From positions 1 to 31,989 of the forward strand of contig JAZGDW010000262.1 of NCBI GenBank assembly GCA_036478295.1: a stretch of 31,989 nucleotides of DNA, written 5' to 3'. The DNA comes from Candidatus Krumholzibacteriia bacterium. Its GTDB lineage: Bacteria; Krumholzibacteriota; Krumholzibacteriia; WVZY01. Below the pieces are notes generated by a model. That model did not search any database, was not told where the DNA came from, and was given only the letters and a program-made list of their open reading frames with translations. The position numbers were made by a program, and so were the translations under genes. Of this stretch, positions 1 to 31,989 are shown in pieces; the first letter of the stretch is position 1; every line of letters starts with the position of its first letter.

Positions 1-189
1 CTCGCACTGGGCGGGTACCGCGGGTACGCGCTTGCGCTGTCCGCCGGTATCGCAACCTACGTAGCCGCCACCGACTTGATTCCAGAGCTCAACAAGCTCA
101 AGGAAATGCGGTTCTCCCTGAGCGCCCTGGCGGGCGTGGTTTTCTTTTTTCTCGTCGAGCTGTTGCTGGTCCGGTTAGGGGCCTCTTAG
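1..189 (+). CDS. ZIP-family metal transporter, C-terminal fragment (5' truncated by the window)
   Basis: Frame 1 reads LALGGYRGYALALSAGIATYVAATDLIPELNKLKEMRFSLSALAGVVFFFLVELLLVRLGAS*. The AGxxxYVAxxDLIPE motif followed by a final TM helix is typical of ZIP/ZupT. Not in the ORF track. Confidence 0.8.
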   Translation, partial: LALGGYRGYALALSAGIATYVAATDLIPELNKLKEMRFSLSALAGVVFFFLVELLLVRLGAS

Positions 190-204
190 GAGGGGGCAGG
201 TTTC

Positions 205-528
205 GTGAAAAGGAGTTATCAAATAGTGTTCATAACCGCGCCGAGTATGCAGGAGGCGGAGACGATCGCTGAAACGCTCGTCAACGAATCTCTGGCGGCC
301 TGCGTCAATATTATCGAGGGGTGCCGGAGTATCTATCGCTGGCAGGGTGAACTCCAGAGAGACGACGAAGTGCTGTTGCTGGCGAAAACCGAGCGCGGGC
401 GATTCACCGCCCTGGAAAAGCGCGTTGCCGCCATGCACAGCTACGACGTGCCGGAGATTATCGCGGTCGATGTGCCGTCACTCTCCGACGGGTATCGCCG
501 CTTTCTCGAAGATGCGCTGGGTGAATGA
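205..528 (+). CDS. cutA: Divalent-cation tolerance protein CutA
   Basis: LAACVNI, SIYRWQG and HSYDVPEII motifs; 107 aa; AGGAGG upstream. Confidence 0.95.
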   Translation: MKRSYQIVFITAPSMQEAETIAETLVNESLAACVNIIEGCRSIYRWQGELQRDDEVLLLAKTERGRFTALEKRVAAMHSYDVPEIIAVDVPSLSDGYRRFLEDALGE

Positions 529-554
529 ACGAAAAAGCCGAAAGTGCCTCTAGC

Positions 555-905
555 CTAACCCAGGAGGAGCGCAAACAACCATTTGCCCAGGGACATCAGT
601 ATCGCTCCTGCCAGGTGGAAGATCACCTTTACCAGGGTCACCAGGACCAACTGAACCGCCCGCACCACCGCTTTTGCGACCGTAACGACGGTTCGCACGC
701 ACGCCTTGACCGCCGACACGGCCCGTTGCACCGTCTGCCCGATCTCTTCCGTGAAGGCATTGATGCTCCATGGCTCATCGATCGGGGTACGCTTTGTTTC
801 GGGACGGATGTCGCGCTCCAGAACGGGCTCGCCCACGACCGGCGACATCCCCGCGCCCGACAGCGCGAACACAAGTACGAGTAGTGGTAGTACCCAGCTT
901 TTCAT
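555..905 (-). CDS. Hypothetical exported/membrane protein with long hydrophobic C-terminal helix
   Basis: AGGAGG RBS before the ATG at 905 (MKSWVLPLLVLVFALSGAG, signal-like); Val/Ala-rich C-terminal half. The ORF-track extension to 1058 overlaps the divergent gene. Confidence 0.6.
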   Translation of the reverse strand: MKSWVLPLLVLVFALSGAGMSPVVGEPVLERDIRPETKRTPIDEPWSINAFTEEIGQTVQRAVSAVKACVRTVVTVAKAVVRAVQLVLVTLVKVIFHLAGAILMSLGKWLFALLLG

Positions 906-1023
906 GGACCATCCTCCTGGATAGGAAGTCCCTCTATTCTGCCCTCCCTCCCGGACCGGTGCAAGGGTTTTGTGGTTCGAAAATTGCACTGCGGCCTCTT
1001 GTTTCCCAGGTAAGGAGGTTACT

Positions 1024-1632
1024 GTGAGAAAGCTCATAGTTGTATTGTCAGTGGTCATAGTGGGTTACGCAGTTTCGGCGTCCGCCGTCACCGGCGTCGC
1101 GCTGGGCGGAAAAGTCGGATATGCGAATTACACAGGGGACATTCTGCCCGCCAGCGGCGATGTGGGTGGCTCGGCGATGTTCGGGGCCGTCCTGGAAATT
1201 GGGACGTTTCCGGTGCTCGATTTCGAGCTGCACGCAAACTACTTTTCCAAGGATTTTACGTATACTTTTGACGCCGGCGGTGTCCCGGTCAGCGGGACTT
1301 TCGAGTTCCGTGATTTCCACGTGCTGCTGCTGGCGAAGAAGAACTTGATCTCTGTGCCGATGTCACCGCTCGCGCTTTATGTCGGCGGTGGGCTGGGCTG
1401 GCACCTGATTAATACCGAGTTGGCGCAGGCGGCGGCCATTAACCCGGCACTGTCGGGGATCGACCTTTTCTCGAACAGTGTCAAGGCCAGCGGCCACGGC
1501 CTGCTCGGAATCAAAGTATCCCCACCGGTGTTTCCGCTCGCGGTCTATGGAGAGGCGCGCTTCGGCCGCATCTTTGCCGCCGACGGGATCAACACCACCG
1601 AGATCGAGGGTGGCTTGCTGCTCAAATTTTAG
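1024..1632 (+). CDS. Outer-membrane beta-barrel protein (small, ~8-stranded type)
   Basis: AAGGAGG then GTG 1024; signal peptide; amphipathic strands, LYVGGGLGW, C-terminal Phe (GGLLLKF). Confidence 0.8.
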   Translation: MRKLIVVLSVVIVGYAVSASAVTGVALGGKVGYANYTGDILPASGDVGGSAMFGAVLEIGTFPVLDFELHANYFSKDFTYTFDAGGVPVSGTFEFRDFHVLLLAKKNLISVPMSPLALYVGGGLGWHLINTELAQAAAINPALSGIDLFSNSVKASGHGLLGIKVSPPVFPLAVYGEARFGRIFAADGINTTEIEGGLLLKF

Positions 1633-1669
1633 TGTGTGACAGCGACGGGCCGCCCGGCGGCCACAATTG

Positions 1670-1703
1670 AATCAACCGGTGGGCTCCGGCGTGCCGGTTG
1701 ATT
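1670..1703 (+). terminator. Hairpin downstream of the beta-barrel gene, possible terminator
   Basis: AATCAACCGG/CCGGTTGATT 10-bp stem followed by TTGTTT; a second hairpin GGATCCG-ggtaa-CGGATCT plus T-run at 1760-1783. Confidence 0.5.
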
Positions 1704-1898
1704 TTGTTTCGCGGGTACTCATCTCCGCCCGTAACACACGGTCAGACGGCGGCACAACCGGATCCGGGTAACGGATCTTTTTTGCTTTGTTCCACCGCCT
1801 GTTATGACATAGGATCATCGGGAATCAGCAGCAACGAGGTAGCGTTTACTATGCCGCAGAAGTACCGGCGTAGCGATTCGGTTGTGAACGGAGGCAAC

Positions 1899-2729
1899 GT
1901 GACGAGCAAGATGCTACCAGTCGGCCTGGCGCTCAGCGGAGGTACAGCGAGGTCCGTCACTCACATCGGTGTGATAAAGGCTCTGCTGGAGGAGGGGATT
2001 CCGATCGCGCACGTTGCGGGGACCAGCGGCGGCGCGGTCGTAGGCACCTTCTTCGCGGCCGGCATGCCAATGGAGGAGATGCTCGAGATCGCCAACGGCA
2101 TGAGCTGGGGCAAGCTCATCAGTATCCGCCTTTCCCGCCTGGGTTTCATTTCGAGCAAGCGCATCGAGGATTTTGTGAGGAGCGTCATCGGCGATGTGAC
2201 GTTCGAAGAGCTCAAAACCCCCTGTTCGGTGGTTGCCACCAACCTGGAAAACGGACAAAAGCACGTGTTCAATTCCGGTCCGGTGGCCCGCGTCGTGCGT
2301 GCGAGCTGCAGTATTCCGCAGATTTTTCTCCCGGTCGAGATCGACGGCCACTACTACGTCGACGGTGGATTCTCGGAGTACCTGCCGGTCGACACACTGC
2401 ATGAAATCGAGGAGATGTTCGTCATCGCCGTCCACCTGGCGCACGAAAGGGGGATATACCGGCGTCCCCGGAACTACCTGCAGTTATCGATTCACATCAT
2501 GAGCCTCGTGTCCAAGATAAACTACGTTGTTTCCCTGGAAAAAGCCGATGTTCTCGTCCATCCTTATACCGACCAGTACAGCCCGTTCGATTTTGACACA
2601 TCGGCACAATTGATCGACCTGGGATACGACACGACCAAGGCGCTGATTCCCGAGATCAAGAAGAAGTGGAAGCAGAAGAGCAGCAAGCTCCAGCGCATCT
2701 TCAAGAAACTATCTCCCGGGCAATCGTAG
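1899..2729 (+). CDS. Patatin-like phospholipase (RssA/NTE family)
   Basis: LALSGG oxyanion loop, GTSGG nucleophile, ASCSIP and DGG motifs; GGAGG before GTG 1899 (alternative ATG at 1851). Confidence 0.92.
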   Translation: MTSKMLPVGLALSGGTARSVTHIGVIKALLEEGIPIAHVAGTSGGAVVGTFFAAGMPMEEMLEIANGMSWGKLISIRLSRLGFISSKRIEDFVRSVIGDVTFEELKTPCSVVATNLENGQKHVFNSGPVARVVRASCSIPQIFLPVEIDGHYYVDGGFSEYLPVDTLHEIEEMFVIAVHLAHERGIYRRPRNYLQLSIHIMSLVSKINYVVSLEKADVLVHPYTDQYSPFDFDTSAQLIDLGYDTTKALIPEIKKKWKQKSSKLQRIFKKLSPGQS

Positions 2730-2791
2730 GTTCTCCGGTTATGGCAGCCGGTAAAACTGCGGAGGCAAATTCCAGAAAAGAGTTGAGAGCA

Positions 2792-4234
2792 ATGCGGCTG
2801 GTGCGCAAGAGCGACTATTTGTGGGAAATCCCACGCGAGGGTGGCATGCGCGTCCCGGGAAGGATCTTCGCGAACGATCGCCTGATCGAGGATATCCGCT
2901 CCGACCCGGCGCTCGAGCAGGTTGCGAACGTGGCCCACCTGCCGGGGATCGTGGGCTATTCGTGGGCGATGCCCGACATCCATCTCGGATACGGCTTTCC
3001 AATCGGCGGCGTCGCCGCCACCGCTTTTGAAGAAGGCGGCGTGATATCACCCGGTGGCGTCGGTTACGACATCAACTGCGGCGTGCGCCTGATGACGTGC
3101 AACCTCATGCTCGAGGACATCCGCGACAAGCTCGACGGCGTGATGTCGCATTTATTCACCCGGATACCGTGCGGTGCGTCACCTCACGACTCCGGTTTCG
3201 GCAAACTCGATGCCAGGGCGCTCAAACGAGTGCTGAAAAAGGGTGCCAGCTTCGTGGTCGAGCACGGATTGGGCACGCCTTCCGACCTGGAGCACTGTGA
3301 GGACACGGGGGCCATCGAGATGGCCGACCCCGACGCGGTCAGCCAGCGGGCCATCGATCGGGGGCGGCATCAACTCGGATCCCTCGGCTCCGGCAATCAT
3401 TTTCTCGAGGTTGGATACGTGGCCGAGCTCTTCGATGCGGAGGCCGCTCGCGCGTTTGGGCTGCAAAAGGAGCAGGTCACGGTGCTCATTCACTGCGGCT
3501 CGCGCGGTTTCGGCCACCAGGTATGCACGGATTATCTCAAGATGATGGCGTCGCAGTCCGGGCAGTTCGATTTCGAGCTGCCCGATCGCCAGCTGGCGGC
3601 GGCACCGCTCGATTCGAGTGTGGGCAAATCGTATCTGGCGGCCATGGCGGCCGCGTCCAACTACGCCTGGGCCAACCGGCAGACACTGATGGTGCTCGCG
3701 CAGCGGGCAATAGCGGACGCGCTCGGCGGACACCCCGACGAGTTTGGGTTCCGCCTACTCTACGACATTTCCCACAACATCGCGAAGATCGAGACCCACG
3801 ACGTCGAGGGGAGGAGCTTGAAAGTCTGCGTGCATCGCAAAGGAGCCACACGCGCGCTGCCCCCGGGAGACCGTCGTATCCCCGACCGCTACCTGTCCAT
3901 CGGTCAGCCTGTGCTGGTACCCGGTGACATGGGCACGGCTTCATTTCTGCTCGTAGGGTCTCCCGGCCAGAAGGACCACCCATTTTGCAGCTCCTGTCAC
4001 GGGGCAGGCCGCCGGCTGAGTCGCCGCGCGGCGATGAAGAAGGGACGGGGCAGGGCCCTGCTGGACGAACTGAAAGCGAGGGGCGTGACGGTCATGGCCA
4101 AGAACCCGCGCACGCTGGCGGAGGAAATGCCTGATGCCTACAAGGACGTTTCGCAAGTTGTGGATGTCTTGCAGAGGGCGGGAGTTACGCGGAGAGTCGC
4201 AGAGCTGAGACCTGTAGGCGTTATCAAGGGTTGA
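2792..4234 (+). CDS. rtcB: RtcB family RNA ligase (long form)
   Basis: MPDIHLGYGFPIGGV, GVGYDINCGVR, GSLGSGNHFLE, HCGSRGFGH, HNIAK, HRKGATRA, PGDMG, CHGAGR and EEMPDAYK motifs. Start is 2792 or 2741. Confidence 0.97.
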   Translation: MRLVRKSDYLWEIPREGGMRVPGRIFANDRLIEDIRSDPALEQVANVAHLPGIVGYSWAMPDIHLGYGFPIGGVAATAFEEGGVISPGGVGYDINCGVRLMTCNLMLEDIRDKLDGVMSHLFTRIPCGASPHDSGFGKLDARALKRVLKKGASFVVEHGLGTPSDLEHCEDTGAIEMADPDAVSQRAIDRGRHQLGSLGSGNHFLEVGYVAELFDAEAARAFGLQKEQVTVLIHCGSRGFGHQVCTDYLKMMASQSGQFDFELPDRQLAAAPLDSSVGKSYLAAMAAASNYAWANRQTLMVLAQRAIADALGGHPDEFGFRLLYDISHNIAKIETHDVEGRSLKVCVHRKGATRALPPGDRRIPDRYLSIGQPVLVPGDMGTASFLLVGSPGQKDHPFCSSCHGAGRRLSRRAAMKKGRGRALLDELKARGVTVMAKNPRTLAEEMPDAYKDVSQVVDVLQRAGVTRRVAELRPVGVIKG

Positions 4235-4308
4235 AGCCGTTTGGGTTTGCGGTCGGACCGTTCGTCAGCTATGCTCGCCCGTGCGTAGCGTCGGAATGCG
4301 AGGTCTTT

Positions 4309-4902
4309 GTGAAAACGATCCATTGCTATGGCTTTCTCAGCCTTTGCCTCTTCGTCTGCCTGGCCGCAGTGGAAGTGGCCCATACGAAGACATACCCACA
4401 CCTCCGGGACGGTTTCTTTGCGGGCGTGGGACTCGGGTTCGGTAACGCAGGCGCGGACATATCGCTGGTGGAAAACCTCGACCGGGAGAGCGACGGTATT
4501 GGGAACTTCGTCTTTGGGTGGGCGGTCGCACAACAGCTGGGTCTTGCGCTCGAGATCAACGCCTGGCAGAGCCAGTTCCGGGGGGACGTTTTCAGGGACG
4601 TAACCTGGACCTTCAGCCTGAGCACCATTACCGCGACATACTTTCCCTCCGACATCGGATTCTTCCTTCGCGGCGGCTTCGGTGTCGGCACGTCGTCGGT
4701 CGAGTTAACCCAGGGGGTTGTCCCTGTGTCGGAAACAAAGGCCGGTCCGGGATTCCTCGCCGGGGCGGGATACGAATGGCGCGTGACCGAGAAAATGGCC
4801 ATTGGTCCGCAGGTGGAGTTCGCTTACCTGAACATTGAGGGCGAGATTACCGAAGAGGTGGATTTCTTCGCGGTGACCGCTCACGCGACCTGGTACTGGT
4901 AG
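4309..4902 (+). CDS. Outer-membrane beta-barrel protein
   Basis: Signal peptide after GTG 4309; RDGFFAGVGLGFG, FFLRGGFG and GAGYEW strands; aromatic C-terminus TWYW. Confidence 0.8.
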   Translation: MKTIHCYGFLSLCLFVCLAAVEVAHTKTYPHLRDGFFAGVGLGFGNAGADISLVENLDRESDGIGNFVFGWAVAQQLGLALEINAWQSQFRGDVFRDVTWTFSLSTITATYFPSDIGFFLRGGFGVGTSSVELTQGVVPVSETKAGPGFLAGAGYEWRVTEKMAIGPQVEFAYLNIEGEITEEVDFFAVTAHATWYW

Positions 4903-4916
4903 ACGGGAGGTAGTCG

Positions 4917-5531
4917 ATGAAGGCCTGGATGGCTATGGCGCTCCTGGTTTTGCTCGCAGCGGGCGATGTGCACGCTACGGGTGTTTCCCGACCGAGGATT
5001 CAGGTCAACGGCAGTCTGGCCATCCCGATCAGGCGGGAGGCGTTCGCCGACGACTACAGCCTGGGTTTCGGCGGTGGCATCGGCTTCGTACTACCGGTGT
5101 CGCCGTCGTTCAACGTGTCGGGGACGGTCGATTTCACGACCTTCGAGCTGGATGCCGACAGCTACATCTCGTCCAGACAAATCCCACCGCCGGCCTCGAT
5201 CGCTGGCGGCGAGATATCCGTCCTGTACGTTGCCGGCAATCTCAAATGGAATGTCCTGTCGCCGCAGGAGAGCTCCGTTCGACCCTACATTCTCCTCGGG
5301 GGTGGCTATTTTCGCCTGGCAACCGACGACATCGTCATTCCGACCAGCACGACGATCATCAAAACCGAGCACGTGGTTGGATGGCACGGGGGGTGGGGTA
5401 TCGATCTCGCGCTGGGTTCCGCCATCAGTCTTTTCTTCGACGCGCTCTACATCGTCGGTCTCACGCAGAAAGCGACGGGTTATGTTCCTGTTCGCGTGGG
5501 CCTTACCTTCGACCTGGTCCCCCAGATTTGA
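4917..5531 (+). CDS. Outer-membrane beta-barrel protein
   Basis: GGGAGG RBS; signal peptide; VRPYILLGGGYF, GWHGGWGID and terminal YVPVRVGLTF strand. Confidence 0.8.
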   Translation: MKAWMAMALLVLLAAGDVHATGVSRPRIQVNGSLAIPIRREAFADDYSLGFGGGIGFVLPVSPSFNVSGTVDFTTFELDADSYISSRQIPPPASIAGGEISVLYVAGNLKWNVLSPQESSVRPYILLGGGYFRLATDDIVIPTSTTIIKTEHVVGWHGGWGIDLALGSAISLFFDALYIVGLTQKATGYVPVRVGLTFDLVPQI

Positions 5532-5558
5532 GCGATCAGGCTTGGGCCCGCGCCCAGG

Positions 5559-7160
5559 TCACACGAATTCTTCGACAAAGTATTTTGGTGAAAGAGCCTC
5601 ACCCGTAGCACGCTGGACCATGTCATCCCACCGGTAACGTGCTCCGGGTACGAAGACCTCATCCCGCAGATAATCACCGATTTCCGGATGACCGTTCATG
5701 GATCCTCCTGCGCCCTCGGGAAGGACCTTTGTCCTGATGTGATGGCTCAGCTGAGATGCGAGTACTTCTCCCAGCAAGTAGTTCTGGTAGTACACGGGCA
5801 CAGACACGACGTGGGTCTTGGACGCCCAGTGTGGAAAGTCCGTGTCGTCGGGAGGGGTCAACATTTGAAATCTCTCCGCAAGCTGCCACCAAAGCGCGTT
5901 GAGGTCCTGGTCCGGGTCCAGGTAGAGTTGTCGCTCGAAACGCATCATGACCTGTGACCAGCGCGAAAAGATCAGCTGGTGCAGGCGAAGGCTCTTGCCC
6001 AGCTCCACGGCGATCTTCTCCTTCTCGGCCCGCCGTATGCCGACAACTTCTTCCATCCAGTCGGCGTTCTTGGACAGGCGCCCGAACAACATCGCGACGG
6101 CCTCGGTCGTGAAGATGTGGGCTTCCTGACGCAGCAGGTAGGGAAGATCCGGATCGATGTACTTGTCATGCACGGCGTGGCCGAGCTCATGGAGCATCGT
6201 GCCCGTCCAGTTCTCATCATTCTTGATGTTGGCGAGGATGCGGATATCACCTCTGCGATCGATATCCGTGCAGAAGGCGTGTTGATCCTTGTCCGGTTTT
6301 TCATACAGATCGCTCCGAGCCAGGATATCGCCGACTTCCAGACCGATGCTGCTGTAGAAGCGGGTCACCAGGTCGAGTATTTCACGGGATCCGTAGTACT
6401 TGTCCAGATCGACGTCGTAGACCTGTGGAGCTTCCTGAAAAAACAAGTCCTCATAATGCCACGGGCGAATATCGGCCGTGCGGATGCCGTAACGCGCTGC
6501 GAGACGCTCGTCGGCCTCGTTCTTCAGCGTACGAAAGGGCTCGCGGATCAGCTTCTCCAGTTCGTCGAAGAGAGCGAGGATCTCCTGTTCGTTCTGCTCG
6601 CCCAGTTCGAGCGACATCGAGTAGTAGTTGCCGTACCCGAGCGTGGCGGCCGCATCGTTGCGTAGCTTGACGAGGGTGAGGAGGTCGTCTTTGACCACGG
6701 CGCCCACCTCCTTGCCCGCCGTCCACGCCTCTTTCCTCACCTTGCAATCGGTGCTCTCCTTGAGGATTCTCAGAATGTCGTTGGTCGTGATCTCGCGGCC
6801 GTTAACGCGAGCACGGTGGACGTTGAACTGATTCTCGATCTTGCTGCCCAGTTTGGTGATGCGCTCGTTCAGTGTGGGATCTATCTGGTTGCGGAGATAA
6901 AGATGGTGGAGGATCTCGAGCTGGCGCCGCGCGATGGGGTCGGTGATGCCGGGATCACTCTTCCATTTGCAGATTCTATCGTAGTCTTTGGCGCTGGAGA
7001 ATATCCGCTGCAGCTGGACCTGCAGTTCGGCGCTGCGCTCGAAGTCGGCCGATTTGCCTGAGATGCTCGCTTTCCAGTACGCCAGATTCACCTCGCGGCA
7101 CAGAGGCTCGACGGTTTGCGCATAAGAACCGACGAAGTCCGCGAATTCCTGCGAGGGCAT
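5559..7160 (-). CDS. Zinc metallopeptidase, M3/M2-like (oligopeptidase)
   Basis: HELGH zinc motif, downstream TTEAVA glutamate, PVYYQNYLLGE. Likely start MPSQEF at 7160. Confidence 0.88.
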   Translation of the reverse strand: MPSQEFADFVGSYAQTVEPLCREVNLAYWKASISGKSADFERSAELQVQLQRIFSSAKDYDRICKWKSDPGITDPIARRQLEILHHLYLRNQIDPTLNERITKLGSKIENQFNVHRARVNGREITTNDILRILKESTDCKVRKEAWTAGKEVGAVVKDDLLTLVKLRNDAAATLGYGNYYSMSLELGEQNEQEILALFDELEKLIREPFRTLKNEADERLAARYGIRTADIRPWHYEDLFFQEAPQVYDVDLDKYYGSREILDLVTRFYSSIGLEVGDILARSDLYEKPDKDQHAFCTDIDRRGDIRILANIKNDENWTGTMLHELGHAVHDKYIDPDLPYLLRQEAHIFTTEAVAMLFGRLSKNADWMEEVVGIRRAEKEKIAVELGKSLRLHQLIFSRWSQVMMRFERQLYLDPDQDLNALWWQLAERFQMLTPPDDTDFPHWASKTHVVSVPVYYQNYLLGEVLASQLSHHIRTKVLPEGAGGSMNGHPEIGDYLRDEVFVPGARYRWDDMVQRATGEALSPKYFVEEFV

Positions 7161-7357
7161 TTTCCTGTGACTCCGTGAAAACAAAAGGTTTGCAGATGAA
7201 CAGACCGGGTCAGGGATCGAACCAAACGCGAAGACAAAAACTTTACTGGAAATCAGGTGCGATGGCAACCCCAAACCGGCGGGCAGATTTCCGTCCTCGG
7301 CGCCGTGCGTCTTGACCCGCCGGACGCAATCCACAGCGCCGGTGTGGCTCTTATCTA

Positions 7358-7387
7358 ATTATATGACAACCGATTAAAAATTGTCCA
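7358..7387 (-). promoter_or_regulatory. Putative sigma-70 promoter of the peptidase gene
   Basis: Minus strand TGGACA-N18-TATAAT, about 200 nt upstream of the ATG. Confidence 0.4.
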
Positions 7388-7486
7388 CCAGGCCGCACCA
7401 AGGCACATACCGGTACTTGAATAAAGCGGCGGTCAACGTGTATAGCTTGTATGCAATCGGTAGACGTATGCATAGGGAGCGTGTGC

Positions 7487-8104
7487 TTGCAAGAGAACGA
7501 CCTGGATGTCATCCGGCGCTGGCGAAACGGTGACCGCAGTGCCTTCGAGATGCTGGTCCGCCGTCACAGGGCCGACGCGTACCTGACAGCCCTCGGCATA
7601 ACGGGCAATGCGGAGGATGCCCGCGACCTGTCGCAGGAGGCTTTTGTGAAGGCCTTCCAGGCCAGAAAGAAGTTTGACCCCCAGCGGCCGTTCTACCCTT
7701 GGTTCTACCGGATCCTGAAGAACCACTGCCTCAACTTCGTCCAGCGCGTGCGAAAAAGAACCGAGTCGCTCTATCATGGAGATCATGAAGACGAGCGGTT
7801 CGCCTCGTCCGGACCGACACCGCTCGAGCGCATGGAAAAGCACGAGCGCATCGAGTTGATGCGGCGTGCGATCGACCAGTTGTCGTTCGAGCACCGCGAA
7901 GTCATCGTTCTGAAGAACTTCCGGGGACTCTCGTACCGCGAGATGGCGGAATTGCTCGATACGCCGATCGGAACCATTATGTCGAGGCTGTACTATGCGC
8001 GAAAAGCACTGAAGGAAATCATACTGGAGTGGGAACGCAGCGGGGGGAAGAACGAGGCCCCGTCGTTTCCGAAAGGTGACGCTGCGCCCGGAGAGGTGAT
8101 TTGA
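7487..8104 (+). CDS. ECF RNA polymerase sigma factor
   Basis: Region 2 (DARDLSQEAF, FYPWFYRI) and region 4 (GLSYREMAELLDTPIGTIMSRLYYAR). GGGAG before TTG 7487 (ORF track starts at 7451). Confidence 0.95.
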   Translation: MQENDLDVIRRWRNGDRSAFEMLVRRHRADAYLTALGITGNAEDARDLSQEAFVKAFQARKKFDPQRPFYPWFYRILKNHCLNFVQRVRKRTESLYHGDHEDERFASSGPTPLERMEKHERIELMRRAIDQLSFEHREVIVLKNFRGLSYREMAELLDTPIGTIMSRLYYARKALKEIILEWERSGGKNEAPSFPKGDAAPGEVI

Positions 8105-8105
8105 C

Positions 8106-8540
8106 ATGGTCTGCAACCGTTTTCAAAGTGAAGGGATGAAGCTTCTCGATGGAGAAATGACGCCGGAGGAGAAACAGGCGTATGAAGCTCATGTCAAAGG
8201 CTGCAAAGACTGCTCCGGCGAATTGAGGGACATCGGTCGCATCGTTGAATTCAGCGACGAAATCGAGCTCAAAGAGCCCGACGAAGAATACTGGACGAGC
8301 TATTGGGATGACATTTTCCGGCGTCTGGAGCGCCGTAGCGGCTTTGTGCTGCTCATCACCGGCCTGATCGGTGTAACCGTGCTGGGGCTGTACAAGGCGG
8401 TGACGTCGCCTGAGTTCCTTACCTTCAAGGGGTTGGGTATCGCAGTCGTGTTGCTGGGGCTGGTCGTCATTTTTCTGTCCGTTCTGAGAGAGCGATATCA
8501 CGAGAGCAAGTCTGATCCATACAAGGGAGTCAAACAATGA
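8106..8540 (+). CDS. Zinc-finger (zf-HC2/ZAS) anti-sigma factor with two TM helices
   Basis: HVKGCKDC matches HxxxCxxC; LLDGEM; two hydrophobic segments; directly follows the ECF gene. Confidence 0.88.
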   Translation: MVCNRFQSEGMKLLDGEMTPEEKQAYEAHVKGCKDCSGELRDIGRIVEFSDEIELKEPDEEYWTSYWDDIFRRLERRSGFVLLITGLIGVTVLGLYKAVTSPEFLTFKGLGIAVVLLGLVVIFLSVLRERYHESKSDPYKGVKQ

Positions 8541-8857
8541 TCGTCACCACGACCGATCGTTTAGAAGGCAAACGGATCAAGAGAGTCCTGGGGCTGGTAA
8601 AGGGCAGCACGATCCGCGCCCGCCATATTGGAAAAGATCTGACGGCCGCCTTCAAAAACATTACCGGTGGAGAGGTCCACGAGTACACGAAGCTGATGGC
8701 TGAATCTCGTGAGCAAAGCCTGGATCGGATGCGCGAAGAGGCGACGAAGATGGGTGCCAACGCCGTGGTCGGTGTGCGCTTCATGACGAGTAGCGTGATG
8801 CAGAGCGCGGCGGAACTGCTGGTCTACGGTACGGCGGTCATTGTGGAAGACGAGTGA
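8537..8857 (+). CDS. ybjQ: YbjQ/UPF0145 family protein
   Basis: MIVTTT, GGEVHEYT, GANAVVGVRF and YGTAV motifs; ATGA overlap with the anti-sigma gene. Confidence 0.93.
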   Translation: MIVTTTDRLEGKRIKRVLGLVKGSTIRARHIGKDLTAAFKNITGGEVHEYTKLMAESREQSLDRMREEATKMGANAVVGVRFMTSSVMQSAAELLVYGTAVIVEDE

Positions 8858-8881
8858 TCGCCATGGCGGGGGTGCCCCCGG

Positions 8882-9005
8882 GGCGGCGCACGGTTGCATC
8901 GCTTCCTGGCCCGCGCTCCGCTTCGCTCGGCTACCCGCATCGAGCCGTGCGTGATCCTCGCTCGCTCCCGCGACGGGCCCGTCACCGACGCAACCGTGCG
9001 CCGCC
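8882..9005. repeat. 124-bp palindromic element with 20-bp terminal inverted repeats
   Basis: GGCGGCGCACGGTTGCATCG (8882-8901) vs CGACGCAACCGTGCGCCGCC (8986-9005), 19/20 complementary, with nested inner stems. Confidence 0.7.
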
Positions 9006-9111
9006 ACAACTGCATGCGTGCAATCGATTCTTGGACGAGCGTGCCGCCGGTGTTATACTCCGCTTTCATAATTCGTCATCGATACCGAGCAACCATGCCG
9101 GCGGGAGTTCC

Positions 9112-9951
9112 ATGAAAATCGGACACTGGGAAGTGAATGGATTCGTAAGTGGGCGTTTTGGACTCGATGGGGGAGCGATGTTCGGCGTTGTCCCCAAGAA
9201 CATCTGGTCGCGCGTGGCGCCCGCCGACGACGAAAACCGTGTCGCCATGGCGATGCGACTGCTGCTCATCCGCGGGCAGGACAAGAGGATGTTGGTGGAT
9301 TCGGGGTGCGGGATGGGTTACGGCGAGAAACTCACGCGGATTTACAGCTTCGAGTCCATCAAGCCGATGACGGAAAGCCTGCAGGCCTTCGATCTCCACC
9401 CGGATGACATCACGGATGTTCTGGTCACTCACCTCCACTTCGATCACGGGGGTGGCCTGGCCACACCGGACGGATCGGCGTGGCGCCTGACTTTTCCAAG
9501 CGCCGCACATCATATCCAGAAGCGGCAGTGGGAGCATGCACTCAATCCCAACCCACGGGACCGCGCGAGCTTTTTTCGCGAGCGCATCGAGCTGATCGAA
9601 CGCTCTGGTAATCTCGTGCTGCACGATGGCGACTGGTCACCGGCCGAGGGGCTGGAACTCCATACCGTCGACGGCCACACTCCGGGACAGCAGCTGCCGT
9701 TGATCCGCGGCGACGGCAAAACGCTGTTTTTCTGTGGCGATCTGGTGCCGACCTCGGCGCATCTGCCGATCCCCTACATCATGTCCTACGACCTGCAGCC
9801 GGTGCTCGCGATGGAGGAGAAGAGCCGGGTGCTGAAAAGAGCCTCCGCGGAGGGCTGGATCCTCTTCTTCGAGCATGACGCCCGGCTCGCGGCGTGCTAC
9901 GTCGTCGATCGCGAGGGACGTTTTTCGGCGGGAGACGCCGTCGAGATCTAG
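9112..9951 (+). CDS. MBL-fold metallo-hydrolase (YtnP-like)
   Basis: LDGGAMFGVVPK, THLHFDHGGG, GHTPGQ, GDLVP and FFEHD motifs; GGGAG RBS before ATG 9112. Confidence 0.93.
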   Translation: MKIGHWEVNGFVSGRFGLDGGAMFGVVPKNIWSRVAPADDENRVAMAMRLLLIRGQDKRMLVDSGCGMGYGEKLTRIYSFESIKPMTESLQAFDLHPDDITDVLVTHLHFDHGGGLATPDGSAWRLTFPSAAHHIQKRQWEHALNPNPRDRASFFRERIELIERSGNLVLHDGDWSPAEGLELHTVDGHTPGQQLPLIRGDGKTLFFCGDLVPTSAHLPIPYIMSYDLQPVLAMEEKSRVLKRASAEGWILFFEHDARLAACYVVDREGRFSAGDAVEI

Positions 9952-10091
9952 CGTGCCGCCGTCTACTAATCTCGCCACAAGCTCGTGAATCGCTTGACTT
10001 TGGGGAACTGTTCCCTGATTATTGTGTAAGACTCAGTATCCTAAGTTATCTCCCAGCGCCTATATTGTTTTTTTGCAAGGAGGTTCGGCTC

Positions 10092-10595
10092 TTGAAGAAG
10101 AATGCATCCATCGTGATCGCGGTATTCCTGGTACTGGGTATCGCGGCGTTCGCCATCAGTGACGTGAGTCAGGCAACTGCGTGTAAGGGCAAGTACGGCG
10201 TGACAGCCCAGACCGCTAGCGCGTGCTGCGCCAAGAATGCCGCTGTGGCCGGGACCAGGTCCGCGTGCTCGAAGAGCGCGGCCGCCCAGACCGCTGGCGC
10301 CTACTCCTGCTCGAAGGGCGCCAAGGCTGCGTCCCTGGCCGACATCCGCCACCGCGAGGGCAAGCGAGTCGTCCTCACGGGCAACGCCGTGTGCGGCAAG
10401 TGTAATCTCGGACTCACCGAAGCGTGCCAGACGTTTTTTCAAACCGCGGACGGCACTGCCTACCGCCTGATGAAGAACAATCACGTCAAGGCCATGCGGA
10501 ATACGGAGACTCCCAACGGCTTCCGCATCGTCAGCTACGTACGCAAGCTTGACGGCACGAAGTATCTCGAAGTGAAAAACTTCAAGACGCTCTAA
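10092..10595 (+). CDS. Exported Cys-rich protein (C-terminal CGKC...CQ domain, DUF6370-like)
   Basis: AAGGAGG then TTG 10092; signal peptide; Ala/Cys/Ser/Lys-rich linker, then VVLTGNAVCGKCNLGLTEACQ. Confidence 0.7.
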   Translation: MKKNASIVIAVFLVLGIAAFAISDVSQATACKGKYGVTAQTASACCAKNAAVAGTRSACSKSAAAQTAGAYSCSKGAKAASLADIRHREGKRVVLTGNAVCGKCNLGLTEACQTFFQTADGTAYRLMKNNHVKAMRNTETPNGFRIVSYVRKLDGTKYLEVKNFKTL

Positions 10596-10617
10596 GCCAA
10601 TTTCGCCAGTAACATAG

Positions 10618-10651
10618 AAAAAGAGGCCGAAGAATTTCGGCCTCTTTTTTT
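10618..10651. terminator. Bidirectional rho-independent terminator
   Basis: AAAAAGAGGCCGAA-gaat-TTCGGCCTCTTTTTTT between convergent genes. Confidence 0.9.
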
Positions 10652-10694
10652 GGTTCTGTAATCCCCGGGCGCGTACGTGGCAGGCAATGCCCGG

Positions 10695-12326
10695 TTAGCG
10701 TTTGCGGCTCTTGCCGCGCCCGCCGCGTTTTGAGGAGCGTGGACTCGAGCTCTTGCTCGATGACCGGGAATGCGACCGGGAGCTTTTCACGCTCCGGCCC
10801 TTTGCATTTGAGGAATGCGAACGCCGCTGGGTCTTCACCGACCGCGATTTTCCGTGACTGCCCGAGCGCGGAGCGGCTTTGCCATAGCGCCGCGACGTCG
10901 ACCGCTTCACCGCTTTTCGCCCGCCGGACCTGCTGGCCTTGCTGCGCCCGACACGCGTCTTGGAACTGTGTGAGCGCTTTGACGTGTGGACCCGCTCCTT
11001 GTGGCTCCTGGAGCCTCCTCGGTGGACAATCTTCTTCACGGGCCGCGTCCGGGTCCGGTCGCCCTTCTTAACCGCTTTCTTGCTGTAACTCTTTGCGCGG
11101 GACGAGTGCTTGACCTTCGTGGACTTACCTATTGCTCGGGTCGTTCTCGATGTCGCCTTGTGGCGCACTCGTGGATCGTTCCCGTAGTTCGTTGCCGAGG
11201 CCACGCCACTTTTGTCCCGTACGCTACCCTTCAGCCGCAGGGATCGCGCCGCGATCGTCTCACCGTGGTGCCCCCCGTACCCGTAACCCCCGTTGTAATA
11301 CGGGTAGCCGTAGCCGTAACCGCTGTAGTACGGGTAATCGTAGTAGTTAGCGTAGTGGTGATTGTAGTGGTGTCCCCAGTAGAAGCCGACACTCCAATAA
11401 AAGCCGCTCCCATAATAGTAGTAGGGGTAGTACGAGTAATAGTTGTAATACGGGTAATAGTTGTAATACGGATAGTAGCCGTAGCCCGCGTACGACGGGT
11501 AAGAACCGTAGCCGTAATAGTCCGGGTAGTACGTTACGTAGACGCGGTTGGTCGTGCTTTCGCCCGTGTCGTCGTCACCGTCGTCGTATCCCTCCGGCCT
11601 GGCCAGGTTATCGATAAACTGTCTCTCGAACGCCGGCGCCAGCGGATAGCTTAAGTGATGTTCGTTGTTGAACGCCGTGGTGGCCTCGTACTCCGCGATG
11701 CCCTCGCCATACGGATCCTTGCCGGAGGCGTAGCATTCCTCACAGAGGTAGCGGGGATAGTCGACCGCCTCGTTTACATAGAAATACGTATAGGCGAGTG
11801 AGACCCCTTCGTTGTAACGCACCCCGCGCACCAGTTTCTCGGCCACCCGGTTGGCCGCCAGGAACGGGTCACCGTCTATGCGGAATCGCTTGTGAAACGG
11901 GAGGCTCTCGCCTTCCAGCAGAGAAGCGATCTGGCTCTCGCTGATCGCATCCCGCTCCGGCACCGCCAGCGCGAACACGAACTCGATGCCAGTCATACCG
12001 CTGATACGGAGGGACTCACGCGCGTCCTGGGGGATGTGCAACGTCTCGCCGGCCGAAAGTTTCGGGAAGGAAGTGCTCTGCCGTGGGTACAATAGGCTGA
12101 CGAATCCCTCGGTATCGATATTGAAGACCAGGATATGGGCGTCGGTATCCGTATCGAGGGTGAAACTCACCGTTTCACCTTTCTGGTAGACACTGCCCGA
12201 TGGATCCGCCAGGGTTATACGGACGCCATATTTTGAATAGTCTGTTGAATTATAACGAGTTACTGCCTCAGAATTCTGGGCGAGGATCAGGGCCAGGACC
12301 GGAAAGAGAGCGAGGGCTTTCTTCAT
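10695..12326 (-). CDS. Exported DUF4384-like protein with Tyr-rich region and Arg/Ser/Lys-rich tail
   Basis: AAGGAGG RBS, signal peptide, YQKGETVSF...VFNIDTEGFVSLLYP DUF4384-like domain; low-complexity C-terminal half. Confidence 0.8.
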   Translation of the reverse strand: MKKALALFPVLALILAQNSEAVTRYNSTDYSKYGVRITLADPSGSVYQKGETVSFTLDTDTDAHILVFNIDTEGFVSLLYPRQSTSFPKLSAGETLHIPQDARESLRISGMTGIEFVFALAVPERDAISESQIASLLEGESLPFHKRFRIDGDPFLAANRVAEKLVRGVRYNEGVSLAYTYFYVNEAVDYPRYLCEECYASGKDPYGEGIAEYEATTAFNNEHHLSYPLAPAFERQFIDNLARPEGYDDGDDDTGESTTNRVYVTYYPDYYGYGSYPSYAGYGYYPYYNYYPYYNYYSYYPYYYYGSGFYWSVGFYWGHHYNHHYANYYDYPYYSGYGYGYPYYNGGYGYGGHHGETIAARSLRLKGSVRDKSGVASATNYGNDPRVRHKATSRTTRAIGKSTKVKHSSRAKSYSKKAVKKGDRTRTRPVKKIVHRGGSRSHKERVHTSKRSHSSKTRVGRSKASRSGGRKAVKRSTSRRYGKAAPRSGSHGKSRSVKTQRRSHSSNAKGRSVKSSRSHSRSSSKSSSPRSSKRGGRGKSRKR

Positions 12327-12374
12327 GTGATTCCCTCCTTCGGTGCGAGAAACGAGTGCAATCTACCCCTGTTA

Positions 12375-12403
12375 ATTATAGTTCTTATCGGACGGAGCGG
12401 CAA
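12375..12403 (-). promoter_or_regulatory. Putative sigma-70 promoter of the DUF4384-like gene
   Basis: Minus strand TTGCCG-N17-TATAAT. Confidence 0.55.
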
Positions 12404-12413
12404 CCCTTATAGT

Positions 12414-12442
12414 TTGACGCCATCGGGGCACTTTGCTATGTT
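12414..12442 (+). promoter_or_regulatory. Putative sigma-70 promoter of the tol-pal cluster
   Basis: TTGACG-N17-TATGTT with extended -10 TG. Confidence 0.55.
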
Positions 12443-12516
12443 GTGCTTGATTTCGGGACAGGGGCATCTAGTTCTCTAAGCTGTTGAAAATAATAGAGTT
12501 TTGAGAAAGGTCGGAA

Positions 12517-13272
12517 ATGGATACGCAATTTGTACTGCCGTTTGCGGATGTGGGGCAGTCGTTCATTTCACTGATGCTCGGGAGCGGCGCGTTCGCCAAG
12601 GTCGTGCTGCTCATCCTTTTCGTCATGTCGGTCACCTCGTGGGCGATTATCTTCGACCGCACCCGCCTGTACCTGAAGCTGAGACGACTTGGAAACTCGC
12701 TGCAGACGGGCCTTGCCTCCAGAGGCCTTGCCTTGCCCATGGCGACGGTCAACCGCGGCCTGCCGTCGATCGAGGGGGCGTTGATCCTAGAGACCAAACG
12801 CTATCTGGAGGGGAATAAACCATCTTCCGCGGAAGGCTCTCCGGGGGGAGGCGGCCGCTCGGTGGACAAACTCAAGGATCTCCTGGACGGCCGCGCCGTC
12901 TCCGAGGTGTCGGAGATGGAGAAGTACCTCATCTTTCTGTCTACCACGGCCAGTGTCGCCCCGTTTCTTGGGCTGCTCGGCACGGTGTGGGGCATCATGA
13001 GCAGTTTTCTCAGCATGGGGGTGCAGGGAACGGCGAGCATCGAGGTAGTCGGCCCGGGCATCGCCGAGGCGCTCGTCACCACTATCGCGGGCCTCGGCAC
13101 GGCGATTACAGCGCTCGTGGGGTATAACCTGTTGGTGAGGCACGTGCGGCGCCAGGAAACCCGCATCGAGCTTTTTATCTCGAGGATTCTCGCGTTGACG
13201 GCCGACAAGTTCCAACAGCCGAGTTCGCACCCGGCCACCCGGGAGGCGTCGTATGAAGAAAAGTCCTTATAG
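12517..13272 (+). CDS. tolQ: TolQ (MotA/TolQ/ExbB proton channel)
   Basis: APFLGLLGTVWGIMSSF and PGIAEALVTT motifs; first gene of the tol-pal cluster. Confidence 0.92.
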   Translation: MDTQFVLPFADVGQSFISLMLGSGAFAKVVLLILFVMSVTSWAIIFDRTRLYLKLRRLGNSLQTGLASRGLALPMATVNRGLPSIEGALILETKRYLEGNKPSSAEGSPGGGGRSVDKLKDLLDGRAVSEVSEMEKYLIFLSTTASVAPFLGLLGTVWGIMSSFLSMGVQGTASIEVVGPGIAEALVTTIAGLGTAITALVGYNLLVRHVRRQETRIELFISRILALTADKFQQPSSHPATREASYEEKSL

Positions 13273-13654
13273 CTCCATCTCGGAGATCAACATCACATCC
13301 CTGGTCGACGTGATGATGGTTCTCCTGATTATCTTCATGTTGACGGCGCCCTTTATCCAGGCGGGGATAAAGGTGCAGCTGCCCAGGGCCAAATCGACGG
13401 TCATCAAGGAAACCGACGGCGTCATGCTGGCGGTGACCCGGGAAGGCGACATCTACCTCAATGACCGCAAGGTCGAGCGGGACCAGATGGAGGAATCTCT
13501 GCGTAACCTGAAGGTCGCCGGCGAGGAGCGGGTGTTCGTGCGGGCGGACAAGGAAGTACCATACGGAGTCGTAATGGAGGTAATCGGTCGGGTCAAGGCG
13601 GTGGGAATCGACGAGGTGGGGTTGATTACCCAAATGGAAAAAATCGAGAAATAG
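13253..13654 (+). CDS. tolR: TolR (ExbD/TolR)
   Basis: EINITSLVDVMMVLLIIFM and RADKEVPYGVVMEV motifs. Confidence 0.92.
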   Translation: MKKSPYSSISEINITSLVDVMMVLLIIFMLTAPFIQAGIKVQLPRAKSTVIKETDGVMLAVTREGDIYLNDRKVERDQMEESLRNLKVAGEERVFVRADKEVPYGVVMEVIGRVKAVGIDEVGLITQMEKIEK

Positions 13655-13678
13655 GATCCGGATACCGGTCCTGATGAG

Positions 13679-14335
13679 ATGAAAAACGCACTTCTTTTTT
13701 CGTTCGCGCTGCACGTTGTGGCGGGTGTTCTGTCACAGGCGGTGGTCAAGTTCTCCCACGTCCGTTTCGTTCCGCGCGAGGTCTACTCGGTTCAGATAGT
13801 GGATCCCGCCCTGTTCGAGAAACCGGCGCCCAAACCCCCTCCGGTCGTCGAGAAGAAAACCGAGCCCGTGGTCAAGCAAGAAAAGCCGGAGGAGCTCGTG
13901 CCGCCCCAGCGCAAGAAACCGAAGCCGCAGAAGAAAGAACCGGAGGTGGTAAAGAAGACCGTTCAAGAGGAAAAGCTGACGGATAACCCACCCCTGGACG
14001 ACACCGAGCCGCCGGCCACGGGTGACATGCAGCTCAGTGTAGAGGATTTCCCCTTCGCGTACTACCTCACGTCTGTGAAGCGCAAGATCGCCGCGTTATG
14101 GACGGTGCCGGGAACCGCAACGAGCGAGGAGAAGTTCTGCCGCGTGTATTTTCAGGTGGGTCGCGGCGGCGGCATCACCGCGCTTTCCATCGAGACTTCG
14201 TCGGGCAACTTCCTTTTCGACCAGGCGGCGCTGCGGGCGGTCACTCAGGCCAACCCGTTGCCCCCGCTTCCCAACGGGTTTCCCGACAACTACCTGGGGG
14301 TGCATTTTAGTTTTGCCTATGAGCAAGAGTATTAG
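13679..14335 (+). CDS. tolA: TolA (TonB C-terminal-type energy transducer)
   Basis: N-terminal TM with SxxLH, Pro/Lys/Glu linker, SSGNFLFDQAALRAV...PLPPLP; lies between tolR and tolB. Confidence 0.85.
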   Translation: MKNALLFSFALHVVAGVLSQAVVKFSHVRFVPREVYSVQIVDPALFEKPAPKPPPVVEKKTEPVVKQEKPEELVPPQRKKPKPQKKEPEVVKKTVQEEKLTDNPPLDDTEPPATGDMQLSVEDFPFAYYLTSVKRKIAALWTVPGTATSEEKFCRVYFQVGRGGGITALSIETSSGNFLFDQAALRAVTQANPLPPLPNGFPDNYLGVHFSFAYEQEY

Positions 14336-15572
14336 AATACGCGCGGGTCTGGTCCTCGTTCTGCTGCTGGCCATGCCGGTCACAGCGGTGGGTCAGTCGG
14401 AGGTGGAGCTGGGCATCCGTAGCTCGTTTGCCAACCGCATCCCCCTGGCCATCGCGCCTTTTGCGGCGCTGGACGGCACCTCACGCGAGGATGTCCTGGC
14501 GCTGGAGCGTGTGGTGACCTCCGACCTGGAATTCTCGGGCGTCTTCAAGATCCATCGCGGCAGGGTCCCCGCCGCGCACAACGGCGACACCGAGGGGCTG
14601 GTCGAAGTGCGGGGCGCGATGTTTCTCTACCGCGACAAAGCCCATTTCGAGGGCCGCGTGGTGGACGTGGAAACCGGACAACAGATCGGCGCCAAGCGCT
14701 ATCTCTTCAAGCGGGAGCAGGTCCGCCAGATCGCCCATCATTTCGCAGACGAAGTCGTGCGCATGCTGACCGGCGAAAAGGGGATCGCCACCACCCACGT
14801 GCTGTACCGGCGCAAGAGCGGGGACACGTGGGAAGTGATCATGTCGGATTACGACGGCTACAACAGCAAAGTGCTGCTCCGGCAGAGTGTCCCCATTCTC
14901 TATCCCCGCTGGCTCGATAAGGACGCGGCGCTGGCCTATACGAGCTTCCGCTACGGGAAGCCGGATCTTTTCGTGCGATATCTCAAAGAGGCCGCGTCGC
15001 GACGGCTGGCGACCTTCGACGGGATCAATTTCTCGGTGGACTGGTCGGAGAAACGCGGGGAAATGCTGGTAACGCTCAGCAAGGACGGGAACGCCGAGAT
15101 CTACATCATGAAAAAGGGGGGCAAGGTCAGAAAGCGCCTCACCCACAGCCGGGCCATCGATATCAGCCCCGGCTGGTCACCGAGCGGCCGCGAGTTGGTC
15201 TTTTCGTCGGACCGGTCGGGCAACCCCCATATTTTCGTCATGGAGGCGGACGGCAGCAACGTGCGACGTCTGACCTTCGCCGGCAAGTACAACGAGTCCC
15301 CCACCTGGTCGCCGAAGGGGGACTATATCGCGTTTGTATCGAGGATTGACGGATTCTTCCAGCTGTGTACAATTCGACCGGATGGCACCGGTTTCCAGGT
15401 GTTGACCAGTGAACCGCTCGACCACGAGGACCCTCGCTGGGCGCCCAACGGACGCCACATCATTTACAGCGAGGATCGGGACGGCGAATCGGTTATTTCA
15501 ATTATTGACATCGGCACAGGCGGTAGGAGAGTATTAGCGCAGGGTAGTAACCCGGACTGGTCTGCCCGGTAA
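14319..15572 (+). CDS. tolB: TolB periplasmic beta-propeller protein
   Basis: Signal peptide, TolB N-domain (IAHHFADEVV...TGEKGIA), DYDGYN and repeated WSP/PD40 motifs. Confidence 0.93.
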   Translation: MSKSIRIRAGLVLVLLLAMPVTAVGQSEVELGIRSSFANRIPLAIAPFAALDGTSREDVLALERVVTSDLEFSGVFKIHRGRVPAAHNGDTEGLVEVRGAMFLYRDKAHFEGRVVDVETGQQIGAKRYLFKREQVRQIAHHFADEVVRMLTGEKGIATTHVLYRRKSGDTWEVIMSDYDGYNSKVLLRQSVPILYPRWLDKDAALAYTSFRYGKPDLFVRYLKEAASRRLATFDGINFSVDWSEKRGEMLVTLSKDGNAEIYIMKKGGKVRKRLTHSRAIDISPGWSPSGRELVFSSDRSGNPHIFVMEADGSNVRRLTFAGKYNESPTWSPKGDYIAFVSRIDGFFQLCTIRPDGTGFQVLTSEPLDHEDPRWAPNGRHIIYSEDRDGESVISIIDIGTGGRRVLAQGSNPDWSAR

Positions 15573-15622
15573 GGCGGCAGACGCTGCAGGCAAGAAACAC
15601 ACGATAGCGGGAGGTTTGTTGT

Positions 15623-16144
15623 ATGAGAGTGACGAATATTCTGGTTTGTGTCCTGGTGGTGTTGGTGGCTTTTGGCTTCACGGCGTGTTCGAAAAAACAG
15701 ACCGCGAGCCAGTCCCCGTCGACAATTGATACGGAGCCGGTAACCACGCAGCCGCCACCGGCGGTTGAAGTTGACACGCCGGCCACGGACACAGAGCCCA
15801 CACAGGTACCGATTCCGGTTTTGTCGGACGTCTTTTTCGATTATGACAAGTCCAATCTGACCAGTGATGGCAAGCGGATACTCGAGGCGAACGCGCGTCA
15901 GCTCAAGGATGCACGTTCGGTCACGATAACCGTCGAAGGTCACTGCGACGAGCGTGGCACCAACTCATACAACCTGGCGCTGGGAGAGAGACGTGCCAGG
16001 GCGGCGAAGGACTATCTCCGGTCGCTCGGGGTTGGCGCGAGCCGCGTCAAGACGGTCAGTATGGGTGAGGAGCGGCCGTTCGATTCCGGTCGTACCGAGG
16101 CCGCATGGGCCAAGAACCGGAGAGCGCATTTTATTATTAACTGA
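15623..16144 (+). CDS. pal: Peptidoglycan-associated lipoprotein Pal
   Basis: Lipobox FTAC; FFDYDKS, EGHCDERGTNSYNLALGERRA and AWAKNRRA. Confidence 0.96.
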   Translation: MRVTNILVCVLVVLVAFGFTACSKKQTASQSPSTIDTEPVTTQPPPAVEVDTPATDTEPTQVPIPVLSDVFFDYDKSNLTSDGKRILEANARQLKDARSVTITVEGHCDERGTNSYNLALGERRARAAKDYLRSLGVGASRVKTVSMGEERPFDSGRTEAAWAKNRRAHFIIN

Positions 16145-16158
16145 CCGGCTGCACGATT

Positions 16159-16959
16159 TTGACACGATCGCTCGTTAAAAAGCTGTTCGGTTTGGGCGTG
16201 GCCGTGGGCGTGGCCGTGGGCCTGACATCGGGGTGCTACAGCACCAAGATGATGGAGTTTACCTATCAGGAACTCGATACGGTAAAGACCACGCAAAAGG
16301 AGCTCCTGGAGACGATCCACATGTTGTCCCAGCAGCTCGACGAGGAGAGGCAGGCCCGCGTACACGCGCAGGCGGAATCCGCCCAGACCATGCGGGAGCT
16401 CCGCGAGGTGTTGGAGATTCTGTCCTATCGGGTGGACGATACCTCGCAGCTTCTCTCGAACCGCGGCGCGTCCGGATCCGTCGGGCGCACGGTGGCCGGG
16501 CGGGACACGGTCAGGGGCCGCCCGCCGGGTACCACCGATGCAAAGACGGACACGTCGCTCGCCGCGACCGTCGGTGAAGCCAAGGAATCAAAACGACTGT
16601 TCGAGAGTTCGTACATGGATCTGACCCTGGGCAACTACGACCTGGCCGTTCAGGGCTTCAAGAACTACATCGTGCGTTACCCTGGATCAACCGGCCGGGA
16701 TAATGCCTACTACTATCTCGGGGAGTCGTATTACTCGCTGTCGCGGTACCTGGAGGCGGTGGCGGAATACCAGAGTGTCATCCGCGAGTTCCCGCGCTCG
16801 CGCTTCACCGCGGCTTCGTATTTGAAATCGGGATTTTGCTACCAGAAATTGGAAGAAAAGCAGCTCGCCACGAAAGCCTTCCGCGAACTCATCGCCAGTT
16901 ATCCGCGCAGCGAGGAAGCCGAACAGGCACGGGTCGCGCTGAAGGAAATGGGAGGGTAG
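16159..16959 (+). CDS. cpoB: CpoB/YbgF (coiled-coil plus TPR)
   Basis: Lipobox-like TSGC, coiled coil, TPRs (GNYDLAVQGF, AYYYLGESYY, YPRSEEA); follows pal. Confidence 0.88.
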   Translation: MTRSLVKKLFGLGVAVGVAVGLTSGCYSTKMMEFTYQELDTVKTTQKELLETIHMLSQQLDEERQARVHAQAESAQTMRELREVLEILSYRVDDTSQLLSNRGASGSVGRTVAGRDTVRGRPPGTTDAKTDTSLAATVGEAKESKRLFESSYMDLTLGNYDLAVQGFKNYIVRYPGSTGRDNAYYYLGESYYSLSRYLEAVAEYQSVIREFPRSRFTAASYLKSGFCYQKLEEKQLATKAFRELIASYPRSEEAEQARVALKEMGG

Positions 16960-16972
16960 CCAGCCAAGCGCC

Positions 16973-18214
16973 TTGCACGGTCTAGTATTCTACCTGATTG
17001 CGCTGGTCGTTCTGATCGCTATTTCCGCCTTTTTCTCAGGGTCGGAAGCCGCTCTTTTTTCACTCAGCCGCTCGCAGCTCAATCGCTTGCACGGACACTC
17101 CGGAGCGGGCAGAGAGGTCGTCCGCCTCCTCTCGAAGCCCCGCAATCTCCTGATTACCATCCTCATCGGTAATCTCGTTGTCAACGTCTTCACCACGAGT
17201 GCGGTTACCGCGGTGGCCGTTCGTTTCTTCGGCGACAGGGGAGTGGTCTACGCCTTCGCGTTCATGTCGGTGTTGATCCTGGTTTTTGGGGAAATCTTTC
17301 CCAAGGTCCTGGCGATCAACCGGCCGGTAAAGTTCTCTCTACTCCAGATTTTTCCGCTACGTTTCTTTCATACGATCTTTTATCCAGCTCAAATTCCAAT
17401 CGCCCGTTTTACCGACTCCGTGATCGCGTTTCTCACGGCGAGGCTGGGCTTCGCGCGGCGCTATTTTTCACGCGACGAGCTGTTGACCGCGCTGGACATC
17501 GGCCGGGACGACGGGCATATGGGCGAGTTCGAATATCAACTGCTGTCCAACATTATCGAATTCAGGGACACGGTCGTTCGGGAGATCATGACCCCGAGCA
17601 TCAGCGTATTCTCTTTGCCGCTCAAGATGAACCCGGACGAGATGGAGGAACAGATCCTGCGGCACGAGCTCTCGAGGGTGCCCGTGTACGGGGAAACAGC
17701 GGATGATGTGCGCGGTGTCCTGCACATCAAGGACCTTGCGGCGACGCCGCATGACGACGCCGCGTTCGACATATCGACCATTCTGCGTCCTCCGTACTAC
17801 GTGCCGGAGACCACCCGTATTTCGGAATTGTTCAAGGAACTGGCCAGGCGGAGATCGCAGCTCGCAGTGGTGATCGACGAGTACGGTTCCTACGTGGGCA
17901 TCGTCACCCTGGAGGACATCCTGGAGGAGCTGGTGGGAGAGATCAGGGACGCGAAGGAGCCGCATACCTTCGAATATACGTTGCTCGATGACCATCGTAT
18001 CGTCGTCACCGGCACGATGGCGATCGATGACTTCAACGATGTATTCGGCACCGACATTGTGGACGAGGAACACGAAACCATCGCCGGGTACGTAACCGGT
18101 GCGACGGGAAATATTCCGAGGGAGGGGGAAACGGTCCGCGTGGGAGAGCTTCGCTTTCACATCATCTCGGTGCAGCCCAACCGCGTGCGCAAGATGAGGG
18201 TGGAAAAGGCATGA
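16973..18214 (+). CDS. CNNM/hemolysin-family protein (DUF21 + CBS pair + CorC/HlyC)
   Basis: SAFFSGSEAALFSL, FGEIFPK, VIDEYG...VTLEDILEELVGEI, ETIAGYV. Confidence 0.93.
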   Translation: MHGLVFYLIALVVLIAISAFFSGSEAALFSLSRSQLNRLHGHSGAGREVVRLLSKPRNLLITILIGNLVVNVFTTSAVTAVAVRFFGDRGVVYAFAFMSVLILVFGEIFPKVLAINRPVKFSLLQIFPLRFFHTIFYPAQIPIARFTDSVIAFLTARLGFARRYFSRDELLTALDIGRDDGHMGEFEYQLLSNIIEFRDTVVREIMTPSISVFSLPLKMNPDEMEEQILRHELSRVPVYGETADDVRGVLHIKDLAATPHDDAAFDISTILRPPYYVPETTRISELFKELARRRSQLAVVIDEYGSYVGIVTLEDILEELVGEIRDAKEPHTFEYTLLDDHRIVVTGTMAIDDFNDVFGTDIVDEEHETIAGYVTGATGNIPREGETVRVGELRFHIISVQPNRVRKMRVEKA

Positions 18215-19191
18215 GTATCGAGTGGCTGGCGATTATCTCGGGGATCGCGTTTTTTATGGCCGCGTTTTTTGCCGGTGCGGAAACGGCGTTGCTCGCCACC
18301 GACCGCATTCGTTTGCGTCACCTCGCCCGTCATGGCGATCGCCGCGCCGGCTTGCTCTTGAAGTATGTCCGCAACCCCGAGTATTTCCTGAGCATCGTCC
18401 TCGTTGGCACCAATCTCGGTGTCATCGGGTGCACCTCGACCTTCACCGCCATTGCAATACACTATTTCGGAGATTCCGGTGCGACCGTCGCCACGCTGGT
18501 CCTGGTGCCGGCCCTGCTCATTTTCGAAGAGATAATCCCCAAGGGGATCTTTCTGTACTACGCGGACCGAGCGTCACTCGCGTCGATCTACCCGCTGAAG
18601 TTCTTCGCCATCGTGTTGTATCCAGTCATCAAATCATTCTCGGCGCTGACCAATTTCTTCATGCGCGCCCTCGGCATAGAGAGTATGGACCGCAAGGTAA
18701 CGATGACGATGGAGGAATTGCTTTTCCATGTGCAGGGCAGCAGTGAAGCGGGTTTGATATCCAGTGACACGATGACGCTGGTCTCGAGCGCGTTCGATCT
18801 GATCAAGTTCGACGCGGAGGACGTCATGGTGCCTGTTGATAACGTTATCATGGCTGAAGAAGGAATGAGCACCGAGGAATACCACGCCATTTTTGCCAGG
18901 GAACGATACTCGCGCCTGCCCATTTATCGGGGAGACCGTCGTAGCGTGGTGGGGTTTCTCTCGATCCATAGCCTGCTGAAGGCGCGGCGCCGCCAGCCAC
19001 ACGTGATCGAGCTCGAGGATCCGTACATCGTGGGCTTCGAGACGCCGATCGTCGAGATGATGATCCGGATGAAGAACCAGGGCTGCCACATGGCAATGAT
19101 ACGCGACAAAACAGGCGGAATTGTTGGAATGACGACACTCGAGGATATACTCGAGCGGCTGGTCGGGGCGATCGCCGACGAGTTTCATTGA
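18211..19191 (+). CDS. CNNM-family protein (DUF21 + CBS pair, no CorC domain)
   Basis: AFFAGAETA, LVGTN, FEEIIPK, YSRLPIY, TLEDILERLVGAIADE. Confidence 0.9.
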   Translation: MSIEWLAIISGIAFFMAAFFAGAETALLATDRIRLRHLARHGDRRAGLLLKYVRNPEYFLSIVLVGTNLGVIGCTSTFTAIAIHYFGDSGATVATLVLVPALLIFEEIIPKGIFLYYADRASLASIYPLKFFAIVLYPVIKSFSALTNFFMRALGIESMDRKVTMTMEELLFHVQGSSEAGLISSDTMTLVSSAFDLIKFDAEDVMVPVDNVIMAEEGMSTEEYHAIFARERYSRLPIYRGDRRSVVGFLSIHSLLKARRRQPHVIELEDPYIVGFETPIVEMMIRMKNQGCHMAMIRDKTGGIVGMTTLEDILERLVGAIADEFH

Positions 19192-19202
19192 GGGAGGACG
19201 GT

Positions 19203-20297
19203 GTGCCTCTGAACGAGGCGCCATTCACGCTCGGGGGCCGTAAGGCGCTGCTGCTTGCGGACGGAGAGTTTTCCGTCTTTGGTTCCAAGACAGCCACGTG
19301 TTATGTCCGCTACCGGGGCGACGACGTCGTTGCCGTCGTCGACCGCTCGCAGGCGGGACGCTCCGCGCAGGACGTCCTGGGGTTCGGCGGCGCCATTCCC
19401 GTCGTGTCCGACGTCGTCGAGGCGCTCGTCCACGATCCAGATGTTGCGGTGGTGGGCGTGGCGCCCAGCGGCGGCCAGCTCACGGCCGCGCTGCACGAGC
19501 AGATTCTCCAATGCGTACAGGCGGGTCTCGACGTCGTGAGTGGGCTGCACTCGTTTCTGTCGGACGATGCCGTTCTTGCGCAAGCGGCCCGGCAGTCCGG
19601 CTCGAGGTTCTGGGATGTTCGCAGTGTGCCCGGGACGACGCGGATCGGGAGCGGGGCGGGGTGCACCACGGGGGCTATGAGCGTCCTCGCCGTGGGAAGC
19701 GACTGCAACGTTGGCAAAATGACGGCGACGGTGGAGCTCTACCGGGAGGCAAAGCGACGCAAGATCGCCACCGCATGGGCGGCCACCGGACAGACCGGGA
19801 TGATGTTGCGGGGGCGTGGCATCGCGATCGATCGGGTCGTCGCCGATTTCATCGGTGGGGCGGTCGAGGAACTGGTCGAATACGAGGCGGCGGACAAACA
19901 GATTGTATTCGTCGAAGGGCAGGGGTCGATTATCCATCCCGGGTTCGCCGGCGTGGCGCTGGGACTCATGTACGGCGTGATGCCGGACTGCATGGTGCTG
20001 GTGCACGCGGCGTCGCGTCGCACGATCGGGGACACCGAAGTAGCGATGCCGCCCCTTGCCGAACTGGTCCGCCTGCACGAGGCGCTCATGCAGCCGTTCA
20101 AGGCGTCGCCCGTGGTCGCCATCGCGGTCAACACGTTCGGTCTCGGGGACGCCGAGGCACGGGAGTCCGTTGCACGCATCGAGCGGCAAACCGGTTTGCC
20201 GGCCCGGGACCCCCTGCGCCATGGCGCGGAGGACCTGGTCGATGCTATACTGGGTCGCCAGGCCCGGGGTGGTCGGCAAGACGGAGATAGCGTGTGA
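19203..20297 (+). CDS. DUF1611 family protein (DgcN-like P-loop protein)
   Basis: KTA, SGLHSFL, VGSDCNVGKMT, ATGQTG, DRVVADFIGGAVE and VEGQGSIIHP motifs; GGAGG before GTG 19203. Confidence 0.9.
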   Translation: MPLNEAPFTLGGRKALLLADGEFSVFGSKTATCYVRYRGDDVVAVVDRSQAGRSAQDVLGFGGAIPVVSDVVEALVHDPDVAVVGVAPSGGQLTAALHEQILQCVQAGLDVVSGLHSFLSDDAVLAQAARQSGSRFWDVRSVPGTTRIGSGAGCTTGAMSVLAVGSDCNVGKMTATVELYREAKRRKIATAWAATGQTGMMLRGRGIAIDRVVADFIGGAVEELVEYEAADKQIVFVEGQGSIIHPGFAGVALGLMYGVMPDCMVLVHAASRRTIGDTEVAMPPLAELVRLHEALMQPFKASPVVAIAVNTFGLGDAEARESVARIERQTGLPARDPLRHGAEDLVDAILGRQARGGRQDGDSV

Positions 20298-21316
20298 AAC
20301 TCGAATTCGAATTGCTGAAGCTCAAACCCTGTTACCCGTTCAAAATTGCACGGGAGGTACAGACCGAGTGTGAGGTCTTCATCATCCAGCTCACCTGGGA
20401 GGGGATTACCGGGCTCGGCGAGGCGGCTCCCTCGTCCTACTATGGCGAGGACAGTACGACCGCCCACGCGGCGCTAACAAAGACCGTGGGCAAGCTCGAG
20501 GGTGATGTGGAATCGGTCCGCGGTAGCCTTACCGCGGGCAAGCTGCGGCGGGCTCTGGGCGCGCACGCTTCGGTGAGGGCGGCGCTGGACGTCGCCTTGT
20601 GGGACATCGAGGGCAAAAAGGAAAACCGGCCGCTCTACGAGTTGCTGGGTCTGGATCCCGCAGAAACGCCGGCGACCTCCTTTTCGATCGGTATGGACAC
20701 GCCGGAAGTCGTGGACAAGAAAGTCGACGAGGCCGCGCAGTACAGGATCTTCAAGATGAAGATGGGAATCCCCGGCGACATGGCACTGCTGGATCGTGTC
20801 ATCGCCCGGAGCGGCAAGCGCATCCGGGTCGACGCAAACGAGGGGTGGGATCTGGAAACGGCACTGCTGATGAGTCGCGAGCTGAACGAGCGGGGCATTG
20901 AATTCATCGAACAGCCGATTCATCACCGTGAAGAAGAGGCTTTGCGCGAGCTGAAAAGGCTGAGTCCCCTGCCGATAATTCTCGATGAGAGCATCATCGA
21001 CCCGGAGGACGTCGCCGCCCGGCGCGACCAGGGTCACGGCATCAATATCAAGCTCATGAAGTGCGGGGGGATAACACCGGCGCTCATGCTGATCGAAGAG
21101 GCGCGCAAGGCCGATCTTCGGGTCATGCTCGGGTGCATGCTGGAAACATCGGTCGCCATCACCGCGGCCGCCCACCTCAGTCCGCTGGTCGACTACGCCG
21201 ATCTCGACGGCAACCTCCTGCTCGCCGACGATCCCTTCGTCGGCGTCACCGTCACCAACAGCAAGCTGGTCCTGCCCAACCGGCCCGGTCTGGGCGTCGA
21301 GCGACGACCTGCCTAG
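20294..21316 (+). CDS. Enolase-superfamily dipeptide epimerase (L-Ala-D/L-Glu epimerase / DgcA-like)
   Basis: GLGEAAP, KMK, RVDANEGW, IEQP, LDES, INIKLMKCGG and DLDG motifs. Confidence 0.92.
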   Translation: MKLEFELLKLKPCYPFKIAREVQTECEVFIIQLTWEGITGLGEAAPSSYYGEDSTTAHAALTKTVGKLEGDVESVRGSLTAGKLRRALGAHASVRAALDVALWDIEGKKENRPLYELLGLDPAETPATSFSIGMDTPEVVDKKVDEAAQYRIFKMKMGIPGDMALLDRVIARSGKRIRVDANEGWDLETALLMSRELNERGIEFIEQPIHHREEEALRELKRLSPLPIILDESIIDPEDVAARRDQGHGINIKLMKCGGITPALMLIEEARKADLRVMLGCMLETSVAITAAAHLSPLVDYADLDGNLLLADDPFVGVTVTNSKLVLPNRPGLGVERRPA

Positions 21317-21318
21317 TA

Positions 21319-21693
21319 TCACTCGAAGATCACGACCACCGTTGCCTGTTCTCTGCTATGGGTAATCGACAGGTGGACGCGGTTGGCGGAGAGATTCTCC
21401 AGGTACTCGCGCGCCCGGCCGGAGATTCTCAGTTCGGGTTTTCCCATGGCCGTGTTCACGACCACGATATCCTTCCAGCGCACACCGTTGTTCCAGCCCG
21501 TGCCCAGCGCCTTCATGCACGCTTCTTTGGCGGCGAAGCGGGCGGCCAGCCTCGGGATGGGGTCCTTGTAGCGTAACGCGTACGCCTGCTCTTCGGGCGC
21601 GTAGATCCGGTTGAGAAAACGTTCGCCGTATTCCCGGTACACGCGCTCGATTCGCGCGAGCTCTATGGAGTCGATTCCGATGCCTCTGATCAT
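21319..21693 (-). CDS. acpS: Holo-ACP synthase
   Basis: GIGID, AARFAAKEACMKALGTG and HLSITH motifs. Confidence 0.96.
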   Translation of the reverse strand: MIRGIGIDSIELARIERVYREYGERFLNRIYAPEEQAYALRYKDPIPRLAARFAAKEACMKALGTGWNNGVRWKDIVVVNTAMGKPELRISGRAREYLENLSANRVHLSITHSREQATVVVIFE

Positions 21694-21812
21694 GGCGTGC
21701 GACCTCTGCTTCTCGTCGCGAACGGTCGTAGTTCGTTGCTGGTGAACGCACAGTATACAACCCTGTAATGATTTCTTGCAATCGTCATTACGAGTCGGTA
21801 ACGTACGGCGTC

Positions 21813-23165
21813 ATGACGGCCCCCAGGAGTCGATACTTCCGGCGCAACTTCACATTGGGTGTCATCACCGGGGCGCTCATCAATCTCGGAATGGCGTTCC
21901 TGGACCCTTTTATCGTGCTGCCGCTGTTCATTTCGAAGCTGGGCGGGTCGGCGACGTTGATCGGCCTGGTCAGCGCCCTCCACGGCGTCGGCTGGTTCTT
22001 CCCCCAGGTATTCGCGTCACGGCTGGCGGAAACGCGGCGATTTCTCATGCCGATGTACCGGGGCATATCGCTGTTTCGGATTCTGTCGCTCGCCGGCGCC
22101 GCCTTGATTGTGCTCACCGTCGACCCCGAGCACACGGGTCTCTTTCTCACGGGCTTCCTGGGGCTGCTCTTCCTGGCCCACCTGGCTGGAGGTTTTTCCG
22201 CGATTCCGTTCCTCGAGGTGACGAGCAAGACCATCCCGGTGACCATTCGCGGACGCTTCTTCGGGACCCGCCGTCTCATCGGGGGTTCGGCCGGGATTGG
22301 CGTGGGCGTGCTCGTCGGGTTGGTACTCAATCGCCGCGAAGAGAACCTGTGGATGAGCGGACCCTTTTTTGACTTGCTGGGGCCGGTGGCGGCCAGACTC
22401 GGCCTGCTCGGCCGCGAGTTTCCCTCCGACTTTGGCATCCTCTTCCTTCTCGGGGCGGGCTGCATGACATTGGGCATGCTCGCCTTCGCCTTCGCCGGAG
22501 AACCACCTGCGGTCGCCGTGCAGGAATCAGCACGCCTCCTCGACCACCTGCGTGCCGGTTTCAAACTGATCAGACGTGATGCCAACTACCGCCTGTTCTA
22601 TCTCGTGAGAATCTGCTGGCAGTTCACGGCGATGACGTTTCCGTTTTACGCCGTTTACGCGTTCACCGACCTCGAATTCTCGGAGAACACCGTCGGGCTC
22701 TTCTTGTCCCTCTGGCTGGGGGCCGGTGTCTTGTCGAATTATATATGGGGAAAGATACTCGACCGCAGCGGCAACAAGAGTGTTCTGCTGGCGACTGCGA
22801 TCCTCAGTGCGCTGCCGCCCGCCGTCGTTTTGGTGGTAGACGGGATGATACGCCACTCGCTGGAGCCAGCGAGCGTGAAACTCCTGCTGGTGATCAGCAC
22901 GACCTTTCTGGTAAACGGTTTCATTCGCAGCGGCCGCGTAATCAGCAATATCACCTACCTGCTCGAGTTCGCACCCGAGAACAAACGGCCCCTGTACGTG
23001 GGTTTCATGAACAGCTTCAGCTTTCCCTTCATGCTGAGCCCCCTCCTGGGCGGGGTCATCCTCCAGGTGTTCGATATCCGCATCCTCTTCTCCATCTCGC
23101 TGGCCTTTGCCCTCCTTAACATGGTGCTTAGCACCGGTCTCAAAGAGCCGCGGGTCACGAAGTAG
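21813..23165 (+). CDS. MFS transporter; last codons replaced by the integrated element
   Basis: About 12 TM segments, WGKILDRSGNK motif-A variant, RPLYVG. Ends LKEPRVTK in the integrated state. Start is 21813 or 21768. Confidence 0.9.
   Translation: MTAPRSRYFRRNFTLGVITGALINLGMAFLDPFIVLPLFISKLGGSATLIGLVSALHGVGWFFPQVFASRLAETRRFLMPMYRGISLFRILSLAGAALIVLTVDPEHTGLFLTGFLGLLFLAHLAGGFSAIPFLEVTSKTIPVTIRGRFFGTRRLIGGSAGIGVGVLVGLVLNRREENLWMSGPFFDLLGPVAARLGLLGREFPSDFGILFLLGAGCMTLGMLAFAFAGEPPAVAVQESARLLDHLRAGFKLIRRDANYRLFYLVRICWQFTAMTFPFYAVYAFTDLEFSENTVGLFLSLWLGAGVLSNYIWGKILDRSGNKSVLLATAILSALPPAVVLVVDGMIRHSLEPASVKLLLVISTTFLVNGFIRSGRVISNITYLLEFAPENKRPLYVGFMNSFSFPFMLSPLLGGVILQVFDIRILFSISLAFALLNMVLSTGLKEPRVTK
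23137..23149 (+). repeat. Left att core repeat
   Basis: GTCTCAAAGAGCC (then G-CG), inside the MFS codons GLKEP. Confidence 0.8.
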
Positions 23166-23254
23166 AATAGCTCGTACAACTATCTATGGGACAACAAGGT
23201 AACATGATCCAATCCGATCCTGATTTGCGCCGTGGCTAGTAATCGGGTGCTGGC

Positions 23255-23776
23255 GTGCCCGGAAGTGGCGTCGGTCCACGAAAGATCGCTGAACTTGAAT
23301 CTCAATTGGCTACAGAGGATGAGCGGCCCTCGCTTACTATGTTCGTTGATCCAAAGAGACACGAAAAGATACCCTCTAAACCGACAACTTTTCGCGTAGT
23401 CGTAAAGAACGATGGGGGCGTGAAGATTGATGATATATCGGTGCGAGTAAAGAGCGTTGAGCCGCCTAGCGATAAAATGAATAAGTATCGGGATGTGCCG
23501 CTACATCAAAAACATAATAATACTCCACCTTATGACGAGTACTTTTCCCTTATAGCTGGGGAGGAAAAGGAAATAGATGTTATAGCTGGAAACGACGGGG
23601 CCGCAACTTTTTGCGTCTGCCACATCGTTGATGGGTTGTATCCGTGGGTAACCTGCGATCTAGGCCATCGGAATTTTGAGTTTTTCCTAGAAGCGAAAAG
23701 CGAGGACGCTAGCTGCGAAATAACAGTAGTGGTTCGAGATGATGATAATAATAGGCTCATCTTTGAACGAGAATAG
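23255..23776 (+). CDS. Hypothetical protein, probably 5'-truncated
   Basis: AT-rich open frame KIAELESQL...RLIFERE without a convincing RBS or start; internal ATG at 23339. Confidence 0.55.
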   Translation: MPGSGVGPRKIAELESQLATEDERPSLTMFVDPKRHEKIPSKPTTFRVVVKNDGGVKIDDISVRVKSVEPPSDKMNKYRDVPLHQKHNNTPPYDEYFSLIAGEEKEIDVIAGNDGAATFCVCHIVDGLYPWVTCDLGHRNFEFFLEAKSEDASCEITVVVRDDDNNRLIFERE

Positions 23777-23823
23777 ATGTTTTGCTCAGCGCGAAGCACC
23801 GAGGCGCCAAAAAAGGGGGGCCT

Positions 23824-24015
23824 ATGGTTCCAACAATAGGAATTATGATTGGCTGGTACATTATAGCACGCTGTCTGTCTCTTTTGACACGAGTGGGCGA
23901 GCGCTCTGAGAACCTGCTGGTCAAAGTGTTTGCCGGCATCGCGATTCTTGTCGCGATGTACTCGATATTCTCTTTGCTTCTTGGGAGCTTGACGGGTGAC
24001 TTGGGAACCGGTTGA
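23824..24015 (+). CDS. Small two-TM membrane protein
   Basis: AAAGGGGGG RBS then ATG 23824; MVPTIGIMIGWYIIARCLSLL...VKVFAGIAILVAMYSIFSLLLG; 63 aa. Confidence 0.7.
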   Translation: MVPTIGIMIGWYIIARCLSLLTRVGERSENLLVKVFAGIAILVAMYSIFSLLLGSLTGDLGTG

Positions 24016-24030
24016 AGCAGGAGAGTACCG

Positions 24031-24600
24031 CTATTGATAGAGCGCCTTCACGCGGCCCCAGGTGGTTGGCTCCACTGGTACGGTCGGACAAATAAGTGCG
24101 GTCAGGCCGACACCCGGGATCTCCACGTCGGGGTCACCAAGAACAAACGCCCCTAGCAAACCAGTGCGAGGGTTCGGACCAACAGTGATTGGAGCATTGC
24201 TAGTGCCCGTGCAGGCGCTGCATTGCCATAGTAGGACAACCTCGACGAGGATGAGCGCTGTGTTGGCGTCCACCGCGCCGCCCAAAAACCCAAGCTGGAG
24301 CCCTGTCGGCGTTGTACCGTTAGTAAGGGTGGGCATAAGATAGTTCTCCCCAATATACTGGAGCTCCGGGGGAAAGGTAATCTGAAACTCTATCGCGTTT
24401 ATCATGGCATTGAAGTTTAGCGCGGCAACATATAACCTCTGCACCACCGTTCCCGGGGGAGCTATCGGACAAGTCGCCGCCTCAACCTGTATCTTTTCGT
24501 CGAAATAAACGGCTACAAATGGGGTCTGTGCACTGAGGATGGTGAAGCCGGAGGTGATGAGCAAGAGTGAAACCAGAACCACAACAACTGGTTTACACAT
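24031..24600 (-). CDS. Secreted Cys-containing beta-rich protein with C-terminal TWG motif
   Basis: AAAGGAG RBS before ATG 24600; signal peptide; ends CPTVPVEPTTWGRVKALYQ. Confidence 0.85.
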   Translation of the reverse strand: MCKPVVVVLVSLLLITSGFTILSAQTPFVAVYFDEKIQVEAATCPIAPPGTVVQRLYVAALNFNAMINAIEFQITFPPELQYIGENYLMPTLTNGTTPTGLQLGFLGGAVDANTALILVEVVLLWQCSACTGTSNAPITVGPNPRTGLLGAFVLGDPDVEIPGVGLTALICPTVPVEPTTWGRVKALYQ

Positions 24601-24624
24601 GACTACTCCTTTCAATGAGCGCTT

Positions 24625-25221
24625 CTATTCAGCGTACAGCGACTTAATTCGGCCCCAGGTCGTGTGGGGATCGTCGGGGATGCCGGTGGGATCGGCTCAC
24701 GGACACGTGGCGTTGTGATTGATGATGCCCTCGCCGCAGTCCACAAACACCACCCGGCCCTCACAGTCCCCTAATTCGACTTGGCCGGATACCGCAGCGG
24801 GATGCGGTAGAACCTTGTAAGAGCAACAAGGGGATGTTCCCCCGCCAAAAGTAAGGACGCTAAGGACATGGATCGGTGTAGTTAAGCACCGGCCGTACTC
24901 AATGGTAACGCCGGTTTGCGAGAAGCCGATCGTGACGGGGAACGGATTGTTGTCCGCGAGCCACATGCCCGGATAGCAGGGCGGTAATGGGGCCGAGAAT
25001 CGGCTCTGCCAGGCACCCGGCTGCCCGCGCGCTCTCGTGTGAACTATATACCAGAAGTTAGGTGCTGCAGCATCAGAAAGAGCACAGTCAGCTCCGAATG
25101 TATCGCTAAAGATCCCGATGCGGCCGCCCGCCCCCTGAGCTTGCGCCGTCCGGGGTGCCGTCGATAGCAATGCGAGGAATAGAAACAGGAGAAGCGAACG
25201 GATGAAACGGGAACTCGACAT
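24625..25221 (-). CDS. Secreted Cys-rich protein with C-terminal TWG motif, interrupted by an in-frame TGA at 24697-24699 (nonsense allele or recoded stop)
   Basis: Signal peptide ending AQA. The frame continues past the TGA: ...NHNATCP*ADPTGIPDDPHTTWGRIKSLYAE* (TAG at 24625-24627). Confidence 0.8.
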
Positions 25222-25379
25222 TGTGGTACCTCGGGGACTCGGACAGATTATACCACAAAACGTGCCGCATACCGCGGGAAGAAACGTGAAGGGGTCTCAG
25301 GCTTGAAAAAACAGGGTACACAGCCGCGAAATTGTCCCAGGGGACTCCGGGCAGGCTGGAGCGCGGCCGCCAGCGTGGG

Positions 25380-25889
25380 TTATTTCTCGTACTTATCCTT
25401 CACCGCACCCCAGGTCGTTTCCTCGACCGCGACGGGTTCCGCTGGACCAGGGGTGGGCATGCCGTTCAGGCATATCGTTCCGTCTTCGTGGACGATCGTA
25501 ATAGAAATGAAAGGATCAGAGATTATCACGAATGACCGGATCGGCGTGCCCGAGCACAAACCTAAGGTGAGTTTAGCCGTACCGATTCCCGCGGCGCTCA
25601 CAAGGGAATGAAACAAGGTATTCCCCTGTACACTGAGCAGCCAGAGGCCAACGCCCTCGAAATCAAAGACAGAGAATTCGAAGGCGCCGGGTACGGTACC
25701 GATGAGCGTCCAGGTGGTGAAATTGGCAGAGTGATATACCTCCCCGGTGTTGGTTAGGGCAAACAGGTCCGAGGGAACCCCCGGAGCGACTCCGGCAGCA
25801 ATTACGTGAACCGCCTGCGCCGGTGGGGCGGTTAGAAGGACGAGAGAAACGATGAGGATGGCGGCAGAGAACCTGTAGAATTTTTGCAT
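25380..25889 (-). CDS. Secreted protein with C-terminal TWG motif
   Basis: ATG 25889 (MQKFYRFSAAILIVSLVLLTAPPAQA signal peptide); ends AEPVAVEETTWGAVKDKYEK. Confidence 0.8.
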   Translation of the reverse strand: MQKFYRFSAAILIVSLVLLTAPPAQAVHVIAAGVAPGVPSDLFALTNTGEVYHSANFTTWTLIGTVPGAFEFSVFDFEGVGLWLLSVQGNTLFHSLVSAAGIGTAKLTLGLCSGTPIRSFVIISDPFISITIVHEDGTICLNGMPTPGPAEPVAVEETTWGAVKDKYEK

Positions 25890-25934
25890 CGGAGAACCCC
25901 TTGCTAAAGGAATGGTGAGATACGAATTAAACCT

Positions 25935-25947
25935 TGCTATTATAGCA
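25935..25947 (-). promoter_or_regulatory. Extended -10 promoter of the cargo genes within a palindrome
   Basis: Minus strand TGcTATAAT; the plus strand reads TGCTAT-T-ATAGCA. Confidence 0.55.
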
Positions 25948-26021
25948 GAATAGCCGATGGAGAGGGGGTGTTGAAACCCCGCGATGGGCTTTGCCAAACC
26001 CGGATTTTTGGGGGTAGCATG

Positions 26022-26050
26022 TTGACAGCATAGCAGCACAGTGCTATTCT
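26022..26050 (+). promoter_or_regulatory. Sigma-70 promoter of the RHH/integrase genes with overlapping operator-like palindrome
   Basis: TTGACA-N17-TATTCT with extended TG; ATAGCA-N6-TGCTAT at 26030-26047. Confidence 0.7.
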
Positions 26051-26069
26051 ATGGTAGAAAGGAGATCCG

Positions 26070-26234
26070 GTGGTGAAACGGGTCACGATAAGGGTAGACG
26101 ATAAGCTGTGGGCTCGGCTGCAGAAACGGGTCCTCGAGCTCAAACTACGCGGTGCAAAGGTTGGGGGCAAGCAGGCAAGCCTCAACGCGCTGTGCGAGGA
26201 TCTGCTGCGGCGTGGGCTGGCCAAAGGAAAATGA
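26070..26234 (+). CDS. Small ribbon-helix-helix (Arc/CopG-like) DNA-binding protein
   Basis: AAAGGAG RBS then GTG; MVKRVTIRVDDKLWARLQKRVLELKLRGAKVGGKQASLNALCEDLLRRGLAKGK (54 aa); ATGA overlap with the next gene. Shorter than any ORF in the track. Confidence 0.75.
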   Translation: MVKRVTIRVDDKLWARLQKRVLELKLRGAKVGGKQASLNALCEDLLRRGLAKGK

Positions 26235-26824
26235 GTATGGGAAAAGCACAACGACTCATAGTTGCTGGTCTTTTGTTGGGGTTCCTTATTGTTGGCAACC
26301 CGGGCGGCAGCTTCAATGACATGCCATTCTGGAAGCCCGCAGTGCCGCGTGACGTCGTTGGCGACTGGCGTATCATCGCGGTAGGGGTTGACGACGGATT
26401 TGCATCTCGTTCAGATATCGTTTGGGATTTGCTTTTGGATTATATTTTGCCAACGCGTTGGGTGCCAATAGATAGCGTTTTGGATTGGCAACCGACGACC
26501 GTAGAAGCACGTCTGAGAATTAGGGCCCCCGGGGCGTTTAGCTATACGGAGTTCAACGCAGATAACTTGGCAGTGTGGTCGAAGAGCGGGACCTTCCAGG
26601 CTTCTGAGGCTTCTGAGCCGCCTAACCAGTCATTCACGATGACTGTTGACAGGGTGCAACGCAAATCTGTAATAGGTGAAGAAATAACTGGTTACTGGGA
26701 GTCAATTGCCCCCCTCGATATCGTGCGGCAGGAAGGACGTTACGTCGTCCAGGACGCCCCGCGCCGATTGTCACTTTGTTTTGAGCAAGACGGTGTATAT
26801 CTGCTCTACGAATTAGAAGAGTGA
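26231..26824 (+). CDS. Membrane-anchored/exported hypothetical protein (lipocalin-like GxW motif)
   Basis: N-terminal hydrophobic helix, DVVGDWRII, beta-rich sequence; coupled to the RHH gene. Confidence 0.7.
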   Translation: MSMGKAQRLIVAGLLLGFLIVGNPGGSFNDMPFWKPAVPRDVVGDWRIIAVGVDDGFASRSDIVWDLLLDYILPTRWVPIDSVLDWQPTTVEARLRIRAPGAFSYTEFNADNLAVWSKSGTFQASEASEPPNQSFTMTVDRVQRKSVIGEEITGYWESIAPLDIVRQEGRYVVQDAPRRLSLCFEQDGVYLLYELEE

Positions 26825-26881
26825 TAGAAGCGATTCGGTTCTGGTTGTCGAATCAGGATTGAGCAAATAAGGAGATAACAA

Positions 26882-28006
26882 ATGACCAAGAACAAAAGCC
26901 ATGCAGAACTAATGAAAACGCTCAAGCCCGGAGAACGGTATTTCTTAGGGGCTGGGATCTTCGCCAGGCGGACAAAGACCGGGGTTACCTATGGGATCTC
27001 TTACAAGTTTGACGGAACGGTCATACGCGAGATGGTCGGCACCAGGACGGATGCAAAACTGGAGCTCGCAAATAGACGTGTCGATATAAGCGAGGGCCGC
27101 AACCCGCGCCCCAAGAGGGCGCCCCTGTTTAGGGACTTCGCCAACGAATACTTGGAGTGGTCAAAGGATAACAAGCGGTCCTGGAGGCGCGACAAGACAA
27201 TCCTTCAACACCTGCGGGCTAGGTTCGACAACAAGCGCCTCGACCAGATCCAAACCAAGGACGTGCAAGACTTCATAGCAAACCGCGCCAAGGAATTCAC
27301 ACCCACAGGGAAAAGGGTTTCGCCGCGAACGGTCAACCTCGAGCGGTCATGTCTGCGGCGCATGTTTTCACTAGCACTTTTCTGGAAGCGCCTAGACCCA
27401 AGCCGGTACACCAACCCCGTAAACCGGGGAGCGAAACCAAGGACGGAAACATCAAAGCCCCGGCGCGTCTTGACCAGGGACGAGGAGACCAGGTTGCTTG
27501 CAGCTGCAAAGCCGTACCTGCAGCAGATAATCACCTTTGGTCTGCATACGGGCATGCGGCCCGGGCAGATTATGGCGCTCAAGTGGTCGGCTATTGACTG
27601 GAAAACGAATACGATTACCGCCGGCCCGATGACCGACGAGGACTTGGAATCCGGGCACCACAAAAACGAGGCAAACCCGATCGTCCCCATAACTGCGAGA
27701 CTGGCGCGCCTCTTAAACGAGCTTCCGAGATGTTCCGTATTTGTGTTCACCCGAGATGGGAAGCCGATTAAGTGCTATAGGCGGCCTTTTTCTAGGGCGG
27801 TCAAGGCGGCCGGTATCAAGTACGCGAGCCCGCACTCAACCCGACATACCTTTTGCACCAGGCAGCTGATAGATTGCGGGACGGATCTAAAAACCGTCAT
27901 GGAAATGGTGGGCCATAAGCACATCAGCACGACGCAGAAATACCTACACACGAACGAGGAGTACAAGCGCGAAGCCCAGCGGCGCTATGATGAGCTTTTC
28001 GGGTAG
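26882..28006 (+). CDS. int: Tyrosine recombinase / phage-type integrase
   Basis: N-terminal arm-binding-like region, SAM-like domain (SPRTVNLERSCLRRMF), catalytic TGMR, HSTRH, VGH and TTQKY; AAGGAG RBS. Confidence 0.95.
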   Translation: MTKNKSHAELMKTLKPGERYFLGAGIFARRTKTGVTYGISYKFDGTVIREMVGTRTDAKLELANRRVDISEGRNPRPKRAPLFRDFANEYLEWSKDNKRSWRRDKTILQHLRARFDNKRLDQIQTKDVQDFIANRAKEFTPTGKRVSPRTVNLERSCLRRMFSLALFWKRLDPSRYTNPVNRGAKPRTETSKPRRVLTRDEETRLLAAAKPYLQQIITFGLHTGMRPGQIMALKWSAIDWKTNTITAGPMTDEDLESGHHKNEANPIVPITARLARLLNELPRCSVFVFTRDGKPIKCYRRPFSRAVKAAGIKYASPHSTRHTFCTRQLIDCGTDLKTVMEMVGHKHISTTQKYLHTNEEYKREAQRRYDELFG

Positions 28007-28054
28007 GGTGGCGGGGATCGCGGGCCGGCCTTCGCGGATTGTCACTGACCCGAA

Positions 28055-28336
28055 TTAGGTCGTTCGATCCTTAATCCAGTAGATAATGTCGGCTAAGGTG
28101 TGGTCTACAATTAGTTGGCCCTTAGCATAGTTCGATAGGTTCTCATCAGTGAAAACAAAGTCCTTTTGGCCGTCGCCTGCGAACACACGAAGTCGATATT
28201 TCGGCTCGTAACTCTTCAATCTATCAACCCAAATCAGCTTGTCTTTGTCGATCGCGGTTTCATAACGGATACGATCCAACACCCTCTTTGCACCCTCCTT
28301 GCGTTTCTCTAGATTCTTATTCAAATTTATAGGCAT
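28055..28336 (-). CDS. Hypothetical protein (93 aa)
   Basis: GGGAGGA RBS before ATG 28336; AT-rich; convergent with the integrase gene. Confidence 0.7.
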   Translation of the reverse strand: MPINLNKNLEKRKEGAKRVLDRIRYETAIDKDKLIWVDRLKSYEPKYRLRVFAGDGQKDFVFTDENLSNYAKGQLIVDHTLADIIYWIKDRTT

Positions 28337-28565
28337 AGCCAATCCTCCCTTTCTTCAAACTGTACCACTACCCCCAAAAACGGCAAGAAAGACTGAGACC
28401 GTACCACCACCCAATCCGTGGCACTTTTATGGCACACTACCGAACGCCAAAACGGTCATTTCTATTGAAAAAGTAGACTGACAAGAGAGCAGGGAAAGCA
28501 CCTAACGGGCTATAAAGAGAACAACTTTACTACCCCGCACCGACTTGGGCTCTATCGGCCTGTTA

Positions 28566-28578
28566 GTCTCAAAGAGCC
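28566..28578 (+). repeat. Right att core repeat, followed by the displaced MFS 3' end
   Basis: GTCTCAAAGAGCC, continuing in the MFS frame as LKEPRDHPPDEASD* (TAA at 28610-28612). Confidence 0.8.
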
Positions 28579-28735
28579 CCGAGACCACCCGCCTGACGAA
28601 GCTTCGGACTAATGAGCCATTATGTCATGCTGGTATGTCATGTCTGAAATCGTTTGCCTGGGAGCGGCACGGCGGCATAAGCCTAACCTATTTAATGATA
28701 GTCGATTCTAAAACTGGTCACCCTGCGGCGTGACT

Positions 28736-28751
28736 TGGCACCGCTTGTGCT
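28736..28751 (+). promoter_or_regulatory. Putative sigma-54 (-24/-12) promoter of the Hsp20 gene
   Basis: TGGCAC-cgctt-GTGCT, with GG-N10-GC spacing. Confidence 0.6.
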
Positions 28752-28825
28752 TTGTAAGTGGGCGTAGGCCGAGCGTTCTCGGCCGCACCAATGACACCGA
28801 AATTACACAACAGGAGGTAGGTGCG

Positions 28826-29248
28826 ATGTTCCTGACCAAGTACAGACCGACAAACGAACTGGAGTCCTTTTTCGACGAGAGTTTCTTTCCGTTTCTACGC
28901 AAGAGTGCAGACAGCGCCGAGTGTGAAGGCTTTCGCCTGCCCCGGACCAACGTCAATGAGGACGAGAAGAAATTCGTCCTGACCATGGAAATGCCGGGCG
29001 TGAAGAAGAGCGATATCAATGTTGCCATCGAGGACGATCAAATCGTCATCACCGGTGAGAAACAGGAGAAGACCGAGGACAAGGGTCTCCTCCGGCGCGA
29101 AATTCGCTCGGAGAAATTCCGCCGCAGCTTTCTCATTGATGCTTCGATCGACCGCGGCGGCATCAAGGCCAAGCTGGTCGACGGGATACTCGAGGTCACG
29201 CTGCCAAGGCGTGCCGAGAGTGTCGGCCGCAAGATTAGCGTGGACTAG
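28826..29248 (+). CDS. Hsp20/alpha-crystallin small heat-shock protein
   Basis: AGGAGG RBS; PRTNVNE, EMPGV, FRRSF and AKLVDGILEVTLP motifs. Confidence 0.95.
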   Translation: MFLTKYRPTNELESFFDESFFPFLRKSADSAECEGFRLPRTNVNEDEKKFVLTMEMPGVKKSDINVAIEDDQIVITGEKQEKTEDKGLLRREIRSEKFRRSFLIDASIDRGGIKAKLVDGILEVTLPRRAESVGRKISVD

Positions 29249-29274
29249 TCGGCCGGATCTGATCGGTTCCAAGG

Positions 29275-29309
29275 AGAGCCCGGGCTGTTGCCCGGGTTCT
29301 TTTTTTTTT
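29275..29309 (+). terminator. Rho-independent terminator
   Basis: AGAGCCCGGGC-tgtt-GCCCGGGTTCT followed by a T-run. Confidence 0.9.
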
Positions 29310-29520
29310 GCAGCCCCGTGGTCTGCGGAGTGATGGTCACGCGAAGCTCGAGCCGCGGTTGACCCGGCCGCGCATCCCCCACGTGTTCTACCCGGCGAAC
29401 CACGGCCGGGTTTTCGCTTGTCGGGTGTGGTCGATTTGGCTAAGGTATGATGACGCGACGTCCCCCGCCCGAGAACGCGAAACCAAGAATCCCCACCCCA
29501 GGAAATGGAGGCATTCCGGT

Positions 29521-30909
29521 ATGGCCCACGTCGAGAAAAGTATGTTCCGCGAGTACGATATTCGCGGCAAGGCGAATGACAAGGAGCTCAACCCGCGTAG
29601 CGGCAAGCTCATCGGCAAAGCCTACGGTACGTTTCTCGCCAGGCGCGACATCGAAGACGTCGTGGTCGGGTACGACAGCCGCACGGGATCCAAACCGGTG
29701 GAGGAAGGTTTCGTCGAGGGTTTGCTGTCGACGGGTCGCAACGTCATCAGAATTGGCCTGACCCTGACGCCCATGATGTACTGGTCGCAGTACCATTTCA
29801 GCGTTAAGGGCGGTGCAATGATAACGGGCAGCCACAATCCCAAGGACTGGACCGGGCTGAAGCTCGCCAGCGGCTTTTCCGCGACTCTCGTCGGCGACGA
29901 GATCCGTGAGATTCTCTCGTGTATCGAGGCGGAAGAGTTTGTGCGGGGTGAGGGTAACACCCGCGAAGAATCCATAACGGACCGCTACGTTTCAGATCTC
30001 GCCGGGCGCGTAAACATGGGGAAGCCGCTGCGCGTCGTGGTCGACGCGGGCAACGGCACGGCGGGCGCCTTCGGTCCCGACGTCCTCAGGCGGGCCGGGC
30101 TGCAAGTGATCGAACAGTTCTGTGACCTGGATCCGGAGTTCCCGAACCACGAGCCCGATCCCGCGCTCAAGGAAACCGTGGCCGCACTGGGAGCGCGCGT
30201 GCTCAGCGAAAAAGCGGACTTGGGCCTCGCGTTCGACGGCGACGGCGATCGCCTGGGCGTCGTCGACGAGAAGGGCAATGTCATCTGGCCGGATCGCTTC
30301 ATGATCCTGCTCTCGCGCCAGGTCCTCGAGAAGGAGCCCGGCGGCAAGATTGTTTTCGACGTGAAATGTTCACAGGCGCTCGAGGAAGACATTGCCGCGC
30401 ACGGTGGCATCCCCATCATGTGGAAAACAGGACACTCATACATCAAGGCCAAGCTGCACGAGGAAAAGGCGCTCCTTGCAGGCGAGATGAGCGGGCATAT
30501 TTTCTTCGTGGAAAACTATTACGGGTTCGACGACGGGATTTACACCGGCCTGCGCTTTGCCGAGTACGTGTCGCACCAGGACAAGCCGGTATCAAAAATC
30601 ATCGAGGAAACACCGTATTACGTCTCGACGCCTACGATCGACGTCGAGTGTGCGGACGACAAGAAATACGGAGTGGTGGAGAAGCTCACGCAAGAGCTGA
30701 AGAACGATTTTGAGAACGTAGTGGACATCAGCGGCGCGCGCGTGATGTTCGAGGACGGGTGGGGTCTGGTACGTGCCTCGTCGAACATGCCGATACTGGT
30801 GCTCCGTTTCGAGGCCAAGACGGAGGAGCGGTTGCAGGAGATCAAGGATCTGTTCCGCGGCTACATGGACAAGTACGAGGAGATAGGAAAGGTCTGGCAT
30901 AATGAGTAG
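29521..30909 (+). CDS. Phosphomannomutase/phosphoglucomutase
   Basis: FREYDIRG, TGSHNP, FDGDGDR, GEMSGH and VRASSN motifs; GGAGG RBS before ATG 29521. Confidence 0.96.
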   Translation: MAHVEKSMFREYDIRGKANDKELNPRSGKLIGKAYGTFLARRDIEDVVVGYDSRTGSKPVEEGFVEGLLSTGRNVIRIGLTLTPMMYWSQYHFSVKGGAMITGSHNPKDWTGLKLASGFSATLVGDEIREILSCIEAEEFVRGEGNTREESITDRYVSDLAGRVNMGKPLRVVVDAGNGTAGAFGPDVLRRAGLQVIEQFCDLDPEFPNHEPDPALKETVAALGARVLSEKADLGLAFDGDGDRLGVVDEKGNVIWPDRFMILLSRQVLEKEPGGKIVFDVKCSQALEEDIAAHGGIPIMWKTGHSYIKAKLHEEKALLAGEMSGHIFFVENYYGFDDGIYTGLRFAEYVSHQDKPVSKIIEETPYYVSTPTIDVECADDKKYGVVEKLTQELKNDFENVVDISGARVMFEDGWGLVRASSNMPILVLRFEAKTEERLQEIKDLFRGYMDKYEEIGKVWHNE

Positions 30910-31989
30910 TCGATGCAAGTGGCGGGCGAACCTGGCCCTGATATGCGCCGTGGCCTTGGGCGTGAGCGCCGAGAGCGCCTGCGCCCGGAAGCTACCCAAG
31001 GGCTACCAGAGTGAGAAGGCGACGCAGGAAATCCTGGACAAGACGCTCACCATCGTATTGATGCCGGAACTCGGTCACCTGGGCGAGGCCGAGAAGCGAA
31101 CCGTAAAGCTGCTGTTGCAAGTAGGCGACATGATGCAGACGCTCTACGAGCATTCGCTTCATCCCCAGGCGCTCGAGGCGTACGAAGAGTTGACAAGACT
31201 GGACATCGAACTCGGGCATCCGCCGGCCACGCAAGGCCTGTTGGACCTCTATCGGCTCTTCAAAGGCCCGGTGGGGCGTAATCTCGACGGCAAAGTGCGC
31301 GCGTTCCTCCCGGTCGACGAAAAGGCGCCCGGTCGAAACGTCTACCCGTGGGGCGTTAGCAAAGAAGAGTTGAATGGCTACCTTGCCGAGCACGGCGATG
31401 AGCGGTCATCGTTACTGCATACACGGAGCGTCGTGCGGCGGGTGACGACCGAGAACCTGCGCACGGACATCCGTACCATCGAGCGTTTTGGCATCGTCGA
31501 CGTTCTGCACCCGGGCCTGAGGGAGCGGCTCTCCGATCGGGTCGCCGCCGTCGATCAAGAGGGCTTCTACGCGGCGCCGTACAGCGTTGCCTACGCGCAC
31601 GATCTCATGGCCGTTTATGACAAGCTGCAGGAGGCCGCGTCGCTTATCGAGGAGACCGACATCGAGTTTGCGCGCTACCTCAGGCAGCGCGCCGTCGATT
31701 TGCTGCGCGACGATTACGAAGCCGGGGACGCCGCGTGGGTGACGGGCAGGTTCGGTAACTTGAACGCCCAGATCGGCTCCTACGAGACGTATGATGACGA
31801 GCTCTACGGTGTAAAAAGTTTCTTCGGCGTGAGCGTGCTCGTCAAAGACCCGGTCATGAGTTCTTCGCTTGCGACGGTGACGAAGTGGCTGCAGGAACTG
31901 GAGGACATCATGCCGTACGACCACCGCAAGAGCGTGCGCCAGGATATCCCCATCGGGGTTTACGAAGTAATCGCCGATTTCGGGCAGGC
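30902..31989 (+). CDS. Exported peptidase M49 / dipeptidyl-peptidase III-like protein (3' truncated by the window)
   Basis: Open frame from ATG 30902: signal peptide, RNVYPWG, PYSVAY, YLRQRAVDLLRDDYEAGDAAWV, IGSYETYDDELYGVKSFF. No stop in the window, so absent from the ORF track. Confidence 0.82.
   Translation, partial: MSSRCKWRANLALICAVALGVSAESACARKLPKGYQSEKATQEILDKTLTIVLMPELGHLGEAEKRTVKLLLQVGDMMQTLYEHSLHPQALEAYEELTRLDIELGHPPATQGLLDLYRLFKGPVGRNLDGKVRAFLPVDEKAPGRNVYPWGVSKEELNGYLAEHGDERSSLLHTRSVVRRVTTENLRTDIRTIERFGIVDVLHPGLRERLSDRVAAVDQEGFYAAPYSVAYAHDLMAVYDKLQEAASLIEETDIEFARYLRQRAVDLLRDDYEAGDAAWVTGRFGNLNAQIGSYETYDDELYGVKSFFGVSVLVKDPVMSSSLATVTKWLQELEDIMPYDHRKSVRQDIPIGVYEVIADFGQ

Follow-up and report, generated by a model that had tools for sequence, protein, structure and literature searches.

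In the genome of a Candidatus Krumholzibacteriia bacterium, an MFS transporter gene and an Hsp20 gene are separated by about 5.4 kb of DNA carrying a tyrosine integrase gene. This raises the question of how this DNA arrived, what it does to the transporter, and to which kind of element it belongs. We analysed a window of 31,989 nucleotides (the whole of the stretch studied, contig JAZGDW010000262.1). We conclude, with a probability of about 85%, that the DNA is a mobile genomic island, a small integrative element without autonomy, from a Krumholzibacteria-type bacterium, and that its own tyrosine integrase inserted it into a 13-bp block at the MFS 3' end.

Boundaries of the island and its empty site

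The features that define the insertion are the following.

21768..23165, + strand: host MFS transporter gene, the target (Pfam MFS_1, 78 bits; probable start ATG at 21813; last codons derived from the island)
23137..23149, + strand: attL identity block GTCTCAAAGAGCC, within the G-L-K-E-P codons (repeat search and empty-site comparison)
23150..23165, + strand: island-supplied MFS end, which completes Pro, restores the invariant Arg and adds VTK and a stop
28566..28578, + strand: attR identity block (repeat search and empty-site comparison)
28579..28612, + strand: original MFS tail, now displaced (RDHPPDEASD, then a stop)

The island (23137-28565, 5,429 bp) is bracketed by the two copies of GTCTCAAAGAGCC. 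The first-pass annotation had reported this 13-mer repeat, with its spacing of 5429 bp and an extended match of 15/16, and both values were confirmed. The whole 3.5-Mb assembly contains only these two exact copies, and permitting one mismatch gives 5 sites, 3 of them outside the island ends. The GC content of the island is 0.534, which is lower than the values of 0.594 and 0.592 with which it was compared. With regard to the dyad previously pointed out in the reconstructed empty site, perfect 6-bp dyads with a 6-12 bp spacer are found at near 1.6% of random positions. A search for arm-type sites at the inner ends, run without a control, gave repeats of 7-8 bases only and none of at least 9 bases.

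The MFS gene was matched in 33 of the 61 genomes searched, including its own, and 20 relative loci were selected among the 32 other genomes with a match. In 18 of these 20 loci, MFS and Hsp20 are neighbours with no integrase between them, at a distance of 234-400 bp from the MFS end; the remaining two are uninformative. Of 15 metagenome loci, some of which duplicate genomes already counted and are hence not independent, 6 have a distance of 226-256 bp. Removal of the island from the window leaves 244 bp. The most informative locus is that of G001, a genome of the same genus, which is empty and in which the MFS protein ends in LREPRGATPDATAGN. The VTK ending that had been named as an argument against the island is absent there. 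At the DNA level, G001 matches the window at 44/60 positions to the left of attL and at 49/70 to the right of attR, as opposed to 13/60 and 19/70 (the latter with the island side) when compared crosswise, and the left-flank match gives way to the right-flank match at the core. This empty-site evidence comes from the same genus and beyond, not from the same species: a 22-base attR pattern for a same-species empty allele had 0 matches in the metagenome collection, where near-identical records may be missing.

Exchange of the MFS tail

The left junction reads LKEPRVTK and a stop, and the right junction reads LKEPRDHPPDEASD and a stop. Both had been described as being in the same frame. The register with the core is indeed kept, but the genomic frame differs, as 5429 leaves a remainder when divided by 3. 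The MFS reading frame is open through EPR to the stop. An Arg follows L/IxEP in 22/22 orthologues with the end in view, and the natural tails beyond EPR comprise 1-16 residues in these orthologues, a range that includes the length of the tail given by the island. No relative ends in VTK, and the tail starts with VT in 1/22. The proposal that the C-terminus is swapped while the gene stays intact thus holds for the swap and the open frame, but the swap is unlikely to matter because the sequence after EPR is unconserved. The short replacement would give back the invariant EPR and a stop, so that, as far as can be judged from the sequence, the transporter would be kept functional and the swap would probably be neutral. 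In regulated gene integrity, as described in the available text of PMC10111431, the target is inactivated on integration and restored on excision; here, the MFS frame is whole with and without the island. A protein-coding attB, as suggested initially, is supported, yet such sites are ordinary.

The integrase and its relatives

26882..28006, + strand: tyrosine integrase, 374 aa, directed at attR (PF00589, 94.6 bits, above the cut-off; phrog_1, E 2e-61)

Tyrosine integrases share the catalytic set R-K-H-R-H/W-Y. The residues R226, K261, H318, R321, H345 and Y354 are all present, and the set is invariant in the 9/9 integrases of alignment A3, so the integrase looks intact at the sequence level. 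A circular form would have recombined with the MFS 3' end through this enzyme, with a crossover probably located somewhere inside the 13-bp block and an overlap of 6-7 bp.

The closest integrases are 30-43% identical and are often located at tRNAs; no relative above 43% was found in the collections searched. The genome contigs gave one fragment match. In viral contigs, a single-protein search returned no integrase relative and an alignment search returned 24-35% matches only. In one relative, the integrase is preceded by an HTH_17 gene, whereas no excisionase was recognised in the island. Next to the integrase of contig C233, a tRNA-Lys-like 3' fragment can be seen by eye, which is not called by Rfam.

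Other genes and element class

23255..23776, + strand: 173-aa ORF without a family assignment and with a GC of 0.46; probably variable cargo
23782..24015, + strand: small hydrophobic ORF of up to 77 aa, no family
26022..26050, + strand: sigma-70-like promoter TTGACA-17-TATTCT, with which a 6-bp inverted repeat (26030-26047) overlaps
26070..26234, + strand: 54-aa ribbon-helix-helix (RHH)-like protein, candidate autorepressor (weak NF041551 match, E 0.014, below the cut-off)
26231..26824, + strand: protein of 197 aa without a family assignment, hydrophobic at its N-terminus; its ORF overlaps the stop codon of the RHH gene
28055..28342, - strand: alpha/beta protein of 93-95 aa, convergent with the integrase; small unnamed family

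The inverted repeat at 26030-26047 is a candidate operator of the RHH protein, which may repress the promoter reading towards the integrase. Among 208 genomes of the phylum, the RHH-like protein is present in one, its own. The family of the 93-aa ORF comprises 10 clusters, 69-94% identical, with 0 matches in 207 other genomes of the phylum and none in viral contigs; its matches in Atlas are all under 0.9. The structural model (pLDDT 77) gave no clear fold match (best Z 6.0, best viral E 0.01).

The observation that no tRNA, replication, conjugation or capsid gene is visible was borne out: the window has 0 tRNA genes by ARAGORN and 0 Rfam matches, and none of the other functions was recognised in the island, nor was an excisionase gene. 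With Pfam, NCBIfam, PHROGs and PADLOC, the integrase is the only recognised family in the island, the rest being weak matches. Among 9 ORFs, PHROGs gave a single weak match besides the integrase, to an unknown family (E 0.01), and two weak partial PADLOC matches were rejected as defence genes. With regard to IMEs and ICEs, no relaxase, coupling protein or VirB4 was found among the island ORFs (Pfam, NCBIfam). As for PICIs, no primase/replicase, AlpA-type regulator or packaging-redirecting gene was found in the 9 ORFs searched with PHROGs or the 32 minor ORFs searched with Pfam. A CIME, in the available text of PMC7563491, retains its att sites and has lost its recombination genes; in the present island the integrase is whole. 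The island had initially been called non-autonomous or decayed. The former term stands, while "decayed" is less apt in view of the seemingly intact integrase and of related sequence in other strains. Spread from cell to cell would depend on a helper phage or element, or on transformation.

Evidence from sequencing runs

In run X1, which represents a close strain, host contigs stop at 23134 and start at 28566, exactly at the first base of attR. The X1 contig covering 28177-28595 shows 23 differences in 418 bases and includes 30 bases from the core start rightward, below the 31 bases by which a bridge is defined. The host sequence next to this diverged right-end copy is apparently the same, a sign that the site has been used repeatedly or for a long time. 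All 4 runs contained variant forms of the right end and the cargo, and in all 4 the bin 23436-23802 had zero depth. As a weak signal, position 24072 is linked to 25143 in one contig and is the point of divergence of three contigs. The contigs of the 4 runs, in which rare forms are lost, contained no attB or attP joint.

Secreted-type TWG-tailed cargo

24031..24615, - strand: secreted-type protein with C-terminus PVEPTTWGRVKALYQ and a signal peptide identified by inspection; the host genome encodes paralogues at other places
24625..25221, - strand: secreted-type protein of a large Krumholzibacteria family, with an in-frame TGA (24697-24699) at the second Cys of CxC and an intact TWG tail after it
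25380..25889, - strand: secreted-type protein ending PVAVEETTWGAVKDKYEK, without a paralogue in its own genome at E 1e-3

The cargo consists of secreted-type proteins of the host lineage with a terminal TWGxxK. The cargo family is found in 36/36 genomes of the order, and one cargo-type family reaches up to 26 copies per genome. At the DNA level, the matches of the island to these 36 genomes are all short and lie mainly in the TWG tails. Contig C228 of the same genome has a leader of 88 bp (87.5%) and a tail of 68 bp (86.8%) in common with the island, and its passenger is unrelated. Our literature search found no paper on the TWG tail. The TWG-tailed cargo is probably a set of exported proteins acquired from the host lineage's own gene pool.

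In 18 other CxC tails, a Cys occupies the position of the TGA of the 24625-25221 cargo, and the host genome has selA and tRNA-Sec. The fold downstream of the TGA is not stronger than that of shuffled sequences (z 0.60). The family has 293 matches, and no homologue among the 150 listed has a TGA at the same Cys; at least 3 members carry an internal TGA, all in the pre-tail linker, and the two besides that of the island are not at the Cys. A pattern search gave at least 3 in-frame matches, as judged from lengths, among 150 listed, with 87 further pattern matches unlisted. A stop lies at most 25 codons upstream of 4/78 terminal TWG motifs, all four being TGA, in a set of loci partly chosen for TGA. 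Selenocysteine in this cargo is unsupported by conservation. A more speculative idea, which we consider unlikely, is that such small integrase-only islands form a population shuffling the lineage's TWG-tailed exported proteins: passenger domains would swap while the leader, with its promoter, start and signal peptide, and the C-terminal tail stay conserved, and a pre-tail TGA, read as selenocysteine or as a leaky stop, would toggle tagged and untagged forms. The leader and tail shared with C228, the run contigs at 24072 and the TGA stops ahead of TWG motifs speak for this idea.

Alternative explanations for the insertion

Repeats of 13 bases are common over 32 kb (47 repeated 13-mer positions in the window), so that the repeat by itself is not rare and could be coincidental, the 5.4 kb having come by other means. 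This is extremely improbable, since the change from left-flank to right-flank homology with the G001 empty site falls on the repeat, which refutes it in practice, and a host contig starts on the first base of the repeat. In addition, only 4 of 5000 random 66-nt pieces of the genome share at least 13 bases with the 820-nt integrase-Hsp20 stretch. It is less far-fetched, albeit still doubtful, that the insertion took place as proposed but that the MFS end is a secondary or newly adopted target of a tRNA-site integrase, on which the element landed once without being an MFS specialist. A tRNA gene lies within about 1.1 kb of the integrase 3' end in 6/11 related loci, which belong to other genomes of the phylum, but these integrases are just 28-41% identical, too distant for a common site. 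The core matches tRNA-Leu(CAA) and tRNA-Ser(CGA) at 9/13 positions, in register with the anticodon loop; for 40 tRNAs, this is estimated to be near chance level, and a tRNA-like origin of the core was retained merely as a lead. No second MFS-targeting element, and no integrase match at all, was present in the 35 loci (20 relative and 15 metagenome), which fits a single landing. On the other hand, the replacement gives back the Arg and provides a stop, and the diverged right end in X1 is apparently at the same host sequence.

Another possibility, which we also regard as rather unlikely, is a remnant of a larger prophage or ICE, locked in place after losing its replication, transfer and excisionase genes. 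The failure to recognise any of these genes, or capsid genes, agrees with this, as do the in-frame stop in one cargo gene and the presence, in the same host genome, of a 37-40% identical integrase beside head-protease and tape-measure genes. Against this, none of the 32 minor ORFs (Pfam) or 9 main ORFs (PHROGs) was recognised as part of a phage or conjugation gene, the integrase and both att blocks are intact, and right-end and cargo variants occur in all four runs. Insertion of a small non-autonomous island by its own integrase remains our preferred explanation. The points that speak against it are the missing attB and attP joints, the X1 contig that falls short of a bridge, the failure to recover an empty allele from the same species or to recognise an excisionase, the weak arm-type repeats and the RHH match below the cut-off.

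Significance and comparison with known systems

Elements of this kind are common; the island is a real case with cleanly mapped ends, and no general principle is altered by it. It adds a precisely mapped pair of integrase and attB for an uncultured phylum. This integrase is unlike the others found (43% at best) and is a possible tool for site-specific integration, if the lineage is cultured. It also illustrates a cheap way of targeting a protein gene, which consists in cutting just within the last conserved motif and adding four codons. The presence of lineage-specific TWG-tailed exported proteins on mobile DNA is a possible route for the expansion of these families.

Our literature search found no report of an island at the 3' end of an MFS gene; the TIGER database may list some. 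As far as the available text of PMC7563491 goes, the Streptococcus salivarius MGI (MGI_SsaL22_rplL) is similar in having its own tyrosine integrase, a site where a protein gene ends (3'), and no relaxase, coupling protein, VirB4 or prophage gene. It differs in phylum, target and cargo, and the present locus shows no ICE/IME tandem. PICI and HE-PICI satellites, in the available text of PMC10111431, are likewise small with a tyrosine integrase, depend on a helper, as the present island probably would, and some PICIs lie in protein genes. In contrast, the island has no recognised gene of the primase, AlpA or capsid-redirecting type, and HE-PICIs are described there as being without a replacement sequence, unlike the present island. 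The dusA-associated integrase islands, according to the available text of PMC4482086, also replace the end of a protein gene by a non-identical sequence with function kept, but they do so at the 5' end and in over 200 genomes, whereas the present case concerns a 3' end and one instance.

In the TIGER/Islander resource, coding sequences harbour 43.4% of the islands, and 58% of the islands do not belong to the prophages or ICEs (PMC12424338). The present island resembles the coding-gene islands of this resource in its integrase, its short end identity blocks, its empty site and a target that would be kept functional by replacement (PMC12424338; available text of PMC10111431). It differs from the others in its MFS target, its uncultured lineage, its replacement of a few codons that changes the tail, and an integrase at most 43% identical to the relatives found in the collections searched.

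Boundaries and junctions of the island

We put the probability that the island is a small integrative element at the 3' end of the MFS gene, as described here, at about 0.85, and its boundaries and empty site were observed directly. The following features are relevant.

Features of the island and its target
21768-23165, plus strand, MFS transporter gene (Pfam MFS_1)
23137-23149, first core copy (attL), GTCTCAAAGAGCC, in the final codons of the MFS gene
24697-24699, minus strand, in-frame TGA in a cargo gene
26070-26234, integrase strand, 54-aa ribbon-helix-helix (RHH)-like gene
26882-28006, towards attR, integrase (PF00589, 94.6 bits)
28566-28578, second core copy (attR)

As first annotated, the repeat recurs after 5429 bp, and these are its only two exact copies in the 3.5-Mb assembly. 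The junctions also read as proposed in register with the core, LKEPRVTK* on the left and LKEPRDHPPDEASD* on the right. Repeats of 13 bases are not uncommon across 32 kb, but when 5000 pieces of 66 bases were drawn at random from the genome, only four had at least 13 bases in common with the integrase-Hsp20 stretch. The dyad proposed for the reconstructed empty site is present, with the qualification that its chance level is about 1.6%. The GC content is 53.4% inside the island, and 59.4% and 59.2% in the two flanks.

The empty site in relatives

The MFS gene was matched in 33 of the 61 genomes searched, including its own, and longer stretches were obtained from 20 of the 32 others. Hsp20 lies 234-400 bp beyond the MFS end in 18 of these 20 loci; of the other two, one has no Hsp20 match and its stretch ends soon after, and one lacks the MFS end. 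No integrase match was found in any of the 20. The MFS end-Hsp20 distance is 244 bp in the window minus the island and 249 bp in the same-genus genome G001; the same-genus MFS bears a Krumholzibacteriia label. G001 matches the window at 44/60 bases left of the first repeat and 49/70 right of the second, and at only 13/60 and 19/70 when compared crosswise, so the sequence past 28578 is the displaced original MFS tail. The empty MFS-Hsp20 locus that the first-pass annotation had sought in related genomes therefore exists. Among 15 metagenome loci, some of which duplicate genomes already counted, MFS and Hsp20 are 226-256 bp apart in six, and the integrase has no match in any.

Among the sequencing runs, none reaches half of the region, the best containing 0.23 of its words; four of the 17 listed were examined. 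In run X1, a strain approximately 97-98% identical has host contigs that end at 23134 and begin at 28566, exactly where the core starts, edges such as a branch point would give. Another X1 contig (28177-28595) shows 23 differences and extends 17 bases past the core, below the rule for a bridging contig. The island is partly covered in all four runs, its right end in several variants. In the proposed search for junctions, neither the attB nor the attP joint was among those listed for the contigs of these runs. That the island no longer moves is possible but rather unlikely, and would be compatible with the main reading.

On the host side of attR, a conserved TGTCATG followed by a TGACA/TGGCA-like half (28620-28645 in the window), which most relatives have approximately 200 bp before Hsp20, is a candidate heat-shock operator or promoter element. 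Elsewhere in the window are a DUF4384 protein (10695-12326, minus strand), with short tandem DNA repeats around 11290-11510 and, by eye, a Tyr/Gly-rich low-complexity stretch, and an ordinary tol-pal cluster assigned by Pfam (12517-16959; TolQ, TolR, TonB/TolA, TolB, Pal and a TPR protein).

Effect on the MFS protein

In all 22 orthologues whose end was covered, an Arg follows L/IxEP, and the tails past this Arg are unconserved and 1-16 residues long. The crossover block stops within the Pro codon, and the bases of the island then complete Pro and encode Arg, VTK and a stop. As the Arg is invariant, the tail unconserved, and Pro and Arg re-supplied by the island, the conserved part of MFS is retained in both states. 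The earlier claim that the target stays intact with a swapped C-terminus thus holds for the open frame, while the swap itself, judging from these orthologues, is probably without consequence. It is the usual replacement strategy, described as such in the available part of one source (PMC10111431), in minimal form, and not a regulated gene disruption.

The integrase and its neighbours

The integrase retains R226, K261, H318, R321, H345 and Y354. Upstream on its strand are the RHH-like gene, whose family match is weak, a 197-aa gene without family and a sigma-70-like promoter, with which a 6-bp inverted repeat overlaps. A convergent 93-aa gene has 10 close relative clusters, and structure comparisons gave its protein no fold assignment. 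Among the island genes, none could be recognised as a relaxase, primase, capsid or excisionase gene, which agrees with the annotated lack of replication, conjugation and capsid genes. In genome G011, an HTH_17 gene precedes a related integrase; the same genome carries four tandem genes (L073, 152-8980) of 400-900 aa whose N-termini are kinase-like and nearly identical (MIGKTISHYKILEKLGEGGMGVV).

The integrase shares 40-43% identity with its best relatives. Examining insertion sites of the closest homologues, as first suggested, revealed a tRNA gene at most about 1.1 kb from the integrase 3' end at 6 of 11 related loci in other genomes of the phylum. A relative in the own genome (L257, contig C233; 37-40%) lies at a prophage end, adjoining head-maturation protease and tape-measure genes. 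With relatives at tRNA or phage genes, MFS targeting is not common to the wider integrase group. The MFS gene may not be the primary target of the island, a tentative reading that we do not favour and that is likewise compatible with the main one. By eye, L257 also holds a tRNA-Lys 3' fragment from the anticodon loop, ahead of a DNA polymerase III alpha-like gene. The C233 prophage is a possible helper for the island. At L081 (8689-12479; genome G008, contig C53), in DNA of low GC content, a related integrase (32-33%) lies some 2 kb downstream of an oppositely oriented gene that belongs to the same family as the island's cargo and has the TWG tail described below, which suggests a similar layout at another site.

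Returning to the integrative element, a circular form was most likely integrated by its own tyrosine recombinase, with strand exchange inside the 13-bp block; integration would duplicate the block and displace the old MFS tail. The overlap would lie within the block, the RHH protein may act as a repressor, and the island may be excised and transferred with the aid of a helper.

Cargo proteins

The products of three minus-strand island genes are of secreted type and share the tail [TS]WGx[IVL]K, a motif that precedes a stop at 33 sites in the own genome. The form PVEETTWGxVKxLY, found there on many unrelated secreted-type proteins, has no Pfam or NCBIfam match, and no paper on the TWG tail was found in the literature searched; it is a candidate sorting signal. 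One cargo protein belongs to a family that all 36 of the 36 order genomes contain, with as many as 26 matches in a single genome, and another has paralogues on several host contigs, which indicates that the cargo is drawn from the gene pool of the host lineage itself. For one cargo protein, the Atlas clusters closest to it are Krumholzibacteriota. At a low-GC locus of the own genome (L258, C228:35300-36103), an 88-bp leader and a 68-bp tail region are about 87% like the island cassette around an unrelated passenger, which ends in a short piece presumably resembling a single-stranded DNA-binding protein. That the island serves as a site where tagged exported proteins are shuffled seems improbable.

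The in-frame TGA lies in the cargo gene of the order-wide family, with an intact TWG tail after it. Its position is the second Cys of CxC in 18 other tails, and the own genome has selA and tRNA-Sec. The RNA downstream folds no better than shuffles, and among the family matches listed, the two others that contain an internal TGA have it away from this Cys position. The codon is most simply read as a recent nonsense change, and selenocysteine is quite unlikely. Three other TWG tails have a TGA 7-13 codons upstream (L134/L144, L143 and L227).

Comparison with known systems

In the TIGER/Islander survey, 43.4% of 1.76 million islands lie in coding sequences and 58% are neither prophage nor ICE (PMC12424338). 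No paper with an MFS 3' end as island target was found in the literature searched; the TIGER table may include such islands. According to the available parts of the sources, island targets are usually restored (PMC12884075, PMC5812530), integrase-only islands at protein-gene 3' ends are termed MGIs (PMC7563491), and dusA islands substitute new sequence for a gene end (PMC4482086). To that extent, the island resembles MGIs in being integrase-only at a protein-gene 3' end, and dusA islands in giving its target an end of new sequence; it is a real and well-mapped element of an ordinary kind.

Follow-up and report, generated by a model that had tools for sequence, protein, structure and literature searches.

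The window analysed here is the whole 31,989-nucleotide stretch of contig JAZGDW010000262.1, from a Candidatus Krumholzibacteriia bacterium. It contains a cassette of three tandem minus-strand genes at 24031-25889, as a preliminary description made from the letters alone had set out. Gene A, an ORF at 24031..24600 (minus strand), encodes 189 amino acids comprising a signal peptide, a cohesin-like beta-sandwich and a TWG tail, VPVEPTTWGRVKALYQ (24034..24081, minus strand), which is one of the seeds of the genome tail HMM and scores 42.5 bits against it. Gene C (25380..25889, minus strand) encodes 169 amino acids with a signal peptide, an orphan domain and the TWG tail VAVEETTWGAVKDKYEK (25383..25433, minus strand; 29.7 bits, also a seed). 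Between them, gene B (24697..25221, minus strand) encodes 174 amino acids up to an in-frame TGA, namely a signal peptide and a Cys-rich distant paralogue of A. Behind this TGA lie 23 codons and a TAG (24625..24696, minus strand) specifying an orphaned tail, PTGIPDDPHTTWGRIKSLYAE, which reaches 24.9 bits and was not among the HMM seeds. Its linker, PTGIPDDP, resembles linkers that precede T9SS CTDs of the same genome.

The N-termini of all three proteins are hydrophobic, in agreement with the signal peptides described earlier; A and C pass a crude signal-peptide heuristic, and B was judged by eye. The mature regions had been called dissimilar. This stands for C, whose profile is unrelated to those of A and B and which has no homologue in 200 other genomes of the phylum, but A and B are remotely paralogous (probability 89%, E 2e-6 in hhalign with the tails removed). 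The common C-terminus likewise holds for A and C, where the tails are intact, and not for B, whose tail lies behind the TGA and is probably not carried. Neither the three proteins nor the tail match any named family in Pfam, NCBIfam or PHROG. Gene A has paralogues in this genome, G000 (C48, C55 and the CTD-bearing C156); a search of a collection of genome contigs for loci related to gene A gave no match.

The TGA of gene B (24697..24699, minus strand) replaces a conserved Cys, with which it aligns in P0002 and other homologues; P0002, 71% identical, keeps its tail intact. A tRNA-Sec is present in the genome. Folding of the RNA at the TGA is no more stable than that of shuffled sequences (z -0.23), with an energy of -14.9 kcal/mol versus -23.9 kcal/mol for a hairpin that follows another codon of this genome likely to specify Sec. 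The relatives' contigs compared over the region do not settle the matter, and no RNA data set was listed among the sequencing runs. Judging from sequence, gene B is probably tail-less through a nonsense change, and read-through with Sec is unlikely.

The mobile element that the cassette was proposed to ride on is real. A tyrosine recombinase (integrase) of 374 amino acids is encoded at 26882..28006 (plus strand; PF00589, E 7.6e-27; phrog_1, E 2e-61), and an att-like direct repeat (D13) of 16 nt, identical at 15/16 positions and with a 13-nt core that occurs only twice in the genome, flanks the element. The left copy (23137..23152, plus strand) falls inside the 3' end of a host MFS gene (21768-23165), and the right copy (28566..28581, plus strand) upstream of host hsp20 (28826-29248). 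The G+C content is 53.4% in the element versus 59% on both flanks. In relatives the site is empty, with MFS followed directly by hsp20 at 8/8 parsed loci (two more of the 10 loci were unparsed); no empty-site joint was found among the relatives' contigs compared over the region. The element thus combines integrase, flanking att repeats and an empty site in relatives, as expected of a tyrosine-recombinase integrative element. Contig pieces of relatives end at 23134 and start at 28566, adjoining the repeats, a weak observation.

The element also holds unnamed ORFs that lack the tail: one of 173 amino acids (23255..23776, plus strand) with neither a family match nor a paralogue in the genome, one of about 197 amino acids with a hydrophobic N-terminus (26231..26824, plus strand) for which the same is true, and one of 95 amino acids (28055..28342, minus strand) with no match in Pfam, NCBIfam or PHROG. 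No transfer or replication genes were seen in the element's 5.4 kb, no tRNA genes in the window and no Rfam match in 22500-29500, and a search of metagenomes for the integrase returned only two loci, both 23% identical. As to the suggestion that the element delivers ready-tagged cargo to a host system, it does carry tagged genes, and candidate machinery is encoded elsewhere in the genome. Its part is incidental, as it holds 3 of the 39 tail copies, one of them behind a stop.

Across the genome, the tail has the consensus VPVExTTWGx[IV]KALY, roughly 16 residues, and an HMM seeded with, among others, the tails of A and C finds 39 copies, 38 of them near a stop codon. In stop-to-stop frames of at least 100 amino acids, 34/40 motif matches end within 12 residues of the stop, versus 2.5 expected. 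The position is not strictly C-terminal, since one of the 39 copies is internal, in a lipoprotein loop, and conserved in 5 genomes. Internal occurrence, listed in the preliminary description among the refuting findings, is thus seen in a minority of cases, in this loop and in front of a CTD, and speaks for a peptide that docks rather than one whose C-terminus must be free. Signal peptides accompany the tail as anticipated: 33/35 tagged proteins of the genome pass the test, a crude hydrophobicity-plus-charge heuristic that is not SignalP. Among 67 tails from several lineages, T, W and K never vary, and G hardly does. Most copies have only 4-9 residues after the invariant K, so that no transmembrane helix can follow the motif, which upholds the earlier statement to this effect. 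The linker, described as Pro-rich, has in general a single conserved Pro; a [GASP][VIT][EDHQ] pattern, chosen after the tails had been inspected, occurs within 8 residues before the motif in 33/35 tails versus 6% of background. The tail profile has no match among PDB sequences, and the ESM Atlas returned only unnamed clusters. No paper on the tail was found in openly available full text, although subscription papers or supplements may describe it, and 'TWG' is absent from the main text of the Haft preprint (bioRxiv 2023.06.07.544157).

The tail behaves as a portable tag: it sits at the C-terminus of signal-peptide-bearing proteins whose folds are unrelated. Pfam folds before it include LTD, CHRD, NHL, DUF7450, beta-helix, multihaem cytochrome, Temptin_C and BACON, and the 35 tagged cargo proteins form 19 sequence clusters. 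Paralogous cargo proteins have either this tail or a T9SS CTD in the same slot: for six of the 19 clusters the genome also encodes paralogues with a CTD, and in CHRD and beta-helix cargo the distance from the end of the shared domain is 3-12 residues to the tail, or 23-39 to the CTD model. Tagged cargo is small, with a median of 203 amino acids (n=35) versus 687 (n=74) for CTD cargo (p 4e-13). The motif directly precedes a CTD in 2/30 CTD proteins of Poribacteria, the other 28 lacking it, and in none of all 79 CTD proteins of G000 examined. That a single common fold simply ends in the motif, as the preliminary description warned, or that the pattern arose by chance, might be suspected because one family holds 15 of the 35 cargo proteins and because A and B are paralogues. 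We reject this idea, to which we give almost no credence, given at least eight unrelated Pfam folds, a tail outside the folded domain in two models, the terminal enrichment described above and 77 pattern matches in a Poribacteria genome versus 5 for the reversed control.

Structure models bear on both the cargo and the tail. The AF2 model of gene A has pLDDT >90 for the domain and about 45-51 for the tail, with a low-confidence helix at T-W-G-R-V-K-A; confidence is low for the tail on two unrelated cargo proteins, and the tail is predicted to be separate from the cargo fold. As modelled, the gene A domain has a cohesin fold: it aligns with the non-cellulosomal cohesin 2vo8 over 122 residues (VIA Z 13.4, rmsd 2.3), the top 18 VIA rows are all cohesins, and Foldseek gives E 8e-6. 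In this family the only invariant residues outside the tail are D10, G71 and G76, with almost none on the surface. Host paralogues of gene A adjoin a gene for an Ig-plus-dockerin-like protein (Pfam Dockerin_1 in 3/9 and Big_1 in 2/9 members), which in G000 has neither CTD nor tail, and which is fused to a cohesin-like domain and the tail in 2/150 homologues. When the Ig-plus-dockerin-like protein (G000 C48) and gene A were co-folded, with no controls, the score was 0.25, under the mark of 0.32, which counts neither for nor against binding.

The distribution of the tail is broad. It was matched in 151/151 genomes of the phylum, with about 2,500 matches, and proteins with this ending also occur in records whose titles name Eisenbacteria, Latescibacterota, Fermentibacteria, Zixibacteria, Poribacteria and Ignavibacteria. 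The earlier statement that similar tails are common in Latescibacterota/Krumholzibacteria and Poribacteria agrees with these titles, and the tag cannot be called narrowly lineage-specific, as the titles of tail-bearing records include at least seven phylum-level names. Among GTDB pattern matches, 113/126 are terminal; the other 13 comprise six IF-2-like and five trypsin-like proteins (labels suggested by their sequences), one short frame and one match cut by a locus end. A pattern scan of IMG/VR gave 3 stretches, the 2 parsed being short non-gene frames. Poribacteria tails stop 1-10 residues after K and lack a hydrophobic end. The Ignavibacteria-containing phylum has a distinct pattern: 96/151 genomes have no tail match, and 53 of the 55 tail-bearing genomes have one tagged protein only. 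This protein consists of FnIII plus the tail, has exactly 4 residues after K in 120/120 cases and has no match among PDB sequences; its domain recurs in many large proteins of those genomes.

Tail-bearing genomes were profiled for a co-occurring translocon or peptidase, a check proposed at the outset. G000 has 82 TIGR04183 matches, SprA, PorU over cut-off, and 11 PorV-family matches, with about nine PorV-family candidates. SprA is found in all 45/45 genomes whose tail is terminal (over cut-off in 42, and in one as a weak match only) and in 10/10 further tail-bearing genomes, where the Poribacteria match is under cut-off, versus 0/5 genomes with chance tail matches; these five and the 96 genomes without a tail match are the negatives of the survey. 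The PorV family is present in 14/14 genomes, and an unnamed SprA-like protein of 1130 amino acids (G000 C288:4582-7980) is encoded in a porU-porV operon. Tagged cohesin-like genes lie directly upstream of a second PorU-like sortase gene (PorU2) in 14/20 genomes of the phylum, the genomes coming from six families; the cluster was not seen in the other six, two of which lack coverage of the upstream DNA, nor in the Eisenbacteria, Poribacteria and Ignavibacteria-type regions read. In G000, tagged genes and PorV-family genes are always on separate contigs. Because the genomes behind every co-occurrence count are of related lineages, a single event or very few may account for the pattern, and Fisher p values for co-occurrence overstate it. 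The motor, searched for as GldM (TIGR03517), has a different distribution. No match was found in G000 (91% complete) or 4 other genomes, and in the Ignavibacteria-containing phylum GldM is over cut-off in 0/37 tail-bearing versus 23/43 tail-less genomes, the latter hand-picked in favour of genomes rich in T9SS-type cargo and, in those 23, serving as the positive control. Tail-bearing genomes may have divergent GldM/PorM homologues.

We consider it an even call that the tail is a short peptide by which small cargo is sorted into a T9SS-like pathway that is motor-less. In its favour are the terminal and portable position, the slot shared with the CTD, the SprA, PorV-family and PorU genes, the PorU2 neighbourhood, the linker, the missing GldM matches and the small size of the cargo. 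Cargo would be exported by Sec and then fold in the periplasm, and the T-W-G-x-I-K core would fold as a short helix on a conserved envelope protein, for which SprA, the 1130-residue SprA-like protein, a PorV paralogue and the second PorU are candidates. The small folded cargo would then cross the outer membrane, and a PorU-like sortase would cut in the linker upstream of the tail (VPVE, TSVE, SGIK and PTGI types), anchoring or releasing the cargo. Genes A and C would encode surface proteins that make use of this host route, A as a cohesin-like adaptor for host dockerin-like modules, and gene B would probably have lost its tag. Counter to this, known T9SS signals are beta structures of at least 43 residues (PMC11285876, PMC11969387), and the tail has about 16 and is predicted to be helical. 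Also against it are the Pro at +1 in the commonest linker, the genomes and regions without the PorU2 cluster, the separate contigs of tagged and PorV-family genes in G000, and the many CTD proteins of Poribacteria and G000 that lack the motif before the CTD. Cleavage at the lipoprotein-loop copy would cut a domain, and the presence of just one tagged protein in most Ignavibacteria-type genomes is easier to reconcile with a part of the machine than with cargo. Alternatively, and in our view somewhat unlikely, the tail may be a docking peptide that stays uncleaved and, by binding a conserved protein of the periplasm or outer membrane, keeps small proteins in an envelope scaffold of cohesin-like adaptors and dockerin-like modules. 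It would then mark retention or assembly, not passage through SprA, and T9SS genes would co-occur by shared ancestry; the SprA profile is explicable by such kinship. The conserved internal copy in the lipoprotein loop fits this reading, the fixed spacing after K in the Ignavibacteria-type copies suggests a fixed binding pocket, and the Ig-plus-dockerin-like neighbour, untagged in G000, is fused elsewhere to a cohesin-like domain and the tail. Yet ancestry alone would not lead one to expect interchange with the CTD on paralogues, adjacency to the CTD in two proteins, a sortase-like linker or clustering with a PorU-like gene, and the cohesin-like family, with so few invariant surface residues, would make a poor universal receptor.

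Two further readings do without a T9SS-like pathway. C-terminal amphipathic anchors are known from low-molecular-weight PBPs and MinD, and have a high hydrophobic moment and loose conservation. A receptor-free helix of this kind, sticking proteins to a membrane surface, would suit the extreme C-terminal position and the AF2 helix of gene A, with W, I/V, L and Y/F on one side. We consider it improbable, because the helical hydrophobic moment is modest (mean 0.32, and 0.20-0.29 for the window's three tails, with no reference anchors scored alongside), the Poribacteria tails lack a hydrophobic end, and the invariance of T, W and K with near-invariant G exceeds what a lipid-binding helix needs. 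Some PEP-CTERM signals start VPEPxxW, which VPVEPTTW resembles, and two low-scoring ESM Atlas structural neighbours of the tail, under the tool's bar, are PEP-CTERM clusters. That the tail is such a signal minus its membrane helix, processed by an exosortase or another intramembrane protease, is nonetheless very improbable, as there is no transmembrane helix, no Arg cluster and no match to CTERM families of NCBIfam or Pfam at E<=1. Processing by exosortase was rejected because PF09721 is found in only 6/13 tail-bearing genomes, and neither in G000 nor in the tail-rich G079, G070, G151 and G153.

Returning to the sorting pathway, we tentatively extend it. The helical tail could be the export signal of an ancestral motor-less T9SS, present in many mostly uncultured phyla, for small folded proteins; SprA or the 1130-residue SprA-like protein would read it and a dedicated PorU-like sortase would cut it. 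The Ignavibacteria-type FnIII-plus-tail protein might be a core machine part lost where GldLM is present, and in Krumholzibacteriota the route might build a cohesin-dockerin scaffold extended by mobile elements. If true, a second, peptide-type address would be added to a secretion system so far credited with recognising beta-sandwich domains alone, and there would be a handle on how SprA/PorV/PorU systems work in phyla without a GldLM match. Thousands of hypothetical proteins would be annotated at once, and a 16-residue export tag would be useful for biotechnology. Ignavibacteria-type groups include cultured members, and their single-copy version makes the idea testable by proteomics and genetics, beyond uncultured bacteria.

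Looking across known systems, the mobile element as such is ordinary. It shares with other small tyrosine-recombinase integrative elements an integrase, short att-like repeats, insertion in a gene 3' end, low G+C and an empty site, and otherwise has nothing unusual. With cohesin-dockerin modules (the non-cellulosomal C. perfringens cohesin 2vo8, and adaptor scaffoldins), gene A shares the fold, and its host paralogues have the Ig-plus-dockerin-like neighbour, with fusions of the two known. Gene A differs in being only 7-15% identical and without a Pfam cohesin match, and the likeness concerns cargo, not the tail. Tripartite C-terminal signals lie near the C-terminus, are multi-copy and have at least three invariant residues (bioRxiv 2023.06.07.544157). 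The tail has each of these properties, together with signal peptides, and like LPXTG, PEP-CTERM, GlyGly-CTERM and MYXO-CTERM it is a short motif in many copies on unrelated cargo. It differs in lacking a transmembrane helix, which makes the usual intramembrane-protease cleavage impossible, as well as an Arg or other basic cluster, a CTERM match and a co-occurring exosortase; its earlier separation from LPXTG, PEP-CTERM and GlyGly-CTERM holds.

The nearest comparison is the T9SS type A CTD (TIGR04183/PF18962, with a FlgD-Ig PF13860 form in the lineage). The tail had been set apart from T9SS, and it does lie outside the CTD family, with no match of TIGR04183 or PF18962 on tail proteins at E<=1; the indirect evidence of SprA, the PorV family and PorU nevertheless points to T9SS-like machinery. 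The CTD is a seven-stranded sandwich of 67-108 residues (PMC11285876), with motifs B, D and E, and the short form of P. intermedia has 43-55 residues and three strands (PMC11969387). At about 16 amino acids with a low-confidence helix, the tail falls below these minima of three strands and 43 residues. It also lacks motifs B and D, sits on cargo three times smaller, is found where GldM is not and can be internal. Residues preferred at +1 of T9SS cleavage sites are G/A/S, and in P. intermedia Ile is preferred at +2 (PMC11969387); the genome's commonest linker has Pro at +1, which is not one of them. The K-x-x-x-R ending of many tails recalls the conserved Lys in the final strand of the CTD, a resemblance only. 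What the two share is a signal peptide combined with a C-terminal signal, diverse surface-type cargo, the same slot on paralogues, a small-hydrophobic-acidic linker in front and co-occurrence with SprA, PorV and PorU.

A peptide of about 16 residues with a TTWGxxK core (the TWG tail) recurs at the C terminus of many proteins in the genome to which the window belongs (3.5 Mb, 91% complete). Counting it with a profile, as the preliminary description had proposed, gave 39 copies at 19.5 bits or more from an HMM built on 35 terminal seeds, the next score down being 12.7; the consensus is VPVExTTWGx[IV]KAL[YF], with W, G and K invariant. Because the seeds had been chosen for position, a plain pattern is the fair test of position: among long frames of this genome, 34 of its 40 matches are terminal, against 2.5 expected. 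Signal peptides accompany the tail, 33 of 35 carriers passing a crude test.

The carriers form 19 clusters, one containing 15 proteins, and the folds ahead of the tail include LTD, CHRD, NHL, beta-helix, multihaem cytochrome, DUF7450, Temptin_C and BACON. The multihaem c-type cytochrome with a tail (contig C129, 36775-37545; locus L006:75-845) may be a surface redox protein. One copy sits internally, within a lipoprotein loop (contig C45, 28609-30156; locus L017:109-1656), and is kept there in five genomes, so the strictly C-terminal position first proposed describes most matches and fails for this one. The C-terminal domain of this lipoprotein appears NTF2-like by eye, and its TWG insertion is missing from its paralogues.

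In the window, three tandem minus-strand genes, A (24031-24600), B (24697-25221) and C (25380-25889), lie where originally described; A and C end in the tail, while that of B lies beyond an in-frame TGA. The three had also been called dissimilar; C is indeed unrelated to the others, but profile comparison makes A and B distant paralogues. No homologue of C was found among 200 other genomes of the phylum. An AF2 model of A predicts a confident beta-sandwich, cohesin-like in structure comparison, with the tail as a low-confidence helix lying outside it. Given this placement and the varied cargo folds, the tail is not part of one shared fold, a possibility that the preliminary description had raised against itself. 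The TGA of gene B aligns with a Cys of its homologue P0002 (71% identical, tail intact). A tRNA-Sec is present in the genome; the RNA at the TGA folds no better than shuffled sequences, and more weakly than the hairpin that follows a likely Sec codon at another site of this genome. The best reading is that the TGA is probably a nonsense change, a Sec codon or an assembly error sharing the smaller likelihood that is left.

The suggested mobile element is real: a tyrosine recombinase, a 16-nt direct repeat (at 23137 and 28566, its core occurring only twice in the genome) and low G+C define a 5.4-kb insertion within the 3' end of an MFS gene, and in relatives hsp20 directly follows that gene in all eight loci analysed (of 10). 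The element is ordinary and holds three of the 39 tails. A second integrase, 40% identical to that of the element, lies at 3570-4655 of contig C233, where a phage-like region has no TWG genes. Elsewhere in the window, 10695-12326 (minus strand) encodes 543 residues with a signal peptide, a Tyr/Gly-rich middle and a long basic Ser/Arg/Lys-rich tail, and 12517-16959 (plus strand) holds what, from the ORF list only, we take to be an ordinary tolQ-tolR-tonB/tolA-tolB-pal-cpoB-like cluster.

Across the phylum, the tail profile matches all 151 genomes with 1 to 58 copies each (E<=0.01), a few single matches being near threshold. In family f6, variant tails carry SLD or TFD instead of TWG before xVKxxYR (genome G055, locus L335:10512-12235), and profile counts in that family are therefore minimum values. 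The proposed count beyond the phylum, a DNA pattern scan of GTDB, returned at least 126 matches; among the matches listed, 113 are terminal, and record titles include Krumholzibacteriia, Eisenbacteria, Latescibacterota, Fermentibacteria/Hyd24-12, Zixibacteria, Poribacteria and Ignavibacteriaceae. The non-terminal matches resemble IF-2 and a trypsin-like protease. A Poribacteria genome gave 77 pattern hits versus 5 for a control; of the 30 that were read, 27 are terminal tails in a related form. Two Zixibacteria-titled records (L098, L113) hold orthologous 140-aa TWG proteins, flanked by genes we assume to be Rex-like and an anti-sigma-factor antagonist.

In the phylum to which the Ignavibacteriaceae record belongs, a broad profile matches 55 of 151 genomes, with exactly one copy in 53. 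This copy ends a protein of about 140 residues comprising a signal peptide and an FnIII-like domain (weak fold matches, best E 1.6e-3; loci L083:520-933 and L225-L254). The stop lies exactly four residues past the K in 120 of 120 homologues among the matches listed, and the gene adjoins a presumed maf-like gene in 18 of 30 loci. It has no match in genomes of this phylum having GldM. GldM scores above cut-off in 0 of 37 tail-bearing versus 23 of 43 tail-less genomes, in hand-picked sets that count G207 as tail-bearing and include one tail-bearing genome with a weak partial match. GldM was not found in the genome of the window or four others.

That genome otherwise holds type IX secretion (T9SS) components: 82 matches to the C-terminal cargo domain (CTD, TIGR04183), SprA, PorU and 11 PorV-family matches. 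The search for a co-occurring translocon, also proposed earlier, found SprA in 45 of 45 terminal-tail genomes (one weakly) versus none of five chance-hit genomes, these 50 being drawn from the GTDB scan of about 110 available loci; 10 further tail carriers also match. Because the lineages are related, such counts represent a pattern and not many independent events. CTD-bearing paralogues exist for six of the 19 tagged clusters, and in the CHRD and beta-helix cases the shared domain stops just ahead of either tail or CTD. Median length is 203 aa for tagged cargo versus 687 aa for CTD cargo. The motif directly precedes the CTD in two of 30 Poribacteria CTD proteins (one by regex, one by eye) and in none of 79 read from the genome of the window. 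Many Poribacteria CTD proteins (genome G151, loci L344-L373) have a conserved amphipathic-looking segment, W..QA...RGI..LEQLL..L, directly before the CTD. The neighbours of PorV-family or CTD genes on contigs C81, C97 and C203 (loci L208, L212 and L214), some labelled by eye, include TolQ/ExbB-like genes, a TonB-dependent receptor and a GWxTD protein; here may lie an energy source for a motor-less T9SS.

Gene order also associates the tail with sortases. On contig C48 (8744-15823), four cohesin-like TWG genes share an operon, conserved across the phylum, with an Ig-plus-dockerin-like gene and a second PorU-like sortase. In 14 of 20 genomes of the phylum, spanning six families (a duplicate genome entered once), tagged cohesin-like genes sit immediately upstream of this PorU-like gene, and the Ig-plus-dockerin-like gene precedes the cluster in all six extended regions holding it; none of the Eisenbacteria, Poribacteria or Ignavibacteria-type regions read showed the cluster. 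Two of 150 homologues of the dockerin-like protein are fusions that add a cohesin-like domain and the tail. The dockerin-like module also terminates other cargo and occurs together with CTDs. In the porU-porV operon, adjoining a POTRA/Omp85 gene (contig C288, 4582-7980; locus L206:4582-7980), a protein of 1130-1133 aa with no Pfam or PDB name weakly matches SprA positions 604-667; in 24 of 28 genomes from many lineages, tail-less ones included, there is a single copy of it. It may be a second, smaller SprA-like translocon.

The tail is portable, characteristic in position and equivalent in slot to the CTD; it is found together with T9SS genes, and some tagged genes are clustered with a PorU-like gene. 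That it sorts proteins through a T9SS-like pathway we judge an even prospect: the tail would dock on a T9SS-like component, the docked cargo would be exported, and cleavage would fall in the linker ahead of the tail. The T9SS signals known so far have a beta structure; PorV reads them, and PorU cuts within a flexible linker that has small residues in the +1 position (PMC11285876, PMC11969387, PMC4804311). CTD motif D binds PorM (bioRxiv 483123) and PorL/M supplies the energy (PMC12398890). A separate peptide signal would therefore be plausible where a system lacks that motor.

An uncleaved docking or retention peptide is a more doubtful account, though one to be taken seriously. A plain membrane anchor is unlikely, the hydrophobic moment being only 0.2-0.3, and a degenerate PEP-CTERM is very improbable, as exosortase occurs in only six of 13 tail-bearing genomes. 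A shared fold or chance is scarcely credible given the diversity of cargo and the excess of terminal matches. Whatever likelihood remains falls to readings beyond these five. Overall, the original observation is confirmed in part, and its interpretation as a sorting signal is likewise supported in part.

The tail is not named in the family libraries (Pfam, NCBIfam, PHROG), PDB or literature searched. New here are the mutual exclusion of tail and GldM, the single-copy FnIII-plus-tail gene, the size split between tagged and CTD cargo, the pairing of a cohesin-like fold with a dockerin-like neighbour, and the internal copy that is conserved. By the criteria in bioRxiv 2023.06.07.544157, the tail does not belong to the tripartite CTERM signals. 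In slot and context it works like the T9SS CTD, though it falls outside the CTD family.
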